DNA from: Guillardia theta CCMP2712
Lineage: Eukaryota; Protista; Cryptophyta
Assembly: GCF_000315625.1 (NCBI RefSeq)
Contig: NW_005434653.1
Span: forward strand, 105,615 to 169,614
DNA: 64,000 bases
Direction: 5' to 3'
Positions 1 to 64,000 of this stretch are shown here, one piece after another. The position numbers and the translations under genes are program-made. The notes beneath the pieces are model-generated. The model worked only from the letters and a program-made list of their open reading frames with translations. It had not been told where the DNA came from and made no database searches. Within the stretch, counting starts at the first letter, position 1. Each line of letters starts with the position of its first letter.

Positions 1-167
1 AGGCGGGAAGGGGAGGGAAAGGGGAGGAGGGGTTATTCACCTTCTCTGCATCAGTAGCACCCTGAAGAGCGGTAGAAGTTGAAGTTCTCAAAGCTTGAAG
101 CTGAGAGGTTCGCCATCTGCATGAATATCAGCCAAGTAAGCAGGTGGTGGTGGTTGTGTCACTGCGT

Positions 168-211
<44 letters not shown>

Positions 212-1328
212 ACTCTTGCTGATTCTGCTTCCTCTGCCTTTCTTTCATGCTTCTCCTTTCCTCTGCTCCACCTCCTCCCCCTCCATTACCACCCTGCTCT
301 CCTTGCCCTGCTCTCCTTGCCCTGCTCTCCTTGCCCTGCTCTCCTCGCCCTGCTCTCCTTGCCCTGCTCTCCTTGCCCTGCTCTCCTCGCCCTGCTCCCT
401 CCTCCTCTCCATACGTTGCGAAAGCGGATGCAGCCGACCAGAAAACTACTGAGAGTCCCATCCAGATGCCCAGCCCCACCAGCGCGACCTGCCGTTGCTC
501 GTCATGTCGAGCATGTAAAGGATAGATGTGCATGAGGGAAGTGAAGGGAGAAGAACGATCGGGTCAGTAGGAGGAGGAGGATCAGGATCAAGAGGGAACG
601 AAGTGGTAGGGGCAGGGGCAGGAGGCCACACATGCAGCAGGAAGGAGGAGGGGCGCGGAGACGGGGAGGAAACCTTCCAGGTTGGCTCGTGAGCGTTGAG
701 CATGGAGTTGACAGTTGGGAGGCTCCCGATGGGAAGCAGCCTGATTGCCCGCCTCCTTCAGCGCTCCCCTCCTCCTGACCTGCTCTCACCTGCTCCAGAT
801 CGCTGCGTCCTCCGTCCATCCAGCATAGGCGACCTGCGCACCATGTGATGACCCTGATGCTCGAGGAGGAAGGAGAGCACACAGGGGAGAGCTCAAGACC
901 CTTGGCCTTCGCTGCCTCTACTATCTCCGCGCACTCCCCACCTACACCGTATTTTCAGTTCATGGCAGGCGCTTCCTACGAACCTTCAAGCATGTCGTCA
1001 ACGAGGAAGATATCAGGGCTGCTGTGAAGCTTCCGCAGGCCTGCAGCACATTCAGTTTATAGGAATATCGTCCAATGGTAGGACAGCAACCAGGAAAGTC
1101 AGCATCGATCTCGATATGGTTGTCGAGCGACCGGACGGGGATGGAGAATGGAGCTAAGACAGCTCCTGTCCTGCCACGAGCAGCTGCAGGGGAACAGCCT
1201 GAGGAGGAGGAGGAGAAGGACGGGAGAGCTCTTGGAGTGGGAGCGACGAAGGACTGGGAGGAGGGGAGGAGGAGGAGGAGGAGGAGGAGAGGAGAGACGG
1301 AAAGGGGGGGAATGGGGGCGAGCTGCAT
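1..1328 (-). CDS. Plastid-targeted prolyl 4-hydroxylase-like 2OG-Fe(II) oxygenase, multi-exon, 3' part outside window
   Basis: ATG at 1328 gives [30 protein letters not shown] (signal peptide + F-starting, S-rich transit peptide). Splicing GT-AG introns yields IEIDADFPGLRKLHSSPDIFLVDDMLE..ECAEIVEAAK and later LRTSTS, typical of the P4H N-terminal region. The catalytic HxD..H part is not in the window. Confidence 0.55.
168..398. repeat. (CTG)n microsatellite plus a 14-bp minisatellite (CCCTGCTCTCCTTG), intronic
   Basis: Seen directly: CTG run at ~168-210 and ~7 copies of the 14-mer at ~291-398. Confidence 0.9.
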
Positions 1329-1489
1329 TTCCGTCAGGTCCAATGGAGCTTCAAAGGGGTAGGTACTGACGAACGATTTTGAATGAAAATAGGGGGTGGG
1401 GTGGTGGGCGATATGGGGCCGGAGATGATGGGGAGATTGGGGATGGCTGGGATGGCTGGGATGGCTGGGATTGCGATCGCGATGATGGC

Positions 1490-1547
1490 ATGGAGGAAGA
1501 GAAGGTAAGGAAGAGAAGGAGGAGAAGGAGGAGGAGGAGGTGGTGGT

Positions 1548-1579
<32 letters not shown>

Positions 1580-2335
1580 AGGAGGAGGAGGAGGAGGAGG
1601 AGGAGGAGGAGGAGAAAGTGGTAGTGGCAGCGAGAAATCAAGATAGCGAGGCAAGTAGAGATGAGGATGGAAGGGGTGCAGGAGGGGAAGTCTCCTGGAG
1701 AGGAACTTTGAAAGCCAATATCGGCATTGGCCTGATGATTGAAGTTCTTTCACTGACTCGCTGCTGTCATCCTTGACGTGCAGGTCGAACCCAGACGGAG
1801 AGCAGCAGCAGCAGCAGCAGCAGGGCTTGACTAGGATAGAAAGGTTGAAACTCCAGCTGGAGAAGTCCGGAGTCAAAAACTCTCGCTCGCACTGTTCGTC
1901 CATGAAGGTGAATCGTGTTTCCTTATCCCTTTCCTGTCATCCTCTGCTCTGCTCTGCTCTGCTCTGCTCTGCTCTGCTCTGCTCTGCTCTGCTCCCTCCT
2001 CCACACATCCCTGCTCTAACATATCTTTTCCAGGGTTGGGGATAGCCATCATGGCAGGGAGCTGGACTCTCTGCTACTTCTTCCGACCGAGCTCCCTCCT
2101 CCGCTCCGACGACGCCAGTCCCTTGGTGGAGAAGCTCAGTCTACGGTTTGAGGAGGCGCTGGTAGTTGCAGAGAGGAAGATCACCCGAATGTTCTCCTCC
2201 TCCCTCCTGGAAGGTCTTGACTCAAAGCAGCTCGTGCGATCACTCGCGGAGTCCATCGTCCTCCGAACCCTCCTCAAGCCCCTCCTCGTTCCTCTCAAGC
2301 TCTGGCTCACGCACTCCATTGTCAACTCCTGCTGA
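1490..2335 (+). CDS. Hypothetical spliced protein with hydrophobic segments
   Basis: The last exon follows TTTTCCAG at 2033 and reads GWGIAIMAGSWTLCYFFRPS...LKLWLTHSIVNSC*. It can be joined in frame to ...TLKANIGIGLMIE via a GT at ~1744. Start uncertain. Confidence 0.35.
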
Positions 2336-2599
2336 TCCCTGCGAGGAGCAGCGGGCAAAGCGCGACCGCTGCAGCGACGGAGCTGCTAAGGGAAGGTGGA
2401 TGGGGAAGCCGTTGTGGTCGTCGAAGGAACAACCTCGTACTCGTCATCATATACATGTACAAACTCTCCCTACTTCTCCCCGCCTCAGCATTTCCCTCTT
2501 GTACATTCCTTCCACCAACAACACTAGCACAGCTCGCAAGCTCCTCATGTCTACACTCCTCCTCTTGCCCACCTCCTGTCTAGCATGGTATCACGATCG

Positions 2600-4481
2600 T
2601 CACTCAACCTTTCTTGGACGCTTCCATGTTGTCTCCCCTGTCGCCCGGTTGAACCAGTAGGGCTTTCCTTGCGACCTGCTCTCCTCGTAAGTGAAGGATT
2701 CACCCGCAAAACTCCTCACCTCGACATCCGTTTCTTCCAGCCAGGAGGCAGCTCATCCTCCTCTGACTCGGGCTTCGCAACCTCAAGCGTCTGCATGGAG
2801 GACGCGGGCCGAGAGCTCGTCGTGCTGGAGGGCGAGGGAGATGGGGAGGACGGCGGTTTCCTCCCTGCCGACTTCATCAATTGCTCCAGCATCTTGTTTG
2901 CAGCTCGCTGCGCCTCCTGTTTGACCGACACCACCACGGGGCTTCGAGTCTCCTCCCCTTGCTCCTTCCTGGAGCTTGCAGCGGTCGGAGAAGTCAGAGC
3001 AGTCGCATCTCTCATCGGAGCCTCCACAGATTCTTCACGGCTCCTCCCCTCGCCTCCTCTCTCGCTTCCCTCTTGCCCTCCTCGATGCTGCTCCTTTTGC
3101 GCCGCACTCTCCTGAAGTTGACGGAGTACCTCACCGAAGGGGACGTGGCCCTCGGGAGGCTTCCATGATGTTGCCCTGGTAGCCTTCTGGAACCAGAACA
3201 CCTTTCCTGTTGTCTTTGATTTGACTGGCTTCCAACCAGTAGGGCTGAACTGCATAAGAGACTCAAAGGGCACATCTTCCCACCTGTCCTTCCCCTCAGT
3301 TGCTCTCGTCCTCGGCCCCTCCTCCGACACTGAGCCGTCTGGCGTGGTCACTTGGTGCCGACCCCTGCCAGCAGGCTCCAAGTCGCTCGCGTCCTCTGCA
3401 ACGCTCCTCCAGCTGCTATCCGACTGCACTGAGCTTGACCGCGAGAACGACCCCATGGAGCTCGGAGTTTTACTTCCTCCTCGCCACTTCCTCCTATACC
3501 CAGCCTTCTCCTTGGGCGCAAGACCCCATGATCGCATCAGGCTGGAGGCTTCCTCCAACGACGAGTAGTTGCACCTCTGCAAGGCCTTGAGCACCATATC
3601 CCGCTGAAACCCTTGCCGCCCTAGCTCCTCCTCCATGGACTGCTCTCTGGTCATGCTCTTGAGACCCTGAGCTCCCGTTTTGGCCGAGCTGGGCCGAGCG
3701 AGAGGAGGAGGAGCAAGAGGTGGCGGCGCAGGGGTGAGACGCGGCTTTCCGCTCCGAGGGCGAGAGGAGGAGGAGGAGGGTCGAGAAGGATTTCGATACC
3801 TCCCGGCCAACCTCTTGTAAGCTCTCTTGACCTGCACCCAGTCATGCTCTATTCGCGTGCTCCGATGGACCATACCTCCTCGGGGGAAGCGTTGGACGGG
3901 AGCCCGAGGAGGGCATAGACGTCGACCGTGCTCCTGTGAATGTCGACGATGTCGTCCGAGATCTTGACGTGCGGCTCATCCTGCATGACGCGCTGCAGCT
4001 GCTCGAACGAGGCCTTCTCAAGGATGGCAATCACCTCCTCCTTCTCTGCAAGCTCCACGGGCGTGTACCCCATTCCGTCCCTTTGCGAGAGATTCAAGCT
4101 CGTCATCTCCAGCAGCACGCTTAGCACGTCAGCATGCCCCCGGTAGGCCGCGAAGTGGACGGGGCTCCAACCCCCCTCCGAGACTGTCACAGGGTCCGCC
4201 CGCAGCTCCAGGAGCCTCCTTACGACCTTTTCCCTCCCCTTCCAGCAGGCCGCGTGCAGGGGAGTACTGCAGCTCGCGTCGATCGCGTCGATGTTGGCCT
4301 TCCTCTCGACGAGAAGCTCTACGACACCCATCCTGCCGTTCCTCGCTGCCTTGTGCAGGGCAGTCCATCCCCCCAGCTCCCGCTGCTCCAGTTGGGCTCT
4401 CCCATACTTGTCAAGGAGATGGCGAACTCTCTTCTCGTCCCCTCGTCCCGCCGCTCCCAGCAGGCTCTGCTTCCCCCCCAT
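2600..4481 (-). CDS. Ankyrin-repeat + J-domain-like + UBA-like + 2x WW domain protein
   Basis: Ankyrin motifs GWTALHKAA, STPLHAAC and GWSPVHFAA. A 44-nt intron (3832-3875) joins DVYALLGLPSNASPEE to VKRAYKRLA. UBA-like GFQRDMVLKALQRCNY. WW1 PTGWKPVKSKTTGKVFWFQKATRATSWKPP. WW2 LPPGWKKRMSR/SQGKPYWFNRATGETTWKRP spans a second short intron. Stop TGA at 2600-2602. Confidence 0.85.
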
Positions 4482-4505
4482 TCCCTTTCCCTCCCTCCCT
4501 CGCAC

Positions 4506-4555
4506 AGTCACTCTTTGACAGACCTAGTCATCACTCTTTGACAGACCTAGTCATC
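4506..4555. repeat. 24-bp tandem duplication upstream of the ankyrin gene
   Basis: TCACTCTTTGACAGACCTAGTCA occurs twice in tandem. Confidence 0.8.
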
Positions 4556-4659
4556 CCGCCTTCCTCTCCGAGTAGGCTAGTCCGGTTTGCAGTGCCGGGA
4601 TGATTTCCATTTTCACTGAGTCAATAAACTAAGGCTCTAGCTAGACGAGTAAATCAAGT

Positions 4660-4900
4660 TTCAGTTTAAAAAGCGGCCGCGTGGCGGCGGCGGCGGCCCG
4701 GCCCCCGGCGGCCGGGCGGCTGAGGCCCCGGCCCGGCCGTCGGCCCGGCTCAGGCTGAACCCGGCCCCTACTGCAGTGCCACGGTCCGTCCGATCGGACC
4801 GGGTTGCCATGATCACCGTGACTGCAACTAGAACTCCAAGAACCGGACCCACAGGAGCCTGTGGAGTAAACTCAGTCACCCGACGTGCCGACTGATTCAC
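4660..4900. repeat. GC-rich short-word mosaic patch in a divergent promoter region
   Basis: Dense CCGG/GGCC, GTCAC/TGACT and ACGGT words between the ANK gene start (-) and the Myb start (+). Confidence 0.6.
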
Positions 4901-5297
4901 TTCGGAAAATGGGCTCAAAACGATGAGGCAATGTTTGGGCTAGGGCGATACTTGATAGAACCAGTGTCAGCAAATGCCTTAGGGATCCGAGTAACAGGAG
5001 TAAACTGTGACGTGCCGACTCATTCACTTCCATATGATCAGCACTCCATGAGCCGATACCGCGTCGATCCATCAGCCTGCATGGCCAACCACGTTACCCC
5101 CAACCCCGCCAAGATACGTTTGCCTAGAAATGACGTCCCTTCGGACTTCCTGGGACTGTTCTCCCCGCCAAGCGTTGCAAGTCACTGTCGTTCTGTCCGC
5201 CCCCTTCTCCCACGCGTCACGAGGGCAGACAGGTGCTAGCAGGCTACTTAACCCCCCTTCCAACCGCCCGCCCTCCACGCCCGCCAAGCCCTGAGCC

Positions 5298-5804
5298 ATG
5301 TCTGCTTGCCCCTCCATCGACGATGCTGTAGCTGCCCTCTACCCCCTCGACATCCATCCCCCTTACCTCTCCTGCCCCTCCCCAGCCGAGCACCAGCCGG
5401 CTTCTCGGTCCTGCTCTCCCCTCCTGCCGTCGTACGCATCCCTCTGCGCATGCCCCCCGCCGTCGCAGCCTCCAGGCCAGGACGACACAAGTCTGCCCGA
5501 CGAGTCTAGCAGCGACAGCGGAGACAGCGGGGACAGCGGGGACTCCTTCTCCAGCAAGCGCAAGATGTGGTCCCCCGACGAGCACGCCCGCTTCCTCGAG
5601 GCCCTTCGCAGGCATGTCGCCCTCAAGCACAGGTCCGGTCTGCCAGACGCGGCGACGGGCAAGCTGCGGGTCGGGCTGGGACGAGGAGCGGCGAGGAAGA
5701 TCGCGCAGGCCGTGGGGACGAGGAGCGAGGCGCAGGTGCGATCGCACGCGCAGAAGGTGTTCCAGCAGGCCAGCAGGGCCGGCAGGTCTCCATGGGAGGT
5801 GTAG
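5298..5804 (+). CDS. SHAQKYF-class single Myb domain transcription factor (SHAQKVF variant), copy 1
   Basis: WSPDEHARFLEAL...IAQAVGTRSEAQVRSHAQKVF; intronless, 168 aa. Confidence 0.92.
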   Translation: MSACPSIDDAVAALYPLDIHPPYLSCPSPAEHQPASRSCSPLLPSYASLCACPPPSQPPGQDDTSLPDESSSDSGDSGDSGDSFSSKRKMWSPDEHARFLEALRRHVALKHRSGLPDAATGKLRVGLGRGAARKIAQAVGTRSEAQVRSHAQKVFQQASRAGRSPWEV

Positions 5805-6495
5805 AGGAGGAGGCAGAGGGAGGTAGGACGGCAGGATATCATGTATAGATAAAGCGAGAAGCCCGAGCTGTTGTTCATGTCGCACCACACCCTTGAGGCC
5901 TTGAAATCAAGCTCCGTTTCCTCTGGTCTCCGTGGAGTCTTGGAAGGATCTGCTGCTGATCTTGCTCAGCCTGCATGTCAGGGCGTTCAGTATCAGAGCA
6001 GAGCTCTCTGGAGCCCAAGCAGAGCAGCTCGCTGCTCCCTGTCCTGCTGGATGCTGACGGCCTTTGAAGTGTCTTTGAGACTTTGCTGCCTTCTTCCTCA
6101 CCTTCTGCCATTGCGGATGCTTGGACGTACAACGCAATCAGCTGTAACAGATCTCGCCCAGTCGCTGAGGCTCGGATGTGACACCTTGACGATTCATCTT
6201 GTTGCTGCTTGCGGCGGTCGTGGTGGAGCATGGCAAGGGCCGACACAGGAGCATTGGACGGGACGTGGGTAGACGACAGATACTGCAATCAGCTTGAGCG
6301 CTCAGGGCCTGCGGACATCCTTGCAAATGAGCTACAGCAGCCATGATCGGAGTACACTCGCTGTGTATCAGGGAGGCGGGCTTGCTTATTTATTCATAGC
6401 ACACAGCTCTTGCCTCCTCCTCCTCCTCCTCCTCCTCTACACGCACTGTTACATGGACCTTGTCCTTGAACACCACTACCGAGCGCCCCTCTCCT

Positions 6496-6804
6496 CTATC
6501 TCTGCTTCCGCATGTAGCCGGTGGAGATGAGAGGGCTTGCCTGGTCTGCTGCTTTGCCGCTCGAAGCGTAGAGGATGAAGTTGCCCATGGCGTCGATCGA
6601 CCGGCTCATCGTCCTGCTTGTCGCCTGGAGCGCATGGAAGTAGGAGCTGTGCTGCGCGGCGGCGCCAGCGGGGGAGATTGACGGGGATACAGGAGAGCTC
6701 TCGGGAAGGCAAGCGGGCGGGCGGATGGCAGGCATGGAGGAATCCAGGCAGGGCGAGGCATGCGGTGAGCTTGCTGCATGCTGACCGAGAGGGATGCATG
6801 TCAT
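6496..6804 (-). CDS. Small hypothetical protein divergent to Myb copy 2 (repeat unit)
   Basis: ~100 aa P/S-rich ORF (MTCIPLGQHAASS...GYMRKQR*) with AATAAA about 100 nt downstream on the minus strand (~6387). No domain recognised. Confidence 0.35.
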   Translation of the reverse strand: MTCIPLGQHAASSPHASPCLDSSMPAIRPPACLPESSPVSPSISPAGAAAQHSSYFHALQATSRTMSRSIDAMGNFILYASSGKAADQASPLISTGYMRKQR

Positions 6805-7286
6805 GACGGCTGAGGGAGAGCAAGCAAGCGGGGTAGGAGGAAGGTAGGGGACGAGGTAGGGGAGCAAGAAGATCCAAGGCTGGCAGGAAGAGGGAGCCTG
6901 GGGACGAGGGCGAGAGACTGAGGGAGGAAAAGGACCAAGCCTGGAAGCAGACGAAAATGGGCTCAGAACGCAATGTTTCGGTCAGGGTCACGGTACCTCT
7001 CGCAAGGAGTAAGCTGTGACGTGCCAACTTCACTGTCAGCACTCCATGAGCCGATACCGCGTCGATCCATCAGCCTGCATGGCCAACCACGTTACCCCCA
7101 ACCCCGCCAAGATACGTTTGCCTAGAAATGACGTCCCTTCGGACTTCCTGGGACTGTTCTCCCCGCCAAGCGTTGCAAGTTTCGTCCGCCCCCTTCTCCC
7201 ACGCGTCACGAGGGCAGACAGGTGCTAGCAGGCTACTTAACCCCCCTTCCAACCGCCCGCCCTCCACGCCCGCCAAGCCCTGAGCC

Positions 7287-7793
7287 ATGTCTGCTTGCCC
7301 CTCCATCGACGATGCTGTAGCTGCCCTCTACCCCCTCGACATCCATCCCTCCTACCTCTCCTGCACCTCCCCAGCCGAGCACCAGCCGGCTTCTCGGTCC
7401 TGCTCTCCCCTCCTACCGTCGTACGCATCCCTCTGCGCATGCCCCCCGCCGTCGCAGCCTCCAGGCCAGGACGACACAAGTCTGCCCGACGAGTCTAGCA
7501 GCGACAGCGGAGACAGCGGGGACAGCGGGGACTCCTTCTCCAGCAAGCGCAAGATGTGGTCCCCCGACGAGCACGCCCGCTTCCTCGAGGCCCTTCGCAG
7601 GCATGTCGCCCTCAAGCACAGGTCCGGTCTGCCAGACGCGGCGACGGGCAAGCTGCGGGTCGGGCTGGGACGAGGAGCGGCGAGGAAGATCGCGCAGGCC
7701 GTGGGGACGAGGAGCGAGGCGCAGGTGCGATCGCACGCGCAGAAGGTGTTCCAGCAGGCCAGCAGGGCCGGCAGGTCTCCATGGGAGGTGTAG
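7287..7793 (+). CDS. SHAQKYF-class Myb transcription factor, copy 2
   Basis: Same as copy 1 except two residues in the N-terminal region. Confidence 0.92.
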   Translation: MSACPSIDDAVAALYPLDIHPSYLSCTSPAEHQPASRSCSPLLPSYASLCACPPPSQPPGQDDTSLPDESSSDSGDSGDSGDSFSSKRKMWSPDEHARFLEALRRHVALKHRSGLPDAATGKLRVGLGRGAARKIAQAVGTRSEAQVRSHAQKVFQQASRAGRSPWEV

Positions 7794-8484
7794 AGGAGGA
7801 GGCAGAGGGAGGTAGGACGGCAGGATATCATGTATAGATAAAGCGAGAAGCCCGAGCTGTTGTTCATGTCGCACCACACCCTTGAGGCCTTGAAATCAAG
7901 CTCCGTTTCCTCTGGTCTCCGTGGAGTCTTGGAAGGATCTGCTGCTGATCTTGCTCAGCCTGCATGTCAGGGCGTTCAGTATCAGAGCAGAGCTCTCTGG
8001 AGCCCAAGCAGAGCAGCTCGCTGCTCCCTGTCCTGCTGGATGCTGACGGCCTTTGAAGTGTCTTTGAGACTTTGCTGCCTTCTTCCTCACCTTCTGCCAT
8101 TGCGGATGCTTGGACGTACAACGCAATCAGCTGTAACAGATCTCGCCCAGTCGCTGAGGCTCGGATGTGACACCTTGACGATTCATCTTGTTGCTGCTTG
8201 CGGCGGCCGTGGTGGAGCATGGCAAGGGCCGACACAGGGGCATCGGACGGGACGTGGGTAGACGACAGATACTGCAATCAGCTTGAGCGCTCAGGGCCTG
8301 CGGACATCCTTGCAAATGAGCTACAGCAGCCATGATCGGAGTACACTCGCTGTGTATCAGGGAGGCGGGCTTGCTTATTTATTCATAGCACACAGCTCTT
8401 GCCTCCTCCTCCTCCTCCTCCTCCTCTACACGCACTGTTACATGGACCTTGTCCTTGAACACCACTACCGAGCGCCCCTCTCCT

Positions 8485-8793
8485 CTATCTCTGCTTCCGC
8501 ATGTAGCCGGTGGAGATGAGAGGGCTTGCCTGGTCTGCTGCTTTGCCGCTCGAAGCGTAGAGGATGAAGTTGCCCATGGCGTCGATCGACCGGCTCATCG
8601 TCCTGCTTGTCGCCTGGAGCGCATGGAAGTAGGAGCTGTGCTGCGCGGCGGCGCCAGCGGGGGAGATTGACGGGGATACAGGAGAGCTCTCGGGAAGGCA
8701 AGCGGGCGGGCGGATGGCAGGCATGGAGGAATCCAGGCAGGGCGAGGCATGCGGTGAGCTTGCTGCATGCTGACCGAGAGGGATGCATGTCAT
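8485..8793 (-). CDS. Small hypothetical protein divergent to Myb copy 3 (repeat unit)
   Basis: Duplicate of 6496-6804. Confidence 0.35.
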   Translation of the reverse strand: MTCIPLGQHAASSPHASPCLDSSMPAIRPPACLPESSPVSPSISPAGAAAQHSSYFHALQATSRTMSRSIDAMGNFILYASSGKAADQASPLISTGYMRKQR

Positions 8794-9276
8794 GACGGCT
8801 GAGAGAGAGCAAGCAAGCGGGGTAGGAGGAAGGTAGGGGACGAGGTAGGGGAGCAAGAAGATCCAAGGCTGGCAGGAAGAGGGAGCCTGGGGACGAGAGC
8901 GAGAGACTGAGGGAGGAAAAGGACCAAGCCTGGAAGCAGACGAAAATGGGCTCAGAACGCAATGTTTCGGTCAGGGTCACGGTACCTCTCGCAAGGAGTA
9001 AGCTGTGACGTGCCAACTTCACTGTCAGCACTCCATGAGCCGATACCGCGTCGATCCATCAGCCTGCATGGCCAACCACGTTACCCCCAACCCCGCCAAG
9101 ATACGTTTGCCTAGAAATGACGTCCCTTCGGACTTCCTGGGACTGTTCTCCCCGCCAAGCGTTGCAAGTTTCGTCCGCCCCCTTCTCCCACGCGTCACGA
9201 GGGCAGACAGGTGCTAGCAGGCTACTTAACCCCCCCCTCCAACCGCCCGCCCTCCACGCCCGCCAAGCCCTGAGCC

Positions 9277-9783
9277 ATGTCTGCTTGCCCCTCCATCGAC
9301 GATGCTGTAGCTGCCCTCTACCCCCTCGACATCCATCCCTCCTACCTCTCCTGCACCTCCCCAGCCGAGCACCAGCCGGCTTCTCGGTCCTGCTCTCCCC
9401 TCCTACCGTCGTACGCATCCCTCTGCGCATGCCCCCCGCCGTCGCAGCCTCCAGGCCAGGACGACACAAGTCTGCCCGACGAGTCTAGCAGCGACAGCGG
9501 AGACAGCGGGGACAGCGGGGACTCCTTCTCCAGCAAGCGCAAGATGTGGTCCCCCGACGAGCACGCCCGCTTCCTCGAGGCCCTTCGCAGGCATGTCGCC
9601 CTCAAGCACAGGTCCGGTCTGCCAGACGCGGCGACGGGCAAGCTGCGGGTCGGGCTGGGACGAGGAGCGGCGAGGAAGATCGCGCAGGCCGTGGGGACGA
9701 GGAGCGAGGCGCAGGTGCGATCGCACGCGCAGAAGGTGTTCCAGCAGGCCAGCAGGGCCGGCAGGTCTCCATGGGAGGTGTAG
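9277..9783 (+). CDS. SHAQKYF-class Myb transcription factor, copy 3
   Basis: Protein identical to copy 2. Confidence 0.92.
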   Translation: MSACPSIDDAVAALYPLDIHPSYLSCTSPAEHQPASRSCSPLLPSYASLCACPPPSQPPGQDDTSLPDESSSDSGDSGDSGDSFSSKRKMWSPDEHARFLEALRRHVALKHRSGLPDAATGKLRVGLGRGAARKIAQAVGTRSEAQVRSHAQKVFQQASRAGRSPWEV

Positions 9784-9896
9784 AGGAGGAGGCAGAGGGA
9801 GGTAGGACGGCAGGATATCATGTATAGATAAAGCGAGAAGCCCGAGCTGTTGTTCATGTCGCACCACACCCTTGAGGCCTTGAAATCAAGCTCCGT

Positions 9897-12030
9897 TTCC
9901 TCTGGTCTCCGTGGAGTCTTGGAAGGATCTGCTGCTGATCTTGCTCAGCCTGCATGTCAGGGCGTGCAGTATCGGAGCAGAGCTCTCTGGAGCCCAAGCA
10001 GAGCAGCTCGCTGCTCCCTGTCCTGCTGGAAGCTGTCGCTGAAGCCTGCCATTGTCTCGTCATTCTCAATTTTTGCTTCCTTTCTCCCTACCTCCGGCCT
10101 TCAGGGCTGCCGCTGGTTCCCTCGGCTCCTTTCGCGCTATCTTTTCCGCAGGCGGGGCTTCCGCAGGCGCTTGCTGGGCCTGGACCCCCTGCTGCTGCAA
10201 GATCTGCTCTCAACCAGAATCGTCAACTCCCCCGCCCTCCGACATGCTCGCGAGCTCTGACCTTCTGCTGGAGCTTTTCCGCATGATGCCGCGCCTGTGA
10301 CACGTGGTCAGTTGCCCAAAGTCTTGCTCTGATACGGAGCTCCGTACAGGAGGCGGCACAGCAGTCGGAGCTGCGGACTTGACGTGCTTGTCTGGCTGCA
10401 GAGGTATACGTCAGCGTCGGACTTTCAGCCCCAAGAGGCATCGAGGGGAAGGGAGAGAATGAGGAGAGAGGTTGGGCTAAGGACCTTATGGTTCGTTTTC
10501 TTCTCTGACACGAATAGAGGTTTTCCCGGTGCAATCTGTCGCCCTCTCATCAGTTCTGACCTCCTCCTGCCTGCGATATGGAGGAGGAGAATTGGGAAGT
10601 GGGGAAAAGAAGGGAGAAGTGGAGGATGAAGGAGGAAGAAGGAGAACGGGAAGGAGGAAGTGAGAGGTGGGGAGGGTAGGAGAGAGTGATACCTGCCAGT
10701 CAAGAGGAGCAACTCCGAAGCTCGACTCCAGCTTCTTCTTGATCCCCTAGAGAGGTAGCGGCTGAGCTGAGTCTTGTGCTGTCCGCAGTTCTGACCTGGT
10801 TCCTGACGATGGCGTCTCGATTGTTCTGAGAGTGCTCGGCTAGCTGAGCTTCCAGCTCATCGAGGTCGACCTTGTTGACCAGTCGATCGATAATGCTCTC
10901 GACCTGCTCCCGCCCGTCAGGCACAGGCTCGGAGGGCAAGGCCGGCCCACCTCCTCCAGGTAGGCGTTGTAGAGCTTCTTGGCCTCAGCCGGAGTCACGT
11001 CGGAGGAGCGGAAGTCTTCTTCCTGCCTGTTGTAGACGCTGCATAGGATGGTGATCGGAGGGAGGAAGAGCTCAGTCAAGACCTCAAGACTTTGTGCCGG
11101 ATCTTGATCTCTCTGCGGACAAAGGGATCCTGCCATAGCAAGTCATTCATCCCTGCTTCTCTCCATCGCTCTCGTTGCTGCCTCTCCATGTGTTGGCACG
11201 AGCTCCTCCTTTCTGCTCGCTGAGTCAGCGGGAGCAGCGGGAGAGTCTAGAGGAGACCTGAAGGAGAATGGCGAACNNNNNNNNNNNNNNNNNNNNNNNN
11301 NNNNNNNNNNNNNNNNNNNNNNNNNNNNNNNNNNNNNNNNNNNNNNNNNNNNNNNNNNNNNNNNNNNNNNNNNNNNGACAATAGTTTCCAGAATGGACAA
11401 CTCCATTACTTCTGCTTACCTTGGCGTTGTGAGCATCTTCCCACATAGGCATGATCACGTTCACGGAAGAGATGGTAGTTACACCCAACAGGAAGTTTGC
11501 TTGGTGGAGGAATGTTGTTGATCGTTCCCTGCGGTAGTAAGTTCTCAACTGGGACATCTCATTGTCGTTTTTCTTCTCACCCAGAAGTCTTCAATCGTAT
11601 CAAACTCACTCACTCGTTTCATGTTCATCGTCAAAGTCAGAGAGGGACAGAGGGAGGGGATGTACAAGCAGGTTCGCAGACAGCAGTCAACAAGAGGGAG
11701 AGCAGGGGCGAAGGAGGATCGGAAGAAGCATGAGGGAGGAGTTCACTTTGTTCGCTCTGAACGCACTTCCACAGCACGGTTCACAGAGGGTGTGCCCACA
11801 AGGAGCGATGAGCAATCTGATCTGCAGAGAAAAGCGTCAAAGTTGCCCTGACTCTAGCATGACAAATACAGTCGGCGACGAGTCCTGGCAGAAGCTGCAG
11901 GCACTGAGCGCTACCTCCACATCCTCCCACATCCTCTGATCAGCTCCTCCTCATCATCATCGTCGCCGTCGTCGCCGTCGTCTCAGTAGCTCCAACACTC
12001 CATGGGCCTGCCTGGGGCAACCAAGGTCAA
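9897..12030 (-). CDS. Hypothetical multi-exon protein spanning a scaffold gap
   Basis: Exon-like segments bounded by GT/AG: FLHQANFLLGVTTISSVNVIMPMWEDAHNAK; ELFLPPITILCSVYNRQEEDFRSSDVTPAEAKKLYNAYLEE; VESIIDRLVNKVDLDELEAQLAEHSQNNRDAIVRNQ. Ends uncertain. Confidence 0.45.
11277..11376. other. Assembly gap (100 N)
   Basis: Run of N. Confidence 1.
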
Positions 12031-12749
12031 CACATCGCTGCAGCAGTGCTCTGATAGCAGCAGCCCTCCATGCTTCTTTCCCCTACATTCTCATCCTCTA
12101 TCCTCACCTTCCTCCACTCTCCCTGCCCTTGTACTCACTCTCACTGTACTCCGAGACCATGAACGGTTGAACGTCTCTCAGCATCTTCAACACCTTCAAC
12201 CCCTACCCCCACCAGTCCCCCGTCCTCCACCACAGCACCTCCCTCCCCTCGCCACCTTGAAACATGCCCACCCCACCCTTCCTCCCTCTACCCTCTCAAT
12301 GCCTTACTACTTCCTCCCCGTCCCCGTCCCCCTCCCCCTCCCCTTCCGCTCCCCTTCTCCTTCCCGCTCTCCCTCTCCATTCTTCCCACCCAGCAACCCC
12401 CCGCATCCCCACATCTCTTTCTTCCTGCCTGTCTGGAACAGGTCTGGAACAGGTCTGGAACAGGAACTGGTCTGAAACCTGGGTTAGAACCTTTGCGTCC
12501 CTCCAGCCTCCTCTCCCCTCCCCTCCCCTCTTCCGGCTCTGGCCATAGGTAGTAAGTCAGGTCGAGTTAGGAACAGACGAAGGAGGGAGGAAGGTAGGAA
12601 GGGAGAAGGTAGGAAGGGAGAAGGTGCGGAGGACGGGCGGAGGAGAGAGAGAGGAAGTAAAAAGGTGGGAGGTATGCAAGTCGAGGACTTGGGGAGAGGA
12701 GGAATGGAAATCTAGGTGAAATTCTGACGATCTCATGCCTTGCACCCCA

Positions 12750-14367
12750 GCCTGACATCATCGTCATCATCACCTCCGTCGCTCCTGCCTCAACCACCAT
12801 GTCCGACCGCTGGGTATCGATGCAAGATCGCTGACATACCCAGCATGCATGGCGCCCGGAGCGACAGGACTGGATGACCATGGCCGTCATCCTCGGCTTG
12901 CACTTATCGACTGCAATGCTCTGCCTTTTGCGGATCTGCTCTTTGTTCCACGTGCTCTCCTCCGCTTCCATACTCACGTCCTCCAGCCCTCAAGTGCCAG
13001 CAAACTGGGGAGAGATGAGAGTTTCCAGGTGCGGGAGGGAGAGAGGAGTGCGAAGAGAAGGCTGCGGTCGCATGCCAGCGCCATGACCATATCCAAGGTA
13101 CTCCCGGCGGCCCGAAGACTCAGGCACCAGCGTTCCCCCCAAGAAGAAGAGGAGCAGCTGCAAGGAAGCAGGCAAGACTGACAGGACGTGCAACCCCTCG
13201 CCAACGGCTGCTCGCAGGGTGTAGCAGGCAGCCGTCCTTCGGCTCGAAGCAGGCGAGAGGGCCAGTGTTCTGCTCTGAACATCGCCGACCGGAAGACATT
13301 GACTTGCGGAACAGGAGGTGTATGTACGCGGAGGTAGGGGGGCAAGCAGATTCTTGTTTGATGGGTCATGCTGACTGCCAGGGCTGCTCACGTTGGCCGT
13401 TCTATGGCAACCAATACGACAGAGTGAGAGCACCGATGAGATAATGCGTGTGAACTTTGTTTGGATGGAGATGACAATCGGTGGTTTAGAGGATGATGGT
13501 GGTGATACAGATTCTGATGCTGCTGCTGCTGCTGCTGCTGCTCCTGATGATGACGATGACGATGATGACGACGACGACGACGACGATGACGATGTTGATG
13601 GCGATGATGATGATCGTGTTGATGACAATGTTGACAATGTTGTTGATGATGATGATGATGATGACGATGTTGATGATGATGAAGACGATGTCGATGATGA
13701 TGTTGATGATGATGATACCAGGTCAAGATGTTCTGCTGGGAGCACAAGAACGAGTTCGTGCCAGCTCTTGATCGCTTACATGCTAACGTACGAGGAACCA
13801 GAAGCCATGTGGACGTCGTGAGGAAGCGATGCGAGCATGAGGGATGCGAGAGGTGCCCTGTGCTACCCTCACCCAGAAGCGATGCTCCCCCAACATTTGA
13901 AACCAGGTGGCCCTCCTTTGCTGAAGTTGGACAATCTTCTCCCTCCTTCTGTAAGTCTCTGCCTGCTTTCCATTCTCAGGGCTGATCCGCCATTGAGGTC
14001 GGAAACATGCTCTGTCTTGCCATGTGGATGTGAAGCACAAGCGATGTGTTGTTCATGGGTGCTCAAGGCAGCCTATCTTCGGTACATCGCATCCCTTCCT
14101 TCTTTGTACCTGTATCAACATGCGGCTGCTACTTCGGTTTTCTCCTTTCTCCTCCAATTCATCCCTTCATTCAGACCTCTCCCTTCCCTTGCTCCCTCTC
14201 AAGACCTTTCAGAGCATCCCTTCTCACCACAACACTATTGCAATAGGAAGCCCGCAAGGAGGGAGGATGGTTCACTGTGCGCGACACAAGCAGGTCGGTG
14301 GGAGATGGGACTTTCAAGCTCGATGACGTTATGCGTTAGGAGGATGAAGTGGACCTCAAGCATCTAG
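12750..14367 (+). CDS. EsV-1-7-type Cys/His repeat protein, multi-exon
   Basis: Repeats of form C-x4-C-x3-P-x-F/YG...C-x2-H: GCSRQPSFGSKQARGPVFCSEHR; GCSRWPFYG..FCWEHK; KRCEHEGCERWPSFA; KRCVVHGCSRQPIFG..MVHCARHK. Boundaries approximate. Confidence 0.7.
13517..13716. repeat. (GCT)n/(GAT/GAC)n trinucleotide tract, probably intronic
   Basis: Seen directly. Confidence 0.85.
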
Positions 14368-14555
14368 TTCGAACGAGGAAGTCGAAAGGACAAGATCAGA
14401 CCAACAGTAGCAGCATAGCTGCCCATTTTAAGCCATGAATGAAGCTGTGTTCCAAACCAACATTTACAAGGATCGAGCGTGAGGAGAGGGACAAACAGGA
14501 TGCAGAGGAACTGATTTAAGACAAAACTCTTATACTGAGATCAACGGTGGATGAT

Positions 14556-16796
<2,241 letters not shown>

Positions 16797-16814
16797 GGTG
16801 TCGGCGCGTGCGAA

Positions 16815-17345
16815 GGTAGGGTAGAGGGTGCTAATATGGCAAGGTGGGGTTGATTTGGGTAGGGGTGTATTGAAAACCTGGGGTCCTAATTCTAAATTTG
16901 AGCTGCATGGGTACTATGAATAGATTAATTTCAACAACAAAGGGGGGTGGGGGTAGACGATTTTCATCTTGTAAACAGGGTAGTCAATCGGATCCCAGGG
17001 TAGGGTACCAGCGTGTCCAGTGATGCATTCGTGTGAAGAAACAGGGGGTATAGTCTCCATGGGTAGTGAAAATGGTAGGTGGGGTCACCTGATCCCATCA
17101 GGGTAGATCCCTGCGGGATTGAATACATACTCTTAGGAGTGGGTACTTGATGGATATTTCTAGGGTAGGGGTAAAGGGCAGGGATTGAGGTGCAAGAAGG
17201 GGTAGTGAGAGGTGTAGAAGTCTGTAGGTGGGGGTCATTGGGAGCAGAGCAGGGGTAGGCGTATGGGAGGCCGGACGCAAAGGGAATAGGTACCGGTTGT
17301 TTTTCAAGTAAAAAGAAGGGTCCATCTACAACTTGGGGTAGTGAA
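16815..17345. promoter_or_regulatory. GGGTA/TACCC-rich tract upstream of ilvC
   Basis: Many GGGTA(G) words directly 5' of the ilvC ATG; similar tracts precede several other genes. Function is inferred from position only. Confidence 0.4.
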
Positions 17346-17835
17346 CTGTCACGTGAGCCTTTGGTCCACAAGAACATCTTTTGGAATTATAGGAAATTAT
17401 AATGACTGATACTGAATATAAGTATAATTATAGAAAGTGGTAAAATCTGCATAAGACCCGGACAGTCCAGCCGGTCATGGACTCACAGATCCCGGCCCCG
17501 ATGTATATAACTTTTTTTTATTGGATCAAGATGGTACCAAAGAGGATATTAATTTTAAACATGTATATCAATCATTTGGAAATGAATAGCGACATGTATT
17601 GATAAAATTATTTTTGAAACCAAATCGTAATGATTAAAACTAGTTATAGAATATGCTATTTTTGGATCGTCCCGAAATAGAACGCGCGCAACAAAACCCA
17701 CCTGTCTTCCCCGCTCTTCTCAACCGGATCACAGGTAAGACCATGACACGCATGATTTGTTGGGATGTTGTGCGATATGTGTTGCTGTGAGATCTTTCTA
17801 TTTGTATTGAGCTATCGAGGATCTTCTTATTTCAG

Positions 17836-18031
17836 ATGTTGAATTCTTTGTTGCTCGGTCATGTATTAATACTGATTAGCTGCTTTTCTGAGACTCATTT
17901 CATTGTGACAAGAAACTGACGCTCTTGTAGCAATGTTCCAGACCGTTCAGCAGACCTCCCAGCTTTGGATGTGGAAGATGGAGTACCTCCACCACGAGCA
18001 GCGCCCTCTCTACTTCGGCGAGTGGTTCTAA
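17836..18031 (+). CDS. Spliced 40-aa micropeptide MLNSLLLAMFQTVQQTSQLWMWKMEYLHHEQRPLYFGEWF
   Basis: Putative 5'UTR intron GTAAGA..TTTCAG (17735-17835) ends immediately before the ATG. Coding intron 17858-17930 (GT..CTGAC..TTGTAG) keeps the frame. Exon 2 has C/G-ending codons within AT-rich flanks. TAA at 18029-18031, with AATAAA shortly after. Confidence 0.65.
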
Positions 18032-18211
18032 GCATGTAATCTAGAAACATTTCGTTGACCCGTATTAATAAAAATCAAAAAAAAGATTGAAACAGAACTT
18101 CTGCATTCTTTGTTAATTATCACAGAATTATTTTCAAGCAATGATAGTCGCCATGATCTGACATAAGTGTTTGGGAGACAGCGGAATTAAGTTTGGTCTG
18201 GGGTAGTTTAT

Positions 18212-20380
18212 TTACAATTTGCTCATGTCTTTCACAGCACCTTCAGTATGGCAGTTCTCCTTCCCGATGGCCCTCTCTCGTTTCTTTGCCACCCGCATTA
18301 AAAACGACTGCTTGTGTCTCTGTCGAGCAGAAAGTTGTGTAGCTGAATCATAATCCGAACCACTCCATGCATCTTCTCCTGCTGTAATGTAAGGTTGACT
18401 ACACACGAGAGAGTCGCAAACCCGGCAAGTTGATTCTTGGGAAGAGAATTTTCACAGCACTCTCGCACATCCTGATGGTTCATGTTTGTCAGCCTGCAAT
18501 TCAACCACAGTGCTTGCATCTCACTTCACTCCTTCGTGTGCCACGCCGGGGATTGTCTGCAGTTGCCATCCAAAACACACTCCATAGTGCTGCGAGGCAA
18601 TCAGAAATAGGCCGTACTCGCTTTACATTTACTTCCGCAGCCTGCAGTCCTGCTTCAAAGAAGGACTGTCCTCGCTCAAACCTTGAGAATCTGTCATCCA
18701 TCCCTCGCCAATCCTTCTCAGGATACCTGTGTTTGCCCTGCTTTGCTGCAAGCTTGCCGATGGGCAAGTGCTTGTGATTGGGATCTGTATCTTCCTCTCC
18801 CAGAAGCACCTAAAATAGAAATAGTCGGTCGATGACAGTCGAAGATTCAGAAGGGGGGGGGGGGGGGATGGGGAGGAAATGAGGAAAGGAACGCCCTGAC
18901 CACTAATGGCGCCTCCAAGAAAATTCTCAAGTCCTCCTCTACATCAATCACACATGTCAATCCAGATGAAATCAAGAAGCAGACACTCTGTACCAGTGAA
19001 CAGTTGCCCACAGCGACCGAGACCATAGGGAAATTTCATCTGAGCCAATCGGTTAGCAAAGCATGGCCATCAGCGGGCAGCTCACATCAAGAGACGGCAT
19101 TGAGTAAAAACCAGCATTTGCGGCTACCGCCTTGATGATATGAGACTTGTTGTTTTTCGAAGCCGAGAATGCGACAAGCCTTGAAGAGAAAAGAGGAGAA
19201 AATTAATTCTTTGATTCAAACGCATCGCGAAAAACCTGTGCACAAACTGGGCCCCAGCGGAGTGACCAAAAATGTGATAACCTGAATTCAAGTTTAGGAA
19301 AAACCTTGCAATTACTAACAGATCTTCCAAAACCTGGAGCGGCAAGCTTCAGCTCAACTTTGAGCGCAAGAAAAAAGTTTTCAATCGCAGTAAAACTCCA
19401 AAATTTGCGGTCCTGGTATCAATTTAAGAGAACGAATCCGTAAAGCGAAAGTGTACTCGCGGCTTGCTCAAATCCTCTTGCGCAAAAACTCCACCGCAGT
19501 TGTACTAGACGGCTTTCAGCAAACAAAAACCTACATAGAAGCAAATACCTCTGCCCTGGTAGGGAACTGCTCTTGGCTGAAGTATGGTACAAGGAGAATG
19601 AAATGATGCTTCTGAGGGAGGAGCCTCTTATCCACAAGCTTATGAAACATCTCTTTAGCATCTCGATTCACTCCGTGCATGACAAAGAGGACTGGTGTCT
19701 CCTCATTCCTGGTAGATCAGTAAATATCACGCGTCAAAGGATTCTCTATCGGCCTACCATCCCTCCGGAATGAACGCAAAGACTTTCAATGGTTCTACAA
19801 AAGGAAAAAAGAAAAAATAACCGTAAGAACAAGACCTGTGATGATAGGTCACAGTACAACCTTCTCGCTTAGAAGCTGGGTCGTAGAAATAGAACTCAGT
19901 CTCACTGCCCACATTGATTTGGCGCGCCTTCAGGAAGGGAGGATCTCCCTCGGAGAACACGGGCCTGCTGAAAGACGATCTTGCTTTTGGTGAACCTTCA
20001 TGACGGCTTTCTGTCAGGGCCATTGGAGCCTTGCTCTCTGGATGAGAGCCATCTGACATGTCAGAGCCTCTTTCAAGAGACTCTGAGTTTATCTCTCTCA
20101 GTCGGTTGACTCCGGATACAATATCTTGGCTCTTGATCACTTTTTCTCTGAGCGCCGTTGAAGCCAAGTTGGGGGCGATATTGCTAGCAAGTGATAAGAT
20201 GAAGAAGTAGAAAGCAATCAGGATGAATGTAACAGGAAATGTCTGTCGTGTCCACGTTAACTGCCGTCTGGGTTTCACGGAGAAAATTTCTCGATGGGGG
20301 CTGTGCTGCAGAGTCACAAAACTCTGCTGCAAGTTTATGTTGTTGTCAGAGCAAGCAGAATTGCGGTTTGGCAGTACCAA
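18212..20380 (-). CDS. Alpha/beta hydrolase (GHSAG esterase/depolymerase-like), N-terminal TM segment, multi-exon
   Basis: VLFVMHGVNRDA, VPYFSQEQFP, YHIFGHSAGAQFVHRF (G-x-S-x-G nucleophile elbow), AGFYSMP, PYGL, LLGEEDTDPNH. Start uncertain. Confidence 0.8.
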
Positions 20381-21094
20381 AGTTTAAGATTCTGAGGTGG
20401 GACGGAAATGATTTTCAAGTGAGCCAGGTAAGAGAGGCCAAACCAGTAACTGGGCTACGAACTGACGAAAGTCTTGTTGCTGACGATTATTTCTGAAGGG
20501 GCAGAAGCAGACTACCGAGCCTATGCGCAGTTCCTTCGGATTATGTTGTATGTGGCTCTAGAGGGTGCAGGGAAGCAGCAAAGGACGCGGACGCAATCAC
20601 ACAAAAGGCAGTGGGCGCTGTACGGGCGGAAGGGATGCAGGTGGGGTTGATTCACGTTGCTAGCATGGGGTGGGGTATAAATGGGCCTTGGAGGGTCCAA
20701 TTGAAGCTGCACGATGGGGGTGATCTGAACAAGGAACGTGGGGTAGGGGGGAGGGGGTGGTACAATGCGATATTTGCATGTCAGATGTACCGGTAGTCGG
20801 AGGGGTGTTGAAGGGGTAGTGTAGCCTGCCGAGAAGGCCATGGACTGGGTGGGGTCCACTTGAGGAGTAATGGATTACAAGTATTTATAGACTTACAACA
20901 TAATTGTGGTACAAATGACATTTAATAATATTTAAAAGAGGAATGTTCGAGACATGCACTACTAATTTCTTTACTCACTTGAGTATTTGTATGGTCTCTG
21001 GACTTGGCCCAGTACAGAAAAAGGGGAGCTATTGGTACATGTTGCTCTTCCAGCAAGTGTGAATGGTATAATTTTTAACTATTATTTTAACAGG

Positions 21095-23460
21095 CTAGAT
21101 TACGCTGCCCGGCCGCCCGGGAAATAAATGTGATTGCACCCTGTCATGTCCTGCCACATGCCGTCCTGCAGCGATCTGATTCCTAGGTTCCTGCTGTCTT
21201 CTTCATGGTCCTCCTACGTCGTCCCTATCACAGTTGTTGCTGTCCTCTCCATGAATATCTTTCAGCATCTGTGCCCTTAAGTTCGTTCGACAGGTGATAG
21301 TCATGATCGTGTACGAGTCGATCAGCTCTCACCATCCAGTTCTACGAACCCTCCAGCTGTGGCACAGCCCAACACGTGTGTTGTCGGTGCAGTTTGGTTG
21401 ATGCAAAAGGATGCAAACGCTATTCTGAAGGTATGCAGAATAGTGCGGGATATGCTTTCATCTTGTATGAGCATGGGAACTAGTTGGCTCGGATCGCAAT
21501 GAGAATGTGGAAGCATGCACCTTGTTCAGTAGAAAGAGGGTGAAGGGAAAGAGTGCGCTTCTGAGAATCTTTGACGACCCTGAGGCTTCTAGGATTTCGG
21601 CTTCAGATGATCCCAACACCCAAGCATTACTTGATCTGGAATCCAACAATGTAAGCCGACGCACTCGAGAGATGTATGCTTATCGAATTATGGGTATGAT
21701 CGAGTTCTTCCCGGAGATCGGCAGTAAGCGCAGACGGCGTAGAAGAAGAGAATGCAGATACCTCAGACGTGGCAGGTCACGAGCGTCAGCCAGAGGCAGT
21801 AGCCAACACTGTGATAGTATCAAGCAGAGTGTCCACAGTCCAGGGGTATAAAAGTGCGTTGAAATATCTTTACAGACGCAGGAATGTTAGGTTTGCGGCA
21901 ATCTTGTTGAAAATTTGATGACAAGGGGTCTGATTAGGGAACACATTACTATCAGATTTATTCCGGAAGTTCTACTGGAGGCCATGGGAGGAGAACACGG
22001 CCCGACAGCCTCGTTTTAGGAGAACCTTGACAGAGAGCGTTGGAAGGGAATGGAAGACCTTGTCATGCTAAGCCTATGACTGTATCTCAGGACACCATTC
22101 AAGCTGTGGGACTAGGAATTGGATCCGTGACCGGTCGAAGAATCCGAGAGGCAGATCAAGGAGAACGAAGTGAAGGGTTCTGGCGTGAGGTTCTGGGAGA
22201 CTTGATTGCTTGAAGTAAACGAGCTTGAACACCTGTACAAACCTATTTATCACCTCTGTGATGACATCAACGCGTTCTTGGAAGTAAACGAAGGAAGAGT
22301 ACTTTTCATTGATGCACCGGGTGGAACAGGGAAAACGTTTCTTCTAAATATGATCCTCACGAGAGCAAGGCTTAGTGGAAAGAATGCAGTAGCTGTAGCA
22401 TCTTACAGCATTGCAGCAACCCTTCTTCACGGCGGACGACCAGCGCTTTCCGCTTTTAAACTTCAACTGGACATTTATCGGACAGGCTGAGACCCGCCGT
22501 GTTGCAACATCTCAAAGGACTCTGCAATGAAAAGGTTCGTTGCTCAGTGTCCTATGATTGTATGGGACCAGGTCAGTATGGCAGAAAAGAAAGCCTTGGA
22601 AGCTGTATAAAACAGATGACAAGACACTAGAGATGCCACCTTGACATCTGTATGGGCGGAGTGTTTGCTGTTCTGGGAGGTGACTTTCGTCAAACCGGAG
22701 ATTGAGGCGTCCACCAAGGCTTCGTCCTTGTGGACCAGAGCTCAACCCCTCAGTCTCAGAACAGACAAGCGTGCTGCGTTGAGTGGGGAAGTATACGCGC
22801 AAGAGCTTGCGATCAGGTTACTGATGGTTGGTGAGGATCAACTCCCGACCCCGGGTTGACAGCATGATTCATCTTGCTCCAACTGTTTGCTCTTTGGTCG
22901 ACTCTCAACAGGAAACAGAACTGCTCGAAAACGTCCTCCCTGATCTCCTACACAATGTGCAGAGCTTGGCATCGTTGTCACGGCAAGGAATCCTTTCAGT
23001 GCCCGAGCAACAATGCCGCAGCTAAGGTGAACCTGGCAATCCTTCAACGACTTCCCACTCCGCCTAGAACGTATCATTCAATTGATACACGGACATAGAT
23101 CAGGAAGAAGTAGTCCAGTTCCCCAGTGTGGAATTTCTCCGACGCTCTCAGCCCGGGTGGGTTCCCTCCCCATGAGCTCTCGCTCAAGGTCGCTGCTCCC
23201 ATCATGCTAACCAACTCCCAAATTGTGTAATGGAACCCGACTTCAGCTATCGCAACATGGCGGAGGCAACTGTCATGACATGTTGCCACAGATGCAATTC
23301 AGTCCCCTTTCTTCTGTCCTTGGCGTTCACCATCAACAAGTCTCACGGGCAGTTCGATGGCTGACTGTCGCAGGCCTTCACCTGGGAACCCACACGGTGC
23401 TTCTCGCTCGGACATTTGTTTGTCGCCCTTTCCCGCGCACAGTAGCTAGGGATTACTCAA
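21095..23460 (+). mobile_element. Decayed Helitron-like RepHel remnant (PIF1 helicase pseudogene), unit 1
   Basis: PIF1 motifs in order but broken by stops and frameshifts: FIDAPGGTGKTFLLN, AVAVASYSIAATLLHGGR, IVWDQVSM, GDFRQ (GGTGACTTTCGTCAA), TYHSID, FPPHELSLKVAAPIML, CNGTRL, AFTINKSHGQ, VALSR. This is the Helitron-type PIF1 architecture. No intact HUH Rep motif was seen. Confidence 0.8.
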
Positions 23461-23831
23461 CTATTCAGCCTTCTGGAGCTTCGCAGGAGCTTCGGGGACT
23501 CGAGGGGGTGGTGGGGCTACCGAAACTACGGGGTACTAGGGGTACACAATCAGAGTTACTACAGTCCTCTTACCCAATCGCGCACCTCCCGCCATGGTAG
23601 GAACCGGCGGTCCCTCTCTGCCTCTCACCGCCCTTATGCTCCTTCCTGCCATCCATGCCTTCTGCCCCTGCGCACTCGATGTATGCATCCGGCCGAGGAG
23701 GACTGCTGTCTCGAGCTACATGCGCAAACTTGAAAGGCCATGAAGCCGGTACATGCATACGTCGCGCTTCTAGTCTCAACGCGCTGGAGTGTGCAGAGCG
23801 TAGGAGAAAGGGAGTGCCCGGGAGGACGAAG

Positions 23832-25757
23832 ATGTCCATGATGCAGCAAGAAGGAGACTATCGTGAGGAGATGATCTCTATAGGCGCGCAGATTGCTAGG
23901 GTGGAGGAGGAGATAGATCAGGTCAACCGACAGATCACAGAGGCAGAGAAACGTGCACTCGATCCAAACATTGACAAGGATGAGCGGCAATACTGGCGCA
24001 AGAAAGAGGATCGGCTTCGAAGGAAAGAGAAGCAGCTTCGAAAGAAAGAGGAGCAGCTCCGAAAGAAAGAGAAGCAGCTTCGCGATCTACTCCTGATCGA
24101 GAAGAAGAGGACTCAAGGTTCAAAGATGCTTGAAGACTTCCTGTCAAAACCTCAAGGTGATGCTAGCCGTGCACACGATTGACGACTGGAGGCACTGACG
24201 GGGCTGATAGGCGATCCGTTCCTGTCCTTCTTGAACGAGCTTTGCCAGGCTGCGAGGGCAGGCAGGACTTACTCTGCTCAAGAGATTGTGAGCTTCTCGA
24301 CCTTCTTGGGAGGGAAAGCGATTTTCGGAAATCAGCTGTTCCTTCGAGATTGCTACTTGGAGATGAAGCAGGTAATTGCAGAGTACTTCCGCTTGGACAC
24401 GGAGACGCCGGAGAATGGGCAGGTCGTCCTCACAGGGAGTCCAGGGATAGGGAAGTCATGCTTCGCCTACTTCTTTCTTCTTCAGCTTCTCGGCTCTGAT
24501 GAGGAAGTAGTCTATCAGGTAGGAAACGAGCACTGGTACTTTGATGGGGCAGAATGGAGTCAGTTTGGAGATGTGGCCGTCGCTGTAAACTTTCTCATGA
24601 AATTCCGGGGGTGGTACATCTGTGACCTGTACAAAGGCCTGGGGAGCTACGTGTTAGCACGTTTGGCGAAGACAATCATACTGTCTTCACCCAAGCTTGG
24701 AAGGTTCAAGGACATTCTGAACAATGGAGCGGGGCGATACTTTCTGCCAACATGGACTGATGAGGAGATGTCAATCTTCATCAAGATGCAAGGGGGTCGC
24801 GTGAACGAAGAAGAAGCAAAGAATATCGTCGAGGATTGGGGGAACGTACCGAGGAATGTCATAGTGAGGCCAATAGAGACACTTGAGCAGGAGATACAGA
24901 CGATAACCTCACTGTCGTCGCTACAGGAAAAGATGCAAGCAGCAGTGAACCAAGACCTGGGATCGCCATCGAGACTGATTCACCTGGTCCCAAGCTCAGA
25001 CTACAAGACTGTCAGCGCTCGAGCATGCTCGCAGAAGGCCGCGGAGAAGATCTTTGCGGGACTTGTCAAAACAGACTGGGATAGGCTTGTAGAGCTGGTC
25101 TTCTCAGGCTCTGATTCTGGGTTATATGGGGCGGCAGCTCTAGTTTTTGAATGCTTGGCACATGAGGTGCTGAAGAAAGGAGGGAGATACAGATTGCGCA
25201 GTCTAGGGTCGGGTGAGGATGATGAAGGGGCAAGGGAAGAGATAGATTTGCGTATGAAGAAGTCGCAGGCATACTTTGAGTTCTCAACAACAGGACTCAA
25301 CGAGTGGAAGATCATGGAGAACACATATTGCAAGCCCAAGGCATCGAACTTCCCTTGCGTGGCCGGCGTGGATGCGCTTTTATTGTCAGATCAGGAGGTC
25401 CTCTACATGTTCCAGATGACGATAGCAGGAAAACACCCGACCAAGCTTGGACCCCTGTGTAGGATGTTGACAGCTCTACGAGCCAAGAACAAGTTTGAGA
25501 GGGTGTGCCTTGTGTTTGTTCTACCCTCAGAGCTTGAGGGGAAGGCACGTTGGAGACGAGCTCAGGTTCTCACCCACGACAAGACAGCAAGTGAGATGGA
25601 GAAGCAGCAGATGGAAAACGTTACTCAGCACGCGATCTTCTTGTCCAAGGAAGACGTGGCATGGCTAAAGGGAGCGGAGATCAGCATCCAGCTCGTAGAC
25701 AAGGCACGGTCTGAGAGGGAAGAGCAACTGGAGGGAGGCGATGAGGCGACACCATAA
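23832..25757 (+). CDS. Crinkler/RHS (CR)-type effector: coiled coil + P-loop NTPase + REase-fold nuclease, copy 1 (presequence frameshifted)
   Basis: Exon 1 is coiled coil (KEEQLRK repeats); 54-nt intron 24157-24210. Walker A VLTGSPGIGKS, YICD, ILSSP, YFLPTWTDEEM, WGNVPR, FECLAH; REase-like KPKASNFPCVAGVDAL..FQMTIAGKHP. The upstream ATG (23594) is put out of frame by a 7-nt insertion at 23729-23735. Confidence 0.85.
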
Positions 25758-26129
25758 GGAACTGGAATCCGTGACGTTGCTGTGGGCTGAAAGAGTGGAA
25801 GGCTTGTAGTAGCTCTAGCGGCTACAGACGATTGACAGCTCATGAGGTCATGGGTGAGATCCATGGCGGCAGTCACGGTGACGAGCACTGTAGCTCGGGT
25901 AACCAATATATGTATCTGTATGAAGCTTCGTGTTGGGACAGAGATTGCATCGTTCGACGGACAACACAATGATCTAGATCACATTCGATACAACTCCTCG
26001 AGACTAACGCGGACCAAGGGAATGGATCATGCCCAGTACATGCACACTCTCACAAGACCGTCCATCCATATTGAACAGCGACGCAGAGCGAACTTGGCGC
26101 TCCGCCGCGAAAACACGACCAAGATACAT

Positions 26130-26355
26130 CAATCATCACTTGCATCGCCATCATCTCCATCTTCTTCTTCTTCTTCTTCGTGTTCTCCTTCATTACCTCG
26201 ATTACCTCCGTCATCATCATCATCATCATCATCATCGGGCTAATTACTACCAACATCGTCATTTCCATCTTCTTCTTCTTCCTCCTCCTCCTCCTCATCA
26301 TCATGATGATCATTATGATCATCATTATCATCTTCTTCAACAAGAACAACAACAA

Positions 26356-26422
<67 letters not shown>

Positions 26423-26470
26423 GTCATCATCATCGTCATCATCATCATCATCATCATCATCATTATCATG
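26130..26470. repeat. (CAT)n/(CTT)n trinucleotide tract
   Basis: Seen directly; the counterpart at ~30170-30450 has diverged differently. Confidence 0.9.
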
Positions 26471-26649
26471 TGAAATGTCCGAGGCTAGACTCTCGCTTCT
26501 GCATACCTGGTTCCACATGACAGAACAGCATGCCCAAGAGAAAATCAAAGGAGCTGCCGGACTCTCAACTTCCTCTGACAGGTCTCATCTCCTTCAAGAT
26601 GTTGAGGAGTGCTTTATACTCTGGCATGGATAGACTTGTCTTGCCCTCG

Positions 26650-27520
26650 TGGGCCTGCATCACACCGTCGCTCTTCGTCCGGGTAACCCCTATCACAGCG
26701 GCTGCTGTCCTCTCCATGAACCTTCCAGCACCTGTGCAACGAGCCACCTCAACTGCTTGGCATAGGCTGAGCAAACAATATAGCTCCGATCAGTAGTCTC
26801 AACAAACAGATTGATGCCTCCATGGGCCAAGTGTCAGCTGTTCTGGCAGGTGACTTTCGTCAAACCGGAGATTGAGGCGTCAATCAAGTCTTCGTCTTTG
26901 TGGACCAGAGACCCCGGGTTGACAGCATGATTGATCTTGCTCCAACTGTTTGTTCTTTGGTCAACTCTCAACAGGAACTGGTCGAAAAGTCTATTGAGAG
27001 TCTGGTCAACTCTCAACAGGAACTGGTCGAAAAAGGCCGGGATCTGTGAGTCCATGACCGGCTGGAGTACGAGGACAATCAGGAGAGTCGAGAAGCTTGA
27101 CCCTGACAAGCTATTTCCCGCCGGCTCCCAGATTCCAGATTTCAGATTTTTTCATACAAATATAAGTCAATTTCTTTTTTTTTCCTCCAAATGTTTTAGT
27201 CATTTTAATTTGAGAATGAAACGATGCGGTTGACTTTCCCAGATTTTGCTTTTCGAATGGGCAGGCACTATATGGAAATATACTATTAGCTCAATCGAGA
27301 AAAATTGTTAGAAGGTAGGGAGGGTACGCTGGGAGCATCAAATATGAACAGCAAGTGGACCCCACCCCCTGTAAGTATGTATTGAAAGCACCGGTGAATA
27401 TTTCGGTGTGAATTTCAAATCACTTTGAATTGAGTCAAAAATCTGGAATCTGGGAGCCGGCGGGAAACGGCCCTATATAATACTGTCAACATTTTCAAAC
27501 AATGTCGCTCTTTCCCGTAC
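26650..27520 (+). mobile_element. Internally deleted Helitron-like remnant, unit 2
   Basis: 26688-26737 matches 21222-21275 (CCCTATCACAG..GCTGTCCTCTCCATGAA). 26840-26990 matches 22665-22930 (GGTGACTTTCGTCAAACCGGAGATTGAGGCGTC; CCCGGGTTGACAGCATGATT). 27500-27520 matches the VALSR region. Confidence 0.8.
27114..27467. mobile_element. MITE-like element, 354 bp, with perfect 29-bp terminal inverted repeats
   Basis: TTTCCCGCCGGCTCCCAGATTCCAGATTT (27114-27142) and its reverse complement (27439-27467) enclose an AT-rich non-coding interior. Absent from unit 1. No clear TSD. Confidence 0.8.
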
Positions 27521-27690
27521 ACAGCCTACGGTAGCTAGGGATTATTACTCAACTACTCAGCCTTCTGGAGCCGCAGGAGCTTCGGGGACTCGAGGGGGTG
27601 GTGGGGCTACCGAAACTACGGGGTACTAGGGGTACACAAACAGAGTTACTACAGTCCTCTTACCCAATCATGAATCGCGAACCTCCCGCC

Positions 27691-29796
27691 ATGGTAGGAA
27701 CCGGCGGTCCCTCTCTGCCTCTCACCGCCCTTATGCTCCTTCCTGCCATCCATGCCTTCTGCCCCTGCGCACTCGATGTATGCATCCGGCCGAGGAGGAC
27801 TGCTGTCTCGAGCTACATACGCAAAGGCCATGAAGCCGGTACATGCATACGTCGCGCTTCTAGTCTCAACGCGCTGGAGTGTGCAGAGCGTAGGAGAAAG
27901 GGAGTGCCCGGGAGGATGAAGATGTCCATGATGCAGCAAGAAGGAGACTATCGTGAGGAGATGATCTCTATAGGCGCGCAGATTGCTAGGGTGGAGGAGG
28001 AGATAGATCAGGTCAACCGACAGATCACAGAGGCAGAGAAACGTGCACTCGATCCAAACATTGACAAGGATGAGCGGCAATACTGGCGCAAGAAAGAGGA
28101 GCAGCTTCGAGAGAAAGAGAAGCAGCTTCGCGATCTACTCCTGATCGAGAAGAAGAGGACTCAAGGTTCAAAGATGCTTGAAGACTTCCTGTCAAAACCT
28201 CAAGGTGATGCTAGCTGTACCCACGTTTGACGACTGGAGGCACTGACGGGGCTGATAGGCGATCCGTTCCTGTCCTTCTTGAACGAGCTTTGCCAGGCTG
28301 CGAGGGCAGGCAGGACTTACTCTGCTCAAGAGATTGTGAGCTTCTCGACCTTCTTGGGAGGGAAAGCGATTTTCGGAAATCAGCTGTTCCTTCGAGATTG
28401 CTACTTGGAGATGAAGCAGGTAATTGCAGAGTACTTCCGCTTGGACACGGAGACGCCGGAGACTGGGCAGGTCGTCCTCACAGGGAGTCCAGGGATAGGG
28501 AAGTCATGCTTCGCCTACTTCTTTCTTCTTCAGCTTCTCGGCTCTGATGAGGAAGTAGTCTATCAGGTAGGAAACGAGCACTGGTACTTTGATGGGGCAG
28601 AATGGAGTCAGTTTGGAGATGTGGCCGTCGCTGTAAACTTTCTCATGAAATTCCGGGGGTGGTACATCTGTGACCTGTACAAAGGCCTGGGGAGCTACGT
28701 GTTAGCACGTTTGGCGAAGACAATCATACTGTCTTCACCCAAGCTTGGAAGGTTCAAGGACATTCTGAACAATGGAGCGGGGCGATACTTTCTGCCAACA
28801 TGGACTGATGAGGAGATGTCAATCTTCATCAAGATGCAAGGGGGTCGCGTGAACGAAGAAGAAGCAAAGAATATCGTCGAGGATTGGGGGAACGTACCGA
28901 GGAATGTCATAGTGAGGCCAATAGAGACACTTGAGCAGGAGATACAGACGATAACCTCACTGTCGTCGCTACAGGAAAAGATGCAAGCAGCAGTGAACCA
29001 AGACCTGGGATCGCCATCGAGACTGATTCACCTGGTCCCAAGCTCAGACTACAAGACTGTCAGCGCTCGAGCATGCTCGCAGAAGGCCGCGGAGAAGATC
29101 TTTGCGGGACTTGTCAAAACAGACTGGGATAGGCTTGTAGAGCTGGTCTTCTCAGGCTCTGATTCTGGGTTATATGGGGCGGCAGCTCTAGTTTTTGAAT
29201 GCTTGGCACATGAGGTGCTGAAGAAAGGAGGGAGATACAGATTGCGCAGTCTAGGGTCGGGTGAGGATGATGAAGGGGCAAGGGAAGAGATAGATTTGCG
29301 TATGAAGAAGTCGCAGGCATACTTTGAGTTCTCAACAACAGGACTCAACGAGTGGAAGATCATGGAGAACACATATTGCAAGCCCAAGGCATCGGACTTC
29401 CCTTGCGTGGATGCGCTTTTATTGTCAGATCAGGAGGTCCTCTACATGTTTCAGATGGCATCGGCAGGACAACACCCGACCAAGCTTGGACCCCTATGCA
29501 GGATGTTGACAGCTCTACGAGCCAAGAACAAGTTTGGGAGGGTGTGCCTTGTGTTTGTTCTACCCTCAGAGCTTGAGGGGAAGGCACGTTGGAGACGAGC
29601 TCAGGTTCTCACCCACGACAAGACAGCAAGTGAGATGGAGAAGCAGCAGATGGAAAACGTTACTCAGCACGCGATCTTCTTGTCCAAGGAAGACGTGGCA
29701 TGGCTAAAGGGAGCGGAGATCAGCATCCAGCTCGTAGACAAGGCACGGTCTGAGAGGGAAGAGCAACTGGAGGGAGGCGATGAGGCGACACCATAA
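27691..29796 (+). CDS. CR-type effector (coiled coil + NTPase + REase), copy 2, with in-frame signal+transit-like presequence
   Basis: MVGTGGPSLPLTALMLLPAIHAFCPCALDVCIRPRRTAVSSYIRKG... is continuous with the coiled coil; 54-nt intron 28205-28258; same NTPase motifs as copy 1; REase-like SDFPCVDAL..FQMASAGQHP. Alternative in-frame ATG at 27670. Confidence 0.88.
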
Positions 29797-30804
29797 GGAA
29801 CTGGAATCCGTGACGTTGCTGTGGGCTGAAAGAGTGGAAGGCTTGTAGTAGCTCTAGCGGCTACAGACGATTGACAGCTCATGAGGTCATGGGTGAGATC
29901 CATGGCGGCAGTCACGGTGACGAGCACTGTAGCTTGGGTAACCAATATATGTATCTGTATGAAGCTTCGTGTTGGGACAGAGATTGCATCGTTCGACGGA
30001 CAACACAATGATCTAGATCACATTCGATACAACTCCTCGAGACTAACGCGGACCAAGGGAATGGATCATGCCCAGTACATGCACACTCTCACAAGACCGT
30101 CCATCCATATTGAACAGCGACGCAGAGCGAAGCTTGGCGCTCCGCCGCGAAAACACGACCAAGATACATCAATCATCACTTGCATCGCCATCATCTCCAT
30201 CATCATCGTCATCCTCCTCTTCTTCTTGTCTTCTCCTTCATTACCTCCATCACCATCATCATCATCATCATCATCGTCATCGTCATCATCCTCTTCTTCT
30301 TGTCTTCTCCTTCATTACCTCCATCACCATTATCTCATCATCATCATCATCTTCATCATCATCATCATCATCTCCTACGCCATCATCAACCCTTCCATGA
30401 TCTCGTTCATCTACATCAACATATCCTTCATCGTTACCTCCATCATCTACATAGTCTCTGGAGCTTCGGTCTAGACAAGGAGACTTGCCCATGTCGCGTG
30501 GCAAGTATATACAACCCAAGAATGAGAATAGGACACATTTCAAGAGTGTAGGGCGATGCAAACACATATTTTTTCCGTGTGCTCTGCATGTCAGTGCGCT
30601 GCTTTCATGCAATCTTTTTCCTAGTCAAAGTGCTCAAGATGTAAAATGTCCGAGGCTAGACTCTCACTTCTGCATACCTGGTTCCATATCACAGAACAGC
30701 ATGCCAAAGACAATATCCATGACCTGCCGGACTCTCAACTTCCTCTGACAGGTCTCATCTCCTTCAAGATGTTGAGGAGTGCTTTATACTCTGGCATGGA
30801 TAGA

Positions 30805-30831
30805 CTTGTCTTGCCCTCGTGGCAAGACAAG
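30805..30831. other. Perfect 11-bp stem hairpin, candidate Helitron-like 3' terminal structure
   Basis: CTTGTCTTGCC-CTCGT-GGCAAGACAAG, followed within ~10 nt by an abrupt switch to AT-rich flank. A canonical CTRR end is absent. Confidence 0.6.
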
Positions 30832-31104
30832 ATTCACTCAATTAAATAATAAATATACCCTAATAAATTAATGTATCAAAAAGTAAACCGTTTTCAAAAT
30901 AGATATTCATCATTGCATACTTGCTGCGAAAACTTGATAAATGTGAGCCCTTTACCATAAGTTGCCCTACTAGGATTTTGTGGGTGGTACCCAATGTAGT
31001 GAAGGGGCGAGGGGAATCGGGGGTAGGGGTACCCCTCAGTAGGGTAGCAGATCTGGAGGGGTGTAGGAAGAGCCTCATGATTATGGCTGGAGGCGTACCA
31101 GCAG

Positions 31105-31260
31105 AGGGAGAAGAGAGAAGAGAGAAGAAAGAGAAGAGAGAGAAGAGAGAGAAGAGAGAGAAGAGAGAAGAAAGAGAGAGAGAGAGAAGAGAGAGAAGAG
31201 AGAGAAGAGAAAGAAGAGAGAGAAGAGAGAACAGAGGGAGAAGAGAGGGTGGAGAAAGGG
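31105..31260. repeat. (GAGAAGAGA)n purine tract
   Basis: Seen directly. Confidence 0.9.
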
Positions 31261-31470
31261 TGGAGAAAGGGACGCAATTGAGGGTGGAGAGGGAGGAGAG
31301 GGGATTGAGGGAGGAGGGATGGGACCAGGATCGAGTAGCCATATACAGGAAAACAGTAGTATTTTATCTACACGCATGGGATTGCATGAAAGCTGAGTGC
31401 CAACTTTGACAAACATGTCTTGTTGGAAATTGAAGTTTATTGTGCAGGCCCTCGGGATGCAACAGTTTTG

Positions 31471-32999
31471 ATGAGACTCAGCTCAGGCCTCTTCTTCTTA
31501 CTTGTGTTGCAATCTTCCTCCTCTCATCGAACCGTTCGGCCCACCCTTGCAACCACAACCATGATGCAGCTGATCAAGAACGCGGATGTCTATGCTCCTG
31601 CGCATCTTGGACTCTGTCACGTGCTCGTGGGATGCGGAAAGATCATGAAGATCTTCCCTGGAAACGCTTCGCTGCACGAGCAGACGTTCTTGGATCTGAA
31701 CATCTCCACCAAGGACCTCGACGGCAAGAAAATGATTCCCGGGCTCATCGACGGCCACGTACACTTGACAGGAGGAGGAGGGGAGGCAGGTTTCAGGACC
31801 AGCGTCCCTCCTATCCCTCTCTCCAACTTTACCCTTGCTGGGGTGACCACGGCAGTTGGTGTGCTGGGGACGGACGACTGCGTACGTTCAACAGCCAGCC
31901 TACTTGCTCGAGCCCGCGGCCTGAGGGAAGAAGGGTTCTCAAGCTACATCCTTACAGGAGGCTACCATGTTCCCGTGACGACCCTGACTGGGTCAGTGAA
32001 GGAGGACATCGTCCACCTCGACCTCTGCATTGGATGCGGAGAGCTTGCTATCAGTGATCACAGGTTCTGCTCCTGCTTCCCTCTCGCCGGCCTGTCCTTC
32101 GTTTCAATGTCTCAAGCTGTGTCCTTTCTACTCCCTTTCTTTCCGTCCCTGCTTCACTCCTACCTCCTATCTTGCTTTGCTTCTTCCAACTTTCTCCTCT
32201 CCCATTTCTGCATCAGCCTCTCAGTCCTCCTTTCGACTCTCCTACACCTCCACCACCTCATTCTTGATTAGGACTGACATTTCTTTCCAGGTCCAGCCAG
32301 CCAACCTTCGACGAGCTCGTGAGGATAGCTGGCGACTGCCACGTTGCGAACCTGATGACCGGAAAGGCGGGAACCCTTCACCTGCACATGGGGGCAGGGC
32401 AGAGGAGGATGGAGATGGTGAAGAGAGCGCTGGAGGAGACAGAGATTCCTTCCAGGATCTTCAACCCGACGCACTGCAACAGGAACCTGCCGCTGCTGGA
32501 GGAGGCGATGGAGCTCGCGCTCCTCGGGTCTACCATCGACGTAACGGCTGGGACGGGGAAGAAGGGAGGAGGTGGAGGGCCTACAGCAGCGGAGGCCATC
32601 CGGAGGTACTTGAAGGACGACAGGATGCTTCCTCCAGAGAAGATCACGTGCAGCTCTGACGCGGGAGGGAGCATCCCGACATTCGACGAGCAGGGAAACT
32701 TGTTGAGGCTCGGGTACGGGACCTCCGCCAACCTCCTCGTGGCGATCAACGAGCTTCTGCATCCTACTGATGGAAGCGACAGCTTACCACTGGACGTCGT
32801 CCTCCCTCCCTTCACCAGCAACTGGGCGACGCTGCTCAAGATCGATGACAAGAAGGGAAGGATCGCTGAGGGCTGCGATGCTGATCTGGTCGTCCTGGAG
32901 GAGGCAGGAGAAGGAGTTTCTGTCTCGGACGTCATGGCCATGGGCGTTTGGCACGTGGTCGATGGGAAGGCTGTCGTCAAAGGGACGTTTGAGAGCTGA
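31471..32999 (+). CDS. iadA: Isoaspartyl dipeptidase (beta-aspartyl peptidase, amidohydrolase family)
   Basis: PGLIDGHVHLTGGGGEAGF, AGVTTAVGVLGTD, YILTGGY, GELAISDHR/SSQPT across intron 32064-32290, GKAGTLHLHMG, PTHCNRN, SSDAGGSIP, KGRIAEGCDADL, KGTFE. Confidence 0.95.
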
Positions 33000-33547
33000 G
33001 GAGGAGTGAAGATGCGCTTGAAAGTTTTTCCCTCACGTTTTGTTTTCCTCCTGCTGAGCTCCGGCCGACTGCCCAGCTTTTGTTTCACCCTGTCTTATTA
33101 TGTACTCTCTTTTTCCCCTGAGGCATGCTGATGTTGAAACTTGTTGTAACTTGTGTATTTGCTTGATCTTGGTTAAAACACATTCATTCAAGTGATGAGA
33201 TTGAAGAGCAGAAGACAAGGAGAGCGAGGAAGAGATTATTAACAATGTTTTCACAGAGGATTAAAAGAGGAGGGAGAATTGAGATACCAACATTTAGTTG
33301 GTACATAATGTGAAGAATTAGAATGAAGTGCAGCATTAGGAGGCGAGGAAAAAGGGAGGGAAAGAGGAGGAACCCAAAGAAAAACGAGAAGGAAAGTGGA
33401 GGAAAAGGTGGAGGAAAAGAATGATACTCATGTAGATCTCAGACGTTGTGTGAAGTATCCCTTCCTTTCTTGATCGACATTTCCATGTAGTAGTGCAGAG
33501 AAAAGTGGTAAAGAGAGGGAGGACAACGGAAGAAACGCACAAGAACT

Positions 33548-35356
33548 TTATTCCTTCAGGCTGGAAAGATTCTCCATCAGGCTTGGGACGCGAATCTTTC
33601 CTTTCTCGTTGAAGTTGAGGGCCTGTGATATCCCATCACATCCCCACTTCCCCCCCTTCCCCATCTCCTCTAACTTCTCACGCCTCCCTCTTCCTTTCCG
33701 TCCTCTACTTCTTTCTCCCTCCCTTTCCCCCCCCCCCCGCCTCCTTTCTCCCTGCTCATCGCACTCTCCTTACCTCACAAAACCTCTCGAGCTCCTCCTT
33801 GCTTCCCAGCGTGCTGATCTCGCACTTGCTTCCATCCTCCGACTCCTCCAGCTTCACCTGCCAACAAGTCATCAGCCCCTGGTACCCTCAACCCCCCAGC
33901 TCTCCTCCCAACCACCCCCCCGCTCTCCTCCCAACCATCGACATCACAGCACTAACCACCTTCCACCTCTTCTTCCTCCCTCTTCCCTACACCTCCCCTA
34001 TATCAGCTCTCCTCACTTCAACAGTGACGTCCTTGGAGGCCTTGGCCCAGTAGTAGAAGCCCGCCAAGGGAGACGCGAGCGTCATGTACCAGTAGGGGGA
34101 AAACTCCGAAACCTAGTGGAACGTCAGCTCAAACTTCCCTTGCATACTGCAACCCCGTGGAATATCCAAACTCAAGTCTTCTTCTCTTTTACTCCTTCTT
34201 TCTTCCACTTTGTTCTTCTACTTCGAAGCCTCTCGACTCTCCTCCATATCACCCAAATCTTTCTTTCTCCTTCTCCTTCCCCTCCTCTTCCTTTTCCTCC
34301 TCTGGTTCAGCCCTCTCACCTCAACCAGAGGAAACTGGACGGTCAAGACAAGAGCCAAGCTCGCAAGACTGGAGAAACGATGAGCGGGAGGAAAGCACAG
34401 ACATATAACGATGAGGGGGTTCCAAGGGATGGAGGAGAAGGGGCATCGGATGAGGATGTTGATGGTTACCTGAGGAATGTGCAGAAGCTGAGGAAGAACG
34501 CCTGGCCCTTGCTCTTCCTACTGGCTCGTCAGACCTCTCCTAGCCCCTTCATCGTCCTCTCACCCCATCGTCCCGCGGAAGGTGATGGTGCCCTGTGACG
34601 GCTCTGGCGCGAAGTTCATGGCGCGAAAGTAGGCCGTGATCTCCGCTGCTGTTTGACGAACCTGCACAATAAGAGGGCGAAGCGAAGGAGGGGAGAAGGC
34701 GGAGGAAAGGAGAGGAATAGGAGGAGGAGATTTCAGCACACACATGTTTTTGTTTGATATTGGCTCTCACCTCCTTCCCAGCTGACGGGCCCTTGGTCTC
34801 ATAAACCTTATTGACGGGCTTGTACTCGACTGAGCGCTTGATCAGAGACCAGGCGCCTGGGAGGGAGATGAGGTAGAGGCCCAGGGTGGCGTAGTAGGAC
34901 TCTTGCGCATACTCGGGTTTGAACTCCTTTGCCTTGCCTGCTGCATCTGCCGAGAGGAGGAGGAGGGAGTCTACATTAAGGTTCTGTAATAGCGATAAGT
35001 CCCCGCTGTTGCATGCGAGCAATGCAGCAGAGCGCAATACACTTGCTGGATAGCGTGATTGAGGGAGGAGGGCAAAGACAGAACGATTCAATCACAGCAG
35101 GAGGGTTCGAACACGCCATGGCACAACATCCTCTTTTTCTTCCTGCGCCTCAAGCTTGTCTCACCTGTACTGCCTGTGCGAGCGAGGGGAGGTCAGCATG
35201 TGCCCGCAAAGAAGTCAGGCCTGTCCTCCTGGAAGGGGGGGAGCCAGGAGAGACTGTGATGGAGCGGAGGGAGAGGGAGGGGGAGGGAGAGAGCACGAGA
35301 GCCTCTACTGTCGTCGCGCAGAGCAAGAGGAGATAACTTGCCGCACCACTTGCCAT
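33548..35356 (-). CDS. CCB1: Cytochrome b6 heme ci assembly factor CCB1 (DUF3529), plastid-targeted, multi-exon
   Basis: SYYATLGLYLISLPGAWSLIKRS, AAEITAYF, TITFRG, GQAFFLSFCTF, SPLAGFYYWAKA, GSKEELERF, FNEKGKIRV. Signal MASGAASYLLLLCATTVEAL followed by an S/R-rich transit peptide. Confidence 0.88.
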
Positions 35357-35469
35357 GGCCGCCTTAGAACACTACCCCACCTACTACCACCCTTCTTTTC
35401 CATACCCATGTCTGGGTGGGTCTAAGTAACAGGCTATCTTCATAGTATGACAGAGTCAAGTTGACCGTA

Positions 35470-36060
35470 CTCACTGTCCTGCCTGTCGGACTCCGGGACT
35501 CGGCCCTTCAGGCTTCGGCCGGGCGCCGCAGCAGGCCGGGCCGCCCGCCGGGGCCGCGCGGTCACTCACGGTGATCGGACCCGTCGCCGCCGCCCGGGCC
35601 AGGGCCAGTGACGGACTGAGTTCGTGACGGAGGCCCTTCCTCGACCGAGTGAGAGTCACGAGTCCTCGGCCTGCCGCCGCGGCCGGGCCCCGGCGCGGCG
35701 GTGACCCGGTACTACGGGCCCCGCGGTACGGCCGGCGCGGCACTCACTGCCGCAGTGCCACGGCGGCCGCCCATGGCTCGGCGCCGATGATGGCCCGGGC
35801 GCCCGGCCATTCCCGGGGCCGGGCCGGCCGCCCGGCCCGGCGGGCTGCCGGGGCGGCCGTCACTGGGCCGCACTGGGCCTCAGCCGTGTGCTAAGGGGAC
35901 TATATCACTGAGATCGCGAAATCAGGCTGCCATTCGGATTTCAGGCACTGACTGCTGACTCAAGCGGCCTAGTTGGTACCGGGTATCAGTTCATGATGGC
36001 AAAATTTGAACTTCCGAAACTTTCACAAACTGACTCAGTGACTCGTGACGACTTATCACG
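35470..36060. repeat. GC-rich short-word mosaic patch upstream of CCB1
   Basis: CCGG/GGCC, GAGTC/GACTC, ACGG/CCGT and CACTG words. Confidence 0.65.
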
Positions 36061-37536
36061 AAACAGTGCCGCACAGTGCTACTTTGAAAAATTCCCTGCC
36101 CCGCATCTCCAGTGGGTGGGCCAATGAGCCAGTCAATCAGGCGAGTACAGCGGTTCAGGTTAGCGTTTCCACAGCACAGAAGCGGACTTCTCTTAAGCTT
36201 GAGCCTCCTGTACTGATGTCAACTGAGTCAGCAGAACTTCCCGAACCACAACTGACTCATTTGACACTGGCAACTACAAGGCGCCGTCACATATGAACTC
36301 AGGACTCAACCTCCTCTCGACTCTCCTCACGCTCAAGCCATGAGACAGGATGCGCCTCAACATGCAGCAGCGCCATCACACGGCAGGCTTCTCCTCACCT
36401 CAATTAGGGCAGCTCACTTGCCCCTTGTCGCTCACAGAGCAGGCGAAAGTGAGGCGAGGAGGGGAGCTGTTGGCTGCATCGCCGAAGTACTCGGAGGCCT
36501 GTCAATCGTCACCATGATGATCGCGAATAAGCCAACACTAGCTGGCTCACCCATGCCGTCATGTTCTTGTGATAGTCAGTGATACCCATGGCTCCCTTCG
36601 CCCAATCGTCTTGAATCATCTTTTGTGCGTCTCAGAATGCAGAGATAGCATTTAAATATGAGAGAAGAAAAGGGAAGCTGGGAGATCAAGAGAACAAAGA
36701 GATAGATTCCAGCATCTTGACGCTTACCTCAAGGGAGGTGGTCATTGTTGCGTGAGATGTTTGTTGATCTGCTTCATACTCAAATCAGCTCCAAGTCCAT
36801 TCTCAACACTTTGACGCAATTAGAAAACATTCTTTTGTCATGCCAAGATCAAAAAGTGGGTGAGTACATAATAAACCACGGCCCTCCTACCCACATTCTC
36901 AGCATAATGGACATCTATGTATGGATGTTTCAAAGTCCTGCGAAACCTTCCCGCTGACATCATTTCCGGCAGAGTGTGCAATGAACCAAGGCAATCTCGC
37001 ATGCATTTCTATGATCATTCTCGCTCTCTGACACCCCTGCCCTCTTCTCTCTTGCTCCATCTTACCCTGGAGGTCGGCAAAGCTTCTGATCGTTGCGAAC
37101 ATTTTTCGCCGGACCGAAATATCTGGGTAAATTACTCAATAATGTAAGTAAATTAAGTCTGTAGAACAAAATTGGGCAGCAGGGCAAAGTTGGAGGGAGA
37201 GGAAGTGGGAGAGGAGGAAGAGGGAGAGGAGAAAGAGGAGGGAGAGGAGGGAGAAAGAGGACCAGAATATCGTCGAACAGTGAGCACATGAGGCAGGTAT
37301 GGATGCTGATGTATGCTACTGTCATGCTTGCTCTGGGTGTAGTCAGGACAACGCACGCATAAGCTATCTGTGAATGAATGTCTTTTGAGGAGAAATAGTA
37401 TCCCGACTTGTGGTTGGAATTGATAACACTTGGAATTGATAACACCCTCTCGACGCTAGTTGGGATACCCGTATCTTTACCTCATATCCGTACTGAAAGC
37501 TGAATCTCGAAATCCTTGATTTTTCTTGTGATTCAA

Positions 37537-38474
37537 ATGCCGACGGGGTTGTACATTTTGGAAGGGAAAGGAGGCAAATGGTCGCCCCCGGCCGTGATCG
37601 TGCTGTTTGGATGGTTCGGAGCGCCTCAGAAGCACCTCCTCAAGTACGCCGAGATGTATCAGCATAAAACCTGTGGTGTGATTATTAGAACAACGGCTTC
37701 GTCCTCAGATATCATGCTGCGAAAGAAAGAAAACTTGGCTCGGCACGGGATGGAGGCGATTCGTCGGGCAGCTGCTGGGATAGAATCGTTGGGAGAGGAG
37801 GCCAGGGTCTACGTTCACTGCATATCCAATGGTGGGACCTTTCTCTGGGATGCAGTGAAAGACAAGATGATCAAAAGCTTGCAAAACCAAGAGCACAGCG
37901 CAGATCCAGATGCTGCTGTTTTGAGGCTCATTCACTCCCGGCTCGCAGGGGAGGTCAGCATGCAGCCGCAACATTCCTTGTATTGATCTGACTGCTCGGC
38001 CATTTCAGATTTTTGACTCGGCTCCCTGCTACATCAGCACAACCATTGGGTTGCGTGCGATCCGACTGACTGTACAGGGATTCATCCCCCGCCTCCTCGT
38101 TCAGCTTTTCTTCTTGCTTCATGTTCTTGTCGAATCTCTCTATATCATCCTCACTTTTCAGAAGCACATCCCGGAGGCTTGGTGGGATTCCCTCATACAG
38201 AATCCCATCCGTTGCAAGCAGCTCTTCCTTTACTCTGATGCCGACTCGCTACTGGACAGAGATCAACTTCAGCTGGTATGCTCTTATCCTCGCCTTTGCT
38301 GAAGGTTCTCCTGACTTTTATGGGAAGCTGATTGAGAGCCGTAGAGAGAACGGGGTCTCAGTGCAGGAGCGATTATTTCATGGAGCAGGGCATGTACAGC
38401 TTTTAAGGAACGACCCTCAGGAGTATACCAAGACTTGTTTGAAATTTTGTGGGTTGAAGTTTGACGAGGAGTGA
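37537..38474 (+). CDS. DUF829/TMEM53-family alpha/beta-fold protein
   Basis: VLFGWFGAPQKHLLKYAEMY, HCISNGG, IFDSAP, QLFLYSDADSL, FHGAGHVQLLRNDPQEY; two short introns. Confidence 0.88.
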
Positions 38475-38599
38475 GATTGTCGCTGCTTATGAGGTTATTT
38501 AATTTACATCGGAAAAGATAAAGGTCCAACACTATAATACATACACACAATGCTACGAAGAACAGATATCTTGTCAGGATGAGTCTCTGCAGGAGAACG

Positions 38600-39050
38600 C
38601 GAACAGGCAGTTGACTTTCTTTTCGTCCCGAATCATAGTTTCAAGCCTGCTGAATCAGGCTTTGTCTTGTCGGGGGTACACCAACCAGGAAGACCTCAGT
38701 TCCTCCATTTCCATTGCAGTCTTTCCTGCAGCTTTTCCTACTGATTTCTCCGACAGAATGTAACCAGCCTTTTTCTCAGCTGTCATGCTCTGAACGACCT
38801 TGTTCTTTAACAAGTTCGCGCGTGCAGCTGCAGCCCTTGTGATCATGCAGATTTGAGGTCGTGGCATCCTGCAGGAAGGGAAAGCGTCAATGAAGTACGT
38901 AGGAAATGGATTAATGAAGTGATCTTCGTTCTGAGCATCGAAAGAGGGGAGAGCTGTCTAATTCACTATCCCCTGGTTTGTTGTGAGATCCTCACAAATA
39001 TTGTCCAAGGAACAACATCTACGTCGAAAGCACCCCATCTCCTAGCTAGA
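38600..39050 (-). CDS. Short hypothetical spliced protein
   Basis: Exon-like PRPQICMITRAAAARANLLKNKVVQSMTAEKKAGYILSEK bounded by CAG and GT; no domain recognised. Confidence 0.25.
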
Positions 39051-39889
39051 TCTCGCAATCCCTTCTCGATTACACATCGATGCTATCGTCAAGTTATTTG
39101 ACCTCCATGGTTGGTCTACGGATCTCTTCGTTCCTCCTGGATTCTCTTCTCATTGAATACAAAAATCCTCGTCCTTTGCTCCCCTGCTCTGCCCTGCATC
39201 TGTCATTCTCTTCCCCTGCTTGTGTCCTCCTTTCTCTTCCTCGCTTTCCCCTCGATCCCGTTCCACCCACCTAAGGGACCCTGAAAAACCTGCAGTACCC
39301 ACCCTACACATACCTATGCCAAAAACAAAAAATTACCCTACCCCCTTCATGTGAAATAGCAATCTTGCGAAGGGGTACTTCTATGCTGAAAATGAATGGT
39401 ATTCATGGCGTGAAAGTACCCTACCCTACATCTTATCTCTTCTTGGCCATCCTTGAGTACCCCCACCACCTTAAAATCTCATCCACCCCAAGTCGGGCAG
39501 TGGTGGAGCAATTTTGTATCTCCCCAACAGACCACCCTACCACCCCCAGAGTCTCCTAATTGTAACCTACTACGTACCGAAAACCCGTAAAAGCAAAATT
39601 TTGGTATACACCGGTACTTTCGACTACATTGAAACCCGTAGTTTTAATGAAAAGTACTGCGATTCGCTCCTGTACCCCTGTCATTTCATCCCCACACTGT
39701 ACCCTACGACTTGTGATCCCCCAAGGTCCAATTTTACATTTCTGTGGATCCTTTGAAATTTATTTTCTATCAATTTCAAATTCAAGGATCAAAATCTTGC
39801 GGGAGTTAAACTCTGACCTGTAAATTGTAAAATGAAACCAACTCTTTTCGTGTAAGTAAGACTCATCTAATGTCACGCCCGACACTCTT

Positions 39890-40745
39890 GTTCCGGGTCA
39901 CCCTGGGCAGGCGGCCGGGCGGCGCGCCGGGCAAGGAGGTTCTGATGAGACTCTGATCTTTCACTTAACTTTGAGTCACGAAAAGACTCACCTACTACCG
40001 GGGGCCAGGCTCACTGCCTGGCCGCCGAACCGGGCCCCGGCGGAGTCCGAGGCCCGGTTGAACACGGTCGGCTGAGAACTGAAGAGGAGACTTTACTCAA
40101 ACTTGAAGTTAAGGGCCACGGTTTTTACTGAAAGATCAGTACTGTACGAGGCCCTGAGGACAATCCGATCGGACTGGCCGGGCGGCCCGAGACTCGGTCA
40201 ACCGGACTCGGCCAGGCTGAGTCTATCACACCGTGTCACGTTCCGAGCCTACCGTACAAAGCTAGCGGCTACAGCCTACGGGTACGGTCCCGGCGCCGGG
40301 AAGTTCCGGGAGTCCGGCGGCCAGGCGGCCCGGCGGGCACTGCACGGTTCAAGTTCTGACTCCCGGCCGATCGGACCGTCCGAGGCGGCTGAGTCGGGCC
40401 GCGCCGCCGAGGGCCGAACTTGGAAGCCACCGTGTGACTCTGTGAGACGGTCGGCCGGGCCGGGGGCCAGTGAGTCCAGTGCCGCTCAACCGCCCCGGGC
40501 ACACGGTGCCAGGCCCTCAGTCAAGCCTTGAAGTGACTGTGAAGTGCCCCCCGGCGCACCTCCGGCGACATTGCGAAAGCTGACCCGAGTCAGTTTTCGA
40601 CTTAGTGACTCCGAGAGTCTGACCGCGGCGCCAGTGGCACTGGCTGATCGGATCCCACTGCCCGGCGGCCGGTGGCACGGTTCCCGGCGTAGGCCTTTTG
40701 GCAACTGAGTTACTAGTGACTTGTCTGCCCGGGCCGCTGGCAAAA
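39890..40745. repeat. GC-rich short-word mosaic patch
   Basis: Same vocabulary: CCGG, GACTC/GAGTC, ACGGT, AAGTT/AACTT, GTCAC. Confidence 0.7.
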
Positions 40746-41057
40746 GGAATATGGTTGATTAGGATGGCGAAACCTGTTGAATTTCAATCCGAAACGCTCC
40801 AAACCTTATTGTGAGGCAGCGAATTGAAAGATGCAGCATATTGTGCCCGACTATGAACTCATTGCAAGTTGTTTACAACTTGACCTGTTATGCCCTTTTG
40901 AATTTTCACGTGTGTTGCTGTCTTTTCGTTTTTCCTCGAATATTGCAATGTGAAAATAAGTCAGTTAATTCCAACACAGTCTTTCGTGAGGAAATCAAGA
41001 TAAGCGAGACATCACGTGAAACTTTCAAATTGTTATCCCAACACAAGATTACAACCA

Positions 41058-41598
41058 TTACCAGGTTCGAATATTCGCTCTGTGTTGCATCCACGTTGTA
41101 CTCTCTTCATTTACAAACCAAATTACAAATATATGTAACAAACATTGAGTTGTCATATAACATTGAGTTGTCATATGCAGGCATTCAACTTCATCGCCTT
41201 TTCCCTGGAATCTTGCAAACCTTACGGCATTCTTTGAAGTCATAAGGCCGAAGATCATTGGCAGTAACTGTCCATACAGGATTCTTTCTGAATTTAGAGA
41301 CCAAGAAGCTGTCATTTCTTCCATATGAGGCGCTTCGAGTAAATATTTCTCCATCATCATCGTGTTCGACAGTCATCGTTTCGCTGAATGATCCTCTACT
41401 CGGGCCATCCACTACATCAGTGTAGCACGTTGATACAGCAAGAACTTTGTCAAAGCTTCCGTGCGCTATCTCCTTCTTGTTGTTGTTCCTCTTGCTTCTC
41501 CCCAGCAGTCCTGTCCAACCTCCTCCTACCAAGCTCATGCTTATCACCGCGAACAGCGTCTCGATACCGAGCATTCTTCGTGACTTCTCCCCAAGCAC
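41058..41598 (-). CDS. Hypothetical protein
   Basis: Overlapping ORFs of 135 and 100 aa with a hydrophobic N-terminus; no domain recognised. Confidence 0.25.
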
Positions 41599-42899
41599 TG
41601 GTAACCCCGTCGATTGACCTAAATATACCCCACCATCCTACACCCCTTACCACTTTTCTGGAACACCCCTTGTTTGTAGCCATTTGGGTACAATTTTATC
41701 TGTCCATAGGGGGTAGGGGGTCATTACGTCGATGTTTGGAAGGAAGCGGCTTTGTTATCATTTCGTTGTCTTGCCTCAAACTTGAAAGGATCATAAAAGA
41801 ATTTCTGAAATATCCTGAGGCGGTCACGGAACTCCAAGACACTTTTTGTTTGAATCGGGTTTGTACCAGTTCGTGCCAAAACTAGTATCATGAGCTTCAA
41901 AATTGGTACTGATTCTAGGGTTTATAATTGTATAAAACACTCCCTTTGAGAAACGTGAAAAGAAATTTATCGAATCGATCTAAATTTAAACCCAATAACT
42001 ATGTAAAAATCAAATTTTATCAGTGTTTCTGAAATAAGTTGCTTGATTTGGTTTGTTGTTAATTTGTACCAATAAATAAAGGGAAAAAAAGAATTCGAAT
42101 GTCGCTGCAGTCCAAGTGTCATTTGCAGGGGTGGCCGCACATGGGGGGTTCGGAACATCTGGGTTGCCAACATCTCCTCTGTACCGGTGCACTCAAAAAG
42201 GTGGTAAATGTATGTCAAAACTACGGGTACATCACTACGAAGCAAGGAATTTGTCTCTCAAGGGGGGTAGGATCCATCAAGGGGGTATGATCAGGGTGGG
42301 GGTACAAGTAAGAGTATAAAAAGTGAGTGGCGGCAGAGATTCCGTTGTCGTTCCGCGGCCAGTGGTCGGGACATGCAGCGCACGGGCCATGTTGAGCGGT
42401 CTAAGCTCCATGGGCCGCCCGAGCGGCGAGAGGCTTGCCTCTGCGCAGGGTTGGAGGGCATACTGGTTTAGAGCTAGTGTTGCCTATGTCTGGTGTGCTA
42501 GTAGTCCTGCAGAATCCCCCCTGTTAGATCCCTGTGAGATCTGGAAAGGCGATGTGATAGCAGAAGTTACCGAGGCCATGGTGAGAGCATCTCAGATGCC
42601 TTAGAGTTGTGGTGTTCCTATGTAACTTCCCCCTCGACTGGCGCAACGATGGACCTGTGTTCTCAGGTTCTTTTCCTCTTCCTTTTGAGCTGCACACATT
42701 GATGGGGTGCAAAGCCGTTCAAGTCGGCACAGCTCATTCTTAGTGCGATAAGTCTCTCTATTCTGTTTGAATGCAGCGAAAATATCATATTCGAAAAAAA
42801 TGAATCTTGTTTGTCAAGGCGTGTCTATGATACAAGGAGCTGATCAGAAGCCCCTACCCCAGAGCATCCCAATTGTCCTTGAATCTTCGATCATCTGTG

Positions 42900-44876
42900 A
42901 AGGATGCAGGATGAGGGGGGCTTGTTGACTGTATCTCCCTTCTCCGTTCAACTGAAGTCGGTGATGGTTTGGAGCCATGTTCCATGCCAGCCAGTCTCTG
43001 CCGCACCAGCGAAGATCCCTGCTTTGAGAGCCTTGACTCATCCTTGCGCTCTCCAGCAACCTTGCGGAAATCGCCTTAGCCCAAGGATTGAGAGCAAGAG
43101 AACTTTTTGCACCTTCTGTGTCGCTTGCATCTGCAGCCGCTTGTTGTACTCTTCCATCACGTCTGTCCTGCTTTTATCCTTGACCTGTCAGGACTAGTTA
43201 ACGAAGCAAGGTCTTCACGTGAAGACTTGCCTGCGATCTCCGAGCCCCGCTTCGAGATTTCGATTGTAAATTGCTAGACGTTGAGCTTAGTTTCTCCTTT
43301 CTCAAGATCTGAGAGGTACGACATCAGCAGTCTGGGTCAAGTGCCGCGCTGTACCTTCTCTGCCACCTCTGCTGGGACTTGCCATGGAAGCGAGAGATCA
43401 TCATCAGAATTGGACCCATCCTGTTGTGAAACAGGATGACTATCAAAACTTATCGAGAGCAGAGGTCACCTCTTCCCTTGAGATCCTTGTCGCAGACATT
43501 GTCTGAGGAGCAACAACCTGCGAGTGATCTTGCGAGCCCTTCACCGGCTGCACTTCCTCACCCAAGGCATTCACAAGCACTCCATCGACCATGAATAAGT
43601 CATGCTGCAAACAAAGATTCGAACAGAGGTCATATTGTACTCGAGCCCTTGCATCTGCTCACCTGCGAGTCGATGCTCGGCATCAACACCGAATCTTGCT
43701 TCACTCGTATTCTTCCCTTGCTGCACAAACAAGTCAAAAATTCCTCTTGTAATCTTCACAATACACAATCCAAGGACAAAAGGATCTACCTGTCAATTTC
43801 TTGCTCAATAAAGAATCCATCCTGAGTACAAGCTCAACACGAATACAACACGAGTTGTTGTTCACCGGTTTCTTCTTGATTGGACTTGGTCCTGATTCCT
43901 CAGTCAGTTGGCCCTCTTGCTGTTTCAATTCTTCTTCTTTTGCGATGATGCTCTAAATCACTCGTTACAAGGAAAGATCACAATTGAATTGATCCTGTTA
44001 CCCGGTAGAAGTTGAGCTCTTCAAAATGCTCCTTCAGACCTGAGGAAACGATCTGACGAGACTGCATCGATTCACAATGCCGAACCTTCATCGTGCTTCA
44101 CCGCATCACGTTTATCAACCACAATTGATCTAATCAAGAAATTCGTCAGTTCATCCATTATCAAGATTTCAAACACGGCAGCTTTACTGGTAAAAAGCCA
44201 GTTCCGAGTCGCTCCACTGTTGCGATGCATGCGGCATGGCCTTCTGCAGCATGTCGTCTTGCTCCATATCTTGGTAAACTGATTGGGCGGGAATGCCACA
44301 TTCTTGCAGGAGAGCATCAGCTGCATTGAGGATCTCTTCGGGGTCAAGTTCGCTATCCATGGCTGAAGGTGGGTCTTGAGGTCCTTGGCTGCACGAAGCA
44401 CTCTCATTCCGAGGAAAGAAGTCATCCAAGATGAGAGGCGGAGGGCGAGGAGGAGAGAATTCATGAGGACTGCAGTCATCGCCAACGTGGATGGATCTTA
44501 ATGCCACGCTGTACACTCTCCGCGACAACTCATCCAAAGCATGGATCCAATCTTGAAAGTTGACTGGCTCACAAGACTCAGGAGGTGTCAGGACGACGGT
44601 CAAGGCGATAGTCGTCCCAGCTTCGACGGTAATGCAGCCTTGGTCAATCCCCTGCAGCTGGAATACCTGCGGGTGGACAAGCGGCCCGAGCACACGAACA
44701 CGTCGGGCCTCCGGTCTGGCATCGTCACTAACACGAAGCAGCAGCTTGCGAGTCAAGCAGCGTTCCCTTGTGGAGCTTGTGTCTCTGAAGGTTACTTGTG
44801 CAGGAACGAAGTATATCGTTTCCTCCTCCTCCTCCTCCTCCTCTGCATGGCCTTCCCCCTCCCTCGTTCTCAACAT
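42900..44876 (-). CDS. Hypothetical multi-exon protein
   Basis: 230-aa first exon (acidic tract, beta-rich segment, ELDPEEILNAADALLQECG) followed by several GT-AG-bounded exons ending in a K/E-rich coiled coil. 3' end approximate. Confidence 0.5.
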
Positions 44877-44919
44877 TTTTTCACCATCGCCTCGATGTGT
44901 GGCATCGGACCTTCTTGCC

Positions 44920-46500
44920 GCTCAGTGTACGGTCCGGGCTGGGGGCGGGCCCGGCTGATCGGGGCCTCACACTGAGTTGACTCGTGACTGACTCGGCCCG
45001 GCCGCCGCGACGGTGCCACGGCCCGGCCCTGGTGGCCCCGGTGACCGTACCGTGTGGCGGCCACCGGCCGCGGGGCGGTGGCGGCACGGCGGCCCGGCAT
45101 CCGACTGACTGAGTCCGACCAGCCTGAGGTCCGAGTCCGGGCCATACTGCGGCCAACGGTACCGTGGCACGGTGGGCACAACGGTGGGCCGTTGTAACCC
45201 CCCCCCCCCCCCCCCCCCCGATAGTCGGCCCCGGCGATTCGAGGCACGGTCGCCATCATCCCGCGGCAACTCAGTCACCGTGCACCGTCACCCGCGGCCG
45301 CGCCGTCCCGGCCCGGGAGCCGGCGCAGTCTGTCCAGCCTGACGGTGAGTCGAACCGAGCCTGCCTCCGTGTGATGATCGGCGGAGTGACTTACTAGTCG
45401 CCGGCCCGGGAACTTCCGAAGTTTGAACAGAAGTTTGAAACTTTCTGTCACGGCGGGCCGGCCCGGGGGCCGATCCGGCCCTGGCCCTGACTGATGGAGC
45501 GTACTGTCAGCGGCGTGCCAGTCAGATAGCGCCGAGCCTTAACATTGAAAAACTCTCCTGTAAACCAAGACGATTTACGTGGCAAGGCGGCCGATGTACT
45601 GTAGCGTGTGGGACGAAGAGGGGACTTTCCTAGCCGTCTTGCTAAGGTCCTCTCATGTCTGGATGCTTGGGTTTCACAATGATCCTAGCATACAGTCTAT
45701 CTCCGAGTCCTGTGCTCCTCAATTCTGTTCAAGTTTGTGTGCATTAAACTCGGTCTTGAGCAAAAACTGTCTTGTTCAATCACAACTAAGGTCGATGTGA
45801 TATCTGCGTGACTTTGGACTACGGTACCGTTGAAGCCCGTCTAACCTTGAAACTTGTATTCCGCTTACGGGCAGTCAACGCCTCAGTGAGCCCGGCCCGG
45901 AGCCGCTGAATGCCCCCGGCCGCCGGGCCGGGGCCCCGGCGGTCCGACGGGCCCGGGGGGGCGGTCACGTTCCGAAGTTCAACGGTCACAGTGTTTGCAC
46001 TGCACCGTCTGGTGACTCAGGCTTCTGCTCAGTGAGAGTCAGGCCCCGGTGAGCCCGCCGGGTCAGCCTGCCTCACTGGACTCCGAATGATAGTAGCCTG
46101 ACATAAGCGGCTATTCAGAAAGACACCGTGACAAAATGGCATACTACCAGTGACCAGCGGCTATTGTACCGTACGGTAGCCTCGAGTCCGAAGTTCGTTC
46201 TCGGCTTCGCCGTCGGAGCCTCGGAGGCAGCCAAGCCTCCCGGCGGGCCCGGCCGGGCGCCCGGCGTCGGACTCCCCGGAGTCCGGCGGCCGGGACTCTT
46301 CGCCGAGTCTGCGGCCTCAGTCGGCCCGCCGTCAGCCAGTCTCGGCCCGCCGTGGCTGACGGCGGACTCACGGCCGGGTCCGAGTCCAACCGGGCCGTGT
46401 CGCGGCACTCAGAACTTTCACCGTTCCGCCGCCTGTAGGCAACCTGGTTTAGGGTAACCAGTTCAAGCCTGTAAAGCCTCTCCGAGTCACTGGGTCAGCC
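44920..46500. repeat. Large GC-rich short-word mosaic patches in a divergent intergenic region
   Basis: Two blocks (~44920-45540 and ~45820-46500) with the same word vocabulary. Confidence 0.7.
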
Positions 46501-47052
46501 GCGTGATCCAGATGAGGCATTGGTCCCATCCCCTCTCAAGATGTCGTAACTGTCGCATAAAATGATGTCTTCTCGTAGGTGCAATAGGCGCTTCAATGTA
46601 AAAGTAAACTTGTTTCCCTCATCGAAAAGACATGGTTTGGTTGCAACCGAAATAGAAACATAACCGCTAACGGCCGCATTGCCGTCAGCATTGAAATCTT
46701 TCCGTCATCACATCCTATGTTGGAACGCTTCATATTCGAAATAGCGTACTTTCACTTTCGTATGAATTGATAACTGATCTTTACTAAGTACCTGCTGTCC
46801 CCCAAATAGCTACCCTACCCTGTACCCTACCCTTCATCGTTCCCCATATCCTAAAGTTTGCGACGCCCTACCCTAACTACCACCCCTTCTGTATTTGAAA
46901 AGATATGGGTGAGATTTCCCTTACACCGGTACTTTGCAAGATAAAACAGAGGGTGTAATTTGACCCCTACCTACTCGAAATCACATTCCTCCAAAAATGA
47001 ATCACCCCTACCCCTACAAAACAAGAAAGTACCCTACCCACAGGCCTAACCG

Positions 47053-47628
47053 ATGGTCTTTGAAGGAGCAGGGACTCCCGCAACCCCTCATTTACGCTCC
47101 TTGACTGCCTGGACACCCACGAACACCGCTGTGACCCCATTCCTTCTCCTCCTGCTTGTCCTTGATCCTCTCCCTTCTACTCCTCATTCTCTCTGTCCTT
47201 CTCTCACACCCCCCATCGCCCTCCCGTAGACCTTGAAGACTTCTCTGAACAAGATGAGCTCCCCTCTGCATAAAGATGCATTCGACCAGTTCTTCGGAAG
47301 TTGTCCCTGCACCGCCCCAGTGTCGAACAAGCTCAATCTCATGACGGATTTTAGTATTTTCGAGACTTCTGATGAGTGGATAGATGACTTCGACCTCTTG
47401 AATCTTGTCCCGCATGGTCCTGATTGCAGATCTCCTGGCAAGAAAGAAAACACGGAGAAACCTTCGCAACCCATCGGAAGCCCTTCAGCCAACCTTTCAC
47501 CGATGGATATAGATGATCAGATCATCTGCAGTCCAATCTCAAGAGAAAATTACAACCGGCCCATTATTTCGCCCACAGCGCGAGCCAACATGAACTTGGG
47601 TCCTATCAAAGGAAATTTCAAGCTTTGA
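47053..47628 (+). CDS. Hypothetical low-complexity S/P-rich protein
   Basis: 131-aa exon after a polypyrimidine..CGTAG acceptor (~47229); short upstream exon from the ATG at ~47053. Confidence 0.4.
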
Positions 47629-47805
47629 CACACGTCCACCAGCGTGTAAATAGACCCATGTTGTACTTCTATACAAAAAAGAAAACACATTCATTACAAC
47701 TCATTTTCTAAGACAAACTCAGTACAACTCATCATCTTGTACTTTCTCTTCTCAAACAACCGCCAACCCATCCATTCGCAAGAATGAGTAGCAGAATGAA
47801 GCGTT

Positions 47806-50800
47806 CTAGATGCTCCTCTTCCTGATACGATATTCTCCATCAAATCTCAAAGTGATGAGAATCCATGCAATGTTTGTATCGTGCCTGTTGCCACTTGAAA
47901 GAGCAAAACCACAGAACTTCTTGCCTTGCCCCTTTCCACCTGCCAGCAAGTCAGACTTCTCCGTCATGGTCCAGCTGACTGTTACACCGACTCTTACCTC
48001 GCTCTCTCTCACCACTTGAGACTCATCGCCGCCTCCACTCCTCCTGCCTCGAGTACCTCCCTCTCCCCTTCCTCCTCCTTCACAAGATGTCCCAGCACCT
48101 CCAGGCCTGCTCGCTCAGTCTGCCGATCTATCCCCTCTCTTCGTATCGCTGCCACCACGGCCGAGACTCCTCCGGCTGCCCTGATCTCCGTCCGCCCTTC
48201 CTCCTCACGCGCGATAATCTCCAACAACCTCATTCCGGCTTCAAGGACGTCAGAGTTTGACTCGTGCTTCATCGCACTGAGAGCAGCCTCGACCCCTCCT
48301 GCAGCCTGGATTGCTCGCACACCCTCCTCCGATAGCAGTCGCAGCAGCGCAAGCCCGTGTTGCTGTATCTCTCTTTCCTCTGAGAACTTCCGCATGGCCG
48401 TCGCAGCCGCCTCGACCCCTCTTGCTGCTCGGATCTCCTTCCTTCCCTGCTCTGAGAGAGCGATTCTCTGGAGCAACTGAAGCCCTCCCTTCTGCACTTT
48501 TTTCTCGCCGCATTCGTACAAAACGCCGAGAATTCCGTCAGACAGTCGACGCTTTTGCGGCTGGTGTGCCTGTCCTCTTGCCAGCTGTCCCTTCATTGCC
48601 AGAAGCACAGTCTCCTGCCCCCTTGCTGCCAAGATCTCTCTCCGCCCCTCCTCTTCCTCTGACATTGTTACAAGCAGTTGAAGCCCTAGTTCCATGATCC
48701 TAATGTCTGCCCTGTGTTCTCTCATGGCAGCCAGCACTACCTCCACCCCTCCTGCTAGTCGGATCCTCCTGCCTTGATCTTGCATCTTACTGGCCATGCC
48801 ATACAGCACAGCAAGCCCGGCCTCCTGCAAGACCCCGTTGCCCCTGCACTCTCGCATGCCTCCCGTGACAGCGAGAACGTCGTCCTCGGATCGGTTCCTC
48901 TCGTCGGTTGCCAGGCTACTGAGGAGCTTGAAGGCGTTTTGAGACGCGAAAAAGCTGGCCAAGATATCCAGGTAACAAGGCAACCACACATCAACAGCTC
49001 CAGCCTCGCGCATCTCACTTCGCGCTTGATCGTCGCTTGATATCTTTGCAAGCAAGTCCAGCCCTCGACCTCGATGACTCTGATCATTCAAAAGTTGTAA
49101 GATCTTGGCCACTGCCACTCTGCCCCCTCCCCCAGTAGCTAGCACCTCTCTCCACCCCTCTCGGTTAAGCAACAGGTCTCCAATCAAACCCATCCCCAAA
49201 TTGTTACTTCCGCGTGAAAGCTCCAGTTTGAGCATCGCCGAAACCGCTGCCCTCACTCCCTTCTGCGCGTAGATCTCCTTACGTCCTTGGGCATCCTTTG
49301 ACATGTTCTCCAGAAATTCGATTCCTGACCGGTAAGTGTCTTTGTACAGATCCGAGTGTTGCTGCAATATGTCGATTACTCCTTTGACGCCTCCTCCGGC
49401 AAGGATCTGCTGCCGCCCCTCCTCGCATTTGGAGAATGAAGCAAGCAACTCAAAGCTTCTTCTCTGGACCGTTGGTTCATCTTTGAACTTCATGATTGCC
49501 TTCACTACTGTCTCCACCACTTGTGCTGCTTTCAGAGCTCTCAGCCCAACCCGATTAATATCAAGGTAGTCGTAGTTGTACAGCTCCTTCAACCCTGCTC
49601 GCTGCACTGCCAGGTCTCGAGGATGCTCACGCATGGCTCCGAACGCTGCCTTTACAAACTCAGCTTGCTCGAAGACATTCATCTCTATCTCGCTCCTGAT
49701 AACTTCAGCCATCCACCATAAGTCCCCTGCCGGTCGGTTCCTTTCGTCACTTGCAAGGCAGCTCAGCAGCAGTAGAGCTGCCCGCCTCTCATCTTCATGG
49801 TCGTAATCTAGTGCCTCCAGAGCTATCTCCACCCCTCCGGCCTCCTTGATCTCCCTCCGCCCCTCCTCCTCCTCCAACAGCATCCCCAGTACCTTCAGCC
49901 CCGCTAGCCTCACCTCCTCCTCCCCCATAAGCTCCCGCATGGCCTTCATCACCACCTCCACCCCTCCCCCTCTCCGCATCCTCTCCCGCTCCCTCTCCTT
50001 CCTCAGCAGCTTCGAGAGAGCCATGATCCCTGCTCGTTGAATGTCGACATCCGTGCTGTGGTCCCGTATGGCTCCCAGGACCAGCTCGACTCCTCCTGCT
50101 GCGCAGACCTTCCCCTCACTGTCAGTGTCATCTACTTTCTCTACCATTGTCTGCAGCCCTGCCCACTGCACCTGACCGTCTGCTGTGTACTCGCGCATGG
50201 CATCGAGCACCGCCTCAAAATTGGATCCATGCCTAATACTCGTTCTGGTGGTGAAAAACTTCAGAAGACTGGGAGAATGATGATTCGAAACATTTTGCTG
50301 CGAGTTGTTCAACGGGTCCTGGAGCGCATTCGATGCTGCCTCGACAACAACTGCTTCCACTACCTTCCTGCATGCTTCTTTATCTTCGCAGATCTTCATA
50401 AGCGAGTCCAGAGCAATATCCCGCCTCGTTCCATTTTGATCAGGATGCATGAAAACCTTTGCAACCGTCTCTATCCCCCCGGCTGCCACAAATGCTCTCT
50501 GCCCCTCCTTCGCTTGCAAGATTTTTTCAAGACTACAGAGTATTGAAATTCCTTGATCATAAAGAGGAGATGTGTTCATCTCGCATGTTACCCCTACAGT
50601 ACTGATCACTGCCCTCAGCAGCCCTGATCTAAACAGCTCTTCTATCTTCACCTCTGGTGCGTCGAAGAGTGTAGATAACAAACAACACCCCCACCACTCC
50701 TTGTAAAGGACATCTCCATGGGCATGCATGGTTTCAGCCATCAACTCCAGCCCCCCTGCTGCAAGAACCTCCCTCCGTCCATCCATGGTCCACGATATCG

Positions 50801-52205
50801 CATTCAGTACCTCTAGTCCTGCCAACACCACCCTCCGGTCTCCCTGGAATTCCCGCAAACATCGTATGAGCATCTCTACCTCTCCACCTGTCCGCATCTT
50901 GTTCTCCGTGACAAGGTAGCTCAGAGCAAACAAGGCCTCTTGCATGTCCTTTGAAGAGCCGCTGGACTTGTTGCAGGGCTCTAAGCACCTGACGAATGCC
51001 TCCACCCCTCCAGCCTCCTTGATCTCCCTCCGCCCCTCCTCCTCCTCCAACAGCATCCCCAGTACCTTCAGCCCCGCTAGCCTCACCTCCTCCTCCCCCA
51101 TAAGCTCCCGCATGGCCTTCATCACCACCTCCACCCCTCCCCCTCTCCGCATCCTCTCCCGCTCCCTCTCCTTCCTCAGCAGCTTCGAGAGAGCCATGAG
51201 CCCTGCTCGTTGAATGTCGACATCCGTGCTGTGGTCACGTATGGCTCCCAGGACCAGCTCGACTCCTCCTGCTGCGCAAGCTCTCTTCAGCCCTTCTCCT
51301 TCCAGCACCATCATGCCTAACGCCGTCAGCCCGGTCTCTACCACATCTCTATCAGTCCGGTGCTCGCTGAGACAGCTTGTCACTTCCTCCACCCCTCCGG
51401 CTGTCAGGATCTCCCTTCGTGCTCGCTCACTGCGCAAGATAGGCCCGAGCAGCTGCAGCTTATCTTGCTCAAGCTTCCATGAAGCCTTGTATGCTCTCAC
51501 GGCATGCTTGCTGGGGTATTTGATTGTCTCGACGTATCCGAGCAGCTGCAAAAGCACTTCCATCCCTGCTTCTTGCAGCCTCCCGTTCTTCTTGTGCTCC
51601 CTCATGGCCCCCATCACAACGGCTACACCCCCGTCCTTGAGGAGCTCCTCCTTCTCCTCCTTCTTCCATTCGTAAATAGCCAGTAGCTTCAGCCCGGCTC
51701 TCAGCACCCTCTGATCACACCCGCACTGCCGCATGGCCACTAGCACTGCCTTGACTTTCTCCTTGGCACCATCGATCTTAATGCTCGACCTTGGGATGTA
51801 GACCTTTACAATCCTATAGTCTGCATGAATGCCAAGAGCTGCCTCCAGAGCTTTCAGAGCTGCTGACGCATCCGCTGCCGGAGACAAGGACCCTGGCGCC
51901 TGCACAAGGGTCCCTACTGCAGGAGGTTGAGCTATCCCAAGCGAGAAATCTACCCTCTCGCTGCCTTCAACTCCGGTTTCTGCTGCGTTGCCCTTCACCT
52001 GCGATCCCTCCCATCATACCTCACAGCCTGAGATGCTCAGTCTACAGACCTTCTTAATCGGTCGCTCGAGGGTTTCGCTCGAGCCAGTCGCTGATGCATC
52101 TGGTGATTCTCCTCCATCTCCAATTGCTGCTGCTGCCGATCTTCGGCTGCCCGCAAAGGCATTAAGGAGTGACTTGGATTCTTCCGTCTGTTGTGATTTC
52201 AGCAT
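47806..52205 (-). CDS. Large armadillo-repeat protein (~1400 aa)
   Basis: 1329-aa open exon with many AGGVExVLxAMRxH...VQxAGLxAL repeats. Short 5' exon from ATG 52205 and a probable small 3' exon. Confidence 0.88.
49827..51278. repeat. Internal ~275-bp duplication (49827-50105 = 51000-51278) within the ARM gene
   Basis: CAAGGVELVLGAIRDHSTDVDIQRAG...REIKEAGGVE occurs twice, nearly identical at DNA level, offset 1173 nt. Confidence 0.9.
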
Positions 52206-52290
52206 GAGGCATGTATAGGAGTTAAGAGAGCACGTGCATCATGTTTCATGACATACCATGTTTTTATCAGCGAGATTTGAGCAGGATCGA

Positions 52291-52880
52291 TTATAATGTT
52301 GTGATGCTGAGCTGTCTTCGAGAAGCCTGAACTGCGCATGTGACCGCACCTGAGCCTCGTTCCTCAGGGCCTCGTCCCCACAGCCTCCGACTCGCCGACG
52401 CAATCTTCTGCGCCGTACGGTCCCTCGCCCCAGCCCGACCCGCAGCCTTCCAAGTTCCCGGATGCGTCCATGCCGGACCAGCCATTATCCCGAGCCCAGG
52501 ACGTGCTGATGGAGGGCCTGGAGGATGCGGGGCCGGCGGGTTGTGCTCGCCGCGAGTCGGGAGCCCACATTCTGCGCGCCGCGGCACTGGAGTCACGATC
52601 ATCGGATAGCAGGCAGTCTGAATAAGAAATATTCTGTCAGCGTGAGGGACAAGCAGGCAAGGGAGCCGCTCCGCGGGGGGGGCCGGGGGGGGCTGTTAGG
52701 ACTCGCGCCATGCCGAGCCTCCGGGAGAAGGGAGGGTGTAGCAACTTTCGCTCCTTTCTCCTGTTGCCATGTTGGGTTTGTCACAGCCTGTGAGGATGAA
52801 CATCATGGCATCGTAACTGGAAGAGAGCAGCAACAGCCTGGTCCGACTGGCAACAGACAGCACATGAAGAGAGGCATAGT
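52291..52880 (-). pseudogene. SHAQKYF Myb pseudogene, paralog of 53481-53921, disrupted by many micro-insertions
   Basis: Aligns to the neighbouring gene (DQAVAALF..DVHP; MWAPD; DNGWSGM; EAQVRSHAQ) but carries at least 7 insertions of 5-11 nt. Confidence 0.85.
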
Positions 52881-53480
52881 GAGAGTTTCAAGATGCGACA
52901 ATGGGGAACGAGTTTGTCGGAGAACTGGGCCCTGGGGCTGATTTCTACTCTCCGATACCTCACCTTTTCAATGGGAAATCATCGGTTTTGACTGGCATCC
53001 AACATCGTTTCGGTGGGGGGACAGGATATGCTTCACGACTGCTGACATCTTGTCGGCGAGGCGGGCTTAACAGGACTTCGTAATAAAGACGAGACCAGGC
53101 ATAATAAAGAACGAGTCATGAAAGAAGTGGGTAATGACTCTACTGTCAGTGTTGTGCAATGTTGACATCGGTTGCGACTTTCATCACCACGAAGCTGTGC
53201 ATGACTGAAAGACTTGCACAGCTTCAGCATGGGGATTGTAGTGAGATCCTTCAGAGTGTATAATAGGATAAGGAATTTCGTACCGAAAGGGAGAAGTAAA
53301 GGGAAGGAAGGCACGCGGATGAAAGCAATTGTGTTGTGCAAAAGTGGTTTCTTCCTGGCAAGTCTTTTTTTTCATCTTTGATTATTCTTAATGGAATGAT
53401 TGAAACGTCTACACGAGAATCTATGCTCGTATCTTCACAAACTGCATGCAGCTGATAACTTCTGGCATCCTTGTGAGATT

Positions 53481-53921
53481 TTAACCTCCTCGCCTCCAGA
53501 CCTTCTGGAAATACTTCTGCGCATGTGACCGCACCTGAGCCTCGTTCCTCGTCCCCACAGCCTCCGCAATCTTCTGCGCCGTCCCTCGCCCCAGCCCGAC
53601 CCGCAGCCTTCCCGCCGCATCCTCCATGCCGGACCAGCCGTTATCCAGGACGTGCTGATGGAGGGCCTGGAGGAAGCGGGTGTGCTCGTCGGGAGCCCAC
53701 ATTCTGCGAGCGATGTGATCCTGGAGAGGTGAAGGCGACGACGGCAAGGAGAGACAAGGGGATAACGGGGAGGAGACTGAAGAGCTGTCATGCGTGTTGT
53801 CTTCGCCGCCTGCCCTCTCTTCGCTGGAAGAGCAGGGCAGATTGTAACAAGGATGAACATCGAGAGGGAATAGAGCAGCAACAGCCTGATCCACAGAAAG
53901 GGAGGAGGACGCAAACGACAT
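53481..53921 (-). CDS. SHAQKYF-class Myb transcription factor
   Basis: MWAPDEHTRFLQAL...IAEAVGTRNEAQVRSHAQKYF; N-terminal VDQAVAALFPLDVHP is shared with the tandem copies. Confidence 0.92.
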   Translation of the reverse strand: MSFASSSLSVDQAVAALFPLDVHPCYNLPCSSSEERAGGEDNTHDSSSVSSPLSPCLSLPSSPSPLQDHIARRMWAPDEHTRFLQALHQHVLDNGWSGMEDAAGRLRVGLGRGTAQKIAEAVGTRNEAQVRSHAQKYFQKVWRRGG

Positions 53922-54304
53922 GGTGGAGAGAATTGCGAGGGCGATCGAATGGAATGAGAAGCAAAGAGACCCTGCGAGGAGCAGTGGAACAAGCGACGGG
54001 ACTGGGAGCAAATGCTTTAAAAAGAGGGGCAGGGGGGAGAATCTGCCCCCTGAGAACTCGTTATTTCGATGGGAGACGAGTGGGCTGACAGTGTACGGTT
54101 CACGGTTGGCACCCGAGTACGGTCAACCCACATCGCTTGGACGGGGGAAGGATACAGTTAAAGACTGTTTACGTGACTTGGCTGACACTGAGAGCTTGAG
54201 CAGCTTAAAGTGTATCGGCGTCGGCGTGAGCGTCACCGCCGGTGAGTAGTAGGATTATACTAACTGTACTGATTTTTAACTTTACTAAGACAACTATGTA
54301 CTAC

Positions 54305-54500
54305 ACCGGGCTGTTCCGCCGCCGGGCCGGGCGGCCGGCTACGCCGCAGTGAGCCGGGCCGCGCCAGCTCACTGAGCGCCCGGCCCCGCCCACTCAAGGT
54401 TGCCGGCCGCCGGGTGCGGTGGGCCCGGGGCGAGTCAATCCGGCCCGGTCGTCACTGCGGCCCGGCCCGGGAGGCCTTGAGCTGACGAAAGATCCTGGAC
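54305..54500. repeat. GC-rich mosaic patch upstream of the Myb gene and at the truncation point of the CR pseudogene
   Basis: CCGG/GGCC-rich with GAGTCA and GTCAC words. Confidence 0.6.
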
Positions 54501-54536
54501 CGGATGCGTTTGCAAGTCGGATCACCTGAGACGTCT

Positions 54537-55894
54537 TCAGTGCGAGGCCGAGAGACCATCCAGCGCTGCCGGCAAGTTTCCTTCAAGGCTTGTTCGCCGA
54601 GCGATCCGCCAGCCACCACTGCTCCCCTCCTTCGAGTCTCCCCCCAATCCCATCACGTCCACCACGCTCTCGTACAGCAAGTCGTACTTGAAGGCTTCCT
54701 GGTACTCCTCGAGCGTCCACGAGCATACTTTCAGTTCTTTGGCCTTTTCCTCAAGATCTTCCCCAAAATGCTTCATTCTTCGAGAGCTCATCGATGTTGT
54801 GATAACAAGTCGCCGATTCTCCCAGTCACCATGGCGCCATAGCAGACATACACTGTACAAGTCTTCATGTACTTGTGTCCCCTCCACAAACCCATCCAAG
54901 GACAGAAAATACTTATGACTCTCCCCCGCCCATGCTTCAAGAACATTCTCAAGAAAGACGGCTGCCTTTTTAGCATTTGCCTCACACTTTTTCTGTACAT
55001 CGCCATCAACCTGGTAGATACTGACAATCCCCGATTTCCGGATCCGTACGCACATCGTCCGCCATCCTGCCTCCGTGCTCAGTGATTGCATGAAGGACAT
55101 GGTCGTCATCGTCTTTCCCGTCCCCGGAGTGCCTAGGATCCATCCCAAACATCCTTCCTTGCACACTTGTTCCTCGAGGAAGCCCCACTGCAAATTGAAG
55201 TCTTCCCTGCAGTAGAGCCAACATAGCTCTGCTTGCCCAGAGCTGTTTGGTATCAGCAACGACCGATCCAGACAGAATAGTTTGCCCCCCTCCTTATGGC
55301 CCAGTCGCCTTCGATCCAATTTTGTCTCTGTCCAGCGTACGCTTGTCTCCACAGTCCTTTCACGGCCTTCACGCATCTTGTGCGCATTCTGCAATTCCCT
55401 GAGGAGTTGTTCCAAACGACGATTCTCTGCTGCTTGAAGGCTTTGCCACTGTTCGTGCAGGTTCTCCCTCTCCTTGTGCAGGTTCTCCCTCTCCTTGTGC
55501 AGGTTCTCCCTCTCCTTGTGCAGGTTCTCCTGCTTGTTGTGCAGGTTCTCCCTCTCCTTGTGCAGGTTCTCCTGCTTCTTTCCGAGTTTTTCTTTATCTG
55601 CTAGTATTTGGTTTTTTCTCTCCTCCAGATTCATCTGTATGGCCCTCCAGTACTCTCTGTTAGCCCCTTCCTCAACAAGCTTCAGCGCGGCCTCAGCCTT
55701 CCTCTGCATAAGTTCCTTAAGCTCTGTTTGAAGGTTCTCCTCCTGCGTCTCCAGGTTTTCCTCCTGCGTCTGAAGGTTCTCCTCCTGCGTCTGAAGGTTC
55801 TCCTCCTGCGTCTGAAGGTTTTCCTCCTGCGTCTGAACGGTAGGTTTTCCTTCTGCGTCTCAAGGTTTTCTTCATGTCGTCTTCGCTTCGCCAT
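54537..55894 (-). pseudogene. Divergent CR/Crinkler-type coiled coil + P-loop NTPase, frameshifted and 3'-truncated (no REase)
   Basis: 21-nt heptad repeats (ENLQTQE, ENLHKER), LYCRE, WILGTPGTGKT, LSLDG, LVITTSMS, VCSWTLEEYQEA, then an out-of-frame AGSAGW (AGGSARW-like). A 5-nt insertion at 55838-55842 breaks the frame from ATG 55894. Confidence 0.75.
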
Positions 55895-55904
55895 AGCAGT
55901 TTGT

Positions 55905-56200
55905 CGCTGGCCGGGGCCACCTACTGGACCCGGCGCCGGGACTCAGGGACTGAGTCATCATGGCAGCAGGTCCGGGCCCGGAGCCGGGCGACCCCCGGCC
56001 CCGCCGGGGCGTGACCTGGTGGACTCCGTGTGAGTGTGCCACTCGGGCCCTCAGCCGAGCTTTACTCAGGAGCGCTGAGGGCCGGCCAGCGGGGAAACCC
56101 TGACATCCGGGCCCCGGCCATCCACCATGATGGCCGGGCACTGGGGCCTCATTGCCAGTGACCGGCATCGGCCGCCACTCAGCCTGGCAGTGACTGCTTG
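55905..56200. repeat. GC-rich mosaic patch in a divergent promoter region
   Basis: Same vocabulary; lies between the CR start (-) and the 56289 start (+). Confidence 0.65.
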
Positions 56201-56288
56201 AAGTCTTCAATGACTTTTACTCAACTTGGCAAAGTGAGAACAATTCCATTAGCTCGCTTGGTTTCCGCTTCATGCTGTCGGGTGGGTG

Positions 56289-59200
56289 ATGCGACTCATC
56301 GTCATCGCCACCTTGGCGATGGCGATCGCGACGCCAAGGGAGCATGGAAACATGCTAAGTTCCTCCCTTCTCCCTCCCTCCTCCCTCTCTTCTCCCTCCT
56401 CCTCCTCCTCCTCCTCCTCCTTCTCCTCCTCCTCCTCTCTTCCTCAGTTCATGGCATCTCGCTCCAGACTTATGCCACCTGGAAGGGCGCTTCTGCATGT
56501 TCTGAGGGGAGGACGTGGCGGAGATGGCAGGAGTCCTGCTAAGGCGATTCGATGGGATGATGAGGGGATGCTCGAGTTCGATAGGCAACTCAAGGACTGC
56601 GGGGCGGATGAGGTGGAGATAACGGAACCAGACACGCCATATCCTGGGTCAGACCTCTCTCACTCGTTATCTTTGCCCTCCATCTTCCATGTCTCTGCTC
56701 TGTCTCTCCTGCTCTCTCCTCTCCCAGACCCTGACGGCCATTCACGACGTGCAGGTCTCCGCGTTCTTCAAGTGATGTCGGATGTGACGAGCATGACTTG
56801 CTCTATGTCCCCAACATGACCTTTGTGACGGGTATGTGAAGTAACATCCTTGTGCTGGCACTCTGACCTCCTCTTCCTCTTCCTCTTCCTCTTCCTCTTC
56901 CTCTTCCTCTTCCTCTTCCTCTTCCTCTTCCTCTTCCTCTTCCTCTTCCTCTTCCTCTTCCTCTTCCTCTTCCTCTTCCTCTTCTGTGTACTTTCTCTCC
57001 CAATTTCCTTCCCTCCCTCCTCCTTCCCTCTATCCTTTCGTCCTTCGTGCTCTCCTTCTATTGTACCTCCCAACACCTGCACCCCTCCTATCTCTTTGTT
57101 TGTCCCTTCTCGTACTTCCCTTTCCCTCTACCATCAGTTGAGAATGGAGGGAATTCGAATCAATCGAAATCACCAAAACTCATCAAACGGAAACAAAAAC
57201 CAAAGTGAATGCGCACTTCTGACAAGATTCCGTCGGTAATGTTTGCAATGACGCGCAGAGACGAATCGAGTTCATCGCATGTTGTGAACAAGTGGAACAG
57301 TGATATCCATAAAATGATATCGCAGATCTGCATCGATCCAGAGCAGGTAGGGGAGGAGGAGGAAAAGGCAGCGGAGGAGTTGAAGGCGGAAGGGGAGGTA
57401 GAGGGGGAGGGGGAGGAGAGGAAGGGGAGGAGAAGAAGGAGAGGGAGAGGAGGAGGGAAAAGGAGCACAAGAAGCATCTGAGTGAGCTCAAACAGTCCCA
57501 ACGTCATGAGAATCTGGTGGACACTTTGCAGAAGTTGGCAAAGAAGTCGTTCGGGAAAGGTTGCCGACAGCAGCTAGTGAGCTGGGCTGAGAGTTTTACA
57601 GCTGCAAGGATGAAGATGTTTGGTTCCGCCGCTGCTGGTGCTGAGGGTGGAGGTTGAGAGCTGGGCAAGAGCTGATGCTGGTGCTGGGCAGGATTGTGTA
57701 CGGTGGAGAGCGATCTCGATGTTTGCCTGTCTCTGGGGAGCAGGTGGGAGATGAAGATTAGCGACAAGAAGAGGTAAGGGGTTGAAAGAGCCGCAAGTGC
57801 GAAGGTTGTAAGAGCGTGACGTGTTTGATCAGCACAGAGAAAGGGGAGGATCTGCACAAGGATGTCTGGCGCCAAGAAAAGATCGACATGTAACGGGGAT
57901 CTGATGGAGACGATGCTGTTTCATGTTCATTCGAACCGCAGTCTGCGCGTCTTCGAGCGAAAGATAAGGAGATTCCTGAACTTCAAGACGACTTGTATCT
58001 TTGGAGCACGATTCCCCATCGTCACTGTCAGAGATGGTGCAAGGAAGCGACTGGTTCTAATCAAGGGTTATGACTTGGAATGTTTCAGATGAGGGCACGT
58101 GCGTCGACATCAGCGTGCAATCTCGACAAAACTTTGGAAGGTTTGACCTGAATGCTTTCTTGTTTCCATCATGTTTGCATTGCCACTGAGACAACCTTCA
58201 ACAAGGTTGGTCGCCAGACTGTTGAAACTGTACACAAGAGATGAGAAAGTCAGGAAGATTGTACGAATTAATCTCTTGGCGCCTCCAGCTTGTCACAGCA
58301 TGGCAGATGTTGTTTGTGAAAGTATGGAGCAAGCGGAGATCCATCAACCAGGCTCAAGACAACCCTAGCATGCCATGGCAAAGAGTGATTTTCCGCCAGG
58401 CCTTTGAGGGGACTCTAAACTCTTTCTCCTTGTCGCTCCTTCTCATCTATCATCTAATGAGGATGAAGGTGAGACGGAACTCTTATCTCCCGCGTCTGCT
58501 GACTTGTCTTCTTCTCACTAGATGGTTCCTGATGTCTTCGCAAGAGAAGGAGGTCAGACTTGTCTCAACTACAGTCAGAGTCGCCGCTGAGATGCTCACA
58601 GACGACGAGCCTCCACTTGCTGTGTTGAGATGCGCCGATGGGGTGAGTTGCTGGGGCGCCAGTGGTAGTAGACTAAGAGCTGACCTGACAGATTTTCCGG
58701 CCTGTCTGGTTTCAAACGGACGAGGCGAAACTTGCTAAGGTGCGCGATAGGGGATAAGGAAATCATATGTGATTCATTGCATCGTTTCTACTCCCATCAC
58801 CGTCCTGATTTATCGCTGCGAGCCCTGATCACTGCTCTCGTCTGAAGGACCGAGATCCCTTCAAATCTCCTCCTTTCTGTCTGTTTGCATCCTCCCATGA
58901 TATATCCTCTTCCATTCCTTGCTTTCTGTAACCTTCCCTCTTGATGAACCTTCAATCATTTGTTTATTTTCTCCTTCTAATTGGTCTTTCCTCATACTCT
59001 CTGTGACATGGCAGGATACTCTGCGACAAAACTTCGACATCGCGGAGATTCTTTGCAAATTCTTCAGATACTTTGCGCTTGTGAGTAGAAAAAGATTTCA
59101 AGGAATTCTCAGGTGAAACTTCTGAGCAGGAGCATGATTGGAGCAAGAGAATCTCAATAAGAGAAGATGTTGTACAGCCAGACAACGAAGTTAGCAAAGA

Positions 59201-59810
59201 TTATGTGAGAGTCCTATCTCATTCCCCTTCTGTCCTGTCCTGTCCTGTCCTGTCCTGTCCTGTCCTGTCCTGTCCTGTCCTGTCCTGTCCTGCTGTCTTT
59301 CTGTCCTCTGTCCTCTATCCCCTCGCTCGCTCACTCGTTACCCTCACTCTCCACAGGTGTTGTGGGTTGCGGATCCTCTTGACATTTCAAACAATGCGGC
59401 TCGTTGTGTCGACGAGGAAGGTCCGTTAGTGGAGAAGAGGAAGAGGAGAGAAGAGGGGGAAGACGAGGAGAGGGGGAGGGAGGAGAGGGAGAGGAGGGGA
59501 GGAGGGGATGTATGGAGAACGGGAGTTGGATGAAGTCTGAGGTTGTAGGACAGGTCTTGAAAGAATCCGCTCGGAATTCAAGAGGGCATCCGCAATTTTT
59601 GAGAAGTAAGCATGAGGAGGAGGAGGAGTGGCAATCGTTGACAATTGACTGCAGGAGAGAAGGCCTAGAAGAGATCTGGAAGGTACGTGGAGAGGAGGGA
59701 GGTATGGAGCGCTGAACGCTGTGCAGCCACTTGGGAATAAGGAAAGGAAGAGACTGGCGAGGCGACTGGAAGAGAAGAGGAGGACGAGGAAGAAGAGGAG
59801 GAGGTCTTGA
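56289..59810 (+). CDS. Cid1/TUTase-like non-canonical poly(A/U) polymerase with N-terminal signal-like peptide and inhibitor-2-like motif (may be two genes)
   Basis: MFGSAAAG..LCTVESDLDVCL (GS..DxD), GARFPIV, VDISV, FVKVWSKRRSIN, GTLNSFSLSLLLIYHL, ILCKFFRYFA, VADPLDISNNAAR. First exon MRLIVIATLAMAIA...KAIRWDD..ITEPDTPY. Confidence 0.78.
56868..56982. repeat. (CTCTTC)n microsatellite, intronic
   Basis: Seen directly. Confidence 0.95.
59230..59292. repeat. (TGTCC)n microsatellite, intronic
   Basis: Seen directly. Confidence 0.95.
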
Positions 59811-61252
59811 AAGCAAGCGTATCAAAATGTCTTCCATAAGTCTGGAACGTCTTGCATGTCCGTCTTGCCGCCCATCAACATCTTGACCACGCCTCCTCTG
59901 TGTGAAAACGATCACGAGGAAGGGAAAGGAAGGGAAGAAAAGGGAGGAGGATGAGTGGGAGTGGGATGGGGGGAGGAGGAACAGAAAGAAAGGAGGGGGA
60001 GGGGGAACAGAAAGAAAGGAGGGGGAGGGGAGGGACAGGGGAACGGGGTGAATGAGACAAGGAGGTTACCTTTCCTTCCCGAACTTTTGCTTCATCTCCT
60101 CGTTGACTCTGCGAGCATTTCGATTCTGTTCTCTCTTGCTCCACAAGATTTTAGCCTGCTCGCAATCAGAAGACAATGGAGAGACGTTCTCCACAACCTC
60201 TCGCAGCAACGACTTCATCTCCTCCGTCTCCTCCAGGTTGCGGCTCTTTGCTTGCTGTTGGATCATAAAGACTCTGTCGAGATCTTCGTCGCTTCCTCCT
60301 TCTCCCCCAGGATCGTCTCCTTTCTCCCACGCCTCCCTCATCGCCACGAGCATCCATGCGCTGAAAACGTCGGGGTCTGCTCTGAGATTGAAATCAAAGT
60401 GAATTGTTCAACACTCGAGGTCCTCCTGCACCACCACCACCTCCTCCTCCTCCTTCACTGTTATCGCCTCTTCCTCCTCTTCCCTTCCCCGCCCTGCCCC
60501 ACCCTCCTCATCTTCTTGGACTACATCAATTACAGTAACAGTTCTTACTTCACATCGCTGAAGGCACCGAAGTTATCAATGAGATGCTCTGCTTGCACAG
60601 ACACGTTCTGCCTCGTGGCCGATGCCAATTTCAGGGATCCTATGTTCTCTGCCATGCATCGGAGCAGGAGGACAAGACATTTTGAGTTGGGTCGAAGGGA
60701 GGACAGCCACTTGTGTCTAGGGGAGGAGGAAGGGATGGAGAGACGGGGAGAGATAGGCAGCACGACAGATATAGTGCGGGGGGTGGGCGGGGAGAGGAGG
60801 GGCAGAGGAAGGGGGAAGGAGCAAGAGCAGGAGAGCAAGAGAGCAGAAGAGGGAAAGAGAGCATGAGTCAAGGTGGATTGAAGGAGTCAGGAAAGTGAGA
60901 GAGAAGAGACGGGAGGAGGAGGAGTACCAGGAGTCGAGAAGAAAGGATCGAGAAGAGGAAAAGAAACGACCAGAGGCAGAGTCAGCGAGGCAGAGCACAC
61001 CATGGCAGACTTACGAGGTGAGAAAGTTCTGTGACGAGGCCTGCAAAGAAGGATGAGAAGCAACTCTATAGAAGGGAGGCAGGCAGGCAGGCAGGCAGAG
61101 CGGAGCAGGAAGGAGGGGAGGAGAATATGTTGTCTAGTTGTTTTCACCTTCCCGATGGTGCTAGTCGTGTAGACCCTTGAGGAGAACATGGTCAGGCAGC
61201 GAAGTTGCGGACAGCAAAGAAGAAGGAAGGAGAACAGCCGACTACGAGCCAT
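59800..61252 (-). CDS. Hypothetical multi-exon protein with signal-like N-terminus
   Basis: MARSRLFSFLLLCCPQLRCL...; exons HKWLSSLRPNSKCLVLLLRCMAENIG... and LVAMREAWEKG...EEMKQKFGKE bounded by GT/AG. Confidence 0.4.
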
Positions 61253-61499
61253 GGTCTCGATCAAAAGCATTACCATCGAAGAAGACAAGAGATGCGATCA
61301 ACTCAAGAAAGACATCTCATGTTTGGACAGGCAGGCAGGAAGAAAGGCAAGCTGACTGACATATGGATTGACTGACAGATTGACTGACAGATTGATAGAA
61401 TAAGAGATTGAAAGTTTGACAGACTGACAGAACAGCAGACAGCATGACTGAAACAACACGAAAACAATCATACGATCCAAGAAGCGAGGACAAACATCT

Positions 61500-63335
61500 C
61501 AATCTCCTCAACATCTTCACTCACGAATTCTCCATCCTAAACTGCCATGAGTCAACCATGGCCAGGAGGCGCTCGACGTCCCACAAGATCAAGCCGGTTG
61601 TCTTGCTAGCTGCCACCATCAAACACTCTCAGAGACAGAGCAGAGCAGCAACCGGCTGCTCTACCAGCGAACGCCGAGAGGCAGATCGCTTCCAAGGTCC
61701 CCACGTCCGCCTTAACTTTGTGCTTAGGAAATTCGTGCACATACCTGGAGGCAAGTCAGCACTCCTCCTCCTCCTCCTCCTCCTCCTCTCCCGAGCAAGC
61801 ACGGACTTTTCTACGATGGCCGAGTCCTCTTTGCAATGCCAGAGCGCCTGCGCAGCCGCACCCAACATCAGGGCCGCCTGTCTGTGGGAACAAGGAGAAG
61901 GGTTTTCATACGTGGGCTGCTATCTCCAGCACCAGGTTCAACGACGTCGTCTGCAAGACGTTCAGAGCAGCTATAACAGGGCCTGAGTGCTGGCTACTGA
62001 CATCCAGCTCTATCGCTGGCCTGCCTGCTCCAACGGGGGCTGGGGAGGGCGGGTCAGGCTGTGGTTCTTAGGAGGACTCGATGGAGGGGGGAGCAAGGTG
62101 CAGAAACAAGGCACGAACAACTCACGTGACCATTCCTTGTACGGTATCCTTCCTATCATCGCTTCTGCCTGTGTCAACGCTCACTCTATTTGAATGAATA
62201 CAATATCACATGGCATTTGTTCTTGAGCTAACACAAACAACACAAGGATCAAACACATCACAATCATCGGACACAAGTTGTCATTCCTGTCTGTAGGGAG
62301 CATCTGCGTTGATAACATGATCCTTGGTCATCGTAAAATACTCGAGAGTCCGATCCATCTCACTGCATCCGCACATTCCCTGCAACCATTCAAGTCAAAC
62401 AAGCGGAACGTGCACATCGCCAGCACGGCAAACAGAACTTGACACGTACAGCCGTCACAGCAAGTTCTCCTTCTCAGCTACCAACCTGGACAGCACTTGC
62501 TCGCATCACACGCAAAAAGCAGTTGACGGTAGTGACGTCCGGCCAACATCCGAGCTAGCAGCACTTGTTAGGAGCTCCAGCAACCTCGCACCATCCTCAC
62601 CCTCTCCATGGTGTATATAACGCGTAGAGCTTTCTTCTGGCAGTCGTCATCTCCTCTCCTGCCGACATCCTCAGCTGCAGGAAACAGCCTCAGGCCCGCA
62701 CCATGCCACGAGCTCAGCTGCGTTCACGAGACAGTTGTAGGCTTTGCGACCGGGCGGCGAACCTTGAGTATAAGGGTGAGGAAGAGGGATGAAGATCAGG
62801 TTGAGGAGGAGGGAAGAGGAGGGCGGAGCTTGTTACACACCCGTCTTCTGTATGCATTGATCGAAGACATCGATGAACTTAAGTTGAGCATAATCGAACG
62901 TCTTGTTCTCGTCATCGATCATGTCCTGCAGGACTTGCTCCATCTCCTCCACCCCTGCCAACAACTTAAAGTCAACCTCCATCCTTCGGACGTCTCATGC
63001 GCGCGATACCAACATCTGATGCGATCGCTTGCTCTGCAAAGGCATGAGCACTGGCACTCGGCGCTAAGATCGGCTCTATGGTTGCTCGTTTTTCTGCCAA
63101 GACCAGCTCAATACCGATGAGTGAAGAGGATGCGAGTACCGAGGAAGCTGATCTGCGATCCTGCTTCCTGGAAGAACTGTTTCCTGCTTTCCTGGAGCGC
63201 TATATCCCATGGCTTCATCTCTTCCTGCTCCATCATGGCAGATCGAGTAGAGGGTGCGAGACTGTTCTGCGGCAAGCGCGAGGGACTGGCAGCATGGAGC
63301 ACCAGCGCAAAGACACATATCGTCGCTGCCTTCAT
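61500..63335 (-). CDS. Hypothetical organelle-targeted alpha-helical repeat (PPR-like) protein, multi-exon
   Basis: Signal-like MKAATICVFALVLHAASP; exons include PPGRKAYNCLVNA and GMCGCSEMDRTLEYF, which resemble PPR motifs. 3' end approximate. Confidence 0.4.
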
Positions 63336-63761
63336 GGCGAGAGCTACAGATGGCTTCTTTTTGTTTCCTACTCTCTTCCTCCTGCCTCTAGTCAGCCCCG
63401 CTCCCGCTCCCGCTCCCGCCTTGCCCCATGCTCCCGCCAATTCTGCATCCGGATCTTTGCGGTCGGAAACCACGGCATAAGTTAGGACGAAAATCAATTA
63501 TCATGGGCAATATTCAATTTATCCCTAATAATTTAGTGAATAACTCAAAATGGTTTGTGTTCTTTGTTTAATATTTTATGTCTTTGTTGTAAAACCTCAA
63601 GTTGGGCAATGAGGGCGCGGGAGAAGCAGGGCAAGGGAGGAGGAGGGGGAGGAGGAGGAGGAGGAGGAGGAGGAGGGGAGGGGGGGGGGGAGGGGAGGGA
63701 ACGGAGTACCTCTCACCACTCTATGATTCTCTCCACCCTTACTCCTCTCCTGTCCTCGCCC

Positions 63762-63861
63762 NNNNNNNNNNNNNNNNNNNNNNNNNNNNNNNNNNNNNNN
63801 NNNNNNNNNNNNNNNNNNNNNNNNNNNNNNNNNNNNNNNNNNNNNNNNNNNNNNNNNNNNN
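63762..63861. other. Assembly gap (100 N)
   Basis: Run of N. Confidence 1.
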
Positions 63862-64000
63862 GGGGAGGGGGAGGAAACAGGGCAGGAAGATATGATTCTG
63901 CGAGCATAACTAGTTTTCTGTCCTCGCCATCACTCTGGCTGGTCATCGTCATCGTGGTAGCCGGTGCCATGTTGCTTCCTGACCTCAGGGGAGCAGAAGA

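Follow-up and report, generated by a model that had tools for sequence, protein, structure and literature searches.

Proteins of the CR (Crinkler-RHS) type whose C-termini combine an NTPase, an HTH and an REase domain were described by Zhang et al. 2016, according to the account given in PMC5289972, in which other cells are the presumed recipients of CR proteins. AACRNL, a Crinkler-like gene of free-living eukaryotes with a degenerate header, is described in PMC12957317 as a selfish element of the genome. Other described families with which such genes can be compared are the kinetoplastid retrotransposon hot spot (RHS) proteins (PF07999) and the nSTAND3 NTPases (PF20720). For proteins imported into the complex plastids of cryptophytes and diatoms by bipartite signals of the ASAFAP type, the rule of a Phe at position +1 and cryptophyte examples of such signals are given in PMC12136025.

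The gene considered here lies in nuclear DNA of the cryptophyte Guillardia theta CCMP2712 (scaffold JH992985.1), within a window of 64 kb that corresponds to roughly 105.6-169.6 kb of this scaffold, constitutes the whole stretch of DNA analysed and provides the positions to which all coordinates refer. It was originally predicted to encode a Crinkler/RHS-type NTPase-nuclease preceded by a candidate plastid-targeting presequence. We refer to this gene as copy 2, since it is one of two tandem copies. Its NTPase-linker-C-terminal module is homologous to that of genuine header-carrying CR proteins (e.g. P0105), with which it shares the same distribution over free-living eukaryotes, and two G. theta paralogues bear the UniRef name 'Crinkler (CRN) family protein'. 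Unlike CR proteins, its product has a coiled coil in place of the ubiquitin-like header, its host is a free-living alga and no pathogen, and it is found in tandem multicopy arrays. The likeness to RHS proteins consists in a related P-loop domain, the RHS P-loop domain (RHSP) being matched by 3 of 90 aligned homologues, as well as in the multicopy state and the adjoining mobile-element debris; the copy 2 protein itself, however, has no RHSP match, and the kinship is at superfamily level only. Similarly, nSTAND3, which is matched by 22 of the 90 homologues, gives the best Pfam match around the Walker A motif of copy 2, but this match reaches 17.9-19.2 bits against a curated cut-off of 27.2 and covers about 35 residues. 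In common with AACRNL, the gene is of Crinkler type, lacks a functional header for delivery and has been amplified beside transposable elements in a free-living eukaryotic host, whereas the effector is an ADP-ribosyltransferase there and an NTPase with an REase-like domain here, and the host group is another one.

Gene structure and genomic setting

Copy 2 belongs to a tandem duplication of ~4.1 kb, of which copy 1 is annotated as GUITHDRAFT_105614. The two units, of ~4.1-4.2 kb each, occupy positions 22641-30980 of the forward strand (approximate bounds) and were recognized by the direct repeats D3-D8, spaced 4039-4170 nt; each contains a PIF1-helicase remnant, a spacer, the leader together with the gene, and a microsatellite block. 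An identical array structure was found at locus L002. Copy 1 (23594-25757, forward strand; annotated model at 23832-25757, with an intron at 24157-24210) is 95.8% identical to copy 2 across 2.4 kb and has the same leader, but a 7-nt length difference puts this leader out of the frame of the body. An intron inside the leader that would restore the frame of the upstream ATG of copy 1 was considered by inspecting the alignment by eye, and the idea was dropped because no GT..AG pair of the right phase was evident and neither a relative nor a tool supported it. Around the unit of 2.2-2.7 kb that the copies share, a search for terminal inverted repeats returned low-complexity matches only, and we did not adopt a transposon label for the unit. 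An Rfam search across positions 22000-31000 gave no match. Gene copies adjoin a PIF1 remnant, a MITE-like insertion and an LTR retroelement.

From the ATG at 27691, copy 2 can be read without a stop through 77 codons to a cluster of Met codons (27916 and 27922), and the frame continues through a coiled coil until 28204. The stretch that lies between this upstream ATG and the cluster (27691-27921, forward strand) is the candidate presequence, hereafter the leader, and was aligned in ten copies. The ATG at 27691 lies in a strong initiation context (CCCGCCATGG), and copy 2 alone has another in-frame ATG, at 27670. In copy 1, the start given by the annotation corresponds to the Met cluster of copy 2, so that exon 1, following the annotation of the twin, spans 27916-28204 (forward strand) and comprises the Met cluster followed by an acidic/basic coiled coil; in Pfam, exon 1 obtained weak matches of coiled-coil type only. 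A GT..AG intron of 54 nt in phase 1 follows (28205-28258, forward strand), which is also present in the public models P0183, P0004 and P0005, encloses the in-frame stop of copy 2 at 28228-28230, and varies among copies by a 1-nt indel as the sole indel seen. Exon 2 (28259-29796, forward strand, stop codon included) is open over 511 codons with no internal stop and encodes the NTPase, a helical linker and the C-terminal domain; its AlphaFold2 model has a pLDDT of 90.4. The exon structure was checked piecewise, with the exons unjoined, against P0183 (GUITHDRAFT_105614), whose prefix matches the exon-1 piece and whose suffix matches the exon-2 piece, with lengths that sum to 623; homology searches were likewise conducted exon by exon. 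The expectation that a signal-like start would run in frame into the coiled coil and the NTPase was thus confirmed in the DNA, from ATG 27691 and across the 54-nt intron. Copy 2, shown in the public annotation merely as a fragment of 116 residues, is of full length and belongs to a nuclear gene family that has recently been amplified in G. theta.

Family membership and domain architecture

The body retrieved 965 representative homologues at E<=1e-3, from free-living eukaryotes (chytrids, volvocine algae, a choanoflagellate, a jakobid and a xanthophyte). Among the 90 homologues that were aligned, four carry the Pfam Crinkler header, the best match (E 4.5e-26) being that of P0105, which aligns to query residues 4-431 at E 1e-15; the ubiquitin-like Crinkler header (PF20147) was absent, at E<=1 in Pfam, from both readings of exon 1 and from the body of copy 2. 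The P-loop NTPase domain (28279-28848, forward strand) has a Walker A motif (G-x-P-G-I-G-K-S), the Walker B Asp and a conserved Arg. Residues G74, D132, G204 and R208 are invariant across the 90 homologues and K75 is conserved in 89, and the NTPase motifs are intact in copy 2. In Foldseek searches the domain matched AAA+/STAND NTPases (E about 4e-5 to 4e-4, probability up to 1.0), including ClpA/B/C, p97, RuvB and the NTPase domains of NLRs, and PDB searches by single sequence and by profile matched P-loop regions and nothing else. Sequence comparisons support the assignment of the copy 2 product to the CR-type NTPase family, in agreement with the original prediction of a Crinkler/RHS-type NTPase. 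Furthermore, G. theta has several subfamilies of CR-type NTPase / REase-like genes that lack the header and have been amplified in tandem. The NTPase is followed by a helical linker (28849-29013, forward strand) with four short helices in the secondary structure of the model, which, by analogy, may represent the HTH of the NTPase, HTH and REase architecture.

The C-terminal alpha/beta domain (29014-29718, forward strand) is REase-like, with a near-invariant E...H...D...Q-x-T...H pattern, and its model is confident (pLDDT 86.8). No significant structural match was obtained for it with Foldseek, where the best E-values were 0.057 in the PDB and 0.008 in BFVD, and the sub-threshold matches, which include OkrAI, YaeQ, XPF, NucS, McrC, NucC and Mrr, show an over-representation of PD-(D/E)xK and restriction-enzyme entries. 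The near-invariant residues E307, D378 and Q392 are placed at the secondary-structure elements expected for PD-(D/E)xK enzymes. The expected Lys position is occupied by Thr in 82 of the 90 homologues and by Lys in four, and is followed by a His five residues on and a Lys eight residues on. An REase fold of the C-terminal domain is weakly indicated by the model, and the comparison with CR proteins extends to this domain to that degree only. Sequence and model together predict that the copy 2 protein begins with a coiled coil, continues with a CR-type P-loop NTPase and a helical linker, and ends in an REase-like domain.

A leader resembling a plastid signal

Read from ATG 27691, the leader resembles the bipartite signals of cryptophytes and diatoms in its hydrophobic core, the small residue at -1, the Phe at +1, the Pro at +3 (A|F-x-P) and the basic tail, and the motif conforms to the +1 Phe rule as well as to the examples from cryptophytes in PMC12136025. 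A crude filter, requiring an uncharged hydrophobic window of 10 residues, small residues at -1 and -3, Phe at +1, and 25 following residues that are basic and acid-poor, was passed by 4 of the 505 open stretches in the window that begin with ATG and span 60 codons or more, a rate above crude chance that is indicative only, because the filter was built after the candidate had been seen. The four are the starts at 27670 and 27691, ilvC, and another likely plastid protein at 1328 on the reverse strand. The noted resemblance to the ilvC presequence in the same window also held, since a signal-like start at 16796 on the reverse strand precedes open reading frame pieces with KARI_N and KARI_C domains; the likeness is at peptide level over about 10 residues, with hydrophobicities of 2.29 for the candidate and 2.27 for ilvC and, in the candidate, an A|F-C-P junction. 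The frame of ATG 27691 is the most hydrophobic of the three, and all substitutions of the hydrophobic core among copies are hydrophobic-to-hydrophobic.

These observations would be in keeping with a reading in which translation starts at 27691, the bipartite signal is cleaved before the Phe and the long NTPase-nuclease isoform enters the complex plastid, reaching the stroma by the +1 Phe rule, with a short isoform from the Met cluster possible as well. Conservation among copies lends it further support, as 7 of the 9 copies with a complete leader have kept the start codon, the reading frame and the A|F junction. Nevertheless, the part corresponding to a transit peptide is rich in Cys, unlike the cryptophyte examples in PMC12136025, and the way in which the leader evolves, set out below, makes this reading an unlikely one in our estimation.

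The same N-terminus could be taken as a plain secretion signal of a CR-type toxin directed against other cells, with the Phe at +1 being incidental. This would agree with the delivery proposed for CR proteins, and hydrophobic N-termini are also found in two other G. theta subfamilies and in a choanoflagellate homologue. In a cryptophyte, however, an N-terminus in which the signal peptide leads into Phe at +1 and a stretch that is basic and acid-poor would be taken for a plastid signal and not for a secretory one, the transcript-derived homologues P0008 and P0190 begin with hydrophilic N-termini, and all the evidence against translation of the leader counts here too, so that we consider secretion very improbable indeed. 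An exact-pattern scan of JGI metagenome contigs with the leader core gave 0 matches.

Contrasting evolution of the leader and the body

The leader has a pooled pN/pS of about 1.4 (pS 0.066), against 0.62 (range 0.5-0.75; pS 0.17) for the body and 0.76 for the coiled coil, all being pairwise values that are non-independent and based on small counts. Synonymous sites have diverged far less in the leader than in the body, suggesting constraint on the nucleotide sequence. Variable columns of the leader are distributed over the three codon positions as 22/20/11, and as 13/12/7 in five copies, third positions being the least variable; in the body of the same five copies variable sites are distributed as 55/54/89, a significant enrichment of third-position substitutions (p = 0.002). 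Among the nine copies with a complete leader, seven are in frame and two, which are young, are out of frame through one 7-nt length change each, their bodies being open and intact. The paralogue L009 (GUITHDRAFT_104239) shows homology from 27940 onward only and has no leader, its N-terminus being hydrophilic and rich in K/R, and every public model, including P0004 and P0184, starts downstream of the upstream ATG.

Conservation of the N-terminal extension among paralogues, as originally anticipated, is thus partial: the A|F-C-P junction is preserved in nearly all copies, but the two frameshifted leaders and the leaderless L009 depart from it. A targeting presequence maintained as a coding region was not borne out, given the absence of codon-level constraint, and the organelle-directed nuclease is the less likely reading. 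Unlike plastid signals of the ASAFAP type, the leader is frameshifted or absent in some paralogues, has a Cys-rich tail, overlaps a predicted RNA helix, and, on its substitution pattern, appears to evolve like a structured non-coding leader and not like a maintained targeting peptide.

No transcript-derived protein of the copy 1/copy 2 subfamily was present in the collections searched, with no MMETSP member in its clusters, and an exact look-up of the annotated twin returned the genome record alone. This result counts against the plastid reading. It is also in keeping with a reading of the copies as decaying passenger DNA in regions rich in repeats and transposons, functionless and with leader and body both drifting. 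The relaxed pN/pS of the body, the deviation of copy 2 at 2 of 32 checked near-invariant family positions, the fragmentary models of some paralogues and the mobile elements next to the copies are in favour of such decay. On the other hand, no stop interrupts the body in five copies, where it measures 505-511 codons, the coiled coil and the body have indels whose lengths are divisible by three, the NTPase motifs are undamaged, and the excess of third-position substitutions in the body is that given above. We hold complete decay to be quite improbable.

A predicted RNA helix ending at the Met cluster

RNAalifold, applied to the ten copies, predicted a long-range helix between a pyrimidine-rich 5' arm (27710-27738, forward strand), which in translation reads as the hydrophobic core of the candidate, and a purine-rich 3' arm (27886-27915, forward strand) that ends one base before the ATG of the Met cluster. 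The predicted helix has 4 compensatory pairs, against 1.1 +/- 0.8 in shuffles (1 of 500 attaining 4) and 0-1 in slid controls, the pairs having been counted in the same sequences from which the helix was predicted, and the single-sequence z-score is only -1.95. The tract of the 5' arm is 77% pyrimidine, contains no stop in any of its three frames and encodes no charged residue in two of them. The compensatory changes support a predicted long-range helix that ends at the downstream Met cluster.

We regard it as moderately probable that copy 2, a CR-type gene lacking the header, serves in conflict or is selfish, carries a structured 5' leader and is translated from the Met cluster. Translation would most likely start at 27916/27922, as in the annotated twin, and yield a product of about 606-608 residues whose N-terminus is acidic and non-hydrophobic. 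The upstream 230 nt would most likely constitute a conserved structured 5' leader, in which the pyrimidine tract pairs with the purine tract ending at the start codon and, by chance, translates into an uncharged hydrophobic peptide; its open, in-frame state would be a coincidence that reflects how young the copies are. In another G. theta subfamily, one transcript bears several upstream ATGs in a 5' leader that measures 513 nt or more. What we infer for the location, nuclease activity and conflict role of the copy 2 protein is that its acidic, non-hydrophobic N-terminus would place it in the cytosol or the nucleus, and that, as its family suggests, it would act on nucleic acids as an NTP-regulated module in intragenomic or inter-organismal conflict. 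The family itself would be a semi-selfish multicopy gene, to judge from its tandem arrays, the transposon debris adjoining them and its relaxed constraint.

In a further scenario, which we find rather doubtful, copies with a leader would give rise to two isoforms in a ratio set by the structured leader: a short one from the Met cluster, cytosolic or nuclear, and a long one from 27691 that goes to the complex plastid by its bipartite signal and, as a nuclease of a conflict family, is aimed at DNA of the organelle or derived from the endosymbiont.

Conclusions

Our analyses correct the annotation of copy 2, a full-length gene reduced to a 116-residue fragment in the public record. With a header-less CR-type gene family, a cryptophyte joins those free-living eukaryotes whose 'effector' modules seem better described as genes of intragenomic conflict or selfish genes. 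The leader illustrates that a pyrimidine-rich structured 5' leader can closely mimic a bipartite plastid signal and thereby give rise to false positives in the prediction of plastid proteomes of algae with complex plastids. Were the plastid reading nonetheless true, the import of a toxin-family nuclease into a secondary plastid would constitute a new kind of interaction between host and organelle.

Gene structure and genomic context

The gene under study, copy 2 of a tandem pair, has an ATG at 27691 on the forward strand (context CCCGCCATGG), and a short insertion found in this copy only supplies an extra in-frame ATG at 27670. From 27691 the frame stays open for 77 codons, reaches a Met cluster at 27916/27922 and continues through a coiled-coil region to 28204, confirming the original prediction of a signal-like start in frame with the gene. 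A 54-nt GT..AG intron (28205-28258, +), containing an in-frame stop at 28228-28230, separates this region from exon 2, which is open from 28259 to 29796 (+), and the product would comprise about 683 residues from 27691 or about 606 from the Met cluster. The equivalent 54-nt stretch is excised in the full-length public model of copy 1, GUITHDRAFT_105614 (P0183, 623 residues), a match checked exon piece by piece with the exons unjoined, and also in the models P0004 and P0005; homology searches on copy 2 were run with each exon separately. Public annotation of copy 2 is confined to a 116-residue C-terminal fragment (P0019, 29446-29796), though both exons are open.

The closest proteins to copy 2 are G. 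theta CCMP2712 gene models, and an exact look-up placed the annotated twin on scaffold JH992985.1 (849,342 bp). Copy 2 is the second member of a tandem duplication that repeats about every 4.1-4.2 kb, the two copies being 95.8% identical across 2.4 kb. Each unit contains a short PIF1-helicase remnant, a spacer, a leader of about 230 nt with its gene, and a trinucleotide microsatellite block; a second scaffold (L002) carries a similar array.

The PIF1-like fragment (22206-22487; Pfam PF05970, E 5e-15) is probably what remains of a mobile element that carried a helicase, and a 100-nt part of this region is repeated at 26811-26910, where the second unit starts. The spacer upstream of copy 2 holds an element of MITE-like appearance (27114-27467), a 29-nt perfect inverted repeat (27114-27142 and 27439-27467) around 296 nt, which is missing from the homologous spacer of L002. 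The long trinucleotide microsatellites between gene copies (26050-26520 and about 30100-30400) yield homopolymer-like ORFs (His, Ile, Met, Asp, Ser) in every frame. Directly past the array begins an amidohydrolase-like gene, represented by its first exon(s) (31420-32271; Pfam Amidohydro_3, below cut-off), and on another contig a Ty3/gypsy-type retroelement ORF with RT, RNase H, integrase and chromodomain (L003:1-2820) is located immediately 5' of a family copy. Assembly gaps of 100 N each occupy 11277-11376 and 63762-63861.

Protein family and domain architecture

Pfam gave no match above threshold on copy 2; nSTAND3 alone matched, weakly, around the Walker A motif, and exon 1 showed no Crinkler header. 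An exhaustive search recovered 965 representative homologs at E<=1e-3, 244 of them at E<=1e-10, the named ones coming from a chytrid, Volvox, Chlamydomonas, a choanoflagellate, a jakobid and a xanthophyte. Among 90 aligned homologs, Pfam identified a Crinkler header in four (best E 4.5e-26), the RHS P-loop domain in three and nSTAND3 in 22. The header-bearing homolog P0105 aligns to query residues 4-431, and therefore the whole module is common to both; two G. theta paralogs are already labelled 'Crinkler (CRN) family protein' in UniRef. Residues G74, D132, G204 and R208 are invariant, K75, E307, H311, D378, Q392, T394 and others nearly so; of 32 near-invariant positions compared, copy 2 differs from the family at two.

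AlphaFold2 gave a confident model (pLDDT 90.4), the N-terminal half of which matches AAA+/STAND NTPases. A separate model of the C-terminal domain (pLDDT 86.8) has the predicted order helix, strands, helix, strand, as expected of a restriction-endonuclease core, with conserved Glu, Asp and Q-x-T at the corresponding elements. Foldseek returned no significant match for this domain (best E 0.057 in PDB, 0.008 in BFVD), and its weak hit lists were enriched in restriction-enzyme and PD-(D/E)xK entries. The layout of NTPase, helical linker and REase-like domain fits the commonest C-terminal architecture of Crinkler-RHS-type (CR) proteins, NTPase + HTH + REase, as summarised in PMC5289972. Of the proposed Crinkler/RHS-type NTPase-nuclease, the CR-type NTPase is supported, and the nuclease fold is likely but putative.

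A signal-like reading upstream of the Met cluster

Read from 27691, the leader (27691-27921) encodes an uncharged hydrophobic window, a small residue at -1, Phe at +1, Pro at +3 and then a basic, acid-poor stretch. The claimed likeness to the ilvC presequence holds, with mean Kyte-Doolittle values of 2.29 versus 2.27, and both starts pass a crude bipartite-signal filter made of these features, which was devised after the candidate was seen and is indicative only. Of the 505 open stretches beginning with ATG in the window, four passed: 27670, 27691, ilvC and 1328(-). The ilvC gene (ketol-acid reductoisomerase, from 16796(-) down to about 15250), which served as positive control, has a bipartite-signal-like exon 1, with KARI_N and KARI_C in downstream ORF pieces. 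The reading at 1328(-), with a bipartite-signal-like N-terminus (Leu-rich core, then S-Q-S|F), is likely another plastid protein; its downstream ORF pieces gave no Pfam match. Secretion of the copy 2 product is very improbable.

N-termini vary among other G. theta subfamilies, being hydrophilic in the transcript-derived P0008 and P0190, and carrying a hydrophobic stretch in P0013 and P0015 (transcripts) and P0196 (gene model). In the P0013 transcript contig (L010:1-720), a 5' region of 513 nt containing several upstream ATGs precedes the start. The family therefore includes long leaders in which upstream ATGs are numerous, and a longest ORF called on such a transcript is uncertain. The P0013 start, hydrophobic at first and then Ser/Thr-rich with no Phe, has the look of a periplastid-type signal and could instead be read-through of a leader.

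Evolution and predicted structure of the leader

Ten leader copies were collected (two in the window, L001, L002b and L003 to L008). In seven, the ATG is present and leads in frame, with no stop, into the body; one is on a truncated contig, and in two, copy 1 and L004, a single 7-nt length change breaks the frame. An eleventh locus, L009 (GUITHDRAFT_104239, P0182), is homologous from 27940 onward only, and its N-terminus is different, hydrophilic and K/R-rich; two K/R clusters there, spaced by about ten residues, look like a nuclear localisation signal. No public gene model includes the upstream ATG. The bodies of copy 1 and L004 are fully open, each nearly identical to that of its intact sister. 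Decay of the gene without function is rather unlikely.

Pooled pN/pS was 1.4 in the leader (pS 0.066), 0.76 in the coiled coil (pS 0.18) and 0.62 in the body (pS 0.17), values from small counts and pairwise comparisons that share history. Variable columns at codon positions 1/2/3 numbered 22/20/11 in ten leader copies and 13/12/7 in five, against 55/54/89 in the body of the same five (p = 0.002), and codon periodicity was absent from the leader. Synonymous sites were less diverged in the leader than in the body; together with the missing periodicity, this suggests that constraint acts on the nucleotide sequence. These patterns, the two frameshifted copies and the leaderless L009 speak against a maintained presequence, and a genuinely plastid-targeted long isoform, for which the signal-like features and the seven intact frames speak, is doubtful.

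RNAalifold predicted a large stem-loop domain from the ten copies, closed by a helix between pyrimidine-rich 27710-27738, the tract reading as hydrophobic core, and purine-rich 27886-27915, which ends one base 5' of the Met-cluster ATG. Four predicted pairs are altered on both sides with pairing kept, including one C-G to G-C swap, versus 1.1 +/- 0.8 in shuffles (four reached in 1/500) and 0-1 in slid controls; these small counts come from the same sequences used for prediction. The single-sequence fold was -98 kcal/mol (z = -1.95), and the three length differences between copies lie where the prediction leaves bases unpaired or within a small 5' hairpin. At 77% C+T, the pyrimidine tract lacks stops in every reading frame, and two of the three readings are free of charged residues. 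A hydrophobic peptide is therefore in part a consequence of base composition, although hydrophobicity is highest in the ATG frame.

Implications

Our analyses moderately favour a header-less CR-type NTPase/REase-like gene, the translation of which would start at the Met cluster, behind a conserved, structured leader that would mimic a bipartite signal. An organelle-directed nuclease is an interesting minority possibility. By analogy with its family, the protein may be an NTP-regulated agent of genetic conflict that acts on nucleic acids.
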